From an uncultured virus (IMG/VR IMGVR_UViG_3300031951_000030) (Duplodnaviria > Heunggongvirae > Uroviricota > Caudoviricetes): a stretch of 64,000 nt of DNA. The DNA lies in the IMG/VR virus record IMGVR_UViG_3300031951_000030. One strand, 5' to 3'. How positions within the stretch are numbered: the first letter of the stretch is position 1; the number at the start of each line of letters is the position of its first letter. Shown in pieces: positions 1 through 64,000 of this stretch. The notes under the pieces are model-generated. The model was not told where the DNA came from. It did not search any database and was given only the letters and a program-made list of their open reading frames with translations. Both the position numbers and the translations under genes were made by a program.

Positions 1-376
1 GTTTTGGTTTATCGTATGAAGAACCACCAATACCAGTCTTATACATTGCAGGAAAAAATTGATTTACAGGAGTAGCGAATTTATTGAAGTTAAAAATTAC
101 TTCATTACCATCATCATCTCTTTCTTCAAACTTATCTACCTTATAGGTTTGTAGTTTAGAAAAGTTTTCTATGATTTCCGCTTCATCTATACCAATTCTT
201 GGAGGTGCGTTTGTAGCTGCCCATCTTTCAACGGCAGTTTTACGAAAGAATGCCACCCACTCTCCAAATTTAGTGAATGGCATTTTCAATACATCTTCGT
301 ATTTAAGATTTATTTCAGGCGAATAAATCCAATCGTTTCTTTCGTAAAAATACTTCTTTGTATAGTTGAAGCTCAT
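1..376 (-). CDS. Hypothetical protein, 3'-truncated by the window edge; possibly the N-terminus of a second methyltransferase-like protein
   Basis: ATG at 376-374, 1 nt after the clamp stop codon. Frame is open to position 1 (MSFNYTKKYFYERNDW...PPRIGIDEAEIIENFSKL...VNQFFPAM). Not in the ORF track. Confidence 0.6.
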   Translation of the reverse strand, partial: MSFNYTKKYFYERNDWIYSPEINLKYEDVLKMPFTKFGEWVAFFRKTAVERWAATNAPPRIGIDEAEIIENFSKLQTYKVDKFEERDDDGNEVIFNFNKFATPVNQFFPAMYKTGIGGSSYDKPK

Positions 377-377
377 T

Positions 378-1097
378 TTATGCGGTTAATTGTACTTCTA
401 CCAAATAATAGTTTGCAGTGAAATCATCAATTTTGAATTCAACGTGCGCCAATCCTGAAGTAGATATTTTTAATACTACCGAAGTAGCTTCTTTGTTTGC
501 AGAGAAAATCTCTTTGAGATACTTTGCGGAGAATGAAATAGGTTTAACTTCTTCACTATAATCTTTGTTAACTGAAAATTCAATTAGAGTTGAATTTACA
601 TTTGAATAACCTAATACAAGTTTCAATTCACTATTCTTTGTAAGAACGGTAAATGTGTCTACATCAGATAGTGCGTTTTTAGCTTTGATAAATTTGTCAA
701 TAAATTTACCATCAAATGCGATTTCAACATCAAATTCTGGTAGAGATTTCAAATCCGGAACTGATGGAATAACTGCTAAATCCGCTAATTGGAATTGAGC
801 TTTTGTGTCATCACTTTTGATAAATAGACTTACAGCCTTTCCATCAACTTGCTGAACATCCAGTTCAACATCATCACCTACAACTGATAACAATTTTGTC
901 AATTGAGATGTTGTGTAAATACCTAAATTAGGTGTTGTTTGCGTGAAATTATCTAGTTGAATTTCACCTAATACCGTCTTATCATCGGAGATAAAACGAG
1001 TAACCAATTTCCCATCTGCTGCTTTCCATGCAACCGATTCTACTAATCCTGCCAAATTGTACTTTTGGATAAATCTTGTAATTCTTGTTTTGTTCAT
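378..1097 (-). CDS. DNA polymerase sliding clamp (T4 gp45-like)
   Basis: 239 aa with clamp-like features (LGIYTTSQL, C-terminal SGLAHVEF...YYLV), located in the replication module. Confidence 0.75.
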   Translation of the reverse strand: MNKTRITRFIQKYNLAGLVESVAWKAADGKLVTRFISDDKTVLGEIQLDNFTQTTPNLGIYTTSQLTKLLSVVGDDVELDVQQVDGKAVSLFIKSDDTKAQFQLADLAVIPSVPDLKSLPEFDVEIAFDGKFIDKFIKAKNALSDVDTFTVLTKNSELKLVLGYSNVNSTLIEFSVNKDYSEEVKPISFSAKYLKEIFSANKEATSVVLKISTSGLAHVEFKIDDFTANYYLVEVQLTA

Positions 1098-1120
1098 GTT
1101 TTTTAAAATTTAATTGTTTA

Positions 1121-1151
1121 CGAATATAATATATTTTTTTGGTATTTACAA
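1121..1151 (-). promoter_or_regulatory. Bacteroidetes-type promoter upstream of the clamp gene
   Basis: Minus strand TTG (1151-1149), 20 nt, TATATTCG (1128-1121). Confidence 0.55.
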
Positions 1152-1155
1152 GTCA

Positions 1156-2385
1156 TTATGGTTTTTTCCATATCCATACTGGCTCACAAAATGTTTTGTT
1201 TTTTGCTTCTTCCGCTTTTAATAAAGCTTCTTCTGTATATCTTTCCTCATCCCCTTCTATAATTGCTCCTGCACCTGCTGAACCTGGTCTCTTTGCCATC
1301 TCCATCCCTAAACACCCTTCATAGATACCTCCCAATGATTTGATGTAATCGTTCATAGGGTTTGTTATTTCTTGGTATCCTTTACCATCCCCTTTGGAAG
1401 ATGCATATACATCTGCAATGTTAATTGCTAAATACCCACCCTTTCTAATAGTAGGCCAAACCTTTTCGATTGTTTTATGTAAGAATAATTTATTCCATGC
1501 ATCAATGTTGTTGTATCGAACCCAACTTTGGGTATCGTCATAAGAATATCGTTCAACATTGAAATATGGGGGTGAGCTGAAAACAATGTCAAAATAATCG
1601 GTGTACTCACTATAATCCATGTCTTCAGCTGGTGAGCAATGGAATGTGGCTTTTTTATCCGTTTCGAAGAATCCGTTATTCTTTCTATAAAATTCTGCCT
1701 GTTGTTCATAAATTGGGTGATTTTCTTTTCTCGGGTCAATACCCACATAATGTTCTCCTTTTTCAGATGCCATAAATCCACACAATCTATCTCCCCATCC
1801 CGCCGATATGTCTAACACATTTTTTGCACCTACCATATCGTAAAGTGCTTTGGCAACATTGGGTTTGAATTGTGAGCAAATGTACTTTCTTAAACTCAAA
1901 CAAACTCGCAGTTCGTTTCTTCCTACTTCATCAAATTTAAGAGTGTATAACCCACCCATTAAAGACGTCATAAAATCCTTACTTGCCCACGTTCTATGAG
2001 GACCTGGCGAAACGGTGCCGTCTACACTCCAACGATTTGCTTGTTGAAAGAAATTGGATGCAGAGTTACCAGTGTTTAACCTTTTTACAAATTGCTTCTT
2101 ACCTCTGAATGTTAAAGGATAATTACTTTCCGATGCTTTACGAGGAAACCACTCACCCTCTTTAAGTAGTTCGTTGTAACGAGTTCCTTTGAGAGCAAGG
2201 TATTCCTTTCTAGCTTCGGTTTCTGTGATTTCGGCATACGGTAATTCGTATTCCATACACAATTGCGCAAGAGAGTCTTTTACATCATCTCTGTCAAAAG
2301 TGCTTTTAATATAACTCCACTCTTCACTATTGATGTGAAGGTATGGAGCCATATTTTTGAACTTGTTAAAGTATTCTATATACAT
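1156..2385 (-). CDS. SAM-dependent DNA amino-methyltransferase-like protein (m4C/m6A type)
   Basis: SAM-binding motif VLDISAGWGDRL, YVGID, and catalytic SPPY motif. Confidence 0.8.
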   Translation of the reverse strand: MYIEYFNKFKNMAPYLHINSEEWSYIKSTFDRDDVKDSLAQLCMEYELPYAEITETEARKEYLALKGTRYNELLKEGEWFPRKASESNYPLTFRGKKQFVKRLNTGNSASNFFQQANRWSVDGTVSPGPHRTWASKDFMTSLMGGLYTLKFDEVGRNELRVCLSLRKYICSQFKPNVAKALYDMVGAKNVLDISAGWGDRLCGFMASEKGEHYVGIDPRKENHPIYEQQAEFYRKNNGFFETDKKATFHCSPAEDMDYSEYTDYFDIVFSSPPYFNVERYSYDDTQSWVRYNNIDAWNKLFLHKTIEKVWPTIRKGGYLAINIADVYASSKGDGKGYQEITNPMNDYIKSLGGIYEGCLGMEMAKRPGSAGAGAIIEGDEERYTEEALLKAEEAKNKTFCEPVWIWKKP

Positions 2386-2395
2386 AACTTAATAA

Positions 2396-4666
2396 TTAAT
2401 TATTCTGTAATTCCGTAACATAAGAATCTAAAACAACATTTCCACTTTTAAAAGAATAACTGCTATTATATTCAATTTCAAAATAAGAAAGTACAATTTT
2501 TAAATTTTCTCGTGCTTTCTTTGCGTTGTTGTAATCTTCTTCTTTTGCTTCATTATCGCTATCTTCAATGAATTCAATCTTTCTTTTATTTAGAGTATCA
2601 TTGCAATTTGCAATCATTTCTTTCCAAAATAAGTCAAATGATTTTTGATTTAGTTTAAATTTATGTCTATTATCTTTATTAAACTCAAATATCCACATTT
2701 TATCACGAAGAACTCCACCATCCGAATCAGCTTCTAAATGCCCAACATCAAATTCTTCAACTTTACGAAGTATTCCATCACGCGTATTAAAGATTTTAAA
2801 ATTTGATAAATCGTTATTTTTTATTTCTTTTTTAAGAAAATTTAAAAATTTCAATCTTTCTTTTGAAGTAGTTGATGCATCTATATATTCTAAATCTAAA
2901 ACTGGTTTTACAACATCAATGAAAAATGTATCTATAACTGCATATATTTTTTCGATATTACCACCTTTAAAATGATATAATGGACCAAATGTAGGCGTAT
3001 CATTTCTATCATCTAAATCCGATGCTCTACATACATCTTTCCAATCATCAATATTATACTCAAATTTAAAAAATGATTTAGGTCCTTCATATAAATCAAT
3101 TTCAAAATTCCAAACAAAATCTAACCACTTTTGAGTTGTAATTTCAATAACTCTATTAAGCACATCTGTAATATGTGTTTCGGATAGATTTTTGTTTTGT
3201 AATACAAAATCAATAGTATTTAATAATATTGGATAAAGTAATTCTTTTTGTTGTAATCTCAACTTATTAACAGTACCTAAATTACCAGGTTTATCTATAC
3301 CAATATTTTTAAGATATTCTCTAATTATTTCGGTTTCCTTTTGTAAATGAGTATTCCATAGTTGAATTATTTTCTCGTTATTTAACCCAACATTTTTTTG
3401 TGAATTTTGAATTCTATTATATCCTAATGTAGCTTCAACCATATTAAAAACTTTTAGAAATTCGGATTCTAATTGCTTTACATTTCGTTTGTTTCTTTCG
3501 GAATATTCAATATATTCGGCAACAGTCTCTTGAACTATTTTAGTTCCTTTATCAAACGGCCTAGCTAAACCATTATAAAACCAATTTTGATAACGCTTTA
3601 AACCATAATCACTTTTAATATCCGCACCATTAATTTGAATTAAACATGATGTAAGAAAATGATAAATGTATCTATCATATTCATTATATTCAGAACCATG
3701 AATATTATCATTAATTACTCTAAAAAATGGATTGTTTTTATCAGATTTTGCAAAACATGCGGATAAAATGGCTGGTTTATGTACATCTCTTGGATTTTTA
3801 CTATTATCATATACTACATTATCATGCCAAGCATCTTTTACCATAGTCATTGATAAATTCACATCCGATTGTCCGGCACCTCGTTTACCTTCTCTATGAT
3901 ACGATTCACTTTCACATCCATTACTTTTTCTTTCTAATATTACATTTGGTTTTAAATCAAGAATTGAATTAATTAATTTAAAATATCCATTCTCTTTTAA
4001 CCAACTAACAGTTAAAAATTGATTTTTTGTAATTACAAAATCATCTTTAAAAGCACCTAATGCTAATTTTAAAAGATTTAATAAATCTGAATTTTTACCG
4101 TTTTCCCATCTATTAGAATTTTTAATATATCTGTTTTCAACTTCATTAAATTCTCCTTTTTCATCAAGAACTTTCCATACTTTTGAATCGGTAAAATAAC
4201 TAAACCATCTCCATACTAATTGAAATTTACTTTCACCATCCCATATACCAACTAATTTAAATTCTCCATAAGTATCTGTATTTATTTTTAAAGTTGGAAT
4301 TGAACTGTGTGTAATCCAAGATATAAAACCATCACTAATACTATCGTAATCCCAAGTAGATGTTCCACAATCTTCGTTCTTATTAAGAGTTCTTATTACC
4401 GAAGATTTACCCCTTTGTCCTTTTGATGGTAAAAATATTGTTGTAGACATTACAGGTTTTACATTATACTGCACATCTCTAAAAGATATAGGTTCATAAT
4501 GAAACAGTAAATCTCGATAGGTTAGTTCTTTCAATGTTCCCCACGTACTTGATGAGTTATTGAAGTTTTCTATTACATTTCTGATTTGTTCTTCTTTGGT
4601 GAGAACGATACCTGATAGATTAGCTCTGTCTAACAAAGCCTTATCAATTTTTTTTGAGTATCTCAT
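2396..4666 (-). CDS. Large hypothetical protein, possibly a divergent GmrSD-like (DUF262 + HNH) protein
   Basis: 756 aa. IWDGESKF resembles the DUF262 DGQQR motif. C-terminal DVGHLEADSDGG...NKDNR resembles an HNH motif. Confidence 0.45.
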   Translation of the reverse strand: MRYSKKIDKALLDRANLSGIVLTKEEQIRNVIENFNNSSSTWGTLKELTYRDLLFHYEPISFRDVQYNVKPVMSTTIFLPSKGQRGKSSVIRTLNKNEDCGTSTWDYDSISDGFISWITHSSIPTLKINTDTYGEFKLVGIWDGESKFQLVWRWFSYFTDSKVWKVLDEKGEFNEVENRYIKNSNRWENGKNSDLLNLLKLALGAFKDDFVITKNQFLTVSWLKENGYFKLINSILDLKPNVILERKSNGCESESYHREGKRGAGQSDVNLSMTMVKDAWHDNVVYDNSKNPRDVHKPAILSACFAKSDKNNPFFRVINDNIHGSEYNEYDRYIYHFLTSCLIQINGADIKSDYGLKRYQNWFYNGLARPFDKGTKIVQETVAEYIEYSERNKRNVKQLESEFLKVFNMVEATLGYNRIQNSQKNVGLNNEKIIQLWNTHLQKETEIIREYLKNIGIDKPGNLGTVNKLRLQQKELLYPILLNTIDFVLQNKNLSETHITDVLNRVIEITTQKWLDFVWNFEIDLYEGPKSFFKFEYNIDDWKDVCRASDLDDRNDTPTFGPLYHFKGGNIEKIYAVIDTFFIDVVKPVLDLEYIDASTTSKERLKFLNFLKKEIKNNDLSNFKIFNTRDGILRKVEEFDVGHLEADSDGGVLRDKMWIFEFNKDNRHKFKLNQKSFDLFWKEMIANCNDTLNKRKIEFIEDSDNEAKEEDYNNAKKARENLKIVLSYFEIEYNSSYSFKSGNVVLDSYVTELQNN

Positions 4667-4708
4667 AATTCTATGAAGTTTAAAAGGTAATTCAACCCGT
4701 TATTAATA

Positions 4709-4739
4709 CAAATATAAGAAAAGTATTTCGAAATATCAA
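4709..4739 (-). promoter_or_regulatory. Bacteroidetes-type promoter
   Basis: Minus strand TTG (4739-4737), 20 nt, TATATTTG (4716-4709), an exact TAnnTTTG match. Confidence 0.7.
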
Positions 4740-4758
4740 GCACTTTCTCATTTACTTT

Positions 4759-5598
4759 TTAAGAAAAAATCCATCTTCCTCCAATGTTCCAAAATAGTAT
4801 ATCTCCATCTAATTTTTCAATGTTATCCGATAACCATTTCCACTGTTTAATATCCCAAAATTGATTGCAAGGAAATGGTGCTTCAAAATTATCTAACCTA
4901 TCGTTAAATCCATACTCTGATTTTTCAATATGAACATTGGTTGGGTCATATACATTGTGTTGTACATACGTTCCTTTGACCGTTCTGTAAGATGAAACAC
5001 AAGTACTCCAAGCGTGTCTATCTGGTTTTTCCCAAAAGTTATTCCTTTGCCCTACGAATTTTTTAATCAATCCAGATGATGTTACTCCCTCACCCGATGA
5101 AACTACTAAATGTTTAAAATCACCCTTTTCTTCCAAAACCCTTTCCATCTTTTTTTCCATGTAATCAACATAGAAACCATCGTTGAATGCATAAGGTAAT
5201 AACTGCCATTTTCCTACCGATGAATTTTTTAATTGAGCATACATTATATCCTGTATGTTGTTTTGAATAGGATTGAATATCGTTTTGGGGTGTAGTGTTT
5301 TAACCTTTTCTATTAGGGCCTGGCTGATTACTTTATTGTCAGGATACGAATATATGAAGTCTATCCCTAACTCCTCACATATCGCAGCTAATGCCCAACC
5401 AGACCAACTTCCGTTTACTACCAAGTGGGTTAAAGGTTTTGACCTATCAACATACTTATCTACTAAATTATAGATTGCTTCAATTTTTCCCCAAGGTGGT
5501 AGTGATTCACCATCACCCATCAAATCATCTCGCTTAACCCAAACCTTTCTACCTTTCAATTCATACACCTCTAATGGTGTATTTGTATTTAAAACCAT
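4759..5598 (-). CDS. PLP-dependent enzyme, fold type II (D-cysteine desulfhydrase / ACC deaminase-like)
   Basis: VWVKRDD...WGK (Schiff-base Lys), SSGEGVT phosphate loop, C-terminal ILFWNIGG. Confidence 0.75.
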   Translation of the reverse strand: MVLNTNTPLEVYELKGRKVWVKRDDLMGDGESLPPWGKIEAIYNLVDKYVDRSKPLTHLVVNGSWSGWALAAICEELGIDFIYSYPDNKVISQALIEKVKTLHPKTIFNPIQNNIQDIMYAQLKNSSVGKWQLLPYAFNDGFYVDYMEKKMERVLEEKGDFKHLVVSSGEGVTSSGLIKKFVGQRNNFWEKPDRHAWSTCVSSYRTVKGTYVQHNVYDPTNVHIEKSEYGFNDRLDNFEAPFPCNQFWDIKQWKWLSDNIEKLDGDILFWNIGGRWIFS

Positions 5599-6431
5599 AC
5601 TCTTTCGTGTCTTTTTAGATGGGCATCTTCTATAGTGTTTTCTTTACATTTATCAATTAGTTTTTTCAAATCATCTGCAAAGTTACTATTAACATACCCA
5701 CCAATCTTACCTTTAATAATTGGTTGATTGTAACTCCAAGATACGTGTTCATAATATCTGATGTTTGGAAATTCTGTTATTTGAGGTCTATGGTCGGATG
5801 TTAGCATATCAAAGTGTCCTTGCTTTAACTTACCACTTGCTATGAAATTAACTAACGCAGGATTACTGATTACTTCTCCTCTACTAATAGAAATTATATC
5901 AACTTCTTTTCGTATTTTTGAAAACAATACATCATCAAAATATCCCTTTGTACTATCATTTAAAGGTAGTGTAATTACAATAGTTTTAGCAAATGCTAAA
6001 TATCTATCCACTTCTTCTTGTGCAGTTTTGGTATTAACAACATTGAAATTTCCAATGTGTTTTTGTAACTCTTTACTGATACTACCGTTACCAAATATCA
6101 ATACCGCATCATCTTCTTTAATCTTATCTTTAATCCAATTTGCACAAGGTACTGCAGTTGGTGATAATGCAACAACTCCGATGTTCTTATCTTTACAATC
6201 TTTTAAGTTTACCATATCCACACCATGTGAACGACAAACTATCCATTCTAAATTTGGATACTTATTTAAAGTTTGTTTGCCAATCTTTGAAAACTTAACA
6301 GAAAGAACCTTAACTTCTGGATATGTATCTTTTGGTCTTTCGTATGCACCCAATACTTGTACATTCGGTAATCTTTCTAAAACGGATTCTACAATATCAG
6401 CTTTATCTTTTAATAATACATCGTTATACAT
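5589..6431 (-). CDS. D-isomer-specific 2-hydroxyacid dehydrogenase-like protein
   Basis: RSHGVDMVNL, FGNGSIS (Rossmann), LPLNDSTKG, ISRGEVI, EHVS. Start reassigned to the ATG at 6431, which overlaps the upstream stop by 8 nt. Confidence 0.75.
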   Translation of the reverse strand: MYNDVLLKDKADIVESVLERLPNVQVLGAYERPKDTYPEVKVLSVKFSKIGKQTLNKYPNLEWIVCRSHGVDMVNLKDCKDKNIGVVALSPTAVPCANWIKDKIKEDDAVLIFGNGSISKELQKHIGNFNVVNTKTAQEEVDRYLAFAKTIVITLPLNDSTKGYFDDVLFSKIRKEVDIISISRGEVISNPALVNFIASGKLKQGHFDMLTSDHRPQITEFPNIRYYEHVSWSYNQPIIKGKIGGYVNSNFADDLKKLIDKCKENTIEDAHLKRHERVWF

Positions 6432-7974
6432 TTGTAAACTTTTTAAGGGTTGATTTATTGTCATATTTTATAAATGATTCATCAAAGTATTCTTTGATTT
6501 TATCTTTTTCTTGCTTTAAAAAATCGGTATGACATCCAACTTGAAATGTTTTTTTAGGTCTCCATAGAATTTCATCCGATATTTCACCCTCAAATGATTT
6601 CCGTAAAAGATATTTCATAATTTTTCCCCTACCATTTGCTTCATCTCTATATCGTGTTGGTGTTTGTAATCCAAATTCAACTAAAGTTTTATCTAAAAAC
6701 GGTGTTCTTAATTCAACAGTACCACCATACATCATTGCTTTGTTTGTTCTAATCAAATTACTTCTATGTAACTCTCTTAACAATTGAACTCGTTTTGAAT
6801 GATACAATTTTGGGTCTTGCCAACTCCATCGAAATACATCTCCGTAACTTGCAAATATCTCATCACTACCTTCACCACCAAACACAACTTTAAAACCACG
6901 ATTGTCAATTTCTTTTGCCAAAAACAATTGTGCTACTGCTGGAGATATTTGAGTCCACTTCCAATCTTCGGATGCGTAAATTGATTCTTTTAATTTATCA
7001 ACTATTTCTTCTTTGGTAACATTTACTTCTATTAACTCAATACCAATTTCTTTACTGAATTCTCTTGCGTAATACAAGTCATCTTTTAAGTTTGCTTTTC
7101 TTGTGCCAGATGTTACATTTACAACAAATGCTTTTAGATTTTTAACACGCTTACTCAACAGATATGTAATAATTACTGAATCTATTCCACCACTTAAAAT
7201 TGTACAAATAGGAACATCTGCTATTAACTCATTATCAACTGCTTTGTTTAATAACAAATTCAATTTAGATGTATAGTGTTCTAATCCTAAATCATTTGAA
7301 TCAGTATCTTTTTTTAAGAAGTCATTGAAATTAAAATAAGTGTGGGTATGTGTATCACCTGTTTCCAAATAGTAAATCATACAAGTACCAGGTGTTACCG
7401 TTCGTATAATTTCTTCTTTTCTATCCTTTGAATTTTTATTTGCGTGATGATAATTTACTTTAAACGAATCCGTTAATGCTTTTATCTCACTAGCAAATGC
7501 TATTTTTCTATCAGCATCTTCCAAATAATAAAAAGGAAGTCTACCAATAAAATCTCTTCCTAAAAATAAAAAATTAGATTTTCTATCGTATATACAAAAA
7601 CTGAACATACCATCCAATCGTTTCATAAAATCAATTGGTTCATGTCCAAATTTTTTGTACATCAATGCCAACAATTCGGTATCTGAACTTTCTGTTTTTG
7701 TTTTGTATTCATTTCTTAAATACGAATACTCATCTATTGTATTTTTCCAAAGTTCTCCATTGAATACAACAACAACCTCCCCATCCACATCTTCAAATGG
7801 TTGGTTTGCTATTTCAGAAAGGTCTTGGATTGACAAACGATTATGAGCCATAAACAATCCGTTTAATGGTTCAATGACGGTAGAGTTATCCCGTCCTCTA
7901 TGTATTATTTTTTTAAGAGATAACTCTACCTGTTCTTTACTATTAAATGCGTTTCCGCCGATTATTCCACACAT
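6424..7974 (-). CDS. asnB: Asparagine synthetase B-like glutamine amidotransferase
   Basis: N-terminal MCGI, HRG, HNRLSIQD, FNGE, LSGGIDS (PP-loop), GEGSDE, ELRTPFLD. Confidence 0.9.
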   Translation of the reverse strand: MCGIIGGNAFNSKEQVELSLKKIIHRGRDNSTVIEPLNGLFMAHNRLSIQDLSEIANQPFEDVDGEVVVVFNGELWKNTIDEYSYLRNEYKTKTESSDTELLALMYKKFGHEPIDFMKRLDGMFSFCIYDRKSNFLFLGRDFIGRLPFYYLEDADRKIAFASEIKALTDSFKVNYHHANKNSKDRKEEIIRTVTPGTCMIYYLETGDTHTHTYFNFNDFLKKDTDSNDLGLEHYTSKLNLLLNKAVDNELIADVPICTILSGGIDSVIITYLLSKRVKNLKAFVVNVTSGTRKANLKDDLYYAREFSKEIGIELIEVNVTKEEIVDKLKESIYASEDWKWTQISPAVAQLFLAKEIDNRGFKVVFGGEGSDEIFASYGDVFRWSWQDPKLYHSKRVQLLRELHRSNLIRTNKAMMYGGTVELRTPFLDKTLVEFGLQTPTRYRDEANGRGKIMKYLLRKSFEGEISDEILWRPKKTFQVGCHTDFLKQEKDKIKEYFDESFIKYDNKSTLKKFTNV

Positions 7975-7992
7975 AACTATTTTAGAAAAATT

Positions 7993-8256
7993 TTACTTTA
8001 AGTGCTCATTTAACGCATTCATATATGTTAATTTAGAAGATACACCAGTAAATCTTTCAACCTCTACACCGTTCTTTTCTATCACAATTGTTGGTACTGA
8101 ACGAATTGAGTATTTAGTTGCTTCATTATATGCCTCATCCACATCATAATCTTCAAATTTTACATTTGAAAATTGAGTTTTAACTTCGTTAATTACTGGT
8201 GCCAATGCTCTACATGGACCACACCAAGATGCACTAAATTTCTTTACTGTTAACAT
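7993..8256 (-). CDS. trxA: Thioredoxin
   Basis: WCGPC active site, IRSVPT. Confidence 0.92.
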   Translation of the reverse strand: MLTVKKFSASWCGPCRALAPVINEVKTQFSNVKFEDYDVDEAYNEATKYSIRSVPTIVIEKNGVEVERFTGVSSKLTYMNALNEHLK

Positions 8257-8425
8257 ATTTTTTATTTTTTGGTTTTCCTTTTAATTTTTCAATTAACTTA
8301 AATTTTCTAACTTGCTTTAATTTTCTGTCTAACGGATTTTCGTTTTCTTCAACTCTATTTAGCTTTTTTTCTAATTGAAGTAGTTTTTTAGCTACCTTTC
8401 CTTTGTCAATTTTGTTTTCACTCAT
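8234..8425 (-). CDS. Small basic hypothetical protein
   Basis: Lys-rich ORF filling the gap between nrdA and thioredoxin; likely start MSENK at 8425. Confidence 0.5.
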   Translation of the reverse strand: MSENKIDKGKVAKKLLQLEKKLNRVEENENPLDRKLKQVRKFKLIEKLKGKPKNKKYVNSKEI

Positions 8426-8444
8426 AGTATTGTTTTTTAATTGT

Positions 8445-10226
8445 TTATCCTTCACAACTTACACATTCTGGGTCCATTGCCTTTGCTGCAATATCACCTC
8501 TTAAAACTGATTCGGTTCTCATATAATATAATGTTTTTACTCCTTGTTTCCAAGCTTCCATATGAATTTGATTAATCCACTTTGGTTCTGCGGTTGCAGG
8601 GAATGCCAAATTTAGGGAAACTGCTTGGTCGATATATTGTTGTCTAACACCTGCTTGTCTTACTAAATCTAATTGGTTGATTTCTTTAAATGTTTTGAAT
8701 ACATCTTTAACTGAATTACATCTGTGTGCTCTTTCATCTATAGATACTTCTTTACATTCAAGTAACTTACCATCTGAAAAACAGTAATCATCTAAAAAGT
8801 CCAAATCTTGTACTGAACCACCATCTGCTAAAATCTTATCCCATACCTCTTTGGTATTTTTTCCAATCTTACGAAGTACTCTTTCCAATTCAGGATTCTT
8901 TCTAATGAATGTACCCTTTGCAGTTTGTTCTGTAAACACATTTGCTGCCCAAGGTTCAATACCACTACTAACATTACCACTCAATTTAGAGTTTGATACC
9001 GTAGGTGCTACTGCTCTCAAATGTGTATTTCTCATACCACTCTCTTTACACCATAGTGGTTCACCATATTCACTAGCTAACCATCTACTTGCTCTTTCAG
9101 ATTCAATCTTTAATTGAGAGAAAATCTTACGAGTTTCAAATTGAGCTTGTAAACCTTCAAATGGTAATCCTTTTTGTTGTAAGTAAGTGTGCCATCCCAA
9201 TACACCTAATCCTAATGCTCTACCTCTTTCTGCTGAACGAACTGAATTCTCAAATCCTTTCATATTTTTAGCTCTTTGGATAAATTCTTCCAACACACCA
9301 TCTAAAAATATAGTAGAAGTATATATCAAATCGGTATCTTTCCACTCATCGTATTTAGCTAAATTCAGTGATGATAAACAGCAAACAAATGAATGTTGTT
9401 CATCGGTGTGTAGAACGATTTCAGAACAAATGTTGGTCATATGAACTTTCAATCCATTCTTTTTATACATTTCAGGATTTGCTTTGTTTACATTTCCCTT
9501 GTACATAATGTACGGTTCACCAGTTGCTTTTCTTTTCTGAAGTATCTTACCCCATTTTCTACGAGCTTCCGAATCACCTTCTTCTACCTTTCTCATAAAC
9601 CTATCACTAACCACAACACATTGATGTAAGTTAAGTGATTGACGATTCACATCTCCCTTTGGTTCTCTGATTTCTAAAAAATCTTCAAAATCCTTATGTT
9701 CTACTTTAATGTTTACCGATGCTGCTCCTCTACGAACTGAACCTTGATTTGTAGCAAGAATAGTTGAATCATAGATTTTAGCAAATGGTACAATACCATC
9801 GGATGTTCCGTTACCAGTAATTTTACTACCTGCTGGTCTAATCATATTGATACCAATACCAACACCACCACCATGCTTTGCCAACAACATCAATTCTAAA
9901 TTTTTAGAACCAATTTCATAGATACTATCACCTACATCAATACCGAAACATGAGATTGGTAAACCTCTATCAGTACCAGTATTTGATAATACAGGCGTTG
10001 CTAAACACAACCATCCTTTCCAAATGTAATCAAAGAACTTTGTTGCCAATTGTGGTTTCTCCAATCTTTTAGCAACTGCCGTAGCAACTCTCCAATATGC
10101 ATCCTTTGGTTTTTCACCAGCTTGTAGGTAAGTTTTAGATATAGTTTTTACATATATCTCATTATTTCCCCAAGATGGGAAATCAACATCTACTTCCCAT
10201 CCGTATTCTTCTCCGTAATTTCTCAT
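8445..10226 (-). CDS. nrdA: Class I ribonucleotide reductase alpha subunit (no ATP cone)
   Basis: ATPVLSN, PISCF, GGGVG, TNICSEI, APTVSNS, KTLYY, C-terminal CVSCEG. Confidence 0.95.
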   Translation of the reverse strand: MRNYGEEYGWEVDVDFPSWGNNEIYVKTISKTYLQAGEKPKDAYWRVATAVAKRLEKPQLATKFFDYIWKGWLCLATPVLSNTGTDRGLPISCFGIDVGDSIYEIGSKNLELMLLAKHGGGVGIGINMIRPAGSKITGNGTSDGIVPFAKIYDSTILATNQGSVRRGAASVNIKVEHKDFEDFLEIREPKGDVNRQSLNLHQCVVVSDRFMRKVEEGDSEARRKWGKILQKRKATGEPYIMYKGNVNKANPEMYKKNGLKVHMTNICSEIVLHTDEQHSFVCCLSSLNLAKYDEWKDTDLIYTSTIFLDGVLEEFIQRAKNMKGFENSVRSAERGRALGLGVLGWHTYLQQKGLPFEGLQAQFETRKIFSQLKIESERASRWLASEYGEPLWCKESGMRNTHLRAVAPTVSNSKLSGNVSSGIEPWAANVFTEQTAKGTFIRKNPELERVLRKIGKNTKEVWDKILADGGSVQDLDFLDDYCFSDGKLLECKEVSIDERAHRCNSVKDVFKTFKEINQLDLVRQAGVRQQYIDQAVSLNLAFPATAEPKWINQIHMEAWKQGVKTLYYMRTESVLRGDIAAKAMDPECVSCEG

Positions 10227-10234
10227 AATCTTTT

Positions 10235-11248
10235 TTAAAATATATCATCCCAATTTTCACCTTCTCCTGCCTTTGAATAATCAGTTGGTCTGATTGCAAA
10301 GAAGTCGGTATGTGTAACACCTCCCGTAAGATGATAAAACCAATCCAATTCAGATGCTTTCTTCTCATCAAACTCAAAGTAGTCATCTCCACCTTTGATG
10401 GGGGTGTATCCCAATTCTGCTAACTTCTCATTAACTCTTTTTGTAATGAATTCCTTTAGGTCATCTTTTTTAAGATTCTCCAAATCACCCATTTCAAAAA
10501 TTTTATCAATGAATTTATGTTCCAAATCTCTAATAATTTCAGCTGCTTTGTAGATATCAGCTTTTGCTTCTTCTAACAATTCAGGATACTCTTCACACAT
10601 ATGCCTGAATAACTGGCAACCCATCTTTGAATGTAGTGATTCATCTCTAACACTCCACTTCATTTGTTGTCCAATTCCTTTTAATAAGTTTCGCATTTGA
10701 AAACTATAAAGAACTGCAAATGATGAATAAAGTGCTACACCCTCTGTGAATGCTGAAAATATAGCAAGTGAACGTGCTACCTCAACTCTAGCCTGATGAT
10801 TTGTTTTTAAATCTTCAGGTGTCCATTCGGCAGTTACATTGGTTAGTAATTCAAATCTTTCTTTCATAACTTCATCATGCATAAAACCTGCGAAGTCATC
10901 TAATCCCAATGTTTCATTTAGATAAGAATATGCAACTGAATGTATTGTTTCTTGAGAACCAAATGCCATTGCCATCTGACGGATTTCATGCTTTGGAAAC
11001 CATTTAGTAACCATACCAGTCCAATAATCAGAAACGGCACATTCGGTTTGAGCAAATCCTAAAAGTATATTACCTACTAAATGCTTTTCTTCTTTTGTTA
11101 AATTCTCATTCCAATCTTTCACATCCATCTGCATTGGTATTTCAGTATGCAACCAAAATGCCTGCATTTGTTTCAACCAACCCTCATTGTAATAATCTGG
11201 ATATTCGAATGGTTTATATGGGATTCTTTCTGTAAATAATTTACTCAT
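10235..11248 (-). CDS. nrdB: Class I ribonucleotide reductase beta subunit
   Basis: ETIHSVAY, EGVALYSSF, RDESLH, TDFFAIRPTDY. Confidence 0.95.
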   Translation of the reverse strand: MSKLFTERIPYKPFEYPDYYNEGWLKQMQAFWLHTEIPMQMDVKDWNENLTKEEKHLVGNILLGFAQTECAVSDYWTGMVTKWFPKHEIRQMAMAFGSQETIHSVAYSYLNETLGLDDFAGFMHDEVMKERFELLTNVTAEWTPEDLKTNHQARVEVARSLAIFSAFTEGVALYSSFAVLYSFQMRNLLKGIGQQMKWSVRDESLHSKMGCQLFRHMCEEYPELLEEAKADIYKAAEIIRDLEHKFIDKIFEMGDLENLKKDDLKEFITKRVNEKLAELGYTPIKGGDDYFEFDEKKASELDWFYHLTGGVTHTDFFAIRPTDYSKAGEGENWDDIF

Positions 11249-11336
11249 ATTTTTAATTTATTTATGTTTTGAATTGTAGGTATAACTATCTAATGAACTT
11301 ACAAATTTTCTATTTTCTTTAGAAAACTTTATACAA

Positions 11337-12695
11337 TTATCCCATATTCTCAACATACTTTTTGTGTAATAATTTTTTCTCTAATCCCTCTCCGTTTTTA
11401 CTATCTTTTGTAGAAGCCATTCCATCAATTGAAGTTGCAGCGTATACATCCATAACTCCATGAAAGGTATCAATCTTTGCAGGAAATGTCATTCCATCAG
11501 GTCCAAATCGATTCTTAACGATGTGAATACGACCTGTGTTTGATAACTTATCCTTTGTTTTTCTACTAACACTCATAATAAAATCAGCAGTTTGTACTTT
11601 CTTATACGAGTCACCAACCGAATCAGCCTGAATAACTTCGTGGTCAATAGCTGCTCTATTGGTTTGGGTTGCAGTCCATACTGGTATTTGTGCTTCACCA
11701 CTCAATCCTCTCAACTCTTCATAGATTCCACCCAATTCAGCATATAATCCATCTCTATTACCATTACCCGATTTCAATAAGTCCGCGTAATCGATGATAA
11801 TCAATTTAGGATTAAACCCAACCTGTCTTACTTTTTCAATATGAGCAGCAATTGTTTTTGCTGATGCAAATTGAGGTGGATAGTATTTGATACGAACTCT
11901 ACCTGGAATCTGTTTGATTTTACGAATAATCTCATTCTTTCTTTCCTTATGCTCCGATGTTTGGATACCTGTAAGAATTGTTGTGTATCTCTGCCCTACA
12001 TAACTTTCGGATAATTCCAAAGTATAATGTAACACATCAATTCCTCTTTCCAATGCGGAACACGCTATTTTAGATAAGAACCAACTTTTACCAATACCCG
12101 ATGGTGCCATAACTACTCCTAATTCTCCAGGTCCTAGTCCACCATCCATTAGTTCATCGATAACATCCCATCCAGTTGGACTAGAATCTCTCTTAACATC
12201 CTCCATAATGGATTCAAAGTTTTCAATATAATCCAATCCTAAATCAGATTCTACACCAACTTTGGATGCCGCCATCATCGTATCTATAATCTTATCGTAG
12301 TTTCCTGCTTTGAGCAAATCTACCGATTTTAGAAGGGCATCTTTAACTTTCTGATTTTTAGCAAATGTAAGGTATTCTTTCTTTACATAAGGTAAATCTT
12401 CTGAACCAACCTGTAAATATACATTTTTAAGTTGGTCAACTACCGTTTGTTTTAAACCTTTATCATCTATAGTTCCTACTTTAATTTTGAACACTTCCAT
12501 TGTAGGAACTGCTCTGTACTCATTAAAGTAATCTAGTAGAGAATTTATAATCCATTGATTTGCTTGCGATTCAAAGAATGTAGGTTTAGTAATTTCGTTT
12601 ACCTGTTCAAGAAACTTGACATCTGTTATAAGAGAAGCAACAACTTTAGATTGATACGATTGTCCATACTTTACCAATGTATCTACTGCTTCCAT
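11337..12695 (-). CDS. Replicative DnaB-like helicase (T4 gp41-like)
   Basis: Walker A APSGIGKS, TLEL, IIIDYADLL, ATQTNR, KNRFG. Confidence 0.9.
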   Translation of the reverse strand: MEAVDTLVKYGQSYQSKVVASLITDVKFLEQVNEITKPTFFESQANQWIINSLLDYFNEYRAVPTMEVFKIKVGTIDDKGLKQTVVDQLKNVYLQVGSEDLPYVKKEYLTFAKNQKVKDALLKSVDLLKAGNYDKIIDTMMAASKVGVESDLGLDYIENFESIMEDVKRDSSPTGWDVIDELMDGGLGPGELGVVMAPSGIGKSWFLSKIACSALERGIDVLHYTLELSESYVGQRYTTILTGIQTSEHKERKNEIIRKIKQIPGRVRIKYYPPQFASAKTIAAHIEKVRQVGFNPKLIIIDYADLLKSGNGNRDGLYAELGGIYEELRGLSGEAQIPVWTATQTNRAAIDHEVIQADSVGDSYKKVQTADFIMSVSRKTKDKLSNTGRIHIVKNRFGPDGMTFPAKIDTFHGVMDVYAATSIDGMASTKDSKNGEGLEKKLLHKKYVENMG

Positions 12696-12901
12696 TATTT
12701 TTTACGTTTCTTTCTTGCTAATTTTTTTTCTTCAATCGATAATTCGGCTACTTCCGCAACTACTTCGGTTTTGATTGGCTTTCTTAACGCTTTCCATTCT
12801 GATTTGGGTACGAACACCCAACCATATTGTAACACTTTTAAGTCTGCTTCTTCTTCTTTTACTCTGCGGATTTCTCCTTCTTTACTTTTGATACACTTCA
12901 T
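12695..12901 (-). CDS. Hypothetical protein
   Basis: 68-aa ORF coupled to the helicase start (TAATG). Confidence 0.6.
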   Translation of the reverse strand: MKCIKSKEGEIRRVKEEEADLKVLQYGWVFVPKSEWKALRKPIKTEVVAEVAELSIEEKKLARKKRKK

Positions 12902-12922
12902 CTGTTCCGTGTTTAATTTAAA

Positions 12923-13228
12923 TTATTTAACTACCATTAAAATTTCCGATTCTCTTAATAGGATATATTTGTTCCCACCAATTTTAATTTCTTGTCCTTG
13001 ATGGTATGGTGGGAGAATTACTTCATCACCTACTTCAACATTCATTGGAATCAATGTTCCACTTTGCGTATAAATGCCAGGTCCTGTTGATTCTACCTTT
13101 GCTCTTTTTACATCTTCACTTCTTACTGAATCGGGTATAATAATACCACCTGCAGTTTGTGAAACTTCTGGTGCTAATTCTGTTAGTAGAACTCTATCTC
13201 CTAACGGCTTTACTAATTTGTTTGTCAT
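12923..13228 (-). CDS. groES: Co-chaperonin GroES
   Basis: KPLGDRV, TAGGIIIPD, GPG, VGDEV, LRESEIL. Confidence 0.93.
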   Translation of the reverse strand: MTNKLVKPLGDRVLLTELAPEVSQTAGGIIIPDSVRSEDVKRAKVESTGPGIYTQSGTLIPMNVEVGDEVILPPYHQGQEIKIGGNKYILLRESEILMVVK

Positions 13229-13232
13229 TTTT

Positions 13233-14291
13233 TTAAAATTTTGCTATGTGAGAAAATGTGGATTGTAACCAGTCCGTAACATTTGGAAACGAATCCAATA
13301 TACGGGCTTTCAATCCTACTTTTAGGAATTCTTGCTTACTGAACTTTGGTGGTGATTCTTCAAATCTATCTATAATTTTCATTCGAAGATTACCACTAAA
13401 TGTTGGTTCGGATAGTTGAAACAACTTACGATTTCTTTTTAATAATTCCAAGTTATTTTCAAACAATTCGTGTCCTTTTACCTTTTTTGGTTGCGAGTTA
13501 ATGTATTCTAACATAGAATCAGTAGTATGAACTTCCTCATCTGCTAATATTGGAAATGCTTTAAGAATAGTTTTCAATCCTAATCCTGAAATGCCCTCTA
13601 CATTATCGGATTTATCACCATCAATTATTCTGAAATTGATAAAATTATGTGGGTGAATACCAAATTCCTCAATTACTTCGGGAATGTTGTAGATTTTCTT
13701 TTTAGATGGTGAATATACACTTACGTCTTTGTTGACTAATTGAATGAAATCCTTATCGGAACTCATTATTACAACCTTTTCGTTTTCTTTCTTTAATTGA
13801 GTAGCAATATATGCCATCACATCATCGGCTTCAATTCCATCGTAAATCATAATTGTAACAGGTAGAACCGAAAGTAATTCACCTAATGCCGTCATTTGAC
13901 GTTTCATAGATGCACCTTCTTCTTCAGGTGTCATTTCCATAGATGCAGCACGATTCAATCTCATTTTGATTTTATTCTTGCCTCTCTCTGATTTGTATCC
14001 GGAATATATTTCCTTTCTACTATTAGAGCCACCTTTACCGTCAAATACGATTACAACTCTTGTGGGGTTGATTGTTCGGATGGCATAGCCGATACTTTTT
14101 AAAGTACCGACTATTCCTCCAATATGGTCACCATTTTCGTTAAGATTAGGTGCCGTTGACCAGGAACGAATGAAGGTATTAAGACCATCAATAACTAATG
14201 TTTTGGAGTTACGATGTAAATCTCCAAAATCATTATGTTCCCTATCTATTTGTTTTAGTATATCTAAATACTTTTTGTTAATCTGACTCAT
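13233..14291 (-). CDS. 5'-3' exonuclease / T4 RNase H-like flap nuclease
   Basis: LVIDGLN, VFDG, YK, EADD, SSDKDF, GDKSDNVEG. Likely start MSQIN at 14291. Confidence 0.9.
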   Translation of the reverse strand: MSQINKKYLDILKQIDREHNDFGDLHRNSKTLVIDGLNTFIRSWSTAPNLNENGDHIGGIVGTLKSIGYAIRTINPTRVVIVFDGKGGSNSRKEIYSGYKSERGKNKIKMRLNRAASMEMTPEEEGASMKRQMTALGELLSVLPVTIMIYDGIEADDVMAYIATQLKKENEKVVIMSSDKDFIQLVNKDVSVYSPSKKKIYNIPEVIEEFGIHPHNFINFRIIDGDKSDNVEGISGLGLKTILKAFPILADEEVHTTDSMLEYINSQPKKVKGHELFENNLELLKRNRKLFQLSEPTFSGNLRMKIIDRFEESPPKFSKQEFLKVGLKARILDSFPNVTDWLQSTFSHIAKF

Positions 14292-15384
14292 TGGCTTCGT
14301 CCGTTGTAAGTTCAACTTCATCCGAATTGGAATTGTTTTTGTATAATAAAATTGTTGCTTCGCAAATTCTACGATAGATTTGGTCTTTTAGTTCTTCATC
14401 CTCTAATAATTTTGCAAAATCTTTAGATTGGAATTTGATTTCTTCACCACTTTCAATATCGACGTATGAATACCAAGCTCCACCTTGCTTTAATAATTTA
14501 GCATCTTTCATAACTGCTAACCATCCTCCGTAGTTATCAATACCTCTATCAAAGAAAATATCAAAATCTGCGTGTCTTAATGGTGGTCCCATTCTGTTTT
14601 TGATAACCTGACAACGAACCTTAATACCTACGATTCTATCCCCTGCTTTCAATTGCCCCATATTCTTCAAACGAACTCTAACAGATGCGTGAAATGCCAA
14701 TGCCTTACCACCCGATGTTGTCCACGGGTCACCGAACATTGCGTTCATCTTCTGTCTCAATTGATTTGTGAATATAAGTGCAATAGATTGTCTACCAATC
14801 ATATTGGTAATCTTTCTCATTGCTTTGGAAATGATAATTGCCTTATCAGTTGCGTAACCATCCTTACCATAATCGGCTTCTAACTCCTTATGTGTAGATG
14901 CTGCTGCTACTGAATCCACAACGATAGTTACTAATCTATCTTTATCACCTTTACGAACTTGCTCAATAATTGTTTCACATGCTTCGAAAATACCTTCAAC
15001 GGTATCAACTGAAACATATAGGAGTTTTGAAACATCTACTCCAATTGCTTCTAAAAATTCTCTACTAACTGCGGTTTCCGTATCAATCAATACTGCTACT
15101 CCACCTTTCTTTTGGGTTTCGGCAAGAAGATGGGCAGAGAGCAGAGATTTTCCACTCTGCTCTAAACCCGTAATCTCCGTAATACGTCCAACTGGCAATC
15201 CACCATAAGGTCGGTTTGAGATTGCTACATCTAACATTGCGTTTCCGGTAGATACCCAATCCTTTACATTGGTAGGGGCATCTCCACCCTCATCAGTTAG
15301 AAAGTAAGCAATCTTACCATCCTTATTTTGTTTGTTTAGAGAATCGGCAAGTAAACTTGCTAAATCTTCTTCTCTTTTTGCCAT
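14278..15384 (-). CDS. recA: RecA/UvsX recombinase
   Basis: GRITEITGLEQSGKS, IDTE, VVDSVAA, FTNQLR, TSGGKAL, KNR. Confidence 0.93.
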   Translation of the reverse strand: MAKREEDLASLLADSLNKQNKDGKIAYFLTDEGGDAPTNVKDWVSTGNAMLDVAISNRPYGGLPVGRITEITGLEQSGKSLLSAHLLAETQKKGGVAVLIDTETAVSREFLEAIGVDVSKLLYVSVDTVEGIFEACETIIEQVRKGDKDRLVTIVVDSVAAASTHKELEADYGKDGYATDKAIIISKAMRKITNMIGRQSIALIFTNQLRQKMNAMFGDPWTTSGGKALAFHASVRVRLKNMGQLKAGDRIVGIKVRCQVIKNRMGPPLRHADFDIFFDRGIDNYGGWLAVMKDAKLLKQGGAWYSYVDIESGEEIKFQSKDFAKLLEDEELKDQIYRRICEATILLYKNNSNSDEVELTTDEANESD

Positions 15385-15395
15385 TATAATTTTTT

Positions 15396-16253
15396 TTAAT
15401 TGTTAAATAAATCATCGAATGCCGATGCTACATCTTCTTTAAGAGGAGATGCTTTTTGTGCAGTCTTTGGAGTTTCATCTTCCCACGGAAGTTCACCAAT
15501 ATCTTGCGAACCACCCATATCGGTAGATACGGTTGATTGTTTAGGTTGAGGTTTTGCCGCTGCTAATTCCTCATTGATTGGGTTTCCACTACCATTAGCT
15601 GGAGCAGATGGGTTTAACCAATTTTCCAATACACCCTTCAATTCATCATAAGATAATTCAGAATACAATTCCGTAATTTCTTTCTGTGCGTTCAACAATT
15701 CAGTTACTGCATCTGCATCTGGTAAGATTTTAGATGTTGCAGGTTTAACTCTGATTGTAGTTGTTGGGTATGCTGCATTTGATTCTTCTGCAGATACTAC
15801 TTCCAATACAATATCACGACCTGTATGTGGGTCTGTAATATCACCATAATCAGGGTCTGCAATATATCCTAAAATATCCTGATATACGGTCTTACCGAAT
15901 CCCCAAAATTTAACACCTTCACTCTCCTTACCTCTTACGATTACAGGTGCGAATGTTCTTAATTTTGGTTCCATCTTCTTACCTGCTTTCCAATCATCAG
16001 TGTCACCAGTTCGTTTAAGTTTTTCTGCAAACTCTACGATTGGGTCAGGTCTACCAAATGAGATAGGACTCAAATAAGTTTTGTTGTTAATGTTGTAGTG
16101 AAAATACAATTCGATAAAAGGATTATCCTTATTGAATTTGTAAGGTACTAAACGGATTTGAGATTTTCCGTTTGCCGGTTTCCAAATTGAGTCCGACTTC
16201 TTTGTGTTGTTTTGAAGAGAGCTAAATCTCTTGAGTGCTAATGAAATGTCCAT
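15396..16253 (-). CDS. Single-stranded DNA-binding protein (T4 gp32-like)
   Basis: WKP...IRLVP, WGFGKTVY, YGDITDPHTGRD, acidic tail ending FDDLFNN. Confidence 0.85.
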   Translation of the reverse strand: MDISLALKRFSSLQNNTKKSDSIWKPANGKSQIRLVPYKFNKDNPFIELYFHYNINNKTYLSPISFGRPDPIVEFAEKLKRTGDTDDWKAGKKMEPKLRTFAPVIVRGKESEGVKFWGFGKTVYQDILGYIADPDYGDITDPHTGRDIVLEVVSAEESNAAYPTTTIRVKPATSKILPDADAVTELLNAQKEITELYSELSYDELKGVLENWLNPSAPANGSGNPINEELAAAKPQPKQSTVSTDMGGSQDIGELPWEDETPKTAQKASPLKEDVASAFDDLFNN

Positions 16254-16352
16254 TGCTTTTTTAAGTTTTAAGTGTTAATAAATTGTTTTAAGTTTGAAGG
16301 TTTTATCGCGATTCCCTTATATCTAAATATAACCTTTTTACTTTTGTTGTAA

Positions 16353-16383
16353 CAAATATACAATATTTTTGTTACATTTCCAA
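16353..16383 (-). promoter_or_regulatory. Bacteroidetes-type promoter upstream of the SSB gene
   Basis: Minus strand TTG (16383-16381), 20 nt, TATATTTG (16360-16353). Confidence 0.7.
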
Positions 16384-16386
16384 GTA

Positions 16387-16743
16387 TTATTTTGCCCACT
16401 TTCCTCTACTCACTAATTGAGAAATTACGGAGTAAACTGCTAGGTCTTGATAGGTATCTTCGATGGTTTCACCCACTTCATCAGGGTGTCCTAATACTAC
16501 CAATTGTTTTAATCTGTTGATTTTATCATTCTTTCTGAACCATAGACCACTCAATGATAATTTAATATCTTCTTTAGTTTTAAGTTGTGTACCTACTGAA
16601 ATATTTCCAGGTCCATAGTTTCTTTGCTTTTTACAAAAAGTAGCATACATTTCATCCAAAATGTTTTTGAATTCAAAAGTCATTTCTGGATAATTTTCTT
16701 CACAATACTCAATTGCGGATTGTTCTTTTTTGGTGTTTAACAT
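16387..16743 (-). CDS. Nucleotide modification associated domain 1 (Nmad1 / DUF1599-like) protein
   Basis: KKQRNYG, RKNDKINRL, ETIEDTYQDLAVY pattern. Confidence 0.75.
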   Translation of the reverse strand: MLNTKKEQSAIEYCEENYPEMTFEFKNILDEMYATFCKKQRNYGPGNISVGTQLKTKEDIKLSLSGLWFRKNDKINRLKQLVVLGHPDEVGETIEDTYQDLAVYSVISQLVSRGKWAK

Positions 16744-17063
16744 AACTTATTTTTTAGTAACTTTTTATTTATTTTATTTTTTAATTTAACTCCTAAAGCA
16801 CACATTTCATACTCCTCATATTCTACGAGGGTTTCTATGTTTTCATCCAATAAATTTAAAAATTCTTTACTCTCAATTGCAAGCATAATAACAATCGAAT
16901 GTTTGATTATTACATGCGCAAAATCAACGCGTGATTTATCGTTTCGAATTCCGAAAGAAATCGAGTCAATAATTGCTTTAGATATTTCCATTCTATGAGT
17001 TTGGAAAATATCTACAGGGTCTTCAACATAAATTTGGATAGGTTTAAATCTATTTTTTTTCAT
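16737..17063 (-). CDS. Hypothetical protein
   Basis: 108 aa with an EEYEMC motif; preceded by TTG-N20-TATATTCA (17098-17068). Confidence 0.6.
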   Translation of the reverse strand: MKKNRFKPIQIYVEDPVDIFQTHRMEISKAIIDSISFGIRNDKSRVDFAHVIIKHSIVIMLAIESKEFLNLLDENIETLVEYEEYEMCALGVKLKNKINKKLLKNKLC

Positions 17064-17092
17064 ACTATGAATATATGAAAAAAAAATCAGAA

Positions 17093-17494
17093 TTACAACT
17101 CATCTGTGTTAAAACTTTTAAAAACTTTTGTAGGGATTTTTTTGTATCCAATCGAAGATGTTGTAATGATGCAATTTTTAAATTCATCCCAATCAATCAT
17201 ATAAGAATTATCCAGTATTCCACCTGTCTTTGATTTAACTACTTCGTTGAGTGCATTGATGGTGTATATTGTATTTGATTGTTTTTTTCTATGAACTAAA
17301 ATCGTTTTCCATTCGGAATCTATTGCAGAAGAACCTTTCTCTACATTAAACGTAATGTATAGTTCTCCCTCATTTATTTTATTTTCTAGTACAAATACGT
17401 TTGGATTTGTAAGTATATACTGATTTAGAACGAATTCTACCGATTTATTTAACTCTCCCTTTGTGGTAAAAAGGCATAATAACTGTGTATTCAT
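17093..17494 (-). CDS. Hypothetical protein
   Basis: 133 aa (LLCLFT...VHRKKQSNTIYTINALN), preceded by the ATATTTAT motif. Confidence 0.65.
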   Translation of the reverse strand: MNTQLLCLFTTKGELNKSVEFVLNQYILTNPNVFVLENKINEGELYITFNVEKGSSAIDSEWKTILVHRKKQSNTIYTINALNEVVKSKTGGILDNSYMIDWDEFKNCIITTSSIGYKKIPTKVFKSFNTDEL

Positions 17495-17553
17495 CTATTT
17501 TTGGTTTATTAACTTTACCGATAAATATAAAATTTCAAACCAAAAGTGATTTA

Positions 17554-19425
17554 TTAAGGATAAACCTGTCTATTAGCCTTTATAATTTCTTTAGCAAACT
17601 CGTCATTTACCACCATTTCAAACTTAAATTGCCCTCCATAATTTCTACCATCTTCTCTAATATCTATGTTTGCAATAGGTATAACTCTACCTCCAACTTT
17701 AACTTTAAATGCAATAAATGGTGGTGGTCCAGGTTCTGAAATTAATCCTTGTTTAAATTCTTCAAAATCACTTGTACCAAATATAACTTCCATTGTACTC
17801 TTATCCAACATATATTCCCCTAATGCAATACTTTCTTCACCATCTGCAACAGATTTTAGTGGAAATTCCGTTTTAACCTCATTTAACATACCATCTCTCA
17901 ATCTCTCATTGGTTGTAATTGCCTTTACCGCCTCTGCAACATAATTAGCATGGTCCGCATCCATTTCATTGATAAAATCAGTAGCTACTTTAGATGATTC
18001 TCCTTCTCCTTTTCTTTGTAAAGCCCGTATCCCTTCAAATAAAACTTTATTCTTTTCTCTACTACCTTTTCCTTTAAGAGTATCAGCCAGTGCAGTATCG
18101 AAATCAATACCTTTTTCTTCCATTGCCTTTTTAAAATCTTCATCTTCTTCGGCAAGTTGTCTAATAGCATCTGCGTTTTCTTCGCAGAATTTTGCCAGTT
18201 TCGCCCTTTCATTTTTTGCAAACATTTGAGGGTTGATATTATCAGGAACATCATCTTTCCCCAGCCATTCAAAAAACTTACCTGTTCCAGAATTAAGTAA
18301 GTTAACTTTTAGATTTTGTTTTAGAGATATTTCTTCCAAAAGTGGTTCTCCGTTTTCATTCTCAAGTCGTATATAAATGTCAGTTGAAAATCCTTTATCA
18401 CCATAACTACCTAATCCAAGTGATTCAACATCAGATTTGGTATCCCAAGATGCTGCGGTGATTTTATGACCTGGATATTGTTTTTCTACTTTTTTAAGTA
18501 TTGCTTTTCTGTTGTTTGTAGCAGCCTTTAACCAAGTTTGATTTACAATTCGGGTACCATCTTTTTTCAATTCTGGATTCTGTGATGTTAATGCTTTTAT
18601 ATGTTCCGATACTGCTGATTGCATTTCATTCCACTCATCATCACTCATCGTACACGCCATCATCGTCATCAACTCACCAGCTTGAGCTGGCAGTTTACCA
18701 GCTCCACCTGGAAAATTTGAAAAGTGAGAAATCTTTTTTGCTGCTCCGACATGTTGTGTATTCATCATTCTCTCAAACAATTTCAAATATTTTTTAGGAA
18801 ATTTTGGATTGTTAGCAATACTTTCTGGTATTTTAAATGGTGGTGGTGGAATCGGATTTGCAAACTTTTTATTTTTTTCAGCAAATTCTTCATCATTTGG
18901 GTCTAAATCTTTTTCAAATTCTTCAGTTTCCAATGGATTTTCCGAACTTAAAGTTTTATCCTTTCCGTTTACAATTCGTTTTTTAGGTTCTGTTTCGGTT
19001 GGTTCTGTGGATGGCTCATCAAATACACTTGCACCGCCACCAGTACCGAATACGTTTGTACCTTTAACTGGCTCTTCTTCATCGGAAGATGGAAGTTTGC
19101 CACCACTTTTTTCTTTTGCCTGTTTTATTTCGGCAGGTGTTGGTTTATCGTGTTTGTCTGGGTCCATCTTCTGAACTGTGTAGATATTACCAGATTTTTT
19201 ACTCTTTACAATATCTTCTTCTTTAAGAACACGTTTTGGTTTTGGAGTATTTTCTAGGATGTATTTGAATACAACGGATGCTCTATCCACCAATTGTTGT
19301 GCAGATGGAATATCTCTTTCTCTTAAAAGTTTTACCAATAATTGTTTATGTGATTCTTTTGTTAAATCAGGAATCCCTACGTGAAATTTTAATTCGTCTA
19401 GTATTTCATCAAAATCTGGATACAT
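17554..19425 (-). CDS. Hypothetical protein with a possible PD-(D/E)xK nuclease domain
   Basis: 623 aa; charged low-complexity N-terminus, then STDIY...EISLK. Confidence 0.5.
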   Translation of the reverse strand: MYPDFDEILDELKFHVGIPDLTKESHKQLLVKLLRERDIPSAQQLVDRASVVFKYILENTPKPKRVLKEEDIVKSKKSGNIYTVQKMDPDKHDKPTPAEIKQAKEKSGGKLPSSDEEEPVKGTNVFGTGGGASVFDEPSTEPTETEPKKRIVNGKDKTLSSENPLETEEFEKDLDPNDEEFAEKNKKFANPIPPPPFKIPESIANNPKFPKKYLKLFERMMNTQHVGAAKKISHFSNFPGGAGKLPAQAGELMTMMACTMSDDEWNEMQSAVSEHIKALTSQNPELKKDGTRIVNQTWLKAATNNRKAILKKVEKQYPGHKITAASWDTKSDVESLGLGSYGDKGFSTDIYIRLENENGEPLLEEISLKQNLKVNLLNSGTGKFFEWLGKDDVPDNINPQMFAKNERAKLAKFCEENADAIRQLAEEDEDFKKAMEEKGIDFDTALADTLKGKGSREKNKVLFEGIRALQRKGEGESSKVATDFINEMDADHANYVAEAVKAITTNERLRDGMLNEVKTEFPLKSVADGEESIALGEYMLDKSTMEVIFGTSDFEEFKQGLISEPGPPPFIAFKVKVGGRVIPIANIDIREDGRNYGGQFKFEMVVNDEFAKEIIKANRQVYP

Positions 19426-19464
19426 ATTTTATCTGTGTTTCTGTATATCTTATAAATATATAAT

Positions 19465-20730
19465 TTATCCTAAATGAACCAAATTATTGTAACTGGTTCC
19501 TTCATCAATTCGAACGGGAAACCCACCCTTTTCCATAATGGTCGGTAAAAGTTTTAAAATCCCCTCCCTCTCCATCGGATGTGTATCTATGAGAAACGCA
19601 TCATAGGTGTATAGAATCAATTTCGATTTCATCTCACTCATTTGGTTTAGGATATCACTCATCTTTTTATAATTCACTTCCGTTTCTAGAGCTTGTAAGA
19701 GATAATTAAATACCTTTTGTTCAGTCCCTCCTTCTATTTTAGTGAAATGAATTTCCCTTCCGTATAGGGGTGTTTTCAGAACTCCGGAGATTACGAACTT
19801 TTGGTAAACCTCTTTGATGTATTTATCAACGGTTTGAAAAAACGGTATCTCCCTTGCGAACGAATCCAACCCCCCATAGAGATACTTAAAGGTTAGAGCT
19901 TTGGCCGTTTCGTAATCCGTTCCATAAAGATTGGCAAGGTGTTGGTGAGCAGTTTCTCCTTTTGGAAATTCATACCCTACGATTTTCGCAATCAAACGGA
20001 TGTGGTAAGACTCGTAATCGAATTGTAAGAGAGTACCCCCATCAAAACGGCTAACAAAACAATCTCTACTACCATCGGATTTGTTAAGAGCGGAGTAATT
20101 TACATTAAGGTGTCTATTGGATGGTCTACCTGTAGTTGTGTATGGATTGTATTTCGTATACACTTTACCATTATGTATGTGCTTGGGAGAGAAACTAAAT
20201 CTATCAATAAATTTTTCCTCTTCGACTTGTACCCCAGCCCCCTCCAGCCTCCCTAACTCTTTTATGGAATCTGAATAAATACGATACCAACTCTTTCTGT
20301 TTTTTATATCAGGGATTGATTTTAAGAGTTCGTACCACTTCATTAGCGGGATACAATCATTCAACTCATTATAATCGGACCTATACCCCTTAAAAAGAGT
20401 TTCTACCCATTCAGAGAAATTAAATGGTTTACCATATTCTTCGAAGTAGACCCATTCATAATCTAACCCTTCTGATTGAATGTATCGGTTTCCCAAAACC
20501 AATGTATTTTCATTACAAAGTTTATGTATTGGAAAATTTGGTAAGGTTGAAGCATCAACATGATTGAAATTTATTATACCATCATCGGTTTCAGTTCTGT
20601 AATACAGAAACGATAGATGCGTACCAAATTCATGTGCTTTGGGTGAACTCCACACTGGTATCAATAATCTAATGTTTGGATTAGATTGGACAAAAAAATG
20701 TAGGGTATCCCTATTTTCTATTAAGTTCAT
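19465..20730 (-). CDS. Divergent family A DNA polymerase-like protein
   Basis: TTTGRPS, motif A DYESYHIR, motif B AKALTFKYLYG, NYLLQ, motif C YDAF; only 421 aa. Confidence 0.8.
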   Translation of the reverse strand: MNLIENRDTLHFFVQSNPNIRLLIPVWSSPKAHEFGTHLSFLYYRTETDDGIINFNHVDASTLPNFPIHKLCNENTLVLGNRYIQSEGLDYEWVYFEEYGKPFNFSEWVETLFKGYRSDYNELNDCIPLMKWYELLKSIPDIKNRKSWYRIYSDSIKELGRLEGAGVQVEEEKFIDRFSFSPKHIHNGKVYTKYNPYTTTGRPSNRHLNVNYSALNKSDGSRDCFVSRFDGGTLLQFDYESYHIRLIAKIVGYEFPKGETAHQHLANLYGTDYETAKALTFKYLYGGLDSFAREIPFFQTVDKYIKEVYQKFVISGVLKTPLYGREIHFTKIEGGTEQKVFNYLLQALETEVNYKKMSDILNQMSEMKSKLILYTYDAFLIDTHPMEREGILKLLPTIMEKGGFPVRIDEGTSYNNLVHLG

Positions 20731-20736
20731 ACCCTA

Positions 20737-20767
20737 CAAATATATAAAATTTATTTCAATAATCCAA
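20737..20767 (-). promoter_or_regulatory. Bacteroidetes-type promoter, very close to the PolA-like start codon
   Basis: Minus strand TTG (20767-20765), 20 nt, TATATTTG (20744-20737). The ATG is only 6 nt further on, so the mRNA may be leaderless. Confidence 0.65.
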
Positions 20768-20768
20768 G

Positions 20769-21548
20769 TTATTCTCCCCAATGGTTTTTACGAAGTTCAT
20801 ATACATCGATTGGCTCACGTTTCATGTGATTACCTTGATTAAAGTATGCTCCTTTTTTTAGATATCCACCCAAAAAGTTTCGTCTAAATCTATTTGATTT
20901 ATTTGGTTCTGAACCATGAATTGTGTGTGAGTGAAGTAAAACAACTTCTCCTTTACGAAGATATCCTTCTACTTTTCTAAAATCATGTCCTTCTGGCATA
21001 ACACACGGCTTACCTCTTTCGTTTCTCCAAAACTTTGGATTACTCTTTGCTCTTTCCTCATCAATTTCAATCGGTAAGACTGGTAATCTGTGTGAACCTT
21101 CGTAATTCCAAACTGCTCCGTTTTCGGGATCGTGGTTATCCAACGCTAAAGCAGTATTGATAATTTCGTTATGTTTACAACCTGTATAGAATCCATTTTG
21201 GTGTTGGTCTCTACCCAATTGTCCTGGTGGTTTGAAATATGCCCAAGTTTGTAAGCCTATCAACTCCCCCTCCATCAAAAACTCCATTGCTTCAATCAAC
21301 TTTGGATGGACAAATAATTTTTCTAATTTTGATGATAATTTGTGTGGATATGCAAATGGGTCCCATTCTCCCCATTCATCACCATTGTCTTTAGTAGTCA
21401 ATGACCGTTCTTGACGTAATCTTTCTAATTCATCATTAATTTCATCACATTGTTCCTCTGTAAGGAGTTGTAATACGGTCCAACCTCGATATCTCCAATC
21501 GAAGGTCATTTGTTGAATTTCTTCTTGTGTAAGATGTTTAAATGCCAT
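20769..21548 (-). CDS. PhyH-family Fe(II)/2-oxoglutarate dioxygenase
   Basis: YFKPPG...HQN, ALD...ENGA, GSH, HGSEPNKS..RR. Preceded by TTG-N20-TATATTTA (21601-21571). Confidence 0.85.
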   Translation of the reverse strand: MAFKHLTQEEIQQMTFDWRYRGWTVLQLLTEEQCDEINDELERLRQERSLTTKDNGDEWGEWDPFAYPHKLSSKLEKLFVHPKLIEAMEFLMEGELIGLQTWAYFKPPGQLGRDQHQNGFYTGCKHNEIINTALALDNHDPENGAVWNYEGSHRLPVLPIEIDEERAKSNPKFWRNERGKPCVMPEGHDFRKVEGYLRKGEVVLLHSHTIHGSEPNKSNRFRRNFLGGYLKKGAYFNQGNHMKREPIDVYELRKNHWGE

Positions 21549-21615
21549 AACTATTAATTTGTTCTTTAGGTAAATATACTATAAATATTTTTTATTTCCA
21601 AATTTTTAAATAATT

Positions 21616-21993
21616 TTATGATTTGTAAAATTGTGTTACATTTGGTAAATACAATCCTATATTTTTTAATGTAGTAGATGCAATGAACAAAGATGATTTA
21701 TTTGAATCAATGATTCCCTTATCGGTAATATCACCTTTTTCATTATAAACTGCATTTAATGGTCCTGATATTCTCCATCTAACGATTTCAACATTCCAAT
21801 TTGGATTTTCATTTAATTTTTGAAATGTATTTAATGAAATTTCATATACAAATCCGTTTACATCGTTTGCTTTTTGTGCAAAATATCTATCTATACTTCC
21901 AATTGAATAATCGTCTTCGGTTGGAGACGGTACAATCGTACTTGGAGTAGATAGTGGATAAAAAGTTTTATTTTTAATTAAATCTTTATACAT
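21616..21993 (-). CDS. Hypothetical protein, probably virion or baseplate associated
   Basis: Start reassigned to MYKDL at 21993; PTEDDY...RYF...WRISGP. Confidence 0.55.
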   Translation of the reverse strand: MYKDLIKNKTFYPLSTPSTIVPSPTEDDYSIGSIDRYFAQKANDVNGFVYEISLNTFQKLNENPNWNVEIVRWRISGPLNAVYNEKGDITDKGIIDSNKSSLFIASTTLKNIGLYLPNVTQFYKS

Positions 21994-21994
21994 A

Positions 21995-24229
21995 TTAATC
22001 TTCTTCTTCTTCTTTAACTTCAATTCTATAAGATGCGACAATTGTAGTTTTCCAACCATTTTCATCTAATCCATGTTTTACATTCGTAATTTGAAAATAC
22101 CCATTTCTGTTGTATATTTCAGGAACTCCATCTATAAGGAAATATTCTCCAGAACTCAATCCAGCAATTCCATCTATTGCTAGAGTTATTTCTAAAAATG
22201 TTAGAGCAGTGGTTCCTTTTGATTGTTTTCCTATTGTAGATTGTATTAAACTTTTATCAGTATAAATTAAATTATTAGCAGAAGTTTTACTATCTTTATT
22301 TGATTTAAATTTAACGAAATTTTGACTCAAAACTTCATTCATATTTGTTTTTTCCTTTTCCCCATCTTTGTTTTCGGTAATGTTTGTTACACTTCCTCCA
22401 GAAGTTAGAATTTTATTCCATTCATCGGAATCTTTTACCAATTTAATTTCAAGAGCATTTATTGAATAGTATCCATCAGCATTTGGTGTTCTATAATTAA
22501 TAGCATCTTTATATGTTCTACTTGCATTTGTTTCCGTATCTTCAGTTTTATCCTTTTGAATATTATTTATTGCAAGTTGAGATGAATATAATGCCTGTGA
22601 TTGAGCTAAAACATCTAATGCCATATCAAACGTAAATTCTTTTACGATAGAACCCTTTGCACCTATTTTAAATCTATATTTTTCAACAGGTGGTGGTGGT
22701 GTTTGTAATTTTCTATCAATTATAGTATTAGTTGAAGAAGCGTTTGGATTATCATCTGGTTTACCGATTTCTAATTCACATAACCCAAACATATTATCAT
22801 TAATCAAACTTGTTAAAGCATTTACAATATCAGCTTGAGCGTATGCTTGTGAATAAAATTGTACAAATGTGGACCATTTAACAAATACATTTAAAAGATT
22901 ACCACTTATAGATGATAATGAAACAGTTTCAGATGTGTTAGATTTACTGGTTAATGTTATGTTTGTAGCTTCTTTTCCATTTGAAATATTAAAACTATAT
23001 CCATTTATCGGCGCATCTACAAAACTTCCGCTTTTATCTATTATTATTTGTTCTTTTAAATTAGCATCAGTTACTACTTTTATAGATGGTAATCGTCCTG
23101 GTAATATAAAATCTGATGTAGTTGATATAATATGTGGTGATGAATTTACTGGTATAATATCTTTACCATCCAATGTATACGCCGCATCTAAAATGTTTTT
23201 AGATTGTTTATATACCTGAATATTATTTAATATTTTCATTAGTAATCTAAATGAAACATATTGTTCTTTATTAAATTTAGTATCTTCCTGCTTTTCGTTT
23301 AAAACCCCCCAGTTAAAAAATTCATTCTTGTCATCTTTTTCAGTTATTACGTTTTCAAGTGGTGGTTCATTCATATCCGCAGCGATTTTTTTAACCCAAG
23401 ATTGAAATCCTGTTACGTTTGGGTCACTTGAAGGTTTACTTCCTTTCGCTGCTGGTTTTGCTTGTTTTACGGGCATCCATAATTGCAATTCATTTCCTGC
23501 GGATACTTCTAACATTATATCGTATGTACCATCTTCCTGGGGACTGAATGTGTAATTAGTAACATTCCCTGCCATGTAATCATACTCATAGTTAGTTTCC
23601 TCTATCGTTTTTAAATACGCCAATCTAGCCTCTCTATATGCGTTATCTTTGTGAGAAAATATTTTCATATAGGCATCTACATAATCTGTAAATTTCTTTT
23701 TTGCAAATAATTTAGAACCAATTATATATTTATTGGATTTGTTTTTAATATCAGTATTCCACCCCCATTCTACTACAACTTTAGTAGCAGGTCTTAAAAA
23801 AAACAATTCAAACATTTCTAGTTGTTTCAAACTAAATACTTTTATTTGAAGTTGTGCAGTTTTTAGTGTATTATTATTACCATCCGTATCCAACTCCATT
23901 GATAATATAATTGGAGTAGATATTCTTCTATTTGTTTCTTTTAGAACTTCTATTGGTTTCCCATTTAAATCATATCCAACAATTGTGTTACCAGTTTGAT
24001 ATAAGTTTTTTATATCAGTAGTATTTGCAACCACACATCCTTGAAACGCGTTTGTATAATCTTGATTTTTTACTATTTCTTCATACGGAATACTTTTATC
24101 CGTAACTACGGTAGCAGAACTCAACATGATAAATGGTGATAGAGAATTTACATAACTAATATCATTTTCTCTTTCTGTTAATTTTTTTACTATACCCGGT
24201 TTTAAAGGGGCTAAAAATGGAAATCCCAT
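21995..24229 (-). CDS. Putative baseplate hub protein (gp27 / late-control-D-like)
   Basis: VEWGW; C-terminal DGIAGL...FQITNVKHGL..GWKTT; lies after the tape measure and wedge genes. Confidence 0.55.
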   Translation of the reverse strand: MGFPFLAPLKPGIVKKLTERENDISYVNSLSPFIMLSSATVVTDKSIPYEEIVKNQDYTNAFQGCVVANTTDIKNLYQTGNTIVGYDLNGKPIEVLKETNRRISTPIILSMELDTDGNNNTLKTAQLQIKVFSLKQLEMFELFFLRPATKVVVEWGWNTDIKNKSNKYIIGSKLFAKKKFTDYVDAYMKIFSHKDNAYREARLAYLKTIEETNYEYDYMAGNVTNYTFSPQEDGTYDIMLEVSAGNELQLWMPVKQAKPAAKGSKPSSDPNVTGFQSWVKKIAADMNEPPLENVITEKDDKNEFFNWGVLNEKQEDTKFNKEQYVSFRLLMKILNNIQVYKQSKNILDAAYTLDGKDIIPVNSSPHIISTTSDFILPGRLPSIKVVTDANLKEQIIIDKSGSFVDAPINGYSFNISNGKEATNITLTSKSNTSETVSLSSISGNLLNVFVKWSTFVQFYSQAYAQADIVNALTSLINDNMFGLCELEIGKPDDNPNASSTNTIIDRKLQTPPPPVEKYRFKIGAKGSIVKEFTFDMALDVLAQSQALYSSQLAINNIQKDKTEDTETNASRTYKDAINYRTPNADGYYSINALEIKLVKDSDEWNKILTSGGSVTNITENKDGEKEKTNMNEVLSQNFVKFKSNKDSKTSANNLIYTDKSLIQSTIGKQSKGTTALTFLEITLAIDGIAGLSSGEYFLIDGVPEIYNRNGYFQITNVKHGLDENGWKTTIVASYRIEVKEEEED

Positions 24230-24233
24230 AACT

Positions 24234-24536
24234 TTATTTATTTATTTTTTCTAAATCATTTAATACCGTAGATATGCTACCTGGAATTCTTAATTGAGTT
24301 CCTGGATTTATAAAAAACGATGCATCATTTAAGTTATTTGCAACTGCTATTACCCACCATAATGCTTTATCTCCAAAATATTTAGAAGCAAGTATATCCA
24401 ATCTATCCGATGCCTCTGAAATAATATAAAAATCATTATCGGATGGTTTTATTTTTGGATATATAGTACTACTTATATACTGCTTTTTAGTATCTTTGGT
24501 TGTTAAATTTTTGGAATACAAATATCTACTTGCCAT
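24234..24536 (-). CDS. Baseplate wedge / LysM-like protein (gp53 / tail X-like)
   Basis: DRLDILASKYFGDKALWWVIAVAN...GTQLRIP. Confidence 0.75.
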   Translation of the reverse strand: MASRYLYSKNLTTKDTKKQYISSTIYPKIKPSDNDFYIISEASDRLDILASKYFGDKALWWVIAVANNLNDASFFINPGTQLRIPGSISTVLNDLEKINK

Positions 24537-25990
24537 TATTCTTTTGTTTCATTTATAATAAATTTACCACCATTTATTCGAGAAGTACTCATTCCCCATA
24601 CATTGTTAAAATCATTATTAGGTGTTATACCATCGGATTGATATGATAATCCATCGAAATTGTACTTGTATTTAGTTATTCCTCCTTCGGTTACTGTTTT
24701 ATGATTTTCAATAATTTTCATACCAATTTGTACATCTATTACAGATGGATATAGTGTATTATCATTATTTAATCCAAATTTTACATAAATAGGATGTCTT
24801 CCATCTTGTGAGCCATTAGGGTCACCATTAGGCCATACGGTATTATCATCTATTTCAAATGATAAACTTTCTATATATCCGTAAATGTTTTTATACATAT
24901 CACCAATTGTTAAGTAAAACAAATTTGGAGAAAATGCATATTGTGAAGTTTGCGTATCATTACCATATTTCATTTGTGAAATTTCTTCATAAGGAAATGC
25001 TAATGATTTAAGATAATTTACCTTTTTTATCATTACATCTTTTTCTTTAACAGTTGTGTAATATAATTTTAAAGTAAATTGTAAAGTACGCTCCACTCCC
25101 AAATATCTATTCACTTTAAATGGTGAACCTAAATATCTGAAATTTGTCCATTCAGGACTTACATTTTCAGATAATCCTGTTACTGCTCCCGCAAATGGAA
25201 CTATTGATTTATTTCCTTCTTTTCTGAATAATACCCAAATTTGATTTACATCTCTATATTTTTGTATATCGGTATTTAATAAAGTTATATCATCATATTT
25301 TTCCTTCTCATTTACATTTTTAGTAGCACCATCCCATCCGTTTCTAGAAATTCCATTTCTAAATTCAGTAGATGTTATTGTATCATCAGTAAGTGGACTT
25401 TTTGCAGGTGTGAATCCACCAAAACTCAAGTTTGTAATTTGTTTATAATCTGAAAACTTTTTTTCTGGAGCCATAGTCTTACCTCCAAGTTGGGTTCTTC
25501 CAAATAATGGAGCAAACCCTTCAGGAGCTCCATTTTTTATTTTTAATTCTTTTGCTAATTTTTTTAATTCTCTGGCTGAACCAAATTTATTTAAAGCCTG
25601 TTGAGCAACAAATCCAGCTGCTGAAGCAGGAGATGTTCCATCTAATAACCTTTTTATTATTGAGTTTGGAGCGGGTGTATCTTTTACATAATAAGATTTA
25701 CCAGCTTCTACCGCGTTTCTTAATTGAGCTTGAGTTAATGCAACGAGGGTTATTGGTTTTGCAAATGGTAATTCACTTCTAAAAATAGTATCATCTGGCC
25801 TGTTTGCAAATCCACCTAAAGCACCTCCGACTTGATTTCCAACGATATCTGCTACTTTATTGGGTGATGATGTTAATAATGCTGCACTACGGGCTACATC
25901 AACGAATCCTTTGCTTTCAATTCGGACTTCTCCTAATTTTCCATAAAGGTCTTTTTTTTGTGATTTGAAAAGGTCTCTAATTTGTGCCAT
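24536..25990 (-). CDS. Putative baseplate tube-initiator protein
   Basis: Tube-like segment LSENVSPEW..RYLG..Y.GVERTLQF; directly after the tape measure gene. Confidence 0.5.
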   Translation of the reverse strand: MAQIRDLFKSQKKDLYGKLGEVRIESKGFVDVARSAALLTSSPNKVADIVGNQVGGALGGFANRPDDTIFRSELPFAKPITLVALTQAQLRNAVEAGKSYYVKDTPAPNSIIKRLLDGTSPASAAGFVAQQALNKFGSARELKKLAKELKIKNGAPEGFAPLFGRTQLGGKTMAPEKKFSDYKQITNLSFGGFTPAKSPLTDDTITSTEFRNGISRNGWDGATKNVNEKEKYDDITLLNTDIQKYRDVNQIWVLFRKEGNKSIVPFAGAVTGLSENVSPEWTNFRYLGSPFKVNRYLGVERTLQFTLKLYYTTVKEKDVMIKKVNYLKSLAFPYEEISQMKYGNDTQTSQYAFSPNLFYLTIGDMYKNIYGYIESLSFEIDDNTVWPNGDPNGSQDGRHPIYVKFGLNNDNTLYPSVIDVQIGMKIIENHKTVTEGGITKYKYNFDGLSYQSDGITPNNDFNNVWGMSTSRINGGKFIINETKE

Positions 25991-26052
25991 CTATAGTTCT
26001 ACATTTACTATAAATATCTCTAATTCAGATTTATTATTAATTTTCAAATGTA

Positions 26053-28860
26053 TTATATGAAATCACCAATGGTCTTTCTACCGTTTCCACCTAATGCATA
26101 AGACCTTCTGGCTTCTTCACGAAGTCTTTCTGAAATTACTTTACCATCCAGATTAAGTGTGCCTTCAAATAGACCTTGTGTATTTATAGCAATTTCTGTC
26201 AATATTGTAGTAGCCAATCCGAGTAATGAAACGGTTTCTATTTGTAAAGCGGAATTAAATTCGGCTTCAGTTAATTGACTAGCTCCTGTTTCTTGTAGTT
26301 TTTTATCTAACTCTTCTTGAGTTAACGCTTGAGTAAATAACTGACTACCATTGGTTATTGTGGCATTTTTAGCTTCGTCCATTTTTAGCTTTACTTCCTC
26401 CTGGTTTGCTACGTCAGATAGGCCGTTTGTTGCAACATTATTAGCTAATTCTAATGTTTTCTCTGTATTTTCTTCAGTAGCTGCAACTGTAGATTTATAA
26501 CCTACTAAATTTGCCTGTCTTAATTCTTCTAATTTTTTCTGGTCAACAAAATACTCTGTATTGGCTTGGCCTTTAAATCGTCCTTGTTGTATTATCACCT
26601 GTTGTGACCCAACTAAACTCTTTATCATCTCAAATTCTTTATCCGATACTCCCTGCTGCTTTTTCCAATAGGCTCCCCCATCACGTAAAATGGGACCTCC
26701 TTCATTAATAAAAGATTGCGCAAGATTTTGAATTCGTCTAATTTCTCTATCTGTGTCCTTATTCTTGTCTGCTATTTGAGTTCCAAATGTAGATTGAGTT
26801 ACTTGTCCCAATGTTGCTTCTACCGCTGCTTTATCTTTCATATCCACATTATTTTTCTCTAATGCATCATTGAAAGATAAAACTAATTTACCAACATCTT
26901 CACTTTTTATACGTTCCTCCTTCAATAACTGCATTACTAGATTACTAGTTTCTGCACCTTGTCCTATACTCGCATCTAACCCATAAGCCGCCATTGCGGT
27001 GGCCATATCTGATTTACTTTTCGCACCCATCAAAAGAGCACCACTTGCAACGTCAGCTAACTCCTGTGCTGCTAGGTCTTCCTTTTCCATATCGGCAGCA
27101 AACTTTAATTCCCAGTATGCTCTATATCTTGCTTCTTCTTTTATTAAATCCATTTTTTGAGCCTGTTCTAACAACATCATTGCCGCTCTCTGTCTCTGCT
27201 CAAACTCTAATAACTTTTTTCTCTGTTCTTGCTCTAATGCCAATTTTGCACCAGCATTTGCCAAATCTTGATTAAGAGCCGCATCTGCAAATGCTTTTCC
27301 TTTGGCAGCTTCCGCTTTTAATTCACCAGCAACTTTTGGGTCTTCTTTACCTTCCATTAATGCCATTAACGCAGATATATCCATTCCGGTAGCCTGTGAT
27401 AATTGTTGTTTAGCAAATGGATTCATTGCACCGATATCCATGCCACCCAACGCGGATTTAAGAGCAGCTGCACCTCCTGCTTGGTCACCTGCCATTAATT
27501 TAGCTCTTACTTCGGAAAGATTTACATTTTTACCCAACATTGCGGATAAACTCATTTCCGCTTTAATACTATCTTTATAGTTTAATACCATAGTATCCGA
27601 TGCCTTCATCATTGATGACATTGATACACTCATTTTACTTAATAAAACCGCTTGTTTTGCAAAACTATCAGCAGTACCATTACTGAATTTATATATATCT
27701 TCACCCGCTTCTTTAATTTGATTGAAGATTACTTGAGGTGCTATATCATTTATTTTAGCAAATGACTCAAATCCTCCTATTAAATTTTGAGCCGTTTCAG
27801 CTGAAGTTTTACCCATCAAACTGAATAATTTTGTCATATTCATGACATCCTCATCACTTCCACTTAAATGATATGCCAATCCTTGCGCGTTTTCAGATAG
27901 TTGAAAACTTTGTTTAATTCCCAATCCAAATGTAGCAGTGAATTTACCTACACCTTCGAGTATTTGTTTTGTACCAGAACCGATTGCTTTTAAGGCTCTT
28001 TCTGAAATTGTTGCATATTTTTCTATAAATGAGATACCAGAAGCTGATATTGCTTTTCGTTTTTCTAATTCAGCATCTAATGTTTCTTTTGCTTGGTCTA
28101 ATTGGAATTGTAACGCATCTTTTCTTAAACCCATTTCATACTCAACTTCATCCTTGACTAAACTATGTTCGAATGCCATCTTATCCATCGCAATCCCTTT
28201 TGAATGGTCAAAAATTTCTCTCTGAAGTTGTTGTTGTAATTCTAATGGTTTTTGATAAGCATATTTTGCATCTATTTTTCTAAATGCTTCCGTACCTTCT
28301 AAACTACCTTTCATGTCTGCTATCCCACCAGGCCCTAACATACTACCTTTATTTGTAGCCATTTTTACTCCTGCTACCAATTTAGCTAATCCACCACTAT
28401 TCCAAAAATCAAAGGCCATTTTTAAACCACTCAATACCATTCCTGCTGGTCCAGCTGCTCTTAATATCGCACCTCCAGCGGAACCTAGTCCTGCTGCAGC
28501 TTTACCCAACATACCACCTGTTCCACCACCACCCTTTATACCAGCTAATCCTTTTTTGAATCCATTAAAATTTTCCTTACCCATTAATTTTCCGGCTACG
28601 CGCATGGTTTTTTTACCGAACATGTTTTCAAATTGGTCGACAGCATTGGCCACTTTTTTCTGGTCCCCTCTTTCTGCTTTCTTTTCTGATTCTACCTTTT
28701 TCTTTGCTTTTCGGTCTAGCTCTTGTGTTTTTGCAAATCCGGCAAAAGAATCTGCTAATCTTTCTGCTACTTTTGAAAAATTGTCAACAGTTGCTTGAAA
28801 AGTACCTATACTTCTTTCTTGAGCTAAATCTAATTCTTCTTGTTTGCGACTCTTTGCCAT
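26053..28860 (-). CDS. Tape measure protein
   Basis: 935 aa, Ala/Gly/Met-rich and helical, between chaperone and baseplate genes. Confidence 0.7.
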   Translation of the reverse strand: MAKSRKQEELDLAQERSIGTFQATVDNFSKVAERLADSFAGFAKTQELDRKAKKKVESEKKAERGDQKKVANAVDQFENMFGKKTMRVAGKLMGKENFNGFKKGLAGIKGGGGTGGMLGKAAAGLGSAGGAILRAAGPAGMVLSGLKMAFDFWNSGGLAKLVAGVKMATNKGSMLGPGGIADMKGSLEGTEAFRKIDAKYAYQKPLELQQQLQREIFDHSKGIAMDKMAFEHSLVKDEVEYEMGLRKDALQFQLDQAKETLDAELEKRKAISASGISFIEKYATISERALKAIGSGTKQILEGVGKFTATFGLGIKQSFQLSENAQGLAYHLSGSDEDVMNMTKLFSLMGKTSAETAQNLIGGFESFAKINDIAPQVIFNQIKEAGEDIYKFSNGTADSFAKQAVLLSKMSVSMSSMMKASDTMVLNYKDSIKAEMSLSAMLGKNVNLSEVRAKLMAGDQAGGAAALKSALGGMDIGAMNPFAKQQLSQATGMDISALMALMEGKEDPKVAGELKAEAAKGKAFADAALNQDLANAGAKLALEQEQRKKLLEFEQRQRAAMMLLEQAQKMDLIKEEARYRAYWELKFAADMEKEDLAAQELADVASGALLMGAKSKSDMATAMAAYGLDASIGQGAETSNLVMQLLKEERIKSEDVGKLVLSFNDALEKNNVDMKDKAAVEATLGQVTQSTFGTQIADKNKDTDREIRRIQNLAQSFINEGGPILRDGGAYWKKQQGVSDKEFEMIKSLVGSQQVIIQQGRFKGQANTEYFVDQKKLEELRQANLVGYKSTVAATEENTEKTLELANNVATNGLSDVANQEEVKLKMDEAKNATITNGSQLFTQALTQEELDKKLQETGASQLTEAEFNSALQIETVSLLGLATTILTEIAINTQGLFEGTLNLDGKVISERLREEARRSYALGGNGRKTIGDFI

Positions 28861-28897
28861 AGTTAATTATAATAATTACATATAAATATACATATTA

Positions 28898-29126
28898 CTA
28901 TTTTCTTCGTGCTCTACTAGGAGCAGATGCTGCTTTTTTAGTCGCGTTTTCATACAATTTAGCTTCGGTGTTCTTACTATTAAGTAATTCATTCCAATAA
29001 AATTCTCTTAATTTAGTGGGCATGAAATATACATCATGCCAAGTAAACCCGCCATTTGAGTTATAGATTAGTGAAAATATTTGTTTGTGTAAAGTTACAG
29101 AATGATTAGTCGGCAGGGTAAAAAAA
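28898..29126 (-). CDS. Tail assembly chaperone extension (gp51 / gpT-like), probably reached by frameshift
   Basis: No ATG at the 5' end. LHKQIF...GGFTWHDVYFMP..LREFY. Overlaps the upstream gene at a T7 run. Confidence 0.6.
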
Positions 29127-29924
29127 GTCAAGTCCTATTGGGACTTTAAGAGCCTCCTTCTCCCCTGTGAACGGTGATGTATATTCAAAACTTAAATTTA
29201 TATCTGGAGTAATTTTTTGTATATATTTTCTTAAAGCTCTGGAGTCAGAAGCTCTCAATTGATTTACAACAAAATTACTGATAAAACCCAAATCTCTGTT
29301 ACCATCTATTTCTAAAATAATTCTTCTTAATCGTGTAGTAACTTCTTTACCTTCTTTCAAAGTTTTTTCAGATGCTTCAATATCTTTATTTATAGCCATT
29401 TCATCACCATGCGTCAATAATTTAAATTTAATTATTGATTTAGATTGTGGTAATGTGAATTGATATTCATTTTCTCTGTTAAGTAAATTTTCATCAATTT
29501 CTTTAATTGATAATTTACTCATATCAACTTTAGTTTGAACTGCTTCGTTTTCTACTGGGTCTGTAACGGTAACATCATACTCTGGTCCGTATGCCAACAC
29601 TCTAGTTGCAATTAGAATTGCATTCTTATCTCCAATTATCAAATCAGAAAGACTTACTCCTGGTTCTACAATTATTGATTCTAATAATTTATCAATTACT
29701 ATACCCTTACGGATAAGATTTGTAGAAGTAAGAATATCTTCTTCTTTAGCAGTCATTAATTTAACAGTCACCTCACCTTTTGATAATGGAGATGATTCGG
29801 GATAACATAATCCCTTTGATGGTAAACTAATAATTTCCGTTGGGAATGGATACGATTTTTGTTGTTGATAAACAGGATTAGAATTTAATCCTCTACTAAC
29901 TGCTTGTTCGGTAATTTCTTCCAT
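29106..29924 (-). CDS. Baseplate hub / tail assembly chaperone (T4 gp26-like)
   Basis: LPSKG..Y, MTAKEEDIL, GDKNAIL...R...YG, FTLP, C-terminal DFFYP. Start reassigned to MEEIT at 29924. Confidence 0.75.
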   Translation of the reverse strand: MEEITEQAVSRGLNSNPVYQQQKSYPFPTEIISLPSKGLCYPESSPLSKGEVTVKLMTAKEEDILTSTNLIRKGIVIDKLLESIIVEPGVSLSDLIIGDKNAILIATRVLAYGPEYDVTVTDPVENEAVQTKVDMSKLSIKEIDENLLNRENEYQFTLPQSKSIIKFKLLTHGDEMAINKDIEASEKTLKEGKEVTTRLRRIILEIDGNRDLGFISNFVVNQLRASDSRALRKYIQKITPDINLSFEYTSPFTGEKEALKVPIGLDFFYPAD

Positions 29925-29963
29925 AATAATAACATTTTGTTTAATTATAAGTATATGTAAAAC

Positions 29964-29993
29964 AAAAAAATGGGATGTATTTCTACACCCCAT
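29964..29993 (-). terminator. Rho-independent terminator
   Basis: Minus strand ATGGGGTGTA-GAAA-TACATCCCAT followed by a T run. Confidence 0.8.
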
Positions 29994-30021
29994 ATTAAAT
30001 TATTTTAAAATACTATTTTAA

Positions 30022-30216
30022 CTACCAACCAGGATAACCCCTTTGAGCTAATTCCTGTGTAACCTCATGATACTTCTCCTCACTCACTACACCATTCCAA
30101 AAACACCAATCATAATTGGTCTTATGGGGGTCATTATGTCCATTGAACTCCGCAGTAGAAATCAACAAATCACAATACTCACTTACACTCATGCCAGCAA
30201 TTTCTTCAGTTTCCAT
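30022..30216 (-). CDS. Small acidic hypothetical protein
   Basis: 64-aa ORF in a two-gene cassette. Confidence 0.55.
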   Translation of the reverse strand: METEEIAGMSVSEYCDLLISTAEFNGHNDPHKTNYDWCFWNGVVSEEKYHEVTQELAQRGYPGW

Positions 30217-30234
30217 ATCTTATTTATTTATTTG

Positions 30235-30498
30235 TTAGTATTCAATTAAGGAAATTGGAACGATAAACACACCACCACTCTTTACACTTAAAGTAGCCTT
30301 TGTTCGATTAATTTTATTAACCCACAAATCTTTACCTCGCAATTTCGGGTGATTAACCGTAACTTGCATACCCACACTTAAACCCACTTTCTTTTGAAGT
30401 GATTCGATATTGCGTTTTTGTTTGATTAACTCAACAACAATCTGATTGATGTTACGCAATTCTGATACTGACAATTTTGATAATTCTGAAATGTTCAT
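30235..30498 (-). CDS. Small hypothetical protein (helix plus SH3/KOW-like C-terminus)
   Basis: 87 aa; LSVGMQVTV...VNKINRTKA. Confidence 0.6.
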   Translation of the reverse strand: MNISELSKLSVSELRNINQIVVELIKQKRNIESLQKKVGLSVGMQVTVNHPKLRGKDLWVNKINRTKATLSVKSGGVFIVPISLIEY

Positions 30499-30543
30499 AA
30501 CTTTTAGATTTTAGATTTTAAATGTTTAACTCTTATTACATAG

Positions 30544-30574
30544 TAAAGGTAATACATTCTGCTATAAAAGTCAA
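30544..30574 (-). promoter_or_regulatory. Bacteroidetes-type promoter for the two-gene cassette
   Basis: Minus strand TTG (30574-30572), 20 nt, TACCTTTA (30551-30544). Confidence 0.6.
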
Positions 30575-30623
30575 GTCTTTTTTCAATTATTTTTTAAATT
30601 TATAATGGTTCTAAATAAGACAT

Positions 30624-30653
30624 AAAAAAAGGGATAGAAATCTACCCCTTTTT
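30624..30653 (-). terminator. Rho-independent terminator after the tail tube gene
   Basis: Minus strand AAAAAGGGGTAGA-TT-TCTATCCCTTTTTTT. Confidence 0.75.
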
Positions 30654-30680
30654 AATTATTTTAAAGTTTACAATTAAAGA

Positions 30681-31169
30681 TTAGTATTCAAGAATTGCGT
30701 AATCATAAGTTAAAGTTAATTCTATCGATAGTGGGTCGTTTGAAGCCCAATCCAATTCACCAAAGTTTGCTGAAGTGATAAATGCTCCTTTTAAAGTCCA
30801 TTGTTCAATCTTATCACCTACTGGTCCTAATAAGAAGAAGTTAATATCTTTCTTATAGAATGCCGCGTATCCATCTCTACCTGTTAGAGATTCGTGTGAA
30901 CTTCTAACCCACTCCATTACTTGCTGTGCTCCAGATGGAACGATTGGGTCATAAAGAGAGATAGTAATATCATCCCAAGTGGATTTACCCTTAATCTTTC
31001 TTTTTACGTTGATGTGGTCTAGTTCAACTATTTCCGATGTGAAAGTTGGTCTACTAGCCGTTTTGATGATGTATGATTCAATACCATTGATTTCCATAAT
31101 AAATCTATTCCCCAATTTGGGTTCAAAATTTCTGTAGAACATCTTGTCAAACTCTAATATTTCTGGCAT
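30681..31169 (-). CDS. Tail tube protein (T4 gp19-like)
   Basis: NRF, GKSTWDDITISLYD, WTLKGAF, FGELDW, LTYDYA. Confidence 0.88.
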   Translation of the reverse strand: MPEILEFDKMFYRNFEPKLGNRFIMEINGIESYIIKTASRPTFTSEIVELDHINVKRKIKGKSTWDDITISLYDPIVPSGAQQVMEWVRSSHESLTGRDGYAAFYKKDINFFLLGPVGDKIEQWTLKGAFITSANFGELDWASNDPLSIELTLTYDYAILEY

Positions 31170-31215
31170 CTTTTTTTTATTTAATTGTTTCTAATATAAA
31201 TATCTAATTTCTAAA

Positions 31216-33450
31216 TTATCCGTTAAAACTTGCTCCAGTTGGTAAGATGTTGAAATCAATTTGAATGAATTCAGCGGTTTTAGTCGGTTGTAAGAAGATA
31301 GCTCCTGCTAATATGTTTCTATCAATTACATCAGGCGTATTGTTAGTATCATCCATCACTACTCTAAACGCGTAAAGTCCTTGTCTCTGTTGGATGCTAT
31401 CCAAATATGGATTAACAATGTTTAAGAATCTGTTTCTAGTTTCAGAAGTATTTTGTTCAAACACTAAATATCTAGATGAAGATGCGATATACTTTCTAAC
31501 AGTCAACAACAATCTTCTTACGTTGATTCTATCCAATGCAGATGGTCTATCTTGCAATGTTTTTTGTCCGAATACTACAATTCCTTGTCCAGGGAACTGA
31601 ACGATTGGGTTTACTTTGTTTTCGTATAATGAATCTTTTTCGGATTGAGTTAAACGATTTTGAACACTTACTGCTCCAATTAAACCACCTCTATTCAAAC
31701 CTGCTGGTGCAAACCATTCAGCTGCTACTCTATCGTTAGCCGCAAATACCCCAGGCAATAATACTGATGGTGGTACTGCGATTAGTTTGTTAGTGTTAAC
31801 ATCGATTGTTTTAACCCAAGGGTAGTAAGTTGCTACCATATTTGAATCGATTGATTGTGCTTCTGTATTTGCTTGTCCAATTGAATCACCATAAGCGGTT
31901 GTATCCAAAATGTAGAAACAATCATTTCGTTGCTCAACCATATCCAATACTGAAGTTGCTACTGAAGAGTGTAATCGTTTGATAACACCTGGAGTTACAA
32001 CCATATTGATGTCAAATTCATCTACATTTGATAATGCCGCGATATGTTTAGCGTATGCTGCTGAACCACTAGCATTTACTGTTGATAAGTTAAATCCTTG
32101 TGAGTTTCCTGCTGAAATATCTGCTCCTGTCAATATTGGAGTTGCTGGATTCATACCATCAAATCCTTCTTGGAATCCTACAATGAATTGTGCCGAAGTT
32201 GAACCTACTGCTAATGTACCACCATTTGATGCATCTAATCCAAATACAGAGTTAGAACCTACACCTGCTCCAGTCGGAATTGGCTTTAAGTAGATATTGT
32301 TATCAGTATTACCATCTAAATTGATACCACCATATTGTGTTGCCGATGAAGTTAAGAATGTTACTGCAGGAATCAATGCTCCAACTGCTGCCGATGCGGA
32401 TACTGGTAAAGTATACGCTGCGTGTCCGAATGGAACTGCTTGTACGGGAGCCGATGTATTTAAGTTAGCAATTCTAACATATTTTGAATTACTTACCCAA
32501 TCTCCAGATTCAGATATTTTACCCTCTGAATCAATTGATAATTTTCTATCACCGATTACTCTACTAATATAGTTAGGAGAATTAGGGTCTAAATTTACAT
32601 TTGAATAAGTTTCTAATACTACTTTTTTCTTATTTGTATCACCAAATTCTCTTACAACTACGGTGAATGTACCATAATCAGTACCATTTACAGAACCTGC
32701 TGCTTTAATATTTGTGATACCAATTTTTACTTTAGTATTTGCCGCATTACCTGCTCCGATTGTTTCAAATTGGAATAAGTTATATCTATCACCAGAGATT
32801 ACTTGAGATGTAATCATTGGTGTTAACGCCTCTTGCGCATCAAATGTAAAAAGTTGGTCACCCAATACAGTTACTGAAGAAGATGCACTGGAATTAAATG
32901 TTATAGAAGAATTTTTAAAGAATCCATACACATAAGGGTCTTTAGAACCAAACGCAGATGTTCCAAATACTGCTTCAATATCGTTTGTATCGGTTACATC
33001 CAAAGAAGCAGATAGGTTTAATCCACTACCTCTTAATACGAAATCACCTGCTCCTGCATTAGAAGAAGTTAATTGTGCGTCTGCAAAACCTCCGTTTGCA
33101 CTTCCTGAAGTATTGAATAAGATACCTAAAGATGCTGATACAGCTCCTGAAGTTGCAGTTAATAATAAAGGTGCTACTTCGGTATATCCTCCAACACCCC
33201 CAACTCTACAAATTGTAGCAGTTCCTGCCTCTCTTAAATAATTTTGTACGGCTAAAGGAGTAAGATATGTGCCATCTGCTGCTCCAAATAATTTTTCAAA
33301 TTCTGCCTGTGAATTTACGATTGTAGGTACCAATGGTCCTTCTTTGAAAGGTCCGATAAATGCTGCTCCAATATCTGCTACCCCTTGCTGTAAGAATGAA
33401 AGGTCATTTTCTTTTGTAAATACACCTGGTGATACTATTTTGTCTGCCAT
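31216..33450 (-). CDS. Tail sheath protein (T4 gp18-like)
   Basis: SPGVFTKEND, YYPWV, WFAPAGLNRG, RINVRRL, VFEQN, PTKTAEFI. Confidence 0.95.
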   Translation of the reverse strand: MADKIVSPGVFTKENDLSFLQQGVADIGAAFIGPFKEGPLVPTIVNSQAEFEKLFGAADGTYLTPLAVQNYLREAGTATICRVGGVGGYTEVAPLLLTATSGAVSASLGILFNTSGSANGGFADAQLTSSNAGAGDFVLRGSGLNLSASLDVTDTNDIEAVFGTSAFGSKDPYVYGFFKNSSITFNSSASSSVTVLGDQLFTFDAQEALTPMITSQVISGDRYNLFQFETIGAGNAANTKVKIGITNIKAAGSVNGTDYGTFTVVVREFGDTNKKKVVLETYSNVNLDPNSPNYISRVIGDRKLSIDSEGKISESGDWVSNSKYVRIANLNTSAPVQAVPFGHAAYTLPVSASAAVGALIPAVTFLTSSATQYGGINLDGNTDNNIYLKPIPTGAGVGSNSVFGLDASNGGTLAVGSTSAQFIVGFQEGFDGMNPATPILTGADISAGNSQGFNLSTVNASGSAAYAKHIAALSNVDEFDINMVVTPGVIKRLHSSVATSVLDMVEQRNDCFYILDTTAYGDSIGQANTEAQSIDSNMVATYYPWVKTIDVNTNKLIAVPPSVLLPGVFAANDRVAAEWFAPAGLNRGGLIGAVSVQNRLTQSEKDSLYENKVNPIVQFPGQGIVVFGQKTLQDRPSALDRINVRRLLLTVRKYIASSSRYLVFEQNTSETRNRFLNIVNPYLDSIQQRQGLYAFRVVMDDTNNTPDVIDRNILAGAIFLQPTKTAEFIQIDFNILPTGASFNG

Positions 33451-33518
33451 TTTATATACTAATTTAAAATTTTATTATCTCATTATAAATATAAACTTTT
33501 ATTTCAAAACAACAATTA

Positions 33519-35246
33519 TTACTTTAATGTTGTTGAGAAATGATTATATACCTGCGCTACTGATGTAGAATTCTGTAATACATTGTAGAATAATACGGCT
33601 TGGATACCTCCATTCCAAAATGTTGTTCTTGCACTATTACATCCAATTGTTACAAAGTTAGTAGAAGATGGAGCAGTAAATGCTGATGAAGTGAATGTTC
33701 CTACTGAACTACCATCAACGTATACGGTACAAGTTCCAGATGGTTGGAATGCTGCTGAAATTAAATAGTTTACCCCACTCGTTAATGATGTGGTTAATTG
33801 TGCACTATTTCCTAATGAACTACCATAAAACTTAACTCTATTTAATGTAGAATTATCAGTAGATTCGATTGCTAACCCATAAAATCCAGCATAATCAAAA
33901 ATATGTCGCGATGCTACACCCAATGTTGTAGTTGGTCTAATCCAAACGTGGATTGTACCAGTATTTGTATTAAATTGTGAATATCCACCATTAATGTTAG
34001 TTGTCGTATCTTTGTAGAAGAATTGGTTAGTTCCGTTAAATGTTACAAATGATGCTTTCTTATTTGCACCATTTGTAGATGTTGGATTACCACCCGTAAT
34101 TCCCGCATCGTTTATAACACCTGCAGGTCTAACACCTGTATTATATCCACTCAAATCTAACCAGTCTGCTGCTGCAGAACCTGAATTATAAGATGCCGTT
34201 TTATATTGGTCAACATATAATCTTAATCCTGAAGATGGAATATATGGTTGTGTAGTTGTTCCTTTGTTATGAGATATGATACCGTTTGCCAAATAAACGT
34301 CAGCATTTTCCACATTAAGTGTTACGATTTCAACATCTTCAATTATTACTTCAATATCAGTAATTTCTACCTCATTTAAACCAGTTACCGAATCGTATGT
34401 TACTACTAAATCACCAATTAATACATCTTCGATATTCTTAAAACGATATTTTTCGATTTCAGAATCCCAAACCCAAAGAGGGTGAGTTCCAGTTGCTTTT
34501 ATCAATCCACCATTTAAATCGTAATATCCACTTGCAAAGTTAAATACAATATCTGCTACATTTACTTCTTGATATGAACCAGATTGATTTTCTAACATAT
34601 AGAATCTCCAATCAACTTGGTCTGATTCTGGATCCTGGTCTTCATCAGGTAAACCATCAGGTACCCATGCTTTAATAGTATCACCTACTGAAAGGTCTTC
34701 TACATTTACAAGAGTTCCATCTGCTTTAGTTATTTTTGTTCCAAATAGTAAACAGAAATCTGGTTGGTTAATTGTATTATAAACATCTACTGCAAATAGG
34801 GTTTTGGTAGATGGTGTGTTATATCCAGTTGCTGCCAAATTATAACCATCGGCATAATTTAAAGTCAATACTGAAGATGCTTCCGAATATGTTGATTGTG
34901 CAATAGATGCAGGTGTAATTGGAAATGACGGAGATGCACCTAATGTTGGAGAACCTACTGAAAAGTTTGCGTTATTAAAAGATGCAGTATAATTTGCAGC
35001 TACACTACCTACTTTCGAACCATGTAATGAACCCGCTGTCCCAAATGAGAATGTTGCGGTTTCTGTTGTAGATTCTACTATATAAGTAAAAGTTGGCAAA
35101 TTTGGCGTTACGGAGTCTATTGCGAATGAAGTTAGTGAACTATTCGAAGCTCCACCTGATAACCCTCCCAATGAAACTGCTCCGGCTCTGTTTGAACCAC
35201 TAACCGCTCTAAATAAATTTCCTAATGATAAATTAGTTCTTGGCAT
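33519..35246 (-). CDS. Virion protein with a central Hint domain and a C-terminal LamG/ConA-like domain
   Basis: CLLFGTKI...LSVGD...TGTHPLW...YLANGIISHN, followed by a LamG-like region (WIRP, VYVDG, IG, FYN). Confidence 0.8.
   Translation of the reverse strand: MPRTNLSLGNLFRAVSGSNRAGAVSLGGLSGGASNSSLTSFAIDSVTPNLPTFTYIVESTTETATFSFGTAGSLHGSKVGSVAANYTASFNNANFSVGSPTLGASPSFPITPASIAQSTYSEASSVLTLNYADGYNLAATGYNTPSTKTLFAVDVYNTINQPDFCLLFGTKITKADGTLVNVEDLSVGDTIKAWVPDGLPDEDQDPESDQVDWRFYMLENQSGSYQEVNVADIVFNFASGYYDLNGGLIKATGTHPLWVWDSEIEKYRFKNIEDVLIGDLVVTYDSVTGLNEVEITDIEVIIEDVEIVTLNVENADVYLANGIISHNKGTTTQPYIPSSGLRLYVDQYKTASYNSGSAAADWLDLSGYNTGVRPAGVINDAGITGGNPTSTNGANKKASFVTFNGTNQFFYKDTTTNINGGYSQFNTNTGTIHVWIRPTTTLGVASRHIFDYAGFYGLAIESTDNSTLNRVKFYGSSLGNSAQLTTSLTSGVNYLISAAFQPSGTCTVYVDGSSVGTFTSSAFTAPSSTNFVTIGCNSARTTFWNGGIQAVLFYNVLQNSTSVAQVYNHFSTTLK
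34266..34754 (-). other. Hint (intein-like, BIL-type) domain
   Basis: Cys165 to His-Asn327; the +1 residue is Lys; no endonuclease insert. Confidence 0.75.
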
Positions 35247-35257
35247 ATTCGTATGTA

Positions 35258-36256
35258 TTATTCTCCGTTATAAATATCTAAAAGTTTTTCTTTCCATACT
35301 TCTTTGTTTGAAAAGTGGTTTATCATCCAACTTTTAAGTTTTTCAAATTCTGTTTTACGGGTTTCGTAATCATCGTTACAAATCGTTTGGTAGGTCTGCT
35401 TAAATGTTTCCGCATCACTAGCTTTGTATTTGTAGTCAAGTGGAACATGCCAGTCTTCATGTAATATGGGAAGCTTACCCCAATCCACTGCCTCAAATAT
35501 ACCGTATCCGAAGGGTTCGTACTCAAAACAAGAATGAGAGATTCCCCAATCAAGTCCATAGAACCTTTCTTTAAATTTGTAATCAAATTTGTAAACCTTT
35601 GACTTTTCGAATTTGAAGCCATATTTCTTTTTATAGTATTTGTTGAATGTTTCTGAATTTGTAGAAATAAATCCACCCAAACCATCCATATATTCAACAT
35701 TCTTTCTACCTTCTACTCTTGCGGCATATCCTATCTCAATAGATTTAGAAAGTTCTTTATTTTGTGTAAATTCATATACATTTGGAATGTGATATAAATT
35801 TTCTGTTTCGTATGGAAAATGGTATAATCCTACCCAAACTTTATTTTTAATTTTATTAATTAATTCACTTTCGTATTCCCAATTACCATACCAATGAAGA
35901 TATTCATCTTTCTCCATTTGTGCCAATAAAGACACTTTTGTTAAATTGTGGAAAATAATCGAATCAATTTTTTCCAAATTTTGATGTATAGCTCTGGTTG
36001 GAGTGTAATGACCATGTAATATGTGAATACGTCTAGCACTATCTAATATTTTTATAATTTCATCTTCAGATGTTTCCCAAATATGTTCAATATCAATAGG
36101 GAATTCTTCGTAATTTTGGGGTTTATGTCTATGGAAAAGAAGAAGTGGCTTCACTTCTAAATGAGGAGCCACTTCTTTTATCCATTCGGTTACCCACATA
36201 TCAGCACCGCTATTGAACCAAGGACCTCCAGCGGTGGTGTAGTACACATCATACAT
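35258..36256 (-). CDS. Glycosyltransferase (GT-B fold, GT4-like)
   Basis: SGADMW, YAARVEGRKNV, EPFGYGIFEAVDWGKLPI (E-x7-E). Confidence 0.75.
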   Translation of the reverse strand: MYDVYYTTAGGPWFNSGADMWVTEWIKEVAPHLEVKPLLLFHRHKPQNYEEFPIDIEHIWETSEDEIIKILDSARRIHILHGHYTPTRAIHQNLEKIDSIIFHNLTKVSLLAQMEKDEYLHWYGNWEYESELINKIKNKVWVGLYHFPYETENLYHIPNVYEFTQNKELSKSIEIGYAARVEGRKNVEYMDGLGGFISTNSETFNKYYKKKYGFKFEKSKVYKFDYKFKERFYGLDWGISHSCFEYEPFGYGIFEAVDWGKLPILHEDWHVPLDYKYKASDAETFKQTYQTICNDDYETRKTEFEKLKSWMINHFSNKEVWKEKLLDIYNGE

Positions 36257-36259
36257 TGA

Positions 36260-39130
36260 TTATAAACCTTTGTTATTTCTACAATTATTTAAATCTATTC
36301 TTAATTGCTCTATTTGTAATTGTTGTTCTTTAATACCTTCAATTAGTAATGCTACTAACTTATCGTATTTAACTGCTTTGAATCCACTTTCTCTCGTCTG
36401 AACTAATTGTGGTAATACTGCTTCAATTTCTTGTGCAATTACACCCACATCGTTTCCTTCGTATCCGTGCTCAACTTTATTTTCTTCTTTCCAATCGTAA
36501 GTGTTACCACTAATCTTTCTGATTTTGTCGATTGCGTTTTCAATTGGTTTGATGTTTTCTTTGAAACGAATATCAGAAGATGAGAATGCTACAACATCAT
36601 TTGCCGCATCAATTCTACCAGCGGTAGCGGATGCTGTCATACCAATACCCAATGAGTTGAATTGTACGTTAGATGATGTTGCTACTGCTTGTCCGATTGC
36701 AATTGTTGGGGTTGCTCCCTCACCACTATTATTTGTAATAGTAACACCAGTTCCTTGTACCAAAGATGCTACATAATCACCCGTTGTATCAGTGCCCAAT
36801 GCAACTTGATTTGCCGCTACCGTAGTTGCAAATGAAACATTACCTAAATTTGTAATAGTTCCTGTACCAGTTACATCACCAGTTAAAGTGATTGTAATAT
36901 CAGTACCTTCCAAATTACTTAATCTTGTTAATGCAGAAGAACTAAATGCTTCTAAATTAGCAGTTTCAACTTCCAATACACCTAATCTAGTGATTGCAGA
37001 ACCACTTGCAGTTGATAATTGGTCTAATCTACTCGTTTGTGTAGTGTTAGTCGTATCATTTGATGCGGTGTATGAGTTTAATGAACTCAATATGCCGATT
37101 ACTTGCGATGAACCACTAACAACCGTTTCTGCATTTAATCTTGTCTTAATTGTTGTATTAATAGAAGATGTAAATAATTCTAAATTAGCAGCTTCAACTT
37201 CTAATGCCGATAATCTAGTTAATGCAGAAGAACTAAATGATTCTAAATTAGCAGTTTCAATTAGTAAACTCGCAGTTGTGGAGTTTACATTTGAATTAAA
37301 TACTGAAATATCAACTCCATCAACTGTTCCTGATATTGTTATACTACCAGTTACTGCTACATTTGAACCCAATGAAATTGTAGTTCCATCATCAAATATA
37401 TTTGAATCTACGATATGCTCTTTACCAGTTCCTTTTACTAATCTATTATTTGTTAAGTAAGTTTCATTACCTAAATTATTATAAGTTTCAGGACCCATCA
37501 ATAGAACCGATGATGTTGTATCAGTTCCATTTCCTCTGTGAATAAATAGAAGTTCGTCTTGTACCGCATCGTATAGGAATGAACCAGAACCACCAGATGA
37601 ACCACTGTCTATAATTTGTAATCCTGCAAATCTAGATGATGGAGTTGCTGTATTTAATGTTACAATTGATGCTCCAATTACTAAATTTGAAGAACTAATA
37701 GTTTGAATTGATGAAGAACCTAATACAATTAAATCTTCTGTTACAGTCAATGAACCACTAACAGTTTGAGAACCGTTAAATGTATTTGTTGAATTTGTTC
37801 TTGCAAAAGTCCCACTAACTGCCTCATTTGCTGCAACTCTTTGTGTTAAACTTGCAGTTGTAGAGTTTAAGTTTGTTATTGAAATATCTTGTGAGTCATT
37901 TGTAGTTTTAGCAGCTGATGCCGAACTAATTAATGAACCTGTGATAGTTGCTAATGCACTATTTTGAGTTAATTGCGAACCACTAAAATTATTTAAATTT
38001 GATACTGAAATATTTAAACTAGCGGTAGTTGATTCTAAATTAGTTAATCTACCATCTTGTGAGTCATTTGTAGTTTTAGCAGCTGATGCTGAACTAATTA
38101 ATGAACCACTTATTGTTGATAAAGCAGTATCAAATGCGGAAAATCCAGTTGTTGATTGTAAAGTTACTTGAGATGAACCACTTACAACCCCATTTGTTGC
38201 TGCAATGGAACCAGTGATGTTTGCACGAATTGAGCCCGATATTTCAACTACCGAACCACTATTACCTATAGTAATAAACTCACTATTATATGCTCCAATT
38301 TGTACATAATCACCATATACTAATGCTTGTGATTGTCCATTTTTTAAATCTTGGACAGATACATTTGCTGTATTGCCACCAAGTACCCCTCCCGAAGGAT
38401 ATGCCTGCATATGTGCTCTGAATGGTGATACATTTAATTCCGCACCATAAGTTGGATTAGAATCATTATCAAAAGAATGTATTTGTAAAGAATGTTCGTA
38501 TGTATCCGTACCATCATTCCAATGTTCAATTGCAATACCAATACCTTCATAAGGTCTGCCATTAGATGCAGTAAATGGTGCAAGTCTTAAAAAGTGTGAC
38601 TCGCTTCCTACTGATGGCCATCCTCTTGTAAATTCTATATTAGAACCACTTGCAATCAATGAACCAGTTATACTTACACCGTTTGAAAAGTTTTGAGAAC
38701 CATCTGCATTAGCAGATAATGTAGATATAACTGTATTATTTGCTACAAATTTAATAGAGCCTGTTGAAACATACAAATCTCTCCAAACTTTAGTAGCAGA
38801 ACCTAAATCAAATGCATTTGTAGTTTGTGGGATAAGTGAAGAACTTAAAGATGCTACAACATTTACAGTATCTGCAGTTGCATCACCAATTGTAATAGCT
38901 CCACCAATTGTTACGTTACCTCCAATGTTTGCGTTGCCAGTAATATCCAATCCAGAACCTGAAATAGGTCCGAAATTTCCTGTGCTACCTGTACCACCTG
39001 CTGATAAAACGATGTCTCCGTTTGGACCACCGACTAATAGAGTTCCTAATGTTGTGTTTACGAATGGTTCTCCGAATGCTAACGAACCTGATTGTTGTGC
39101 GGTTGTCCCACGTCTAAATTTAAGTGCCAT
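36260..39130 (-). CDS. Tail fibre protein with C-terminal peptidase S74 chaperone
   Basis: MALKFRRG N-terminus, Ser/Thr-rich shaft, SSDIRFKENI...GVIAQE...VKYDKL. Confidence 0.85.
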   Translation of the reverse strand: MALKFRRGTTAQQSGSLAFGEPFVNTTLGTLLVGGPNGDIVLSAGGTGSTGNFGPISGSGLDITGNANIGGNVTIGGAITIGDATADTVNVVASLSSSLIPQTTNAFDLGSATKVWRDLYVSTGSIKFVANNTVISTLSANADGSQNFSNGVSITGSLIASGSNIEFTRGWPSVGSESHFLRLAPFTASNGRPYEGIGIAIEHWNDGTDTYEHSLQIHSFDNDSNPTYGAELNVSPFRAHMQAYPSGGVLGGNTANVSVQDLKNGQSQALVYGDYVQIGAYNSEFITIGNSGSVVEISGSIRANITGSIAATNGVVSGSSQVTLQSTTGFSAFDTALSTISGSLISSASAAKTTNDSQDGRLTNLESTTASLNISVSNLNNFSGSQLTQNSALATITGSLISSASAAKTTNDSQDISITNLNSTTASLTQRVAANEAVSGTFARTNSTNTFNGSQTVSGSLTVTEDLIVLGSSSIQTISSSNLVIGASIVTLNTATPSSRFAGLQIIDSGSSGGSGSFLYDAVQDELLFIHRGNGTDTTSSVLLMGPETYNNLGNETYLTNNRLVKGTGKEHIVDSNIFDDGTTISLGSNVAVTGSITISGTVDGVDISVFNSNVNSTTASLLIETANLESFSSSALTRLSALEVEAANLELFTSSINTTIKTRLNAETVVSGSSQVIGILSSLNSYTASNDTTNTTQTSRLDQLSTASGSAITRLGVLEVETANLEAFSSSALTRLSNLEGTDITITLTGDVTGTGTITNLGNVSFATTVAANQVALGTDTTGDYVASLVQGTGVTITNNSGEGATPTIAIGQAVATSSNVQFNSLGIGMTASATAGRIDAANDVVAFSSSDIRFKENIKPIENAIDKIRKISGNTYDWKEENKVEHGYEGNDVGVIAQEIEAVLPQLVQTRESGFKAVKYDKLVALLIEGIKEQQLQIEQLRIDLNNCRNNKGL

Positions 39131-39186
39131 CTAGTTTACCTTTTTTTTAGTACGTTAATAAAATTATTATGTATGTGTATAAATAT

Positions 39187-40782
39187 CTATTTATTTTCCA
39201 ATACTTTAATTTTAGCTGATAATTCTTTGATTGCCTCAATTAGTAATGGAACTATTTTTTCATATTGAACTGCTTTAAATCCGTTATCTCTATTTGTTAC
39301 AATTTGTGGAAGTATTTGTTCAATTTCTTGTGCAATTACCCCAACATCATTTCCTTTATGAGAATGAACTACATCATATCCCTCTTTCCAATCGTAAGTG
39401 TTACCACTAATTGATTCAACTTTTTCTAATGCATTTTGAATTGGTTGGATATTTTCTTTTAATCTAATATCAGATGAATAAAATGCAGTAATATCTCCAG
39501 TTGCTCTAATCTCACCAGTAGTTGTTGATGCGGCAGTTCCTATACCCAATGAATTGAATTGTGGATTTGCATCGGTTTTTATACTCTGTGCTAATGTCAA
39601 TGTTACATCTGCACTTTCCAATCCGGAACCCGCAGCAGTTAAACCATTAGAAGTATTGCCCGTAATAGTTTGAACATAATTACCAGATGTTCTCGTTCCT
39701 AATGCAATATCACCCGTTGTGGATGCTACATTGATTTGAGATGAACCAGAAACAACACCATCCGTATTTAATTTATCTTTAATAGTTGTATTAATGGATG
39801 ATGTAAATGTATTTAAACTCCCAGTCGAAGTTTCTAATAAACCTAATCTAGTATTTGCTGATGATGTAAATGTTTCTATATTTGTTATAGAAATTTTAGC
39901 AGAAGCAGAAAATGTATTTAATTCAGTTAAAATTGATATTATTTGAGATGAACCCGATACAATCCCCGCAGGTATATTTGATAAATTAGGATACGAAACT
40001 TGTGATGAACCAGATACTAATGTAGTTCCAGTTGCGTAAAATGTTCCGTTTACAACCGAATTTGACCCAAGAGTTATTAAAGTTCCAGTATCAGTGATAT
40101 TTGAATCATTGAGGTGTTCTTTACCACTTCCTTTTGGTACTCTATTATTTGTAAGATAGGTTTCATTTCCTAAATCATCGTATGTTTCAGGTCCTAATAG
40201 GAAATGGGATGATGTTACATTTGTTCCATTACCTCTGTGTACAAATATGAATTCATCTTGAAGTGCATCATATAGGAATGAACCAGATTGTCCTGCGGAA
40301 CCACTATCGATTACTGCAATACCACCAAATCTTACCGATGGTTGATTTACTGCTACAGTAATTAAATTAGTTCCAATATCTAAAGTAGATGAACTAATAT
40401 GTTGTATAGATGATGAACCCAAAACTACAAAATCTTGAGTTACAGTTAATGAACCACTAATTATTTGATTATCAGTAAATGTATTTACCGCAGCTAATCT
40501 TGCAAAACTAGATGTTAATTGAGAAGAACCCGAAACTACACCTTCTGGAAGATTTGAACTAACGCTTCCTATTTGTAATTGAGTCCAACCATTTGAATTT
40601 CCAACATTTGTGGTATCAGTCAATACCCATATTGTGTTACTATCTTGTTGAAAAACTAGTAACCCTTCATATACATTAGCAGATGATAAAGCGTAACGGG
40701 CAGTCTGGTCCGCTAATGTTATTCTAGCATCAACGGGTTCGTTGTTAGTTATGTTAAATCCACCAGGTAATATAATTGCCAT
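39187..40782 (-). CDS. Tail fibre protein with C-terminal peptidase S74 chaperone
   Basis: PVDAR N-terminus; SSDIRLKENI...GVIAQE...VQYEKI. Confidence 0.85.
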   Translation of the reverse strand: MAIILPGGFNITNNEPVDARITLADQTARYALSSANVYEGLLVFQQDSNTIWVLTDTTNVGNSNGWTQLQIGSVSSNLPEGVVSGSSQLTSSFARLAAVNTFTDNQIISGSLTVTQDFVVLGSSSIQHISSSTLDIGTNLITVAVNQPSVRFGGIAVIDSGSAGQSGSFLYDALQDEFIFVHRGNGTNVTSSHFLLGPETYDDLGNETYLTNNRVPKGSGKEHLNDSNITDTGTLITLGSNSVVNGTFYATGTTLVSGSSQVSYPNLSNIPAGIVSGSSQIISILTELNTFSASAKISITNIETFTSSANTRLGLLETSTGSLNTFTSSINTTIKDKLNTDGVVSGSSQINVASTTGDIALGTRTSGNYVQTITGNTSNGLTAAGSGLESADVTLTLAQSIKTDANPQFNSLGIGTAASTTTGEIRATGDITAFYSSDIRLKENIQPIQNALEKVESISGNTYDWKEGYDVVHSHKGNDVGVIAQEIEQILPQIVTNRDNGFKAVQYEKIVPLLIEAIKELSAKIKVLENK

Positions 40783-40796
40783 TTCTTATTTTTATT

Positions 40797-43700
40797 TTAT
40801 GTTAATGTATATGTTATGCTACTTCCTGCACCACCTGCATTCGGAACAGTTGTTCTGTAAACCTTATACTGTCCAATCGTTGTTAATGTAAATTGTCCTA
40901 ATACCGCAAAACCACTCGTTGAGATACCTGTTAAGTTTGGTCTTGCTGAATCAAATACTATATAAAGATATTTATCACCCGTCCAACTAATTGTTAGGGT
41001 TTGTCCACTTGCAGTAGTTGTTCCTTTTGATATTGTACCAATTGAACCACCCAATGTAGTATCCCATGCTCCAATATTTTCCAATTCTCCGGCAGTAAAT
41101 GAAGATGCGTCACTTGCACCATATCTTAAACTTCTAATTTTTGTATAAGTAGTAGTTGTCGTAGATGTGGTTGTTAAATCTGGTATATTATCACCTATTG
41201 GAGATGCGTAGTTCGCAGTAGCGGTTATACTAATTGAAGTAGAACCCGTTGCAGAACCTGTCACAAAGTATGGTGTACTAACATTTGTTGTAGTATTTAC
41301 CAAATTCCAACTATTAGATGGGTCTGCTGATGAAGATGTGAATGAAATACTACCAGTCGCACCTTGTTCGATTTGATTTGATGATGCCCCTAACTGAACT
41401 GTCGCAGTTGGTGTCAACGTAGGAGAAGCGGGGCTTGATTTGGAAATTGTTCCAGTAGCCGTAGTTGACGTTTTATACAAAGTACCATCTAATGGAGAAC
41501 TTGCAGTATATTCTAATCTATATGTATGTGAACCAGATGTAGTTGTACTGAATGATAATGATGTTCCACTACCAACTTCAGTTAATAAAGTAGAACCTTC
41601 GTATAAAGATGCACTTACTAATGTATATCCCTGATTACTCCAAGTACCATTTACAATGTACGCATCATTTACATTATTAAATCTATCTGTTAAAAATCCA
41701 CTTAAAGATGTTGCTATTGATGTTGGTATTGCTGGAGTTCCGAAAATAAATTTCAAAGTTCCATTTATAAATGTTACTGCCACATTACTATCAAAATCTG
41801 CCACTTCGATTCCTGTTAATTGTTCTATACTATTTGTTACATAATTGATATATCCACTACTTGATTCTAATGCTGCAATAGATGCGGATACGGATTCACT
41901 AAAAGATGATGTAAATGTATTTAAATTTTCAATCGAAATTTTAGCAGAAGCAGAAAATGTATTTAATTGTGTTAAAGGATTTCCTCCACTAATTCCACCA
42001 ATTCCTTCTAAATACACAAGTCTTTCTTCGTGGTCTTTAACAGACGATGTCATCAATGATGCACTTATATATGATTGAGATGCGGATATTATTAATGAAC
42101 CCGTAATCGTTGCTAATGCAGTATTTTGAGTTAATTGAGAACCTGTGAAATTATTTAAACTTGCAGTAGTTTGGTAAATAGATTCCAACGAAGCGGTTAC
42201 ACTTGCACTAAATAAATTTATAGATGCAGTAGTTTGGTAAACGGATTCCAACGAAGCAGTTACACTTGCACTAAAATTATTTAAACTTGCGGTAGTTTGG
42301 TAAACGGATTCTAATGATGATGTTACACTTGCACTAAAATTATTTAAACTTGCCGTAGTTTCGTAAATAGAACTCAACGAAGCAGTTACACTTGCACTAA
42401 AATTATTTAAACTTGCGGTAGTTTGGTAAACGGATTCTAATGATGATGTTACACTTGCACTAAATAAATTTAAAGATGCTGATGATTGGTGAATACTTGC
42501 CAAATCATTATTTACAGATTGAGTATATAAATTTAAACTCGCAGTCGTCTGATATACGGAAACCAATGAAGCCGTTACACTTGCACTAAATAAGTTTAAT
42601 GAAGAGGTAGTTTGATAAATGGATTCTAATGAAGTGGTTACACTTGCACTAAAATTATTTAAACTTGCCGTAGTTTGATTTAAAGAGGCAGTTGTATTAT
42701 TTATTTCAGTTAATTGTAGTGAAGATGTAAATACACTATCACCACCTGCTAAAAGTATTTTTGATTCAGCTCCTTTTTTACCAGCCTTCCAATAATCGAT
42801 TGTACTATCCCATAACAATGAACCCGATAGTAAAGAACCACCAGTTGCATCCGTTACTTCAATACCCGCTTGGGTTTGAGAATATCCATAATTTAATTGT
42901 ATTATGTTATCTCCAATATTAACTTCATTACTATGAACTGTTGTAGTTACACCTAATACTGATAAATTTCCTAAAATGGTTGTATTAACACCATCAACTG
43001 TGATTGCAGTTTTTAAAGATGATGTATAGGAATTTAAACTAGCCGTAGTTTGATATATAGATTCTAATGATGAGGTTACACTTGCACTAAAATTATTTAG
43101 TGGATTTAATATAGATATTATTTGTGATGAACCTGATACTAGCGTTGGTTTATTTAGAACATTTGCAAATTCTACGTCAGCAGCGGTTACACCAGTCAAT
43201 CCACTACCATCCCCAACAAATGAAGAACTAATTACCGATGCACTTACATATCCACTAAAGTATGTATTAGATGAACTAATCAATAGTTCATTTACATTTG
43301 CACTGATTGTGTATTCGGATGTAGTTGTTACTTCACCTAATCCAGCCAATTTCAAACTTGCCAATCCTTCTCTTGCGGTTAAATTAGCCTGTGTAAATGT
43401 ACCACCTACCAATACATTATCATTTGGTAGAAGTGTTACCGAGTTTACACTACCTGTGTTTAATCTATATGTACTAGTAGAAAATCCATCTATGAGACTT
43501 CCATTATCATAATCTACTATTATAAATCTATTAGTGGTTTGATATGATGCTAGAGGATTTCCAAGACTGGTAAAACTACCACCTATTAATATTTTATCAC
43601 CATCGTAAAAATCAAAATCATTTACATATTGTACTCCTGGAGTATTTTGGTCTGAACCACTTATGTATAGTCTAAATCCATTATCATATGCACCCCTTCC

Positions 43701-45338
43701 AAAAGCCACATCATCGGTTGTTAATCTTGCAAATCCGGCATTTCTACCTTGTGCTCCTACTCTAGTATCTTTAAATCTACCAGCAATATAGATATAACCA
43801 TTATCACCTGCGGTGTAGGCATCAGTTACTTTAATTTTTTGAATTCTATCTAAACTATTACCAGTAGCTATATCTAAATTATTACCAGCAAATCCAAAAT
43901 CTAAAGCACCACTAGGATGAAGTTTTACAAGATGATGGTAGTCGGAGAATGAATTCCATTGTTGAAAATCACCACCAATTAAAATTGCCTCTTCGGAACC
44001 ACTAGGTAGTAATGCTACTGAATAAAAATTATCATCTCCAAATCCAGGAGATGTAGATACTACTAAAGAAGTATCAATAGTACCATCTGGATTTACTCGT
44101 CTACTTCCTGATGGAAAACTACCTACACAAACTATTTTATTATCGCTTTGAATTGCAATATCTCTAATTTCACCAAATGAACCCCAAGATTGAGCCTCAA
44201 ATGATGTATCTAATATACCATCGGAATCTAACCTTGCAAGTCCATAACGCAATGCACCATTAACTCTACTAAAATTACCACCTACTATAATTTTACCATC
44301 AGATTGAGTAACAAATGTATTTACATATCCGCCAGTATCACCTCCTATTGTTGTACTAAATACAGGTGCGGAGAAAGAAGTATCTATCGTACCATTCGAA
44401 TTTAATCTTGCTATATCATTTGTAGTATGTCCATCTACAGATGTAAATCTACCAGCAATTAATATCTTACCATCACCTAATACTAATGATTTTTTTATAA
44501 TTGTAGATTCTGAACCTGAAAAATCTAAATTGAATGTGGAATTTAAAGCAGGTATATTTTGTGTCAATGATGCATCTAATTCAAACCCATCAGAATTAAT
44601 ACTACCACTCACTAAAACTGAACCAGATAGTATTGTTGGACCTATATTTCTAAAAGTAGATGAACCACTAATAGTTAAGGAACCACTAATAGTTTGATTA
44701 CCTACAAATATATTACTTCCAGTAGTCGCATAACTTGCAGTTACACTTTGTAAATTATCTACTTCACCTTGTAATGATGAAGTGATAAGTTCTATATTAT
44801 CTAATCTACTATCAGCAGATTGAGTAAAAGTGTTATATCCAGTATTGATTGATTCTTGTGATGCAGTAAATGCATTTAAAGATTGAGATACAATTGATAT
44901 TGCATCAAATTGGGAATCTATTGAAGATGATAATAATACTATATCAATACCATTTACACTACCAGTAAAAGATGCACTTATACTATTAGCATATACAGTT
45001 CTCCATTTTGCACCAGATGTTCCTAAATCGAGAGTTCCGTTTCCACCTGGAACTAAATTAGTTGTAAATACACCTGGAACACTAATATTATCCCCGGTGT
45101 TGTTTCCTAAAAATAAGTTACCAGATATTGCAACATCACCACTAAAATATGCGTTTGATGCGGTTATATTTCCTGTCAATATAACATCACCATTTACAGG
45201 TGCATTTAAAGTTAATACATTGTAGTTATTTGAACCACTACCAAATTGTAAAGAACCAGAACCCTGATGTAGATATAATTCACCTTCTGTAAGTGATTCA
45301 TTTGTAGTTCCTCTTCTTATTTGAAATATAGCTGCCAT
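40797..45338 (-). CDS. Large fibre protein with delta-60 (DUF5122-like) beta-propeller repeats and coiled-coil repeats
   Basis: Repeated DGKI(L/I)xGxF...RLxxxGxxDxSF units; 21-aa repeats. Confidence 0.8.
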   Translation of the reverse strand: MAAIFQIRRGTTNESLTEGELYLHQGSGSLQFGSGSNNYNVLTLNAPVNGDVILTGNITASNAYFSGDVAISGNLFLGNNTGDNISVPGVFTTNLVPGGNGTLDLGTSGAKWRTVYANSISASFTGSVNGIDIVLLSSSIDSQFDAISIVSQSLNAFTASQESINTGYNTFTQSADSRLDNIELITSSLQGEVDNLQSVTASYATTGSNIFVGNQTISGSLTISGSSTFRNIGPTILSGSVLVSGSINSDGFELDASLTQNIPALNSTFNLDFSGSESTIIKKSLVLGDGKILIAGRFTSVDGHTTNDIARLNSNGTIDTSFSAPVFSTTIGGDTGGYVNTFVTQSDGKIIVGGNFSRVNGALRYGLARLDSDGILDTSFEAQSWGSFGEIRDIAIQSDNKIVCVGSFPSGSRRVNPDGTIDTSLVVSTSPGFGDDNFYSVALLPSGSEEAILIGGDFQQWNSFSDYHHLVKLHPSGALDFGFAGNNLDIATGNSLDRIQKIKVTDAYTAGDNGYIYIAGRFKDTRVGAQGRNAGFARLTTDDVAFGRGAYDNGFRLYISGSDQNTPGVQYVNDFDFYDGDKILIGGSFTSLGNPLASYQTTNRFIIVDYDNGSLIDGFSTSTYRLNTGSVNSVTLLPNDNVLVGGTFTQANLTAREGLASLKLAGLGEVTTTSEYTISANVNELLISSSNTYFSGYVSASVISSSFVGDGSGLTGVTAADVEFANVLNKPTLVSGSSQIISILNPLNNFSASVTSSLESIYQTTASLNSYTSSLKTAITVDGVNTTILGNLSVLGVTTTVHSNEVNIGDNIIQLNYGYSQTQAGIEVTDATGGSLLSGSLLWDSTIDYWKAGKKGAESKILLAGGDSVFTSSLQLTEINNTTASLNQTTASLNNFSASVTTSLESIYQTTSSLNLFSASVTASLVSVYQTTASLNLYTQSVNNDLASIHQSSASLNLFSASVTSSLESVYQTTASLNNFSASVTASLSSIYETTASLNNFSASVTSSLESVYQTTASLNNFSASVTASLESVYQTTASINLFSASVTASLESIYQTTASLNNFTGSQLTQNTALATITGSLIISASQSYISASLMTSSVKDHEERLVYLEGIGGISGGNPLTQLNTFSASAKISIENLNTFTSSFSESVSASIAALESSSGYINYVTNSIEQLTGIEVADFDSNVAVTFINGTLKFIFGTPAIPTSIATSLSGFLTDRFNNVNDAYIVNGTWSNQGYTLVSASLYEGSTLLTEVGSGTSLSFSTTTSGSHTYRLEYTASSPLDGTLYKTSTTATGTISKSSPASPTLTPTATVQLGASSNQIEQGATGSISFTSSSADPSNSWNLVNTTTNVSTPYFVTGSATGSTSISITATANYASPIGDNIPDLTTTSTTTTTYTKIRSLRYGASDASSFTAGELENIGAWDTTLGGSIGTISKGTTTASGQTLTISWTGDKYLYIVFDSARPNLTGISTSGFAVLGQFTLTTIGQYKVYRTTVPNAGGAGSSITYTLT
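42160..42665. repeat. 63-bp (21-aa) tandem repeat, about 8 copies
   Basis: ACACTTGCACTA at 42199, 42262, 42325, 42388, 42451, 42577, 42640; unit SLNNFSASVTASLESVYQTTA. Confidence 0.9.
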
Positions 45339-45368
45339 TTATTGTTATTTCTGTTTTGTATAAATATC

Positions 45369-46169
45369 TTAAATATTAAAATCTAAATCACCTGATTCCG
45401 AAATATATTTTGCCAAGTGCATATAGTTTGCAGTTATACTGCCAGTTGTTACATTTATTGCAGATGCACTTACCGATAAACGAGTAGTATTACCAATTAC
45501 AACATCAAATGAACCTGTCCGTGCTATTGCTAGAGTATTAGCAGTTGAATCTTCTATGAAGTTTACAGTTCCTGCTGCTTCGGGGTCTAAATTAAAATCA
45601 AATGTGTTTGGTCCTGCGGATACACCAACTTCTGTTCCATTTACTAAAAATGAACCACTTACAGAAACTGAACCTGTGAATGAATGAATATCATCGGATG
45701 TATTACCGAATTTAGAACTACCACTTTCAAAAAGTATAGATGAAGAAATTACTGATATATTAAATTGTCTAGCATTTACTTCACCTAATACGGTTAAATT
45801 ATTTGTAATGGTTTGAGAACCACTTAATATTAAGCTCCCACTTAATAATGCGGAACTACCTGTAATATCTCCACTTATATCAATATCACCTGCTCCTATA
45901 ATATCATTTGTTACATACAAATCTCTAGTTATATTGGCGTCTTGTGTTACTACTAATTCCCCAAAGGAACCCGTTCGAGTTAAGGCTATAGAGCCAGTTG
46001 TAATTGAGTTTGTTACTACAATACCTTCTATGGAATCTAAATTTCCGGAACGCTTAATAAATACCTTACCATCGTAAGTGTTTATTGCTATTTCCCCAAC
46101 ATTTAATGAACCAGTATCTGGTACTTTGCCAGGTAGCGATGAACGCTTTAGTATAATACTTTGTGCCAT
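45369..46169 (-). CDS. Fibre / virion protein
   Basis: N-terminal LKRSS..GKVP...GEIAINTYDGKVF module; paralog of 46258..46908. Confidence 0.7.
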   Translation of the reverse strand: MAQSIILKRSSLPGKVPDTGSLNVGEIAINTYDGKVFIKRSGNLDSIEGIVVTNSITTGSIALTRTGSFGELVVTQDANITRDLYVTNDIIGAGDIDISGDITGSSALLSGSLILSGSQTITNNLTVLGEVNARQFNISVISSSILFESGSSKFGNTSDDIHSFTGSVSVSGSFLVNGTEVGVSAGPNTFDFNLDPEAAGTVNFIEDSTANTLAIARTGSFDVVIGNTTRLSVSASAINVTTGSITANYMHLAKYISESGDLDFNI

Positions 46170-46204
46170 ATATATGAGCTGTAGATTATTTGATATTATG
46201 TAAT

Positions 46205-46230
46205 AAAAAAAGGTACTATATAGTACCTTT
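46205..46230 (-). terminator. Probable terminator (perfect 22-bp palindrome plus T run)
   Basis: AAAGGTACTATATAGTACCTTT at 46209-46230, continuing into a T run on the minus strand. Confidence 0.65.
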
Positions 46231-46257
46231 ATAAATATATGATATTTTTATAATCGT

Positions 46258-46908
46258 TTAAAATTCTCCAGCATCTGGACCCAATGAAGAAGATGCTTCT
46301 AAAGCTGCTAATCTATTAGCTACTGAACCACTAAATGCTAATACATCTCCAATTCCATAAAGTGAACCACTAAAACCATTTGTAGTTGTAAAAGTTCCTC
46401 TAACTTCCTCATTGTATCTAAATTCAACTGCGGTAGGAGTAGTTGCTACTTTATAAAGAGAGCCACTACCTTGTATAAATCCGATTGTTCCTGCAAATGG
46501 TTCCGAATTGAAATCGAAATCATCGGGTCTCATTGAAGCAGTGATACCCGTCAATCCACCACCAAAACCTACATAAGCAGATGCTGATACAATAGATGCG
46601 GATACTGCTCCTGCAATATCAATATCACCATTGCCAACAATATCTCTAGTTACAAATAAATCCTGTCCAATGTTTGCATCAAAATCAATACTAGCTTCAC
46701 CAAATGAACCAGTTCCAGTCAATGTTATTGAACCAGTGGTAATCGAATTGGTAGTAACTAATGTTTGAATTGATTGTGAAGAACCCGATTTATGTAAATA
46801 AACTTTACCATCATATACGTTTACACCTAACTCACCTACTAATAGAGAGCCAGTATCAGGAACTTTTCCTGCTATGAGCGACCGTTTTTGTAATATTTTT
46901 TGAGCCAT
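46258..46908 (-). CDS. Fibre / virion protein
   Basis: Paralog of 45369..46169 (GKVPDTGSL.VGE, FDFN..P); ends DAGEF. Confidence 0.7.
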   Translation of the reverse strand: MAQKILQKRSLIAGKVPDTGSLLVGELGVNVYDGKVYLHKSGSSQSIQTLVTTNSITTGSITLTGTGSFGEASIDFDANIGQDLFVTRDIVGNGDIDIAGAVSASIVSASAYVGFGGGLTGITASMRPDDFDFNSEPFAGTIGFIQGSGSLYKVATTPTAVEFRYNEEVRGTFTTTNGFSGSLYGIGDVLAFSGSVANRLAALEASSSLGPDAGEF

Positions 46909-46941
46909 TATGATTGATGTTTTTTGTTCATTTATAATTTT

Positions 46942-46970
46942 AAAAACCCCCCTCTTTGGAAGGGGGGTTT
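46942..46970 (-). terminator. Rho-independent terminator
   Basis: Minus strand AAACCCCCCT-TCCAAAG-AGGGGGGTTTTT. Confidence 0.85.
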
Positions 46971-46975
46971 AGTAT

Positions 46976-49591
46976 TTAGAATGAACCACCATCAATTGTG
47001 TTACTCATTACAAAATCAGTGCCATCCCATTGTAGTAAATCTCCAGCTACACTTGCGGTTGGAACTAAATCCAAATTACCATTTGTGTTTCGGAATGCCA
47101 CTCGTTTAGAACTTCCTGCTGCCGAACCCAAATTAAAGGATGCGGTAACCGCAGGTGCAATTAATGCTACCGATGAAGTAAATGATGTAGATGAATGTTG
47201 ATAAACAAAATTTGCATTTGCTCCAGCGATTTCTATACCAGCGCCATCTGCCGTTGCCGATGATGTTGAACCACTTGCTAATGTAATTAATTTATCTTCT
47301 ACTATTAATGTTGCAGTGTTTAATGTTACAGTATTACCTTGTACTACTAAATCACCACCTACTACTACATCACCTGTCGTTGTTACTTTTGCAAATGTTA
47401 CATTATTGCCAGTACCTACTCCTTGTATTGTTCCAGTTCCTTCTAATGTATCTAATCTACTATCTACTGAAGAACTGAATGTTGTTCCAAAAGATGAAGT
47501 AAATGAGTTGATATTCGTAATAGAAATATCTACACTAGCTGATTTCGAATTTAAGTTAGTGATAGAAACACTAGCAGCGGATGCCGATGAAATCAATGAA
47601 CCACTAACTACGCCGATTTCAGTCAATCTCGTATCAACGCTTGCAGTATAAGTTGCTAAAGTTGAATTTTGAGTTAATTGAGAACCACTAAATGTGTTTA
47701 AGTTTGTTATTGAAATATTAGCAGCGGATGCGGAACTAATTAATGAACCACTTACTGTTGCTAATGCAGTATTTTGAGTTAATTGAGAACCACTAAATGA
47801 ATTTAATGCGTCAATTGATACTTGCTGTGATGCAGAGGATGAGTTTAATGCAGTTACCGAAGTATTTACACTTGCACTAAATGTATTTAAGTTTGTTATA
47901 GAAACTCCTTGTGAATCATTTGTAGTTTTTGCTGCCGAAGCTGAAGCAATTAAACTTCCACTAACTACTCCTATTTCCGTTAATCTAGTTTCAACTGAAG
48001 CAGTGTAGGTTGCTAAAGTTGAATTTTGAGTTAATTGAGAAGATGTAAATGAGTTTAAGTTTGTTATGGAAACTCCAACACCAGAACCTACGTTTGCAAC
48101 TACTTCTGCGATTGATGCGGATACTGAACCACTAAATGAACTAAAGTTTGTAGTTTGAGTTACATCAATTTGAGATGAACCACTCACTACTCCGTTAGTT
48201 GCGTTTAATGTTCCAACACTCAATGAACCTGTTACGATTACATCACCTGCTACTGAAATACTTGTCGTACCATTCTGTGTGATAATGGAACTTCCAATGT
48301 GGTCTTCACCAAGCGCAACCATAATTTTACCAGCTGTCAATACGGTTTCATCACCCAATGAACCAGTATTGATTGGACCGTATATTAGTACTGCGGAATT
48401 GGCAACTTCTGTTGAACTTGAAGGTCTAACTGAAACCCAATGGTCTCTTAATGAATCCCAATAAAGTGAACCTGTAGCTTGAGTTGAACCAGAATCAATT
48501 ACATCGATACCTGCAAATCTAATTGCTGGGGTTGAGGTGTTCAATACGATTGTATTATCACCTAATTGTAATACACTCGCAGTTACATTTAGAAGTGATG
48601 ATGAACCATAAACAACTAAATCTTGTGTAATATATAATGAACCAGTAATTACTTGTGTTCCATTAAATACATTACCACTATCAGTTCTTGCATAAGAACC
48701 ACTATCTGCTTCAATTGCATCTAATCTTTGTTCGTGATTTGATGCAGTTGCGATTAATGAACCTGTGATGGTTGCTAATGCAGTATTTTGAGTTAATTGA
48801 GAACCACTAAATGAGTTTAAGTTTGTTATTGAAACACTAGCTGCACTTGCAGATGAAATCAATGAACCACTAACAACTCCGATTTCAGTAAATCTAGTTT
48901 GAGCGGATTCAGTAAATGAGTTTATGTTACTAACTGAAGTATTTAAACTTGCAGTTGTAGAATTCAAATTAGTTATTGAAACGTTTTGAGAATCATTTGT
49001 AGTTTTAGCTGCTGATGCGGATGCTATTAAACTTCCACTTACAACGCCAACTTCTGTTAATCGTGTTTCAACGGAACCTGTATAAGTTGCTAACGTACCA
49101 TCTTTTTCTAATTGAGAAGAACTGAATGAATTTAGTGCTCCTAAACTAACTAAAGTACTACCACTAAAAGTATTTAATGCCGCTACAGATGTACCAATTG
49201 CACCACTACCAATTGATGCACTTAATGCGTTGATTGATGATGCAACCGATGAACTAAAGTTACTAATGTTACCTGTTAAATCAGGAATATCATTGGCTCC
49301 TTCACCCAACAAATATAAGGTAGAACTACCACTTGCGTAGTAAGGAACTCCTTTTACTAATCCGTTGTAAGTACCAGCCGCAAATGTATTTGGTGCTGCG
49401 TTTCCTACGAGAAATCTATTTACCGCTTGTACCTGTCCATTTTCTGGAACTGCAAATACAATCGATGCACCATTCGTTACCGTAAGGTTAGATGAGCCTG
49501 AAGCAATTACTAATTCACCTTTCTGTAAGGATGATGTTACTGCGGATAGGGCTTCTAAACTACCGCGTCTGTGTTTAATGATTTGTGCCAT
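46976..49591 (-). CDS. Fibre / virion protein with internal repeats
   Basis: MAQIIKHRRG; repeated SQLTQN and RLTEIGVVSGSLI units; ends IDGGSF. Confidence 0.75.
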   Translation of the reverse strand: MAQIIKHRRGSLEALSAVTSSLQKGELVIASGSSNLTVTNGASIVFAVPENGQVQAVNRFLVGNAAPNTFAAGTYNGLVKGVPYYASGSSTLYLLGEGANDIPDLTGNISNFSSSVASSINALSASIGSGAIGTSVAALNTFSGSTLVSLGALNSFSSSQLEKDGTLATYTGSVETRLTEVGVVSGSLIASASAAKTTNDSQNVSITNLNSTTASLNTSVSNINSFTESAQTRFTEIGVVSGSLISSASAASVSITNLNSFSGSQLTQNTALATITGSLIATASNHEQRLDAIEADSGSYARTDSGNVFNGTQVITGSLYITQDLVVYGSSSLLNVTASVLQLGDNTIVLNTSTPAIRFAGIDVIDSGSTQATGSLYWDSLRDHWVSVRPSSSTEVANSAVLIYGPINTGSLGDETVLTAGKIMVALGEDHIGSSIITQNGTTSISVAGDVIVTGSLSVGTLNATNGVVSGSSQIDVTQTTNFSSFSGSVSASIAEVVANVGSGVGVSITNLNSFTSSQLTQNSTLATYTASVETRLTEIGVVSGSLIASASAAKTTNDSQGVSITNLNTFSASVNTSVTALNSSSASQQVSIDALNSFSGSQLTQNTALATVSGSLISSASAANISITNLNTFSGSQLTQNSTLATYTASVDTRLTEIGVVSGSLISSASAASVSITNLNSKSASVDISITNINSFTSSFGTTFSSSVDSRLDTLEGTGTIQGVGTGNNVTFAKVTTTGDVVVGGDLVVQGNTVTLNTATLIVEDKLITLASGSTSSATADGAGIEIAGANANFVYQHSSTSFTSSVALIAPAVTASFNLGSAAGSSKRVAFRNTNGNLDLVPTASVAGDLLQWDGTDFVMSNTIDGGSF

Positions 49592-49693
49592 ATTGTGTTG
49601 GTTAATCCCTTTTTGATTTAATTACGATTATACTTTAATAAATATGTTTTTTTTTACGAACCGAATGTTTCGCATGTTACATTTATATTTTTT

Positions 49694-50113
49694 TTACCAT
49701 TCACCCATGTCGATGTTAATGTTTGATTGGGATAAGGTAAGTTCTGCATCTGTTGCAAATGTATTATCCAACGATGCGGTGAATTGGTTAATAGATGCGG
49801 AATGTTGGTTCAATGGATTTAATATATCAATTACTTGTGATGAACCAGAAACTAATGTTGGTCTATTTAGTATATTTTCATATTCTATTGATGATGCCTG
49901 TGTTCCACCAACTACTCTAGAACCTGTGAGACTTCCCGTAGTATCTGATAATACAACTTGTGCCGATGAAGATATAACTCCTTCGGGTAATACTGCACCA
50001 ACTTCCGATGTAATAACATTAATTACAGATTGCGAAAAATCGTTACCAACTTGTGCCGCCGTATTTAATGCCGAACCACTTTCTATTTGTTTTAATCTTA
50101 TAAAGTTTGCCAT
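49694..50113 (-). CDS. Small virion protein
   Basis: IRLKQI N-terminus, SGSSQ motif, ends IDMGEW. Confidence 0.65.
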   Translation of the reverse strand: MANFIRLKQIESGSALNTAAQVGNDFSQSVINVITSEVGAVLPEGVISSSAQVVLSDTTGSLTGSRVVGGTQASSIEYENILNRPTLVSGSSQVIDILNPLNQHSASINQFTASLDNTFATDAELTLSQSNINIDMGEW

Positions 50114-50162
50114 ATCCTATAAATATCTTTCTTTATTATAATCCGTTTATTCAATTTTTTTA

Positions 50163-51557
50163 TTATGCAAATCTAGGAGATAAGAAATTATATTGTTGTT
50201 GTATTTCGTTCAATGATAATTTTCTATTATATAAATACAAATTAGCCAAATATCCCCAAGGTTGACTAACTACATCATTATTACCCCAACCCCAATGAAT
50301 ATTTCCACCTACACCTTGTGCAATTGAATTTCCCACTTGTGAACCATTTATATAAAATGTTTGGGATGAATTATCACCAACTACTGCAAATTGAGTCCAA
50401 ACTTCTTGAAATGCCGATGCATCGTATCCTGAACTTCTGAATGCAGTATCCCAATAACCCAATATACTTCCACCATTTGAAATAGTAATCGGTGTATATC
50501 TTGGTGAACTTGTATAAAGTAATGTTCTAAATCCAGAATTATTATTTATCAATCTTGTCCAAGTAATGTATGTGTATCCCGTTGTTGGTAGGGTTGGACC
50601 TGTTCCGTTTACTGCAACTCTATTATTTCCGGTTGTGCAATCAAAACATTTTACACCATTTAATGTAGTAAATGTTGCACCTATCATTGTATGATTATAC
50701 GAATTAGTTAAATCATAAACAGTTGTTCCACTACCAGGATAACTTGTTGAATTATTTGCATCTAATTGAATTAACAATCCATCGGTGGTTAAATTAGGAA
50801 GTGTTGATACGGTAGAATTATAATTAGATAATATCTGTGCATCGGTTAGAGCAGAATTATATACTCTCATTATACCAAATCTACCATCGAAATTAGTTCC
50901 ATCACCTTGACTTGTAGAATCTGCAAAACCAAAATTCATATAAAATGCCATAGAACTATTCATTGGTGAATCCCATGCTACATTTACCGAACCTTTATAT
51001 ACACCATCGATATATCCTTTACATACCGAACCATTATAAGTTAAAACTATTTGATGCCATTGATTAAATGAAACTGCACCTATGTTGCCACTTGATGTTA
51101 CTATACCACCATTCCAAAATCCAACTTCTAAATTACCACCAACTATTTCTATTGCGGAATGGTGATATGATGTGTTTGGACTTGTACTATTATTGTACTG
51201 AACTAATACTCCATTATTGGTTGGATATACCCATAATTCTACTGAATGGGTTTCATTAGCCGATGTTATTAGTGAACTTAAATTTGGTGTTGTTATATAA
51301 TCATCAACAAAGGTAAAATAATTACCAGTCCAAGTTGGAGAACCTGTAATTGTTCCATTTCTACTATTACCACTTATATCAATAATAGTTACCCCACTAC
51401 CATTATATGATGCCGTATTAAATGTGTTATAATGTAAAAGTAAATTTTGAGTAACTACTGCAGATGTAGTTGGCCATATTTGATTATTATTCAAAAATGC
51501 TTTTGTTGCACTTACTCCGTTAAATTTTATATCGGTTGCATTTCCAAATACTGGCAT
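50163..51557 (-). CDS. Protein with two LamG/ConA-like domains (putative adhesin)
   Basis: Two SYxGSGxTxxD...YI(D/N)G...YNxxL units. Confidence 0.8.
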   Translation of the reverse strand: MPVFGNATDIKFNGVSATKAFLNNNQIWPTTSAVVTQNLLLHYNTFNTASYNGSGVTIIDISGNSRNGTITGSPTWTGNYFTFVDDYITTPNLSSLITSANETHSVELWVYPTNNGVLVQYNNSTSPNTSYHHSAIEIVGGNLEVGFWNGGIVTSSGNIGAVSFNQWHQIVLTYNGSVCKGYIDGVYKGSVNVAWDSPMNSSMAFYMNFGFADSTSQGDGTNFDGRFGIMRVYNSALTDAQILSNYNSTVSTLPNLTTDGLLIQLDANNSTSYPGSGTTVYDLTNSYNHTMIGATFTTLNGVKCFDCTTGNNRVAVNGTGPTLPTTGYTYITWTRLINNNSGFRTLLYTSSPRYTPITISNGGSILGYWDTAFRSSGYDASAFQEVWTQFAVVGDNSSQTFYINGSQVGNSIAQGVGGNIHWGWGNNDVVSQPWGYLANLYLYNRKLSLNEIQQQYNFLSPRFA

Positions 51558-51560
51558 AAC

Positions 51561-52436
51561 TTATCCTATTATAATGTAAAGAGTTCCACTTACGGGTGTC
51601 AATGCTGCGTATGAAGCCGATGTTATGGTTTGTATTGATGCTACATTTGATGAACTAACAAAACTAGCACTCAATGCATATCTTGTATCAAATGAAGATG
51701 TTAATTGTGATGAACCACTAATTACACTATCTCCACCAATTGTTAAATATCTTGCATCGTATGATGAAGTTAATTGAGATGAAGAACTTATTGCTCCACT
51801 TAAACTTGTCAAAAATGAACCCGTTTCACTTTCAGTAATCCAACTACCACTTACACTCTCAATTGCATTTAATCTATTTACTAAACTACCAGTCGAAATA
51901 CTTGCAGTATATTCATTAAAAGAAGATGTAGTTACTAAATGTGTTAAACTTTGTTCGTTTGTTGCTGCAATAATTCTATTATCTACCGATGCACTAAATG
52001 TATCAAATGAACTGGTTTGTAATCTAGCATTTATTCCGTTTGTAAATGCAGTATTTAGTGTAGATTGTGAAGATGTAAATGAATTCAATGAACTTATATC
52101 TACTGATTCGGATATAAACCCAAATGATGTTATTTGTGCAGATGAAGATATAGTTCCCGTTGGTATCGTTACCGATGAACTAATAAATCCAAATGCGGTT
52201 ATTTGTGCAGATGAACTTATAACACTTCTACCTTTTGATTCAAACGAAGATGTTACAGATTCTAACGATGTTAATCTATCTCTATCTAATATATTTACTC
52301 TCGATGTAACTGCGTCTGCAAGAACATCCAATTCTATTCTATAAGTTGTACCACCATCTACACCAACAATTGTTGTATCTAATGATGCGGATGGTAGTGG
52401 AGTTAATTCTAGTATTCTTTTTCTTACGTTTGCCAT
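51561..52436 (-). CDS. Ser-rich virion protein
   Basis: Repeats ISSSAQIT.FGFIS and SSQLTSS(Y/F)D.RY; ends GTLYII. Confidence 0.65.
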   Translation of the reverse strand: MANVRKRILELTPLPSASLDTTIVGVDGGTTYRIELDVLADAVTSRVNILDRDRLTSLESVTSSFESKGRSVISSSAQITAFGFISSSVTIPTGTISSSAQITSFGFISESVDISSLNSFTSSQSTLNTAFTNGINARLQTSSFDTFSASVDNRIIAATNEQSLTHLVTTSSFNEYTASISTGSLVNRLNAIESVSGSWITESETGSFLTSLSGAISSSSQLTSSYDARYLTIGGDSVISGSSQLTSSFDTRYALSASFVSSSNVASIQTITSASYAALTPVSGTLYIIIG

Positions 52437-52439
52437 TTA

Positions 52440-52994
52440 TTATATTATTATATCTAAACCATCTTCGGTTGTTATGATAAAATTATCTTCAGTTGCAATT
52501 GGAATATCTACCAATTTACCTATAACATATATATCGTTTATTGTTATGGAATCATAATCTATATAATTATCTAATAATGTGATTACCACATTGTTTCCAA
52601 CTTCTTTAACAGTGTAATGTCCTGGTAAATGTAATCCATAAACTAATATCTCAAAATTTTCAGGAGATGCTCCTTCAGTTCCATAATCCAATGCTACATT
52701 ATAAATCGTAAGAGTTCCAAAACCAGTATTATCAAAAGCATCTATTAGTCTTGATACCACCCTTCCACTAAATTGTAAAATTTCATTATGAAATTCTGAT
52801 ATTTTTGTTTTATTATTTACTAATTTAGTTGGGTTTGGATTGGATTTAGAATTTGAATTAAATTTATTTGTAGTCGGTGATTCTATATTCAACAAGCTAC
52901 CTGTGATGTATAACTCATCATTTAAATTATTAGGATTTATTTTTGGTATAATCCTATTTAATTTTTTCGCATTTGAATTAAATCTATTAAGCAT
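52440..52994 (-). CDS. Hypothetical virion protein
   Basis: In the neck operon; ends IATEDNFIITTEDG. Confidence 0.6.
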   Translation of the reverse strand: MLNRFNSNAKKLNRIIPKINPNNLNDELYITGSLLNIESPTTNKFNSNSKSNPNPTKLVNNKTKISEFHNEILQFSGRVVSRLIDAFDNTGFGTLTIYNVALDYGTEGASPENFEILVYGLHLPGHYTVKEVGNNVVITLLDNYIDYDSITINDIYVIGKLVDIPIATEDNFIITTEDGLDIII

Positions 52995-53316
52995 ATTGTT
53001 CTATATCACCTGTTACTTCAATATAATCATCGTCATCCAACTCAAATTCAAAATTATTTTTTATAAATTTGATTAGTATCCCTTCACTTCCTTGCTCTAC
53101 TATATAATCGTTTGCAGAAATATATTGAGTGTTAATTATTACTCTCAATCTATCCTGCATTGCTCTGTATTCTATTTCTCTTAATAACTCAACAAATCTC
53201 CAACCTTTTGCTTCCCATATCGAATATGTAGGATGATTTAAATCCTTTGGAGTCAATTCAGGATCACCTAATTTTCTACTAATTTTTTGAGTTATATCTA
53301 AAAGGCTTCTCTTCAT
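52987..53316 (-). CDS. Hypothetical virion protein
   Basis: Coupled ORF; C-terminus resembles that of the upstream gene (FELDDDDYIEVTG vs FEVDSGDEISITG). Confidence 0.6.
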   Translation of the reverse strand: MKRSLLDITQKISRKLGDPELTPKDLNHPTYSIWEAKGWRFVELLREIEYRAMQDRLRVIINTQYISANDYIVEQGSEGILIKFIKNNFEFELDDDDYIEVTGDIEQYA

Positions 53317-54431
53317 TACACATTTATAAATTTACCTGTTATGGAAATTTCATCACCGCTATCAACTTCAAATCCTAAATTTGCTTGAATAAAATTAATA
53401 ATTAAAGATGATGATGTTATACTGATAGAAAAGTGTGTATTATGATAATATCTTGTACCATTTATATAAACTTTAATATCGTATGTATTATCACCAACGG
53501 TTATACCACCAGTAACTACGGATGTTAAAGCAGCTGGAGTTTTTATTAGTTTTATTCCAGCAAATGTAATCGTATTAGATGCTATTGGATTTTGTATTTT
53601 ACTATTATTTAAAGAAAGAAAATCAATCAAATCTTTATTATCATAATATGGTGATGGTGTAGTTAATATACCTTCCAATCTACCAGTCCCACTTGTTACA
53701 TCCGTTTCAGTTGATACCACCACTCTTTTCGTAGAAAATGATTTTTTAGTAGTATCTTCTCCATCAAATTTTTCAGGAAGTAAATGAGCTTTAACTGATA
53801 AACTAAATTCAATTCTGTTAACTCTTTCAGTACCATCCCCAACTTCGTTTATTACATTAAAATCTCCTAAACTAGTTCTAAATTGAAACCCATTTTTATC
53901 TCCCCAATATGTACCTGTGTATTGTAATTGTTCTATTACAGAATTTAAATGCTCTATATAAGAAGTCCAAACCATACAATCGTAGTTTAGTTCTACATAT
54001 TCTGGCATTTGAATTTTATATATTTCATACTTTGGTTGAGAATTATTTCCCAATAATGTAAATCTATCATATCTATTATCTTTTGAGTATTTTGTGATAC
54101 CCTGATATGTTACATGCCGATTTTGCATTGGCATAGCATCATCTTTTGCAATAGATGTTCTACGAATCATCATAATCGGTAATTGAAGTTTACCGTTTGC
54201 ATCTCTGAAAACTCCCTGTCTCCTTGCTCCATTCCATCGTTCGGAATTACCATATATGACAGGTATTTTTAAAGCTTTACCATTATCATCTAATGTAGGT
54301 AATGCAGTATCCTCCAAATAAGACATCATAGCATAATCAATATCAAATAAAGATATCGATTGTCTTAATTCTCCTTTTTCCTTTTTAGTTTGAAGAATTC
54401 TCTCCTGTTTTCTTAATGGGTTTGTAGACAT
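53316..54431 (-). CDS. Putative tail terminator / sheath stabiliser (T4 gp15-like)
   Basis: IPVIYG..ERW, LPIMMIRR, PEYVELNY; follows the neck genes. Confidence 0.6.
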   Translation of the reverse strand: MSTNPLRKQERILQTKKEKGELRQSISLFDIDYAMMSYLEDTALPTLDDNGKALKIPVIYGNSERWNGARRQGVFRDANGKLQLPIMMIRRTSIAKDDAMPMQNRHVTYQGITKYSKDNRYDRFTLLGNNSQPKYEIYKIQMPEYVELNYDCMVWTSYIEHLNSVIEQLQYTGTYWGDKNGFQFRTSLGDFNVINEVGDGTERVNRIEFSLSVKAHLLPEKFDGEDTTKKSFSTKRVVVSTETDVTSGTGRLEGILTTPSPYYDNKDLIDFLSLNNSKIQNPIASNTITFAGIKLIKTPAALTSVVTGGITVGDNTYDIKVYINGTRYYHNTHFSISITSSSLIINFIQANLGFEVDSGDEISITGKFINV

Positions 54432-54435
54432 ATTT

Positions 54436-54891
54436 TTATGTTATTCTCTTTTCAATATTAAGATTAGATTTGCTTACTAAAAATGCAAAACATACTATAC
54501 TATAAGTATTATTAGGTAAGCCACCAATAAATTGTACTTCATTCATATTACCTATTTCATAATACTGATTATCAAAATAAACAACATCACCTATTTCAGG
54601 ATGTATATTTCGTTCTTCTAACAATCCTCTATCGAATTTAAATACAACATCTTGGTTTGTATCAGGTCCAAATCCTTCATATAGAGCCGATTCGGGTTCT
54701 TTATCAATTAATGCGTATAGTTCTACGCCAGTATGCCAGGTTTTATTTAATGCTTCACCATAGATATTTACCTTCGTTTCGTTCAAATTTATTTTGTATA
54801 AAACGACAGTATTTTCTATGACAGTATCAACCAATTCTCTGGCTATACTTTTGAAAAAATCAATATCTCTACCTAATAAAAACTTTGGCAT
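54436..54891 (-). CDS. Neck / head-closure protein (T4 gp14-like)
   Basis: NIYGEA, PEIGDVVYF..YYEI. Confidence 0.65.
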   Translation of the reverse strand: MPKFLLGRDIDFFKSIARELVDTVIENTVVLYKINLNETKVNIYGEALNKTWHTGVELYALIDKEPESALYEGFGPDTNQDVVFKFDRGLLEERNIHPEIGDVVYFDNQYYEIGNMNEVQFIGGLPNNTYSIVCFAFLVSKSNLNIEKRIT

Positions 54892-54892
54892 A

Positions 54893-56101
54893 TTATCCTA
54901 CATATATTTTAAGTGGAACTTTTCTCAACATTTCTTGCTGATGAGTTGATTCATGTGCTTTATTTTCCATCACATTTTTTCTACTCAATTCTTCCAAATT
55001 TTCTCTTAATTGATTTATCAACATATCCTTCTCCACTTGTGCTTCAGCTCTTAATGCAGCACCATCCAATGATACTTCACCATCAGGTATCGGAACATTT
55101 GAGTATTTCTCTCTAATTGCTCCTAATAATTCTTTTGAAAGTGCCAATGTGTATTTTCTAATCCATTGTTTACCAACATCATTTATATTTGAGTATTGAA
55201 TAAAATCATATGGAACATCGGAATAATCGGAAAGAGAATCTGCTTGAACGGTTTGTGAATCATGTTCAAACTCATCTCTACTCATATATTCAAAATATAT
55301 TCTACTAACCGTTCCTTCGGTTGGTATTGGGAATATTTCTAATTTATTATCTACAATGTTAAAGGTATGTGCGGATTTACGAATGTGGTCATTAAACTCA
55401 ATTTGTTGCATTCTCAATACATCCTCATATATTGGCATCATTAAGAATTGTGCAGCAGGTGAGAAATTACCAAACCCTAATTCACTAATTAAGTTTAGAG
55501 TACCTTGTGCACCAACTGAATATGGGTCAAAGAAACGTGCAATAGCAGGGGTTGCTTCGTGATACATTCTAGTTACATCAATTGTAGAGCTTCCTGAAAA
55601 TAATGTTGTAAATGATGCCGATGTTTCCACATCAATAGATGCACTCATTATATTGTATTTCTGTTGTCCAGGAGTTAAATTGATATATGCTTTCTTAATA
55701 GATGTATGCCCCCCAACTCCTGCCAATGTACCATATTGTTGGGACATACGAACTGCAGTTGGAAGAAACGAACCTTCGACAAGTGTTTGTGAATAGTTTG
55801 CAACTTTACCTTTCGGTTGTCCTTTTAGAATATCAAGGTTATTACGAAGATTGAATTGATTTATTTGTGCAGAATACTCTGAAGTTGCTTCTTCAAAACA
55901 CGCCCAAATTTGTTGGTTATCCAATTCTATGTTTATAACTGGATACCCCAATCGTTTTGCAACCCATACGGCTGTTTTAGGTGCATCAGTTCTAAATTCT
56001 GAATCTGAATCATATAATCCAAACGGAGTTGCTTCTGCCGATGCCGATGCCGATAAAAATGCTGCTGCCGTTGAACCCGACCAATATGTGTTTATAGACA
56101 T
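54893..56101 (-). CDS. Neck protein (T4 gp13-like)
   Basis: RLGYPVINIEL, WIRKYTLAL.KE.LG.IREKY, VSLDG. Confidence 0.8.
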   Translation of the reverse strand: MSINTYWSGSTAAAFLSASASAEATPFGLYDSDSEFRTDAPKTAVWVAKRLGYPVINIELDNQQIWACFEEATSEYSAQINQFNLRNNLDILKGQPKGKVANYSQTLVEGSFLPTAVRMSQQYGTLAGVGGHTSIKKAYINLTPGQQKYNIMSASIDVETSASFTTLFSGSSTIDVTRMYHEATPAIARFFDPYSVGAQGTLNLISELGFGNFSPAAQFLMMPIYEDVLRMQQIEFNDHIRKSAHTFNIVDNKLEIFPIPTEGTVSRIYFEYMSRDEFEHDSQTVQADSLSDYSDVPYDFIQYSNINDVGKQWIRKYTLALSKELLGAIREKYSNVPIPDGEVSLDGAALRAEAQVEKDMLINQLRENLEELSRKNVMENKAHESTHQQEMLRKVPLKIYVG

Positions 56102-56153
56102 AATTCTTAATTATAGTTTTACGACTATAAATATAAGAATAAAAAAAGAAGTG

Positions 56154-56837
56154 TTATGCTATTTGTGTAATTGTTGCAATAACGGATGGTGTACCTGGAA
56201 TTGATGGTGTTCCTGCATCCGTATGTAAGATTCCACCATTATCATTACATGTCCATTTTATCTCCAAATAATCATTATCATTTAAATCTGATAGGAAATT
56301 CCAAGCAGCAGGTACTTTACCCAATTGTGCCGATTGTGCTTTTGCAACATCAACGTGTGTGTTTGAATTTGGTATTGAATTACCATTTTTTGCAAACCAA
56401 ATGTTGAATACTATATTAGTATTTACAGTATTTTCTAATTGTGCACTAAATTGTAAATTATAAACACCTGCATTTTCAACTTTGATTTGTGAACCACTTA
56501 CAATTGAAACACCCTCACTTAAATCGGTTGTGTTTAATTTCATTGATTGAATTGAACCAGATGAACCACTTTGAGAAGTCATATCATAAAACTGACCATA
56601 GTTATATTGTTTGTGGCCATTATAATATAATGAACCACTAATTTGTAAACTACCTGTAATTGTTTGTGTTCCTATTAAGTCATTGGAGCCAGTTGTTGCC
56701 AATTGTCCTGCGGAAATATACCCCAAATATCCGTCTTCTTGCTTTACTACAAATTCATCGGATTGTTCTAATGTATATACTTTTGTATATTCTTTTGCGG
56801 TTTCTTGTCTATGATATTGTTTTTCTGGATACCCCAT
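56154..56837 (-). CDS. Putative head fibre / decoration protein with a C1q/BclA-like C-terminus
   Basis: Start reassigned to MGYPEK at 56837; AGVYNLQFSAQL, LNDNDYLEI. Confidence 0.6.
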   Translation of the reverse strand: MGYPEKQYHRQETAKEYTKVYTLEQSDEFVVKQEDGYLGYISAGQLATTGSNDLIGTQTITGSLQISGSLYYNGHKQYNYGQFYDMTSQSGSSGSIQSMKLNTTDLSEGVSIVSGSQIKVENAGVYNLQFSAQLENTVNTNIVFNIWFAKNGNSIPNSNTHVDVAKAQSAQLGKVPAAWNFLSDLNDNDYLEIKWTCNDNGGILHTDAGTPSIPGTPSVIATITQIA

Positions 56838-56860
56838 TATATGATGTTTTATATAAATAT

Positions 56861-56896
56861 AAAAAAAAAGAGATAACATTTCTATTATCTCTTTTT
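56861..56896 (-). terminator. Rho-independent terminator
   Basis: Minus strand AAAAAGAGATAATA-GAAA-TGTTATCTCTTTTTTTTT. Confidence 0.8.
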
Positions 56897-56914
56897 AATA
56901 AATTTAATTATACT

Positions 56915-57259
56915 TTATGATAATCTTACTTTAACCGCTCCTTGTGAGTGATACATTTGCCCAACCGCAACACCTGCCGCAGATGCCGATGCATCGTTCC
57001 AAGCCGCCGATGCTGAACCTGTGATATATGCAAATGATGTGTTTGCCATTTTAGTTGCAACACTACCACTTAAATTAGTAATATCGGTATCAGTTGCTAA
57101 ACCTGCACCATCTAATGTTGTTTGTAAGTTGGATGCAGAGATATATCCCCAATTACCATCTTGATTTTTTGCTAATAAAGTTGTTCCTGTTACACTTTGA
57201 TATTCAGGAAAGTCCATTGCTGCTCCAAATACGGAGTATTTTTGTTCGGGATATGCCAT
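56915..57259 (-). CDS. Putative capsid decoration protein
   Basis: Immediately after the major capsid gene; shares its N-terminal module with 56154..56837; ends AAGVAVGQMY. Confidence 0.55.
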   Translation of the reverse strand: MAYPEQKYSVFGAAMDFPEYQSVTGTTLLAKNQDGNWGYISASNLQTTLDGAGLATDTDITNLSGSVATKMANTSFAYITGSASAAWNDASASAAGVAVGQMYHSQGAVKVRLS

Positions 57260-57303
57260 TTTTAATTTGTTTTTAGTTATTGTTAAATTACTAATATAAA
57301 TAT

Positions 57304-57333
57304 AAAAAAAAGAGGGAACATTACTGCTCCCTC
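57304..57333 (-). terminator. Rho-independent terminator after the major capsid gene
   Basis: Minus strand GAGGGAGCA-GTAA-TGTTCCCTC-TTTTTTTT. Confidence 0.85.
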
Positions 57334-57357
57334 AATTTTTATTTAAAACTCTAAATA

Positions 57358-58971
57358 TTAAAGAGTTTCTAAACCATCTACGAGAATCTTACCGTAGAAT
57401 TCTGGTCTTACGATTTTCTTTGCGTAACGAGTCATAACACCTCTACGTGGAGTAAAGTTGGTTGGGTCGTACACTAAAGGAGTCATAATCAATGGTACAT
57501 AAGGTGCGTAAACTGCTCCAGTCTCGAAGAAGTTAGAACCTTTGAAACCTAACAAGATTACGTTTTCAGTCATGTAAGGGTTTTTGTAAACATCGTATCT
57601 GTTAGAGATTGAACCGATGTTAGTTACACCTGCTGCGAAAGTCAACGCATCTTTACCAGGGTTTGCAGAGAATCCGTTCATTGATTCCAAAATTGTAGCT
57701 ACGTTTGGAGAAACAACCAAGAAGTTTGCTCCACCACGCATAGTCAATTGGTGAATTTTGTTAGATACTTTCTGCAATTTGATACCCAAAGTTTGGAACC
57801 AAGTATTCTTTTGGTAAGCCGAAGCAGCTGCTGCGTTAGAATCAATAGCGAATCCAGCACCAGTCCACTCATATCCTACTTTAGATGACCAGTATTCAGT
57901 TGTGAATGCGTTCTGCTGCAACATCTCAAGGATTTCCAAATCAATCTCCAAAGAGATGTATTCAGATAACATTTGAGTCAATTCAGCTTCTGCATCTACA
58001 GAGTGATATGCGTTCAAATCTTGCGCCAATTCAGGAGTCCAAATTGCCTTCAACTTACGTGTTTTAGCAACGATAGGCTCTGATTTCAATTCCAATTCAA
58101 TTTCTGGAATTGCCAAATCTGTTCCTCTATCTTCGAAATCACCACGAGAAATATCAGTAGGTTGTACGTGATATGCCAATGATACACCAACAGTTGTAAG
58201 GTTAGATAAACCAGTTACAGATGCAACGAATTCAACATTTGAACCATTTTTAGTTGTGTATTGTGGATAGTATCCTGTTACAGAACCTGTTAATAAAGTT
58301 GGTTCGAAAGCTCTAACACCATTGAAATCAGCATCAGCTGGTAAAGCTACAACGATTTTCTTCAATGTGTTACCTGCGAATGATGCAGAAACTGAACCAG
58401 AAGATAAATCATAATCGATATCAGCTAAAGATGCAGATGCAAAAGTAGCAGTGATAGCAGCAGTAGCGTTGTTGATTGTATAACCAAAACGTCCTGCACC
58501 ATAAAGACCTCCTTCTGGAGATTGAGTTGAACCTAGTTTGTTACCAGCTGGAGATAAAGAATCTTTACCGAAAGTACCACTGTTACCAAACAAAGATGAA
58601 CCTGTGAAATTTGGATTACCCGCTGGGTTAGTACCATATTTGAAGTCCATGTAGAAAATAAGACCTGATGGTAAGTTCATTGGTTGAACTGAAACGAATT
58701 CTTTCGCTGCAATAGAACCGAAGATACGTCTTACCAAAGGAAGAGCCACACCAGCCCACTCTTCAGAACCTGAAGAAGTACCAGTACGAGTTGCCTCATC
58801 CAATAATTGTTTAGCCTGGTTTTCTAACATTACTGCCATACCATGCTTTGTAGTTTCAGAACCTACTCCTTCAAGTAGACCTGTTCTTTCCCATTTGCCT
58901 TTCAAACCTCTGGTTTGCTCAAGCATCACGCTCTGTGGGTTCGCGCCGCTCATTAATTTTTTAATGTTCAT
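57358..58971 (-). CDS. Major capsid protein (T4 gp23-like)
   Basis: MLENQ, LVRR, VQPM..PSGLIF, AKTRKLKA.WT.ELAQDL, YAPYVPL, GVMTRY. Confidence 0.95.
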   Translation of the reverse strand: MNIKKLMSGANPQSVMLEQTRGLKGKWERTGLLEGVGSETTKHGMAVMLENQAKQLLDEATRTGTSSGSEEWAGVALPLVRRIFGSIAAKEFVSVQPMNLPSGLIFYMDFKYGTNPAGNPNFTGSSLFGNSGTFGKDSLSPAGNKLGSTQSPEGGLYGAGRFGYTINNATAAITATFASASLADIDYDLSSGSVSASFAGNTLKKIVVALPADADFNGVRAFEPTLLTGSVTGYYPQYTTKNGSNVEFVASVTGLSNLTTVGVSLAYHVQPTDISRGDFEDRGTDLAIPEIELELKSEPIVAKTRKLKAIWTPELAQDLNAYHSVDAEAELTQMLSEYISLEIDLEILEMLQQNAFTTEYWSSKVGYEWTGAGFAIDSNAAAASAYQKNTWFQTLGIKLQKVSNKIHQLTMRGGANFLVVSPNVATILESMNGFSANPGKDALTFAAGVTNIGSISNRYDVYKNPYMTENVILLGFKGSNFFETGAVYAPYVPLIMTPLVYDPTNFTPRRGVMTRYAKKIVRPEFYGKILVDGLETL

Positions 58972-59000
58972 TTTAAATGAATTTATTTGTTTTATTTAAA

Positions 59001-60254
59001 TTATTTAATAATACCTGCTAATTTCTTAAATCTGTTAGCAAAATTAGCTGATTCATTGATTACCGCTTTAGATTGAGCAGGTTTTGTAGATTTAACTGCT
59101 TTACTAGCGATACCTTCTGAAATAGCCTTTTTAGTTAATTTGTTAGAAGATGAAGTATATTTGAAATTCTCTGCTAATGTAGAGAACACTAATTTAACCT
59201 CTCTTACTGATTTTGTTCTATCCAAAGTTTCAATCACTTTCACTTTTTGTTCGTTAGTCATGTTATGAGCTCTGAATAATTTGTTTGCAAACAATAATTT
59301 GGCGTTCAATAAGTTCACCTCATTAATAGTTTTTTGAAGAGTTCTGATAGTTCGGTACGCCTCATTCAAGTCTTTCTTTAGAGATTCTGCCTTTGGCTCT
59401 TCTTCACTTGAACCATACTCATCTTCCATTTCTCTCAAGATTTCTGCTAAATCAACCGTATCTTCATCTTCTTCTTCACCTTCGTTAGTTACCACTACTT
59501 TAGGGTCTTCACCTTTATCAGTACCTGCTTCTGAACCATCTGCTAAATTTTCGTTAGCTGGGAAAGGGTTTTCTTCGTATTCTTCTTCTTCACCTTCCAT
59601 AGCTGGCTCTTCTTCATCACCTAACTGTGCTTCTAATTCTCTGATGATAGCTTCCAATCCCATTTCGTCTTCTTCTTCACCCTCCATTGGGTCTTCTCCA
59701 AAAGAATCTTCTTCACCACCAGCCATTGCCATTGGGTCTTCTTCTTCTGTTGCTGCGAAAGGGTCACCTTCTTCTTCACCACCGAATTCATCTGCACCAC
59801 CAAATTCGTCTTCACCTTCTAATTCTGCTAATCTTGCTTTTAATTCAGCAATTTCTGCATCCTTATCAGATTCTTCTTCACCACCGAAGTCGAATTCATC
59901 TTCTTCGTTAATATCTGCTACTTTTTTGTAGTCAGTACCTGCTGCCTCTGGCTTACCACTATCTTTCTTTACACCTACTGATAAATCAGTAATTGCATCG
60001 TAAGATGGATTTGCTCCAGGGGTTTCAGGGTATCCAGCATCTGATTTAGACCCGATACCATCTGAACTTAATTCCTCGTCTACTTGTTCTGCATCATCTT
60101 CCATTTCTGCTTCTGCTCTCATCTTTTGAGATAAGATAGATTGAAGTCGTGGAGTAAATGCCTCTTCAAGCGCAAGTTTTGCGTTTGCTAAAGCGGTTTC
60201 TTTAACGGCTTTGGCATCAGCGATTGCTTCTTTCAATAATTTTGAATTTGCCAT
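59001..60254 (-). CDS. Prohead scaffold / core protein
   Basis: LLKEAIADAK, a very acidic middle, C-terminal RFKKLAGI; directly upstream of the major capsid gene. Confidence 0.75.
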   Translation of the reverse strand: MANSKLLKEAIADAKAVKETALANAKLALEEAFTPRLQSILSQKMRAEAEMEDDAEQVDEELSSDGIGSKSDAGYPETPGANPSYDAITDLSVGVKKDSGKPEAAGTDYKKVADINEEDEFDFGGEEESDKDAEIAELKARLAELEGEDEFGGADEFGGEEEGDPFAATEEEDPMAMAGGEEDSFGEDPMEGEEEDEMGLEAIIRELEAQLGDEEEPAMEGEEEEYEENPFPANENLADGSEAGTDKGEDPKVVVTNEGEEEDEDTVDLAEILREMEDEYGSSEEEPKAESLKKDLNEAYRTIRTLQKTINEVNLLNAKLLFANKLFRAHNMTNEQKVKVIETLDRTKSVREVKLVFSTLAENFKYTSSSNKLTKKAISEGIASKAVKSTKPAQSKAVINESANFANRFKKLAGIIK

Positions 60255-60399
60255 TTTTGTTGTATGTTGATTGTGAAGTTATTTCTAAAAAACTCCAATA
60301 GGATTATGCTGATTGTTCGGTCACATCTTATATGAAAGAGTATTCGTTAATCAACTGTACTTTAATTAAAAAATCCTATATGAGATAGGATATTCGAAA

Positions 60400-60407
60400 A
60401 TAAATAT
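60400..60407 (-). promoter_or_regulatory. Putative late promoter motif ATATTTAT (one of at least 17 copies)
   Basis: Plus-strand ATAAATAT at 17521, 19452, 21581, 26010, 28882, 31196, 33485, 35270, 39179, 45360, 46231, 49638, 50119, 56127, 56853, 57296 and 60400, each upstream of a minus-strand start codon. Confidence 0.7.
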
Positions 60408-60424
60408 ATAAATTTTTTAGAAAA

Positions 60425-60613
60425 CTAAAGAAAACCCAAATCTTTTTGATTCTTTCTTATAGCTTTTTCTTTTTCTAATCTATTTTTAACGGATGGTTTA
60501 ACAAATGTCTGCCGTTCTCTTAACTGCTCTACTTGTTTAATGTTCTGAACTTTTCTCTTATATTGTTTCAGAGCTAGTTCTATATTACCGTTTTTAATAT
60601 CAATTATAATCAT
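60425..60613 (-). CDS. rpsU: Phage-encoded ribosomal protein bS21
   Basis: NIELALKQYKRKV...LRERQTFVKPSV..R. Confidence 0.88.
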   Translation of the reverse strand: MIIIDIKNGNIELALKQYKRKVQNIKQVEQLRERQTFVKPSVKNRLEKEKAIRKNQKDLGFL

Positions 60614-60618
60614 AATTA

Positions 60619-60990
60619 TTATTGATGATTTACTAATTTGTATTTTGTTCTATATAACAGAGATACAACCGTATCAATATCGTTTTGTAACCAACTATCT
60701 TTTAATTTAGGATTTTGTCTTAATCTAGCTACCATATTACATAAAGTATCAAAGTATTTAATGATATTTTTAATATCATTATTTTTATCCAATGTTCCAA
60801 TGCCAGATAATTGAATTAATCCTTCTTTACCCTGATATGTTTCTACTAACCCATCAATCAATCCACCAATTGAATCATAGTAATCTCCCAATGCCAAATG
60901 AGCAGAATGAGAACCAATTCCTTTAACTCCTAAATGAAATGAGTGAGCTTGGGTTCTACTTTGTAATAATAATGATGCTAATTCTTCCAT
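60619..60990 (-). CDS. Ferritin-like four-helix protein (DUF5856-like)
   Basis: QAHSFHL, AHLALGDYY, DGLVETYQG, TKYKL. Confidence 0.65.
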   Translation of the reverse strand: MEELASLLLQSRTQAHSFHLGVKGIGSHSAHLALGDYYDSIGGLIDGLVETYQGKEGLIQLSGIGTLDKNNDIKNIIKYFDTLCNMVARLRQNPKLKDSWLQNDIDTVVSLLYRTKYKLVNHQ

Positions 60991-60996
60991 TTATTT

Positions 60997-61434
60997 TTAT
61001 GCTTTCCATTTCATTGCCTGCATTTTCTTACTCATGTCAGATGTTATTCCTCTTTCGGTAGCCTCATCATTCATTGCTTTGGTTGCAGTTCTTGTCAATT
61101 CCAATTCTAATTCTTGGTAATTAATATCTGGATCGTCTTTATATTGTTTTAATATCCGTTGTGTATATGAATCGTTAACAAATGCAGTTATCCAAGCTGG
61201 TCCAATTCCAGTAGTAGAAACAATATCATTCATTCTACTAATAAACCCTCTGTTACCATATAATTTTTTGTAAATATCTTTTAATGCTCTCTGTACTCCA
61301 ACACTTCTACCATGATAATATGCATCGACATTATCGGCTAATTTACTAAAGAACATAGTAATAAACCCAAAGAATGCAATAGTGCCAAGTATTGCCAATA
61401 ATCCTAGTTCATTCAAAGGTTCTTTTTGTGACAT
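60997..61434 (-). CDS. Hypothetical head-module protein with an N-terminal hydrophobic segment
   Basis: PLNE followed by LGLLAILGTIAFFGFITMFF. Confidence 0.65.
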   Translation of the reverse strand: MSQKEPLNELGLLAILGTIAFFGFITMFFSKLADNVDAYYHGRSVGVQRALKDIYKKLYGNRGFISRMNDIVSTTGIGPAWITAFVNDSYTQRILKQYKDDPDINYQELELELTRTATKAMNDEATERGITSDMSKKMQAMKWKA

Positions 61435-61446
61435 TATTTTTATATT

Positions 61447-62082
61447 TTAATATTTTGGACCCATATTACCTTTTGCCATAGAATCTGCCCAAATTTGGAA
61501 CATCTTCTTTAAATCAGCAGGTAATTGTTTATCTCTAATGGATAGTTTTCCATCAGGTGAAATATGTGCGATTATTTTGTAATCACCATGTTGTTCTTCT
61601 GCTCTATTCCAAATAGTTAAACCATTTCCCATATAGCCAGAACCAATATCGTATTTTTTAGCTTCTTGAATTGAACTTCTACCCAATCGTTGCTTCATAA
61701 CTTCTTCAGATACATCAGCAATTTCAAAGTATCTACCCAATACATGACCCATATCTTCGTACAATGCTTCTAATCTTTCTTCCTGTGCTTTTGCTTCAAG
61801 TGATTCTTTTTCGAATGCAGATTGTAATTTTTTCAATTCATTCATATTACGCTTAATTGTAACTCTATCGAACCAATCACCACCCTCTCTTAAAGTATAT
61901 TCTTGTGCAGCATCTGCAATCCCACCTAAAGTTTCTGCAATAGTTCTGATGTCAGATTTTCTACGCATTCCCTCTCTATGCTGTCCATAGGTAGAAATAA
62001 TTTCCAAAAAGTGTCTTTTCAACTCTGTTGGGAGTTGTTGAAGTTCTTCTGATTCTTTGAGTAAATTTTTTAAACGTATCAT
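61447..62082 (-). CDS. Hypothetical head-module protein
   Basis: IRLKNLLKE N-terminus; WFD, LYEDMG..L.RYF. Confidence 0.7.
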   Translation of the reverse strand: MIRLKNLLKESEELQQLPTELKRHFLEIISTYGQHREGMRRKSDIRTIAETLGGIADAAQEYTLREGGDWFDRVTIKRNMNELKKLQSAFEKESLEAKAQEERLEALYEDMGHVLGRYFEIADVSEEVMKQRLGRSSIQEAKKYDIGSGYMGNGLTIWNRAEEQHGDYKIIAHISPDGKLSIRDKQLPADLKKMFQIWADSMAKGNMGPKY

Positions 62083-62083
62083 A

Positions 62084-62350
62084 TTATTTCTTTAATATAT
62101 CGTTTTTCTTAATTTTTGAAACGTATCTCATCATTTCTTGCTTATCAATTCCCATAGCATCGATTACCTTTGCTAATACAAGAATTTCTTTTTTACGAGA
62201 AAGACTCATTCCTTTGATTTGAGCTACCATTTTATCCAAATATCTTTCTATCGATACTGGTAAGTTAGTGTCCAAATCATCCAATGCTTCTTTGATTGTT
62301 GGTTTTGGAGCTGCGTTTCTGCCTGGTATAAAATTTACTAATTTTGCCAT
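62084..62350 (-). CDS. Hypothetical head-module protein
   Basis: 88-aa ORF in the head operon. Confidence 0.6.
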   Translation of the reverse strand: MAKLVNFIPGRNAAPKPTIKEALDDLDTNLPVSIERYLDKMVAQIKGMSLSRKKEILVLAKVIDAMGIDKQEMMRYVSKIKKNDILKK

Positions 62351-62357
62351 ATTTTTG

Positions 62358-62948
62358 TTAATTTAATTCTATTATAATTTCTCTCATTAAATCTTGTGAT
62401 TTACACCACTTACCACATTCTTCTGCCATTTTAGCCCACTGCTTTGATTCATTCATTGGTGCCATAAATGCTCCATGTGTGGATGGATTAGAAACGAAAT
62501 CCCAACCAACCAATTCGAAATCTTCCTGAACCATTACGGTCCCATCTTTTAATTCCTTTACTGAACCTAATCCTCGTGATGAAATACCTAAACGGATATT
62601 ATTTTTTAATAATTCTTTTAAGATATTACCAGATGGAGTTGAAAGAATTTCTACTACACCACATACATCATCACCTTCCCAATAAATTTCTCTAATGTTG
62701 TGGGATACATTTTTTAAGTTGATAACAGGAGAATCTGGATGGTCCAACTCACCTAGCGCTCTACGTTCTTTAATAAGTTGTTTGTATTTTGCACATTCTC
62801 TTTCTAAAATTTCTCTAGGATAGCGTCTACCATTTTGATTAGCAGCACCTGCTCTTTGTAAGATGCCCTTTACCAAATATGTTCCATTTTCTTCTTGTTG
62901 AAGTTTTGCTTCAAACAAATGGGTTTCTATCAATAATCCTTTATTCAT
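62358..62948 (-). CDS. Prohead protease (T4 gp21-like)
   Basis: NQNGRRYP, ALGELDHP, VSH, TPSG, GISSRGLGS, DFVSNPS. Confidence 0.93.
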   Translation of the reverse strand: MNKGLLIETHLFEAKLQQEENGTYLVKGILQRAGAANQNGRRYPREILERECAKYKQLIKERRALGELDHPDSPVINLKNVSHNIREIYWEGDDVCGVVEILSTPSGNILKELLKNNIRLGISSRGLGSVKELKDGTVMVQEDFELVGWDFVSNPSTHGAFMAPMNESKQWAKMAEECGKWCKSQDLMREIIIELN

Positions 62949-62949
62949 C

Positions 62950-63360
62950 TTACTTTATATCGTTTTTAACCTTTTCAATTGCTTTCTTACTATCGTTAGA
63001 CCAAGCTTTCAAAAATATATTTTTTAAACCACTTTCAATATCTTCTTTATCAACATTATCGTTATTTACTTTTTTAATAAGAGATTGAATATAATCAGAT
63101 TTAACCATTTTATCTGCAGCTGCAGCGTTTACTCCGTTATTCTTTTCAATATATTCAGTAACATCACTTATAAATTTTTTATTTGATTGTAATTCATCTA
63201 ATATTCCTGATATTTCTTTTTCAGTTTCTTTAGAACCACTAAAGTATTTAATTCCTTTTTCTATTAAACCCCCTATGTAATACATTGCAATTTTACCAAT
63301 AATGATACCAGTTAGTGTTGCCAGTATTCCAATAGCTATATTTTCATTTACTTTTTTTTT
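62950..63360 (-). CDS. Head-module protein, paralog of 60997..61434; probably translated as a -1 frameshift extension of the upstream ORF
   Basis: The frame stays open 25 codons upstream of the annotated ATG (KKKVNENIAIGILATLTGIIIGKIA-MYY), back to a TAA at 63363-63361. Confidence 0.6.
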   Translation of the reverse strand, partial: KKKVNENIAIGILATLTGIIIGKIAMYYIGGLIEKGIKYFSGSKETEKEISGILDELQSNKKFISDVTEYIEKNNGVNAAAADKMVKSDYIQSLIKKVNNDNVDKEDIESGLKNIFLKAWSNDSKKAIEKVKNDIK

Positions 63361-64000
63361 TTAACCCCCTCGTTTGTTGATTCAGTTGTTATCTTATTTT
63401 TTTTGAAATATGCAATTACATCTTTACCAGTATCAAATGCTTTTTGACCTCCCCAAGAAGAATGATACATCCAATATGAATTGCTTCCATCTTCCCAATC
63501 AAAATCACCCGAAGATATTTCTCTACCATCATAGGTTAAATACCCAACACCTTGTTTAGAATAAAAACGATATTTACCATCTCTAAAATTAACATCTTCG
63601 TTTACTTTTGATTCGCTTTTGTTTATTTCTTTACCAGCTTTTACCGCATCTTTATGTGCATCAGAATTACCATGTGCAGGTTCTTCTCCTCTGGCTTTTT
63701 TAGCTCTTATGTTAGCCCACAACCCTGGATTTTCTTCTTCTACTTTTTTACCAGCTCTTAATGCTGCTAAATCGGAACCTTCAATTTCACCATCACCATC
63801 GGTATCAATTTTCTTTTGACCCGCAGTTAATTCAGCTTCATTATATCCTCTTAATCTTCCTTCAGATTTCGCTTTGTAAGCGGTATCTACTGCATTAAAA
63901 AATTTCTTCTTTTGTTCATCAGACATATCAGTAATTGATTTACCAACTTTATCCAACATATGTTTAAAAAGTTGTTGATAGTCTTGTTCCTCTCTAACAA
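63348..64000 (-). CDS. Head-module / internal head protein, 5'-truncated by the window edge
   Basis: Frame open to the window edge (VREEQDYQQLFKH-MLDK...); EF-hand-like DTDGDGEIEGSD; several xNE motifs. Confidence 0.7.
   Translation of the reverse strand, partial: VREEQDYQQLFKHMLDKVGKSITDMSDEQKKKFFNAVDTAYKAKSEGRLRGYNEAELTAGQKKIDTDGDGEIEGSDLAALRAGKKVEEENPGLWANIRAKKARGEEPAHGNSDAHKDAVKAGKEINKSESKVNEDVNFRDGKYRFYSKQGVGYLTYDGREISSGDFDWEDGSNSYWMYHSSWGGQKAFDTGKDVIAYFKKNKITTESTNEGVKKKK

Follow-up and report, generated by a model that had tools for sequence, protein, structure and literature searches.

The analysed window is a stretch of 64,000 nt from an uncultured lake-water phage of the Caudoviricetes (IMG/VR record IMGVR_UViG_3300031951_000030), and all ORFs of the cassette region within it lie on the minus strand. 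The fixed upstream flank (7993..11248) comprises nrdB, nrdA, a 73-aa ORF and a thioredoxin gene, in that order, and 18 nt beyond the end of the latter begins a run of three enzyme genes. These encode: (i) an AsnB-like amidotransferase (6424..7974; 516 aa), (ii) a D-2-hydroxyacid-dehydrogenase-fold protein (5589..6431; 280 aa), which starts at an ATG in an 8-nt overlap with the end of AsnB, and (iii) a fold-type-II PLP enzyme of the M6 gp52 family (4759..5598; 279 aa), whose gene overlaps that of the dehydrogenase by 10 nt. A gap of 92 nt separates the PLP gene from a 756-aa ORF (2396..4666), which is followed by a SPPY class-I SAM-dependent transferase (1156..2385; 409 aa) and a PCNA-like sliding clamp (378..1097; 239 aa; PCNA_C E 2e-4). 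The overlaps, the near absence of a gap behind nrdB-nrdA-thioredoxin and the order of the last three genes had been described in an earlier, sequence-only reading of this DNA and are confirmed by the ORF coordinates. That reading overlooked a second SPPY paralog (1..376; 523 aa in full, genome 52862-51291), which directly follows the clamp, runs off the window start and is succeeded by PolB.

Three IMG/VR contigs match the sequence at 100%, and a 3,764-bp contig (2122-5885) occurs with zero differences in two freshwater runs, both of which are possible sources of the DNA; the sequence is therefore no assembly artefact. RNA run X17 contained only scattered pieces of it. A Sigma-70 promoter scan gave matches at chance level.

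The AsnB-like protein (Asn_synthase E 1e-50, GATase_7 E 3e-28) starts with MCG, as in an Ntn glutaminase with Cys1 exposed after Met removal, and its second domain is a PP-loop adenylating domain (SGGIDS). Both active sites are kept, C2, R26, N72, G73, D98 and S261-S266 being invariant in an alignment of 23 rows. The closest AsnB of a named phage (30%) is gp124 of Streptomyces phage TurkishDelight, found in a C5-methylase/AsnB/CmoA-like cluster; no tie between this protein and the ligase accession A0A7T0Q3R0 was established. AsnB resembles CmoY-type ligases that amidate DNA adducts. We discarded a role as a ligase joining a small acid to an aminopropyl group, since every cassette type keeps the glutaminase residues unchanged.

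The dehydrogenase-fold protein starts at the ATG at 6431, the position used by its relatives; an alternative upstream ATG at 6464 would extend it to 291 aa. It keeps R67, GxGxxS, R184, D208 and H229; R184 and H229, unchanged across 22 rows, are the active-site Arg and His of D-2-hydroxyacid dehydrogenases. The sequence-only reading had pointed to the loss of the Glu of DVFxxEP, the canonical motif carrying the Glu of the His-Glu pair. This was borne out: D208 is present and the His-paired Glu is absent from 22/22 rows, which read D-M/T/I-L-x-x-x-x-R. The link between the two domains is short, and a SxKFSKxG loop is invariant in the family.

The alignment of the PLP enzyme with gp52 of Pseudomonas phage M6 spans 98% of the former (28%, profile E 7e-38), and the enzyme retains the Schiff-base Lys38, equivalent to K36 of M6. 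M6 gp52 has been shown to decarboxylate amino acids attached to DNA, and its family requires a free alpha-amine on such an amino acid (PMC8989533). All PLP-family matches in named phages are M6/YuA modification genes, and a short-pattern scan of contigs from cellular genomes, which is weak proof of absence, gave 26 pattern matches and 0 confirmed relatives. The copy studied here may be altered or crippled: of 160 conserved columns, 41 depart from the consensus, and one of these changes, Ser170Glu, falls in the glycine loop (phosphate loop).

The 756-aa ORF does not belong to the conserved set; in relatives, its slot is filled by PF03235+PF01844 (true DUF262+HNH) proteins. The protein carries degenerate QR..W / DGESK and C-terminal H..GG..N motifs, with H643 invariant and GG and N retained in its family. 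Its C-terminal HNH-like motif was aligned by hhalign over 44 columns (probability 2%, E 0.023), while residues 37-263 gave weak fold matches to the N-terminal parts of SspE and BrxU (Z 5.0 and 4.4), and DndI held Foldseek rank 1 (E 0.18). No Pfam match was found in 19 family members, the protein did not match a profile built from its slot-mates, and the ESM Atlas returned no usable match. The label 'GmrSD-like' given earlier is plausible but statistically weak, and the protein is a probable divergent DUF262 (GmrSD-N) + HNH-like nuclease travelling as a passenger of the cassette. Its likeness to GmrSD-family proteins (BrxU, SspE, DndI) lies in the weak fold matches and the slot-mates, and it differs in being phage-borne, in its degenerate DGQQR (DGESK) and in having no significant sequence or profile match to them. 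The genome has three intergenic TATATTTG sites, and one of them, in a TTG-N-TATATTTG arrangement (4708..4739, minus strand), lies upstream of this ORF. This site resembles the Bacteroidetes promoter consensus; reading it as a promoter is weak, because the intergenic enrichment of TAnnTTTG is slight (1.42 vs 0.93 per kb).

In the 409-aa SPPY protein, a class-I SAM fold with motif I (DxSxGWGxR, here DISAGWGDR) preceding an intact motif IV (FSSPPYF) is joined to a 170-residue N-terminal domain without a match. PF01555 matches to SPPY proteins are weak, and this one falls below the Pfam cut-off. Modelling gave a generic class-I Rossmann fold (Z ~15 to TrmN, Trm11 and METTL5), and the comparison of this apo model with Tyw2 (TYW2; Z 13.4, rmsd 4.1, 190 aligned) is tied with those to many methyltransferases. 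Searches of the PDB with phmmer and hmmsearch yielded nothing useful, no sequence or specific structural link was found between the family and known transferases of the 3-amino-3-carboxypropyl (acp) group, and no sequence or model feature separates acp from methyl transfer within it. An Arg200 next to motif I is invariant and might serve to bind a carboxylate. In a quick tree of 52 transferases, which carried long-branch warnings, the sequences formed several clades and the cassette-adjacent members were not one of them. Some relatives have a PNP_UDP_1 nucleosidase close to the transferases.

These proteins might be ordinary N4-C/N6-A methylases residing in the same replication island, with the DNA hypermodified on an amino-acid handle from an unrecognised phage or host enzyme. 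Such a reading accords with the generic methyltransferase fold and intact SPPY, with 2-6 paralogs per genome, as in ordinary orphan methylase arrays, and with about half of the genome's ORFs having no Pfam match. It also accords with lone homologs in the cultured Bacteroides phage SJC03 and Vibrio phage 2.058.O, which have the same motifs and no PLP gene; no residue was found that distinguishes cassette-linked transferases from such lone members. Base composition gave no target: k-mer bias as a pointer to one was dropped, because GAC/GTC, depleted in all frames (O/E 0.45), is depleted in cassette-free relatives and in SJC03 as well. GATC is almost absent (5 sites, O/E 0.01) and CTNAG sites number none, so protection is not global, which counts against the hypermodification proposed below.

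Comparison of IMG/VR relatives showed that the slot beside the SPPY family holds AsnB+GNAT, PLP alone, AsnB+PLP+TS-like or AsnB+PLP+dehydrogenase, and that these sets are exchanged between phages 94-99% identical in core proteins. Locus L090 (PolB 99%, NrdA 99%, MT409 92%) carries AsnB+GNAT where L091 (94-98%) carries PLP alone, with DNA similarity ending at the transferase start codon; transferases 92-95% identical work beside three different cassettes. GNAT accompanies 13/35 AsnB anchors and PLP 22/35, with none lacking both, and PLP occurs in 0/45 GNAT loci. The dehydrogenase stands beside AsnB and PLP in 22/22 anchors with full flanks; neither it nor a CMP-hydroxymethylase-like protein was seen outside AsnB+PLP loci, and no locus has both. 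Among loci that were retrieved by AsnB or PLP queries alone and that extend 6 kb to either side, a SPPY transferase was found within 6 kb of 20/21 AsnB and 33/35 PLP genes, and PolB of only 10/21 and 22/35, respectively; the loci are related, so that the counts do not represent independent events. A beta-hydroxylase, absent from the studied phage, is present in 11/21 AsnB loci.

Co-occurrence of the set is kept in several phage lineages with the order shuffled, and the SPPY transferase travels with it into other settings and orders (L044-L051, L052/L057, L061-L083 and L223-L243). The trio, however, is not a fixed unit: the dehydrogenase is optional, AsnB pairs with GNAT or PLP, and PLP also stands alone. 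The constant partner of the exchangeable sets is the SPPY transferase family. No other gene family was found common to cassette loci across lineages, and where the cassette has left the replication block, the transferase has moved along with it; both points make it rather unlikely that the SPPY proteins are ordinary methylases and that the handle comes from another enzyme.

A further link to DNA is provided by the AsnB C-termini, many of which, in relatives, match the clamp-binding tail of the resident polymerase. In gp45-clamp loci, an LxxF[FML] end was found in 13/14 AsnB proteins, 8/11 transferases and 4/4 PolB, and in 1/96 other proteins; in PCNA-like-clamp loci, a [KRE]F[FW] end occurs in 46/54 PolB, 15/29 AsnB (14/29 having no tail) and 6/527 other proteins. 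The AsnB of the studied phage fits neither strict pattern, its tail STLKKFTNV resembling the polymerase tail QTAKKFFTF in degenerate form, and modelling AsnB residues 477-516 on the clamp (score 0.07, mark 0.32) gave no answer either way. The clamp-binding motif of T4 has been described (PMC6212786), and T4 alpha-GT is stated to bind gp45 (PMC13216743).

The set could instead serve auxiliary metabolism or tailor virion or surface glycans (asparagine, serine/lactate or sugar amidation), as the genome contains large sugar-modifying clusters with many glycosyltransferase genes and the set comes after sugar genes in L044-L051. This is improbable in view of the M6/YuA affiliation of the PLP family in named phages, the lack of a cellular PLP relative in the short-pattern scan, the clamp-type tails of AsnB relatives and a dehydrogenase deprived of its canonical Glu. 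DNA-adduct chemistry rather than amino-acid supply, as the sequence-only reading had argued, is supported by M6 gp52 orthology, the CmoY precedent (PMC12783734), co-occurrence and these tails.

Genes, folds, catalytic residues, co-occurrence and the absence of known handle-makers form the basis for a mechanism. It is likely that the cassette modifies the phage's own DNA. The substrate common to all cassettes must bear an alpha-amine and a carboxylate; we infer aminocarboxypropyl transfer from SAM. Tentatively, and somewhat short of probable, we propose a post-replicative, site-specific hypermodification in which a SPPY enzyme installs an acp handle that the cassette then tailors. In the first step, the 409-aa and/or 523-aa enzyme would flip a base and transfer acp, not methyl, from SAM to an exocyclic amine, most plausibly that of N4-cytosine and possibly that of N6-adenine, with MTA released; acp as the identity of the handle falls a little below an even chance. 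In the second, as the swapped cassettes suggest, this alpha-amino-acid handle would be decarboxylated to aminopropyl by PLP alone, or converted to an N-acetyl amide by AsnB+GNAT. Since AsnB depends on the carboxylate that a decarboxylase would remove, a different reaction must be assumed for the PLP subfamily linked to AsnB. In the studied phage, the PLP enzyme would remove the amine to give a 2-oxo acid or, with CO2 loss, an aldehyde, the NAD enzyme would set the oxidation state (2-hydroxy acid or shortened acid), and AsnB would turn the carboxylate into a carboxamide with ammonia from glutamine, leaving the side chain neutral. This exact end product is doubtful. Acp has no beta-leaving group, and the beta-hydroxylase of other AsnB loci is missing here; both count against the proposal.

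Tailoring might also come first, on SAM or a free metabolite (PLP decarboxylating or deaminating, AsnB amidating), with SPPY transfer to DNA afterwards; a MccE-then-MccD order is possible for microcin C (PMC10491745), and the Cmo system makes modified SAM first (PMC12783734). We consider this order distinctly unlikely, because clamp-type AsnB tails in relatives point to a DNA substrate, M6 gp52 and CmoY are described as acting at the DNA level, and transferases of 92-95% identity serve three different cassettes. Less likely still is a carboxymethyl route, in which SPPY and carboxy-SAM would give N-carboxymethyl-A/C, AsnB would amidate it to a Mom-like product, and PLP and dehydrogenase would do something else. 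The company of TurkishDelight AsnB and the carboxylate that Arg200 could bind would suit it, but a carboxymethyl group would offer GNAT or PLP no amine to act on, although one or other of the two accompanies every AsnB. Moreover, the CmoA model TIGR00740 matched 0/19 records (TurkishDelight control positive; the host may supply a CmoA), and tblastn of the TurkishDelight CmoA-like protein against the genome gave no match.

If SPPY-dependent acp transfer is true, it would open a third way into phage DNA hypermodification, next to the hydroxymethyl and carboxymethyl handles, and would provide sequence-specific enzymes placing a free amine/carboxylate on DNA from plain SAM. Acp transfer is known for RNA, peptides and small molecules; acp-DNA or such a gene set was not found in the openly accessible literature searched. 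Many 'methylase' annotations in aquatic phages would then be wrong, and AsnB and dehydrogenase genes otherwise counted as auxiliary metabolic genes would be explained. It is possible, if less than probable, that a large virus-borne 'N4/N6 DNA methylase' family consists of DNA aminocarboxypropyl transferases that endow jumbo phages of aquatic habitats with a SAM-derived amino-acid handle on cytosine (or adenine), from which clamp-riding exchangeable cassettes would make a family of new bases: aminopropyl, N-acetyl-amide and hydroxy-amide forms and perhaps, with a rewired CMP-hydroxymethylase-like enzyme, one with a ring closed onto C5. The swapped cassettes constitute a ready-made comparative test.

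The known handle-makers of both the M6 and Cmo pathways are absent from the genome. Thymidine hypermodification in M6 and Salmonella phage ViI uses the same PLP family on a base-bound alpha-amino acid and has combinatorial tailoring genes beside ribonucleotide reductase (PMC8989533). The studied phage differs in having no matches to dUMP hydroxymethylase, 5-HMUDK, amino acid:DNA transferase or radical-SAM isomerase, and AsnB, dehydrogenase and SPPY transferases are present instead. PF00303 (TS fold, dUMP hydroxymethylase) matched 0/1 record, rated 100% complete, with controls matched; ADDT and HMUDK_hel (5-hmdU kinase) matched 0/19 records, both being found in the M6 control; and tblastn of M6 gp51, gp54, gp55 and gp58 against the genome was negative. 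A nucleotide-level route as in M6 is thus not supported, the genome having no thymidylate-synthase-type, aGPT/ADDT or 5-HMUDK gene.

In the CmoA-CmoX-CmoY system of Synechococcus phage S-B43, a methyltransferase-fold enzyme installs a non-methyl carboxylate handle and an asparagine-synthetase homolog amidates the DNA carboxylate (PMC12783734). Both systems have an asparagine-synthetase-like AMP-forming ligase, and PMC12783734 mentions, as uncharacterised, a ligase cluster with a glutaminase domain like that of the studied AsnB. The differences are that the SPPC C5 enzyme (PF00145, 0/19 records, controls matched) and CmoA are missing here, that the transferases are of the SPPY amino-type, not found with CmoA according to that paper, and that PLP, dehydrogenase and GNAT partners are outside the Cmo pathway. 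With PF01555 N4-cytosine/N6-adenine methyltransferases and the Trm11/TrmN types, the SPPY family shares the class-I fold and motif IV, and it differs in its ties to tailoring enzymes and its unmatched N-terminal domain. In microcin C, Rossmann-fold acp transfer is followed by PLP decarboxylation (MccD/MccE), assisted by a MTA nucleosidase, and MccD+MccE, Tyw2, CntL and NAS all employ the methyltransferase fold for acp transfer, as proposed here, on peptides, tRNA or small molecules rather than DNA (PMC10491745).

The three enzyme genes on the minus strand encode an AsnB-like amidotransferase (AsnB; 7974-6424, 516 aa), a dehydrogenase (6431-5589, 280 aa) and a PLP enzyme (5598-4759, 279 aa), and their order, coordinates and both gene overlaps were all confirmed as described in the sequence-only reading when the sequence was re-inspected. 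This system is real and conserved, and the cassette very probably serves DNA hypermodification. The glutaminase and adenylation residues of AsnB are kept in all 23 aligned rows. The dehydrogenase, reported earlier to lack its Glu, indeed retains Arg and His and not Glu. Downstream are a 756-aa ORF (4666-2396), an SPPY transferase (2385-1156, 409 aa) and the clamp (1097-378), after which comes another SPPY paralog (523 aa).

The record holding the window is a single contig of 201,940 bp, rated 100% complete and without end repeats (three bases differ between window and genome, at window positions 33725, 33735 and 33738). It belongs to a T4-like myovirus from fresh water, with genes for gp23, portal, sheath, gp32, RecA, PolB and the clamp loader. 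A DUF1599 ("nucleotide modification associated domain 1") gene, found also in several relatives, lies directly upstream of gp32 (16387-16743, minus strand), and a 421-aa protein (19465-20730, minus strand) contains a family-A polymerase fragment, though the phage replicase is of family B. Elsewhere the genome carries GroEL and GroES genes, a TonB-dependent-receptor-like outer-membrane barrel gene among predicted lipoprotein genes (L001:8904-11381; genome 8904-11381), a carbamoyltransferase gene (L007:13443-15140), a 765-aa protein with two Hint/intein-like domains (L008:13144-15441) and two big clusters of sugar-nucleotide, glycosyltransferase, radical-SAM and 2OG-oxygenase genes (genome pieces L004-L006, about 129,000-156,000, and L002-L003).

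Loci were collected with the PLP enzyme, AsnB and both transferases as queries; contigs fetched more than once and close kin are both part of the locus counts. Four cassette types adjoin the SPPY family: AsnB+GNAT, PLP alone (a 255-aa PLP subfamily), AsnB+PLP+TS-like and AsnB+PLP+dehydrogenase. Among the 35 of 71 distinct AsnB anchors with 6 kb on both sides, 13 had GNAT and 22 PLP, none both and none neither. AsnB and PLP accompanied the dehydrogenase in 22 of 22 cases, and TS-like loci contained AsnB in 25/25 and the dehydrogenase in 0/25. An SPPY transferase lay within 6 kb in 20/21 AsnB and 33/35 PLP cases (counting only loci from AsnB or PLP queries); six of the records anchored on the 523-aa paralog with no cassette in view had AsnB or PLP elsewhere, and the rest were at most 36% complete. 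Judging from the sequences, the cassette swap is recent, since two relatives with core proteins 94-99% identical to those of this phage hold other cassettes (L090, AsnB+GNAT; L091, PLP alone), and their DNA similarity to the window stops at 7895 or 8050 and restarts at 2385-2386, the transferase start.

The 232-aa TS-like protein (L133:11245-11943 and 24 other loci) occurs exclusively alongside AsnB+PLP and has a TS fold, with CMP 5-hydroxymethylase as its best PDB match; RAND is replaced by RSNR, and the cytosine-type Asp is retained with the adjoining Asp changed to Arg. Taken with the SPPY motif, this likeness would point to cytosine as the target base. Often next to the AsnB+PLP+dehydrogenase cassette is a beta-hydroxylase-like gene, encoding a 390-aa protein (L052:14356-15534 and relatives) with a C-terminal Asp/Arg beta-hydroxylase domain and an unassigned N-terminal domain. 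In marine relatives (L290:1271-2161 and the L223-L243 group) a TET-associated glycosyltransferase (PF20691) is located two genes past the PLP-only cassette.

The 756-aa ORF, called GmrSD-like earlier, is probably a divergent GmrSD-like passenger. The representative library contains 20 relatives of it at E<=0.001, and its fold model (pLDDT 87) gave weak matches, though to DndI, SspE and BrxU; DndI and SspE carry DUF262. Eleven proteins that occupy this slot in relatives make up one GmrSD_N+HNH group. The ORF itself is missing from other cassette loci.

C-termini were compared within loci grouped by clamp type. PolB, AsnB and most transferases terminate in LxxF[FML] in gp45-clamp loci, and PolB and GNAT-type AsnBs in [KRE]F[FW] in loci with a PCNA-like clamp (background about 1%). 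PMC6212786 documents the T4 clamp-tail motif, and PMC13216743 the binding of gp45 by T4 alpha-glucosyltransferase. In this phage AsnB ends in STLKKFTNV versus QTAKKFFTF in PolB, and the former fits just a looser pattern, picked after seeing that tail (3/196 ORFs); the C-termini of dehydrogenase-type AsnBs of other relatives showed no clamp-type tail. One of the three KKF-tailed ORFs is a GT4 glycosyltransferase of the replication block, ending in KKFKLIEL (L003:4824-6206; genome 42824-44206).

As for the chemistry, a substrate decarboxylated by the PLP enzyme, acetylated by GNAT and amidated by AsnB would be an alpha-amino acid. The sole group-transfer enzyme common to the cassettes is SAM-dependent, with the amine-activating SPPY motif, and an alpha-amino acid arm is part of SAM. 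Microcin C offers an established case (PMC10491745) of Rossmann-fold transfer of the 3-amino-3-carboxypropyl (acp) group with PLP decarboxylation as the subsequent step. On these grounds we make the bold proposal that the SPPY transferase would put the acp arm of SAM on a base amine, and that the resulting N-acp-base would be the handle to be tailored. The end point in this phage would most likely be a neutral amide lacking the amine, either a 2-hydroxy-amide or a chain-shortened amide; a plain decarboxylase would destroy the AsnB substrate, and acp has no beta-leaving group. Counted against the acp reading are the generic class-I fold modelled for the SPPY transferase (pLDDT 90), its lone homologs in cultured phages, the 2-6 SPPY paralogs per genome, and the scarcity of GATC (5 sites) and CTNAG (none) in the genome, by which any protection would be site-limited. 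GAC/GTC is also depleted there, in all three frames (O/E 0.45). The literature searched, with most subscription papers outside its coverage, held no report of acp transfer to DNA or of this gene set.

By profile searches, the handle-makers of both known phage pathways, thymidine hypermodification (M6) and carboxymethylcytosine, are absent from the genome. Pfam scans took in 193 of its proteins, leaving out one 1,658-aa ORF and four plus-strand ORFs; PF00303, ADDT, HMUDK_hel, PF00145 and TIGR00740 had zero matches in this genome, and the last four had none across 19 records, of which 9 were at least 90% complete; positive controls were detected. Neither dUTPase nor thymidylate synthase was matched in the genome; dUTPase is present in many relatives and an ordinary thymidylate synthase in 5/19 records.

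The PLP protein and AsnB resemble tailoring enzymes of these pathways. The PLP protein matches phrog_7093 along its entire length, and its 63 tblastn matches in annotated phage records belong to M6/YuA-type phages, with M6 gp52 at the top (28%, 98% covered). According to PMC8989533, gp52 decarboxylates C-alpha-glycyl-thymine in DNA and requires a free alpha-amine; K38 of the PLP protein aligns with K36, the gp52 residue proposed there. The copy in this phage, together with P0001 and P0002, deviates from 120 homologs in 41/160 conserved columns, where the median is 2; one of these changes is Ser170Glu in the glycine loop. The best named-phage match of AsnB is TurkishDelight gp124, whose gene is flanked by an SPPC C5-methylase gene and a CmoA-like gene; the genes of the carboxymethylcytosine pathway are arranged in this way, and in that pathway CmoY forms an amide on DNA (PMC12783734).
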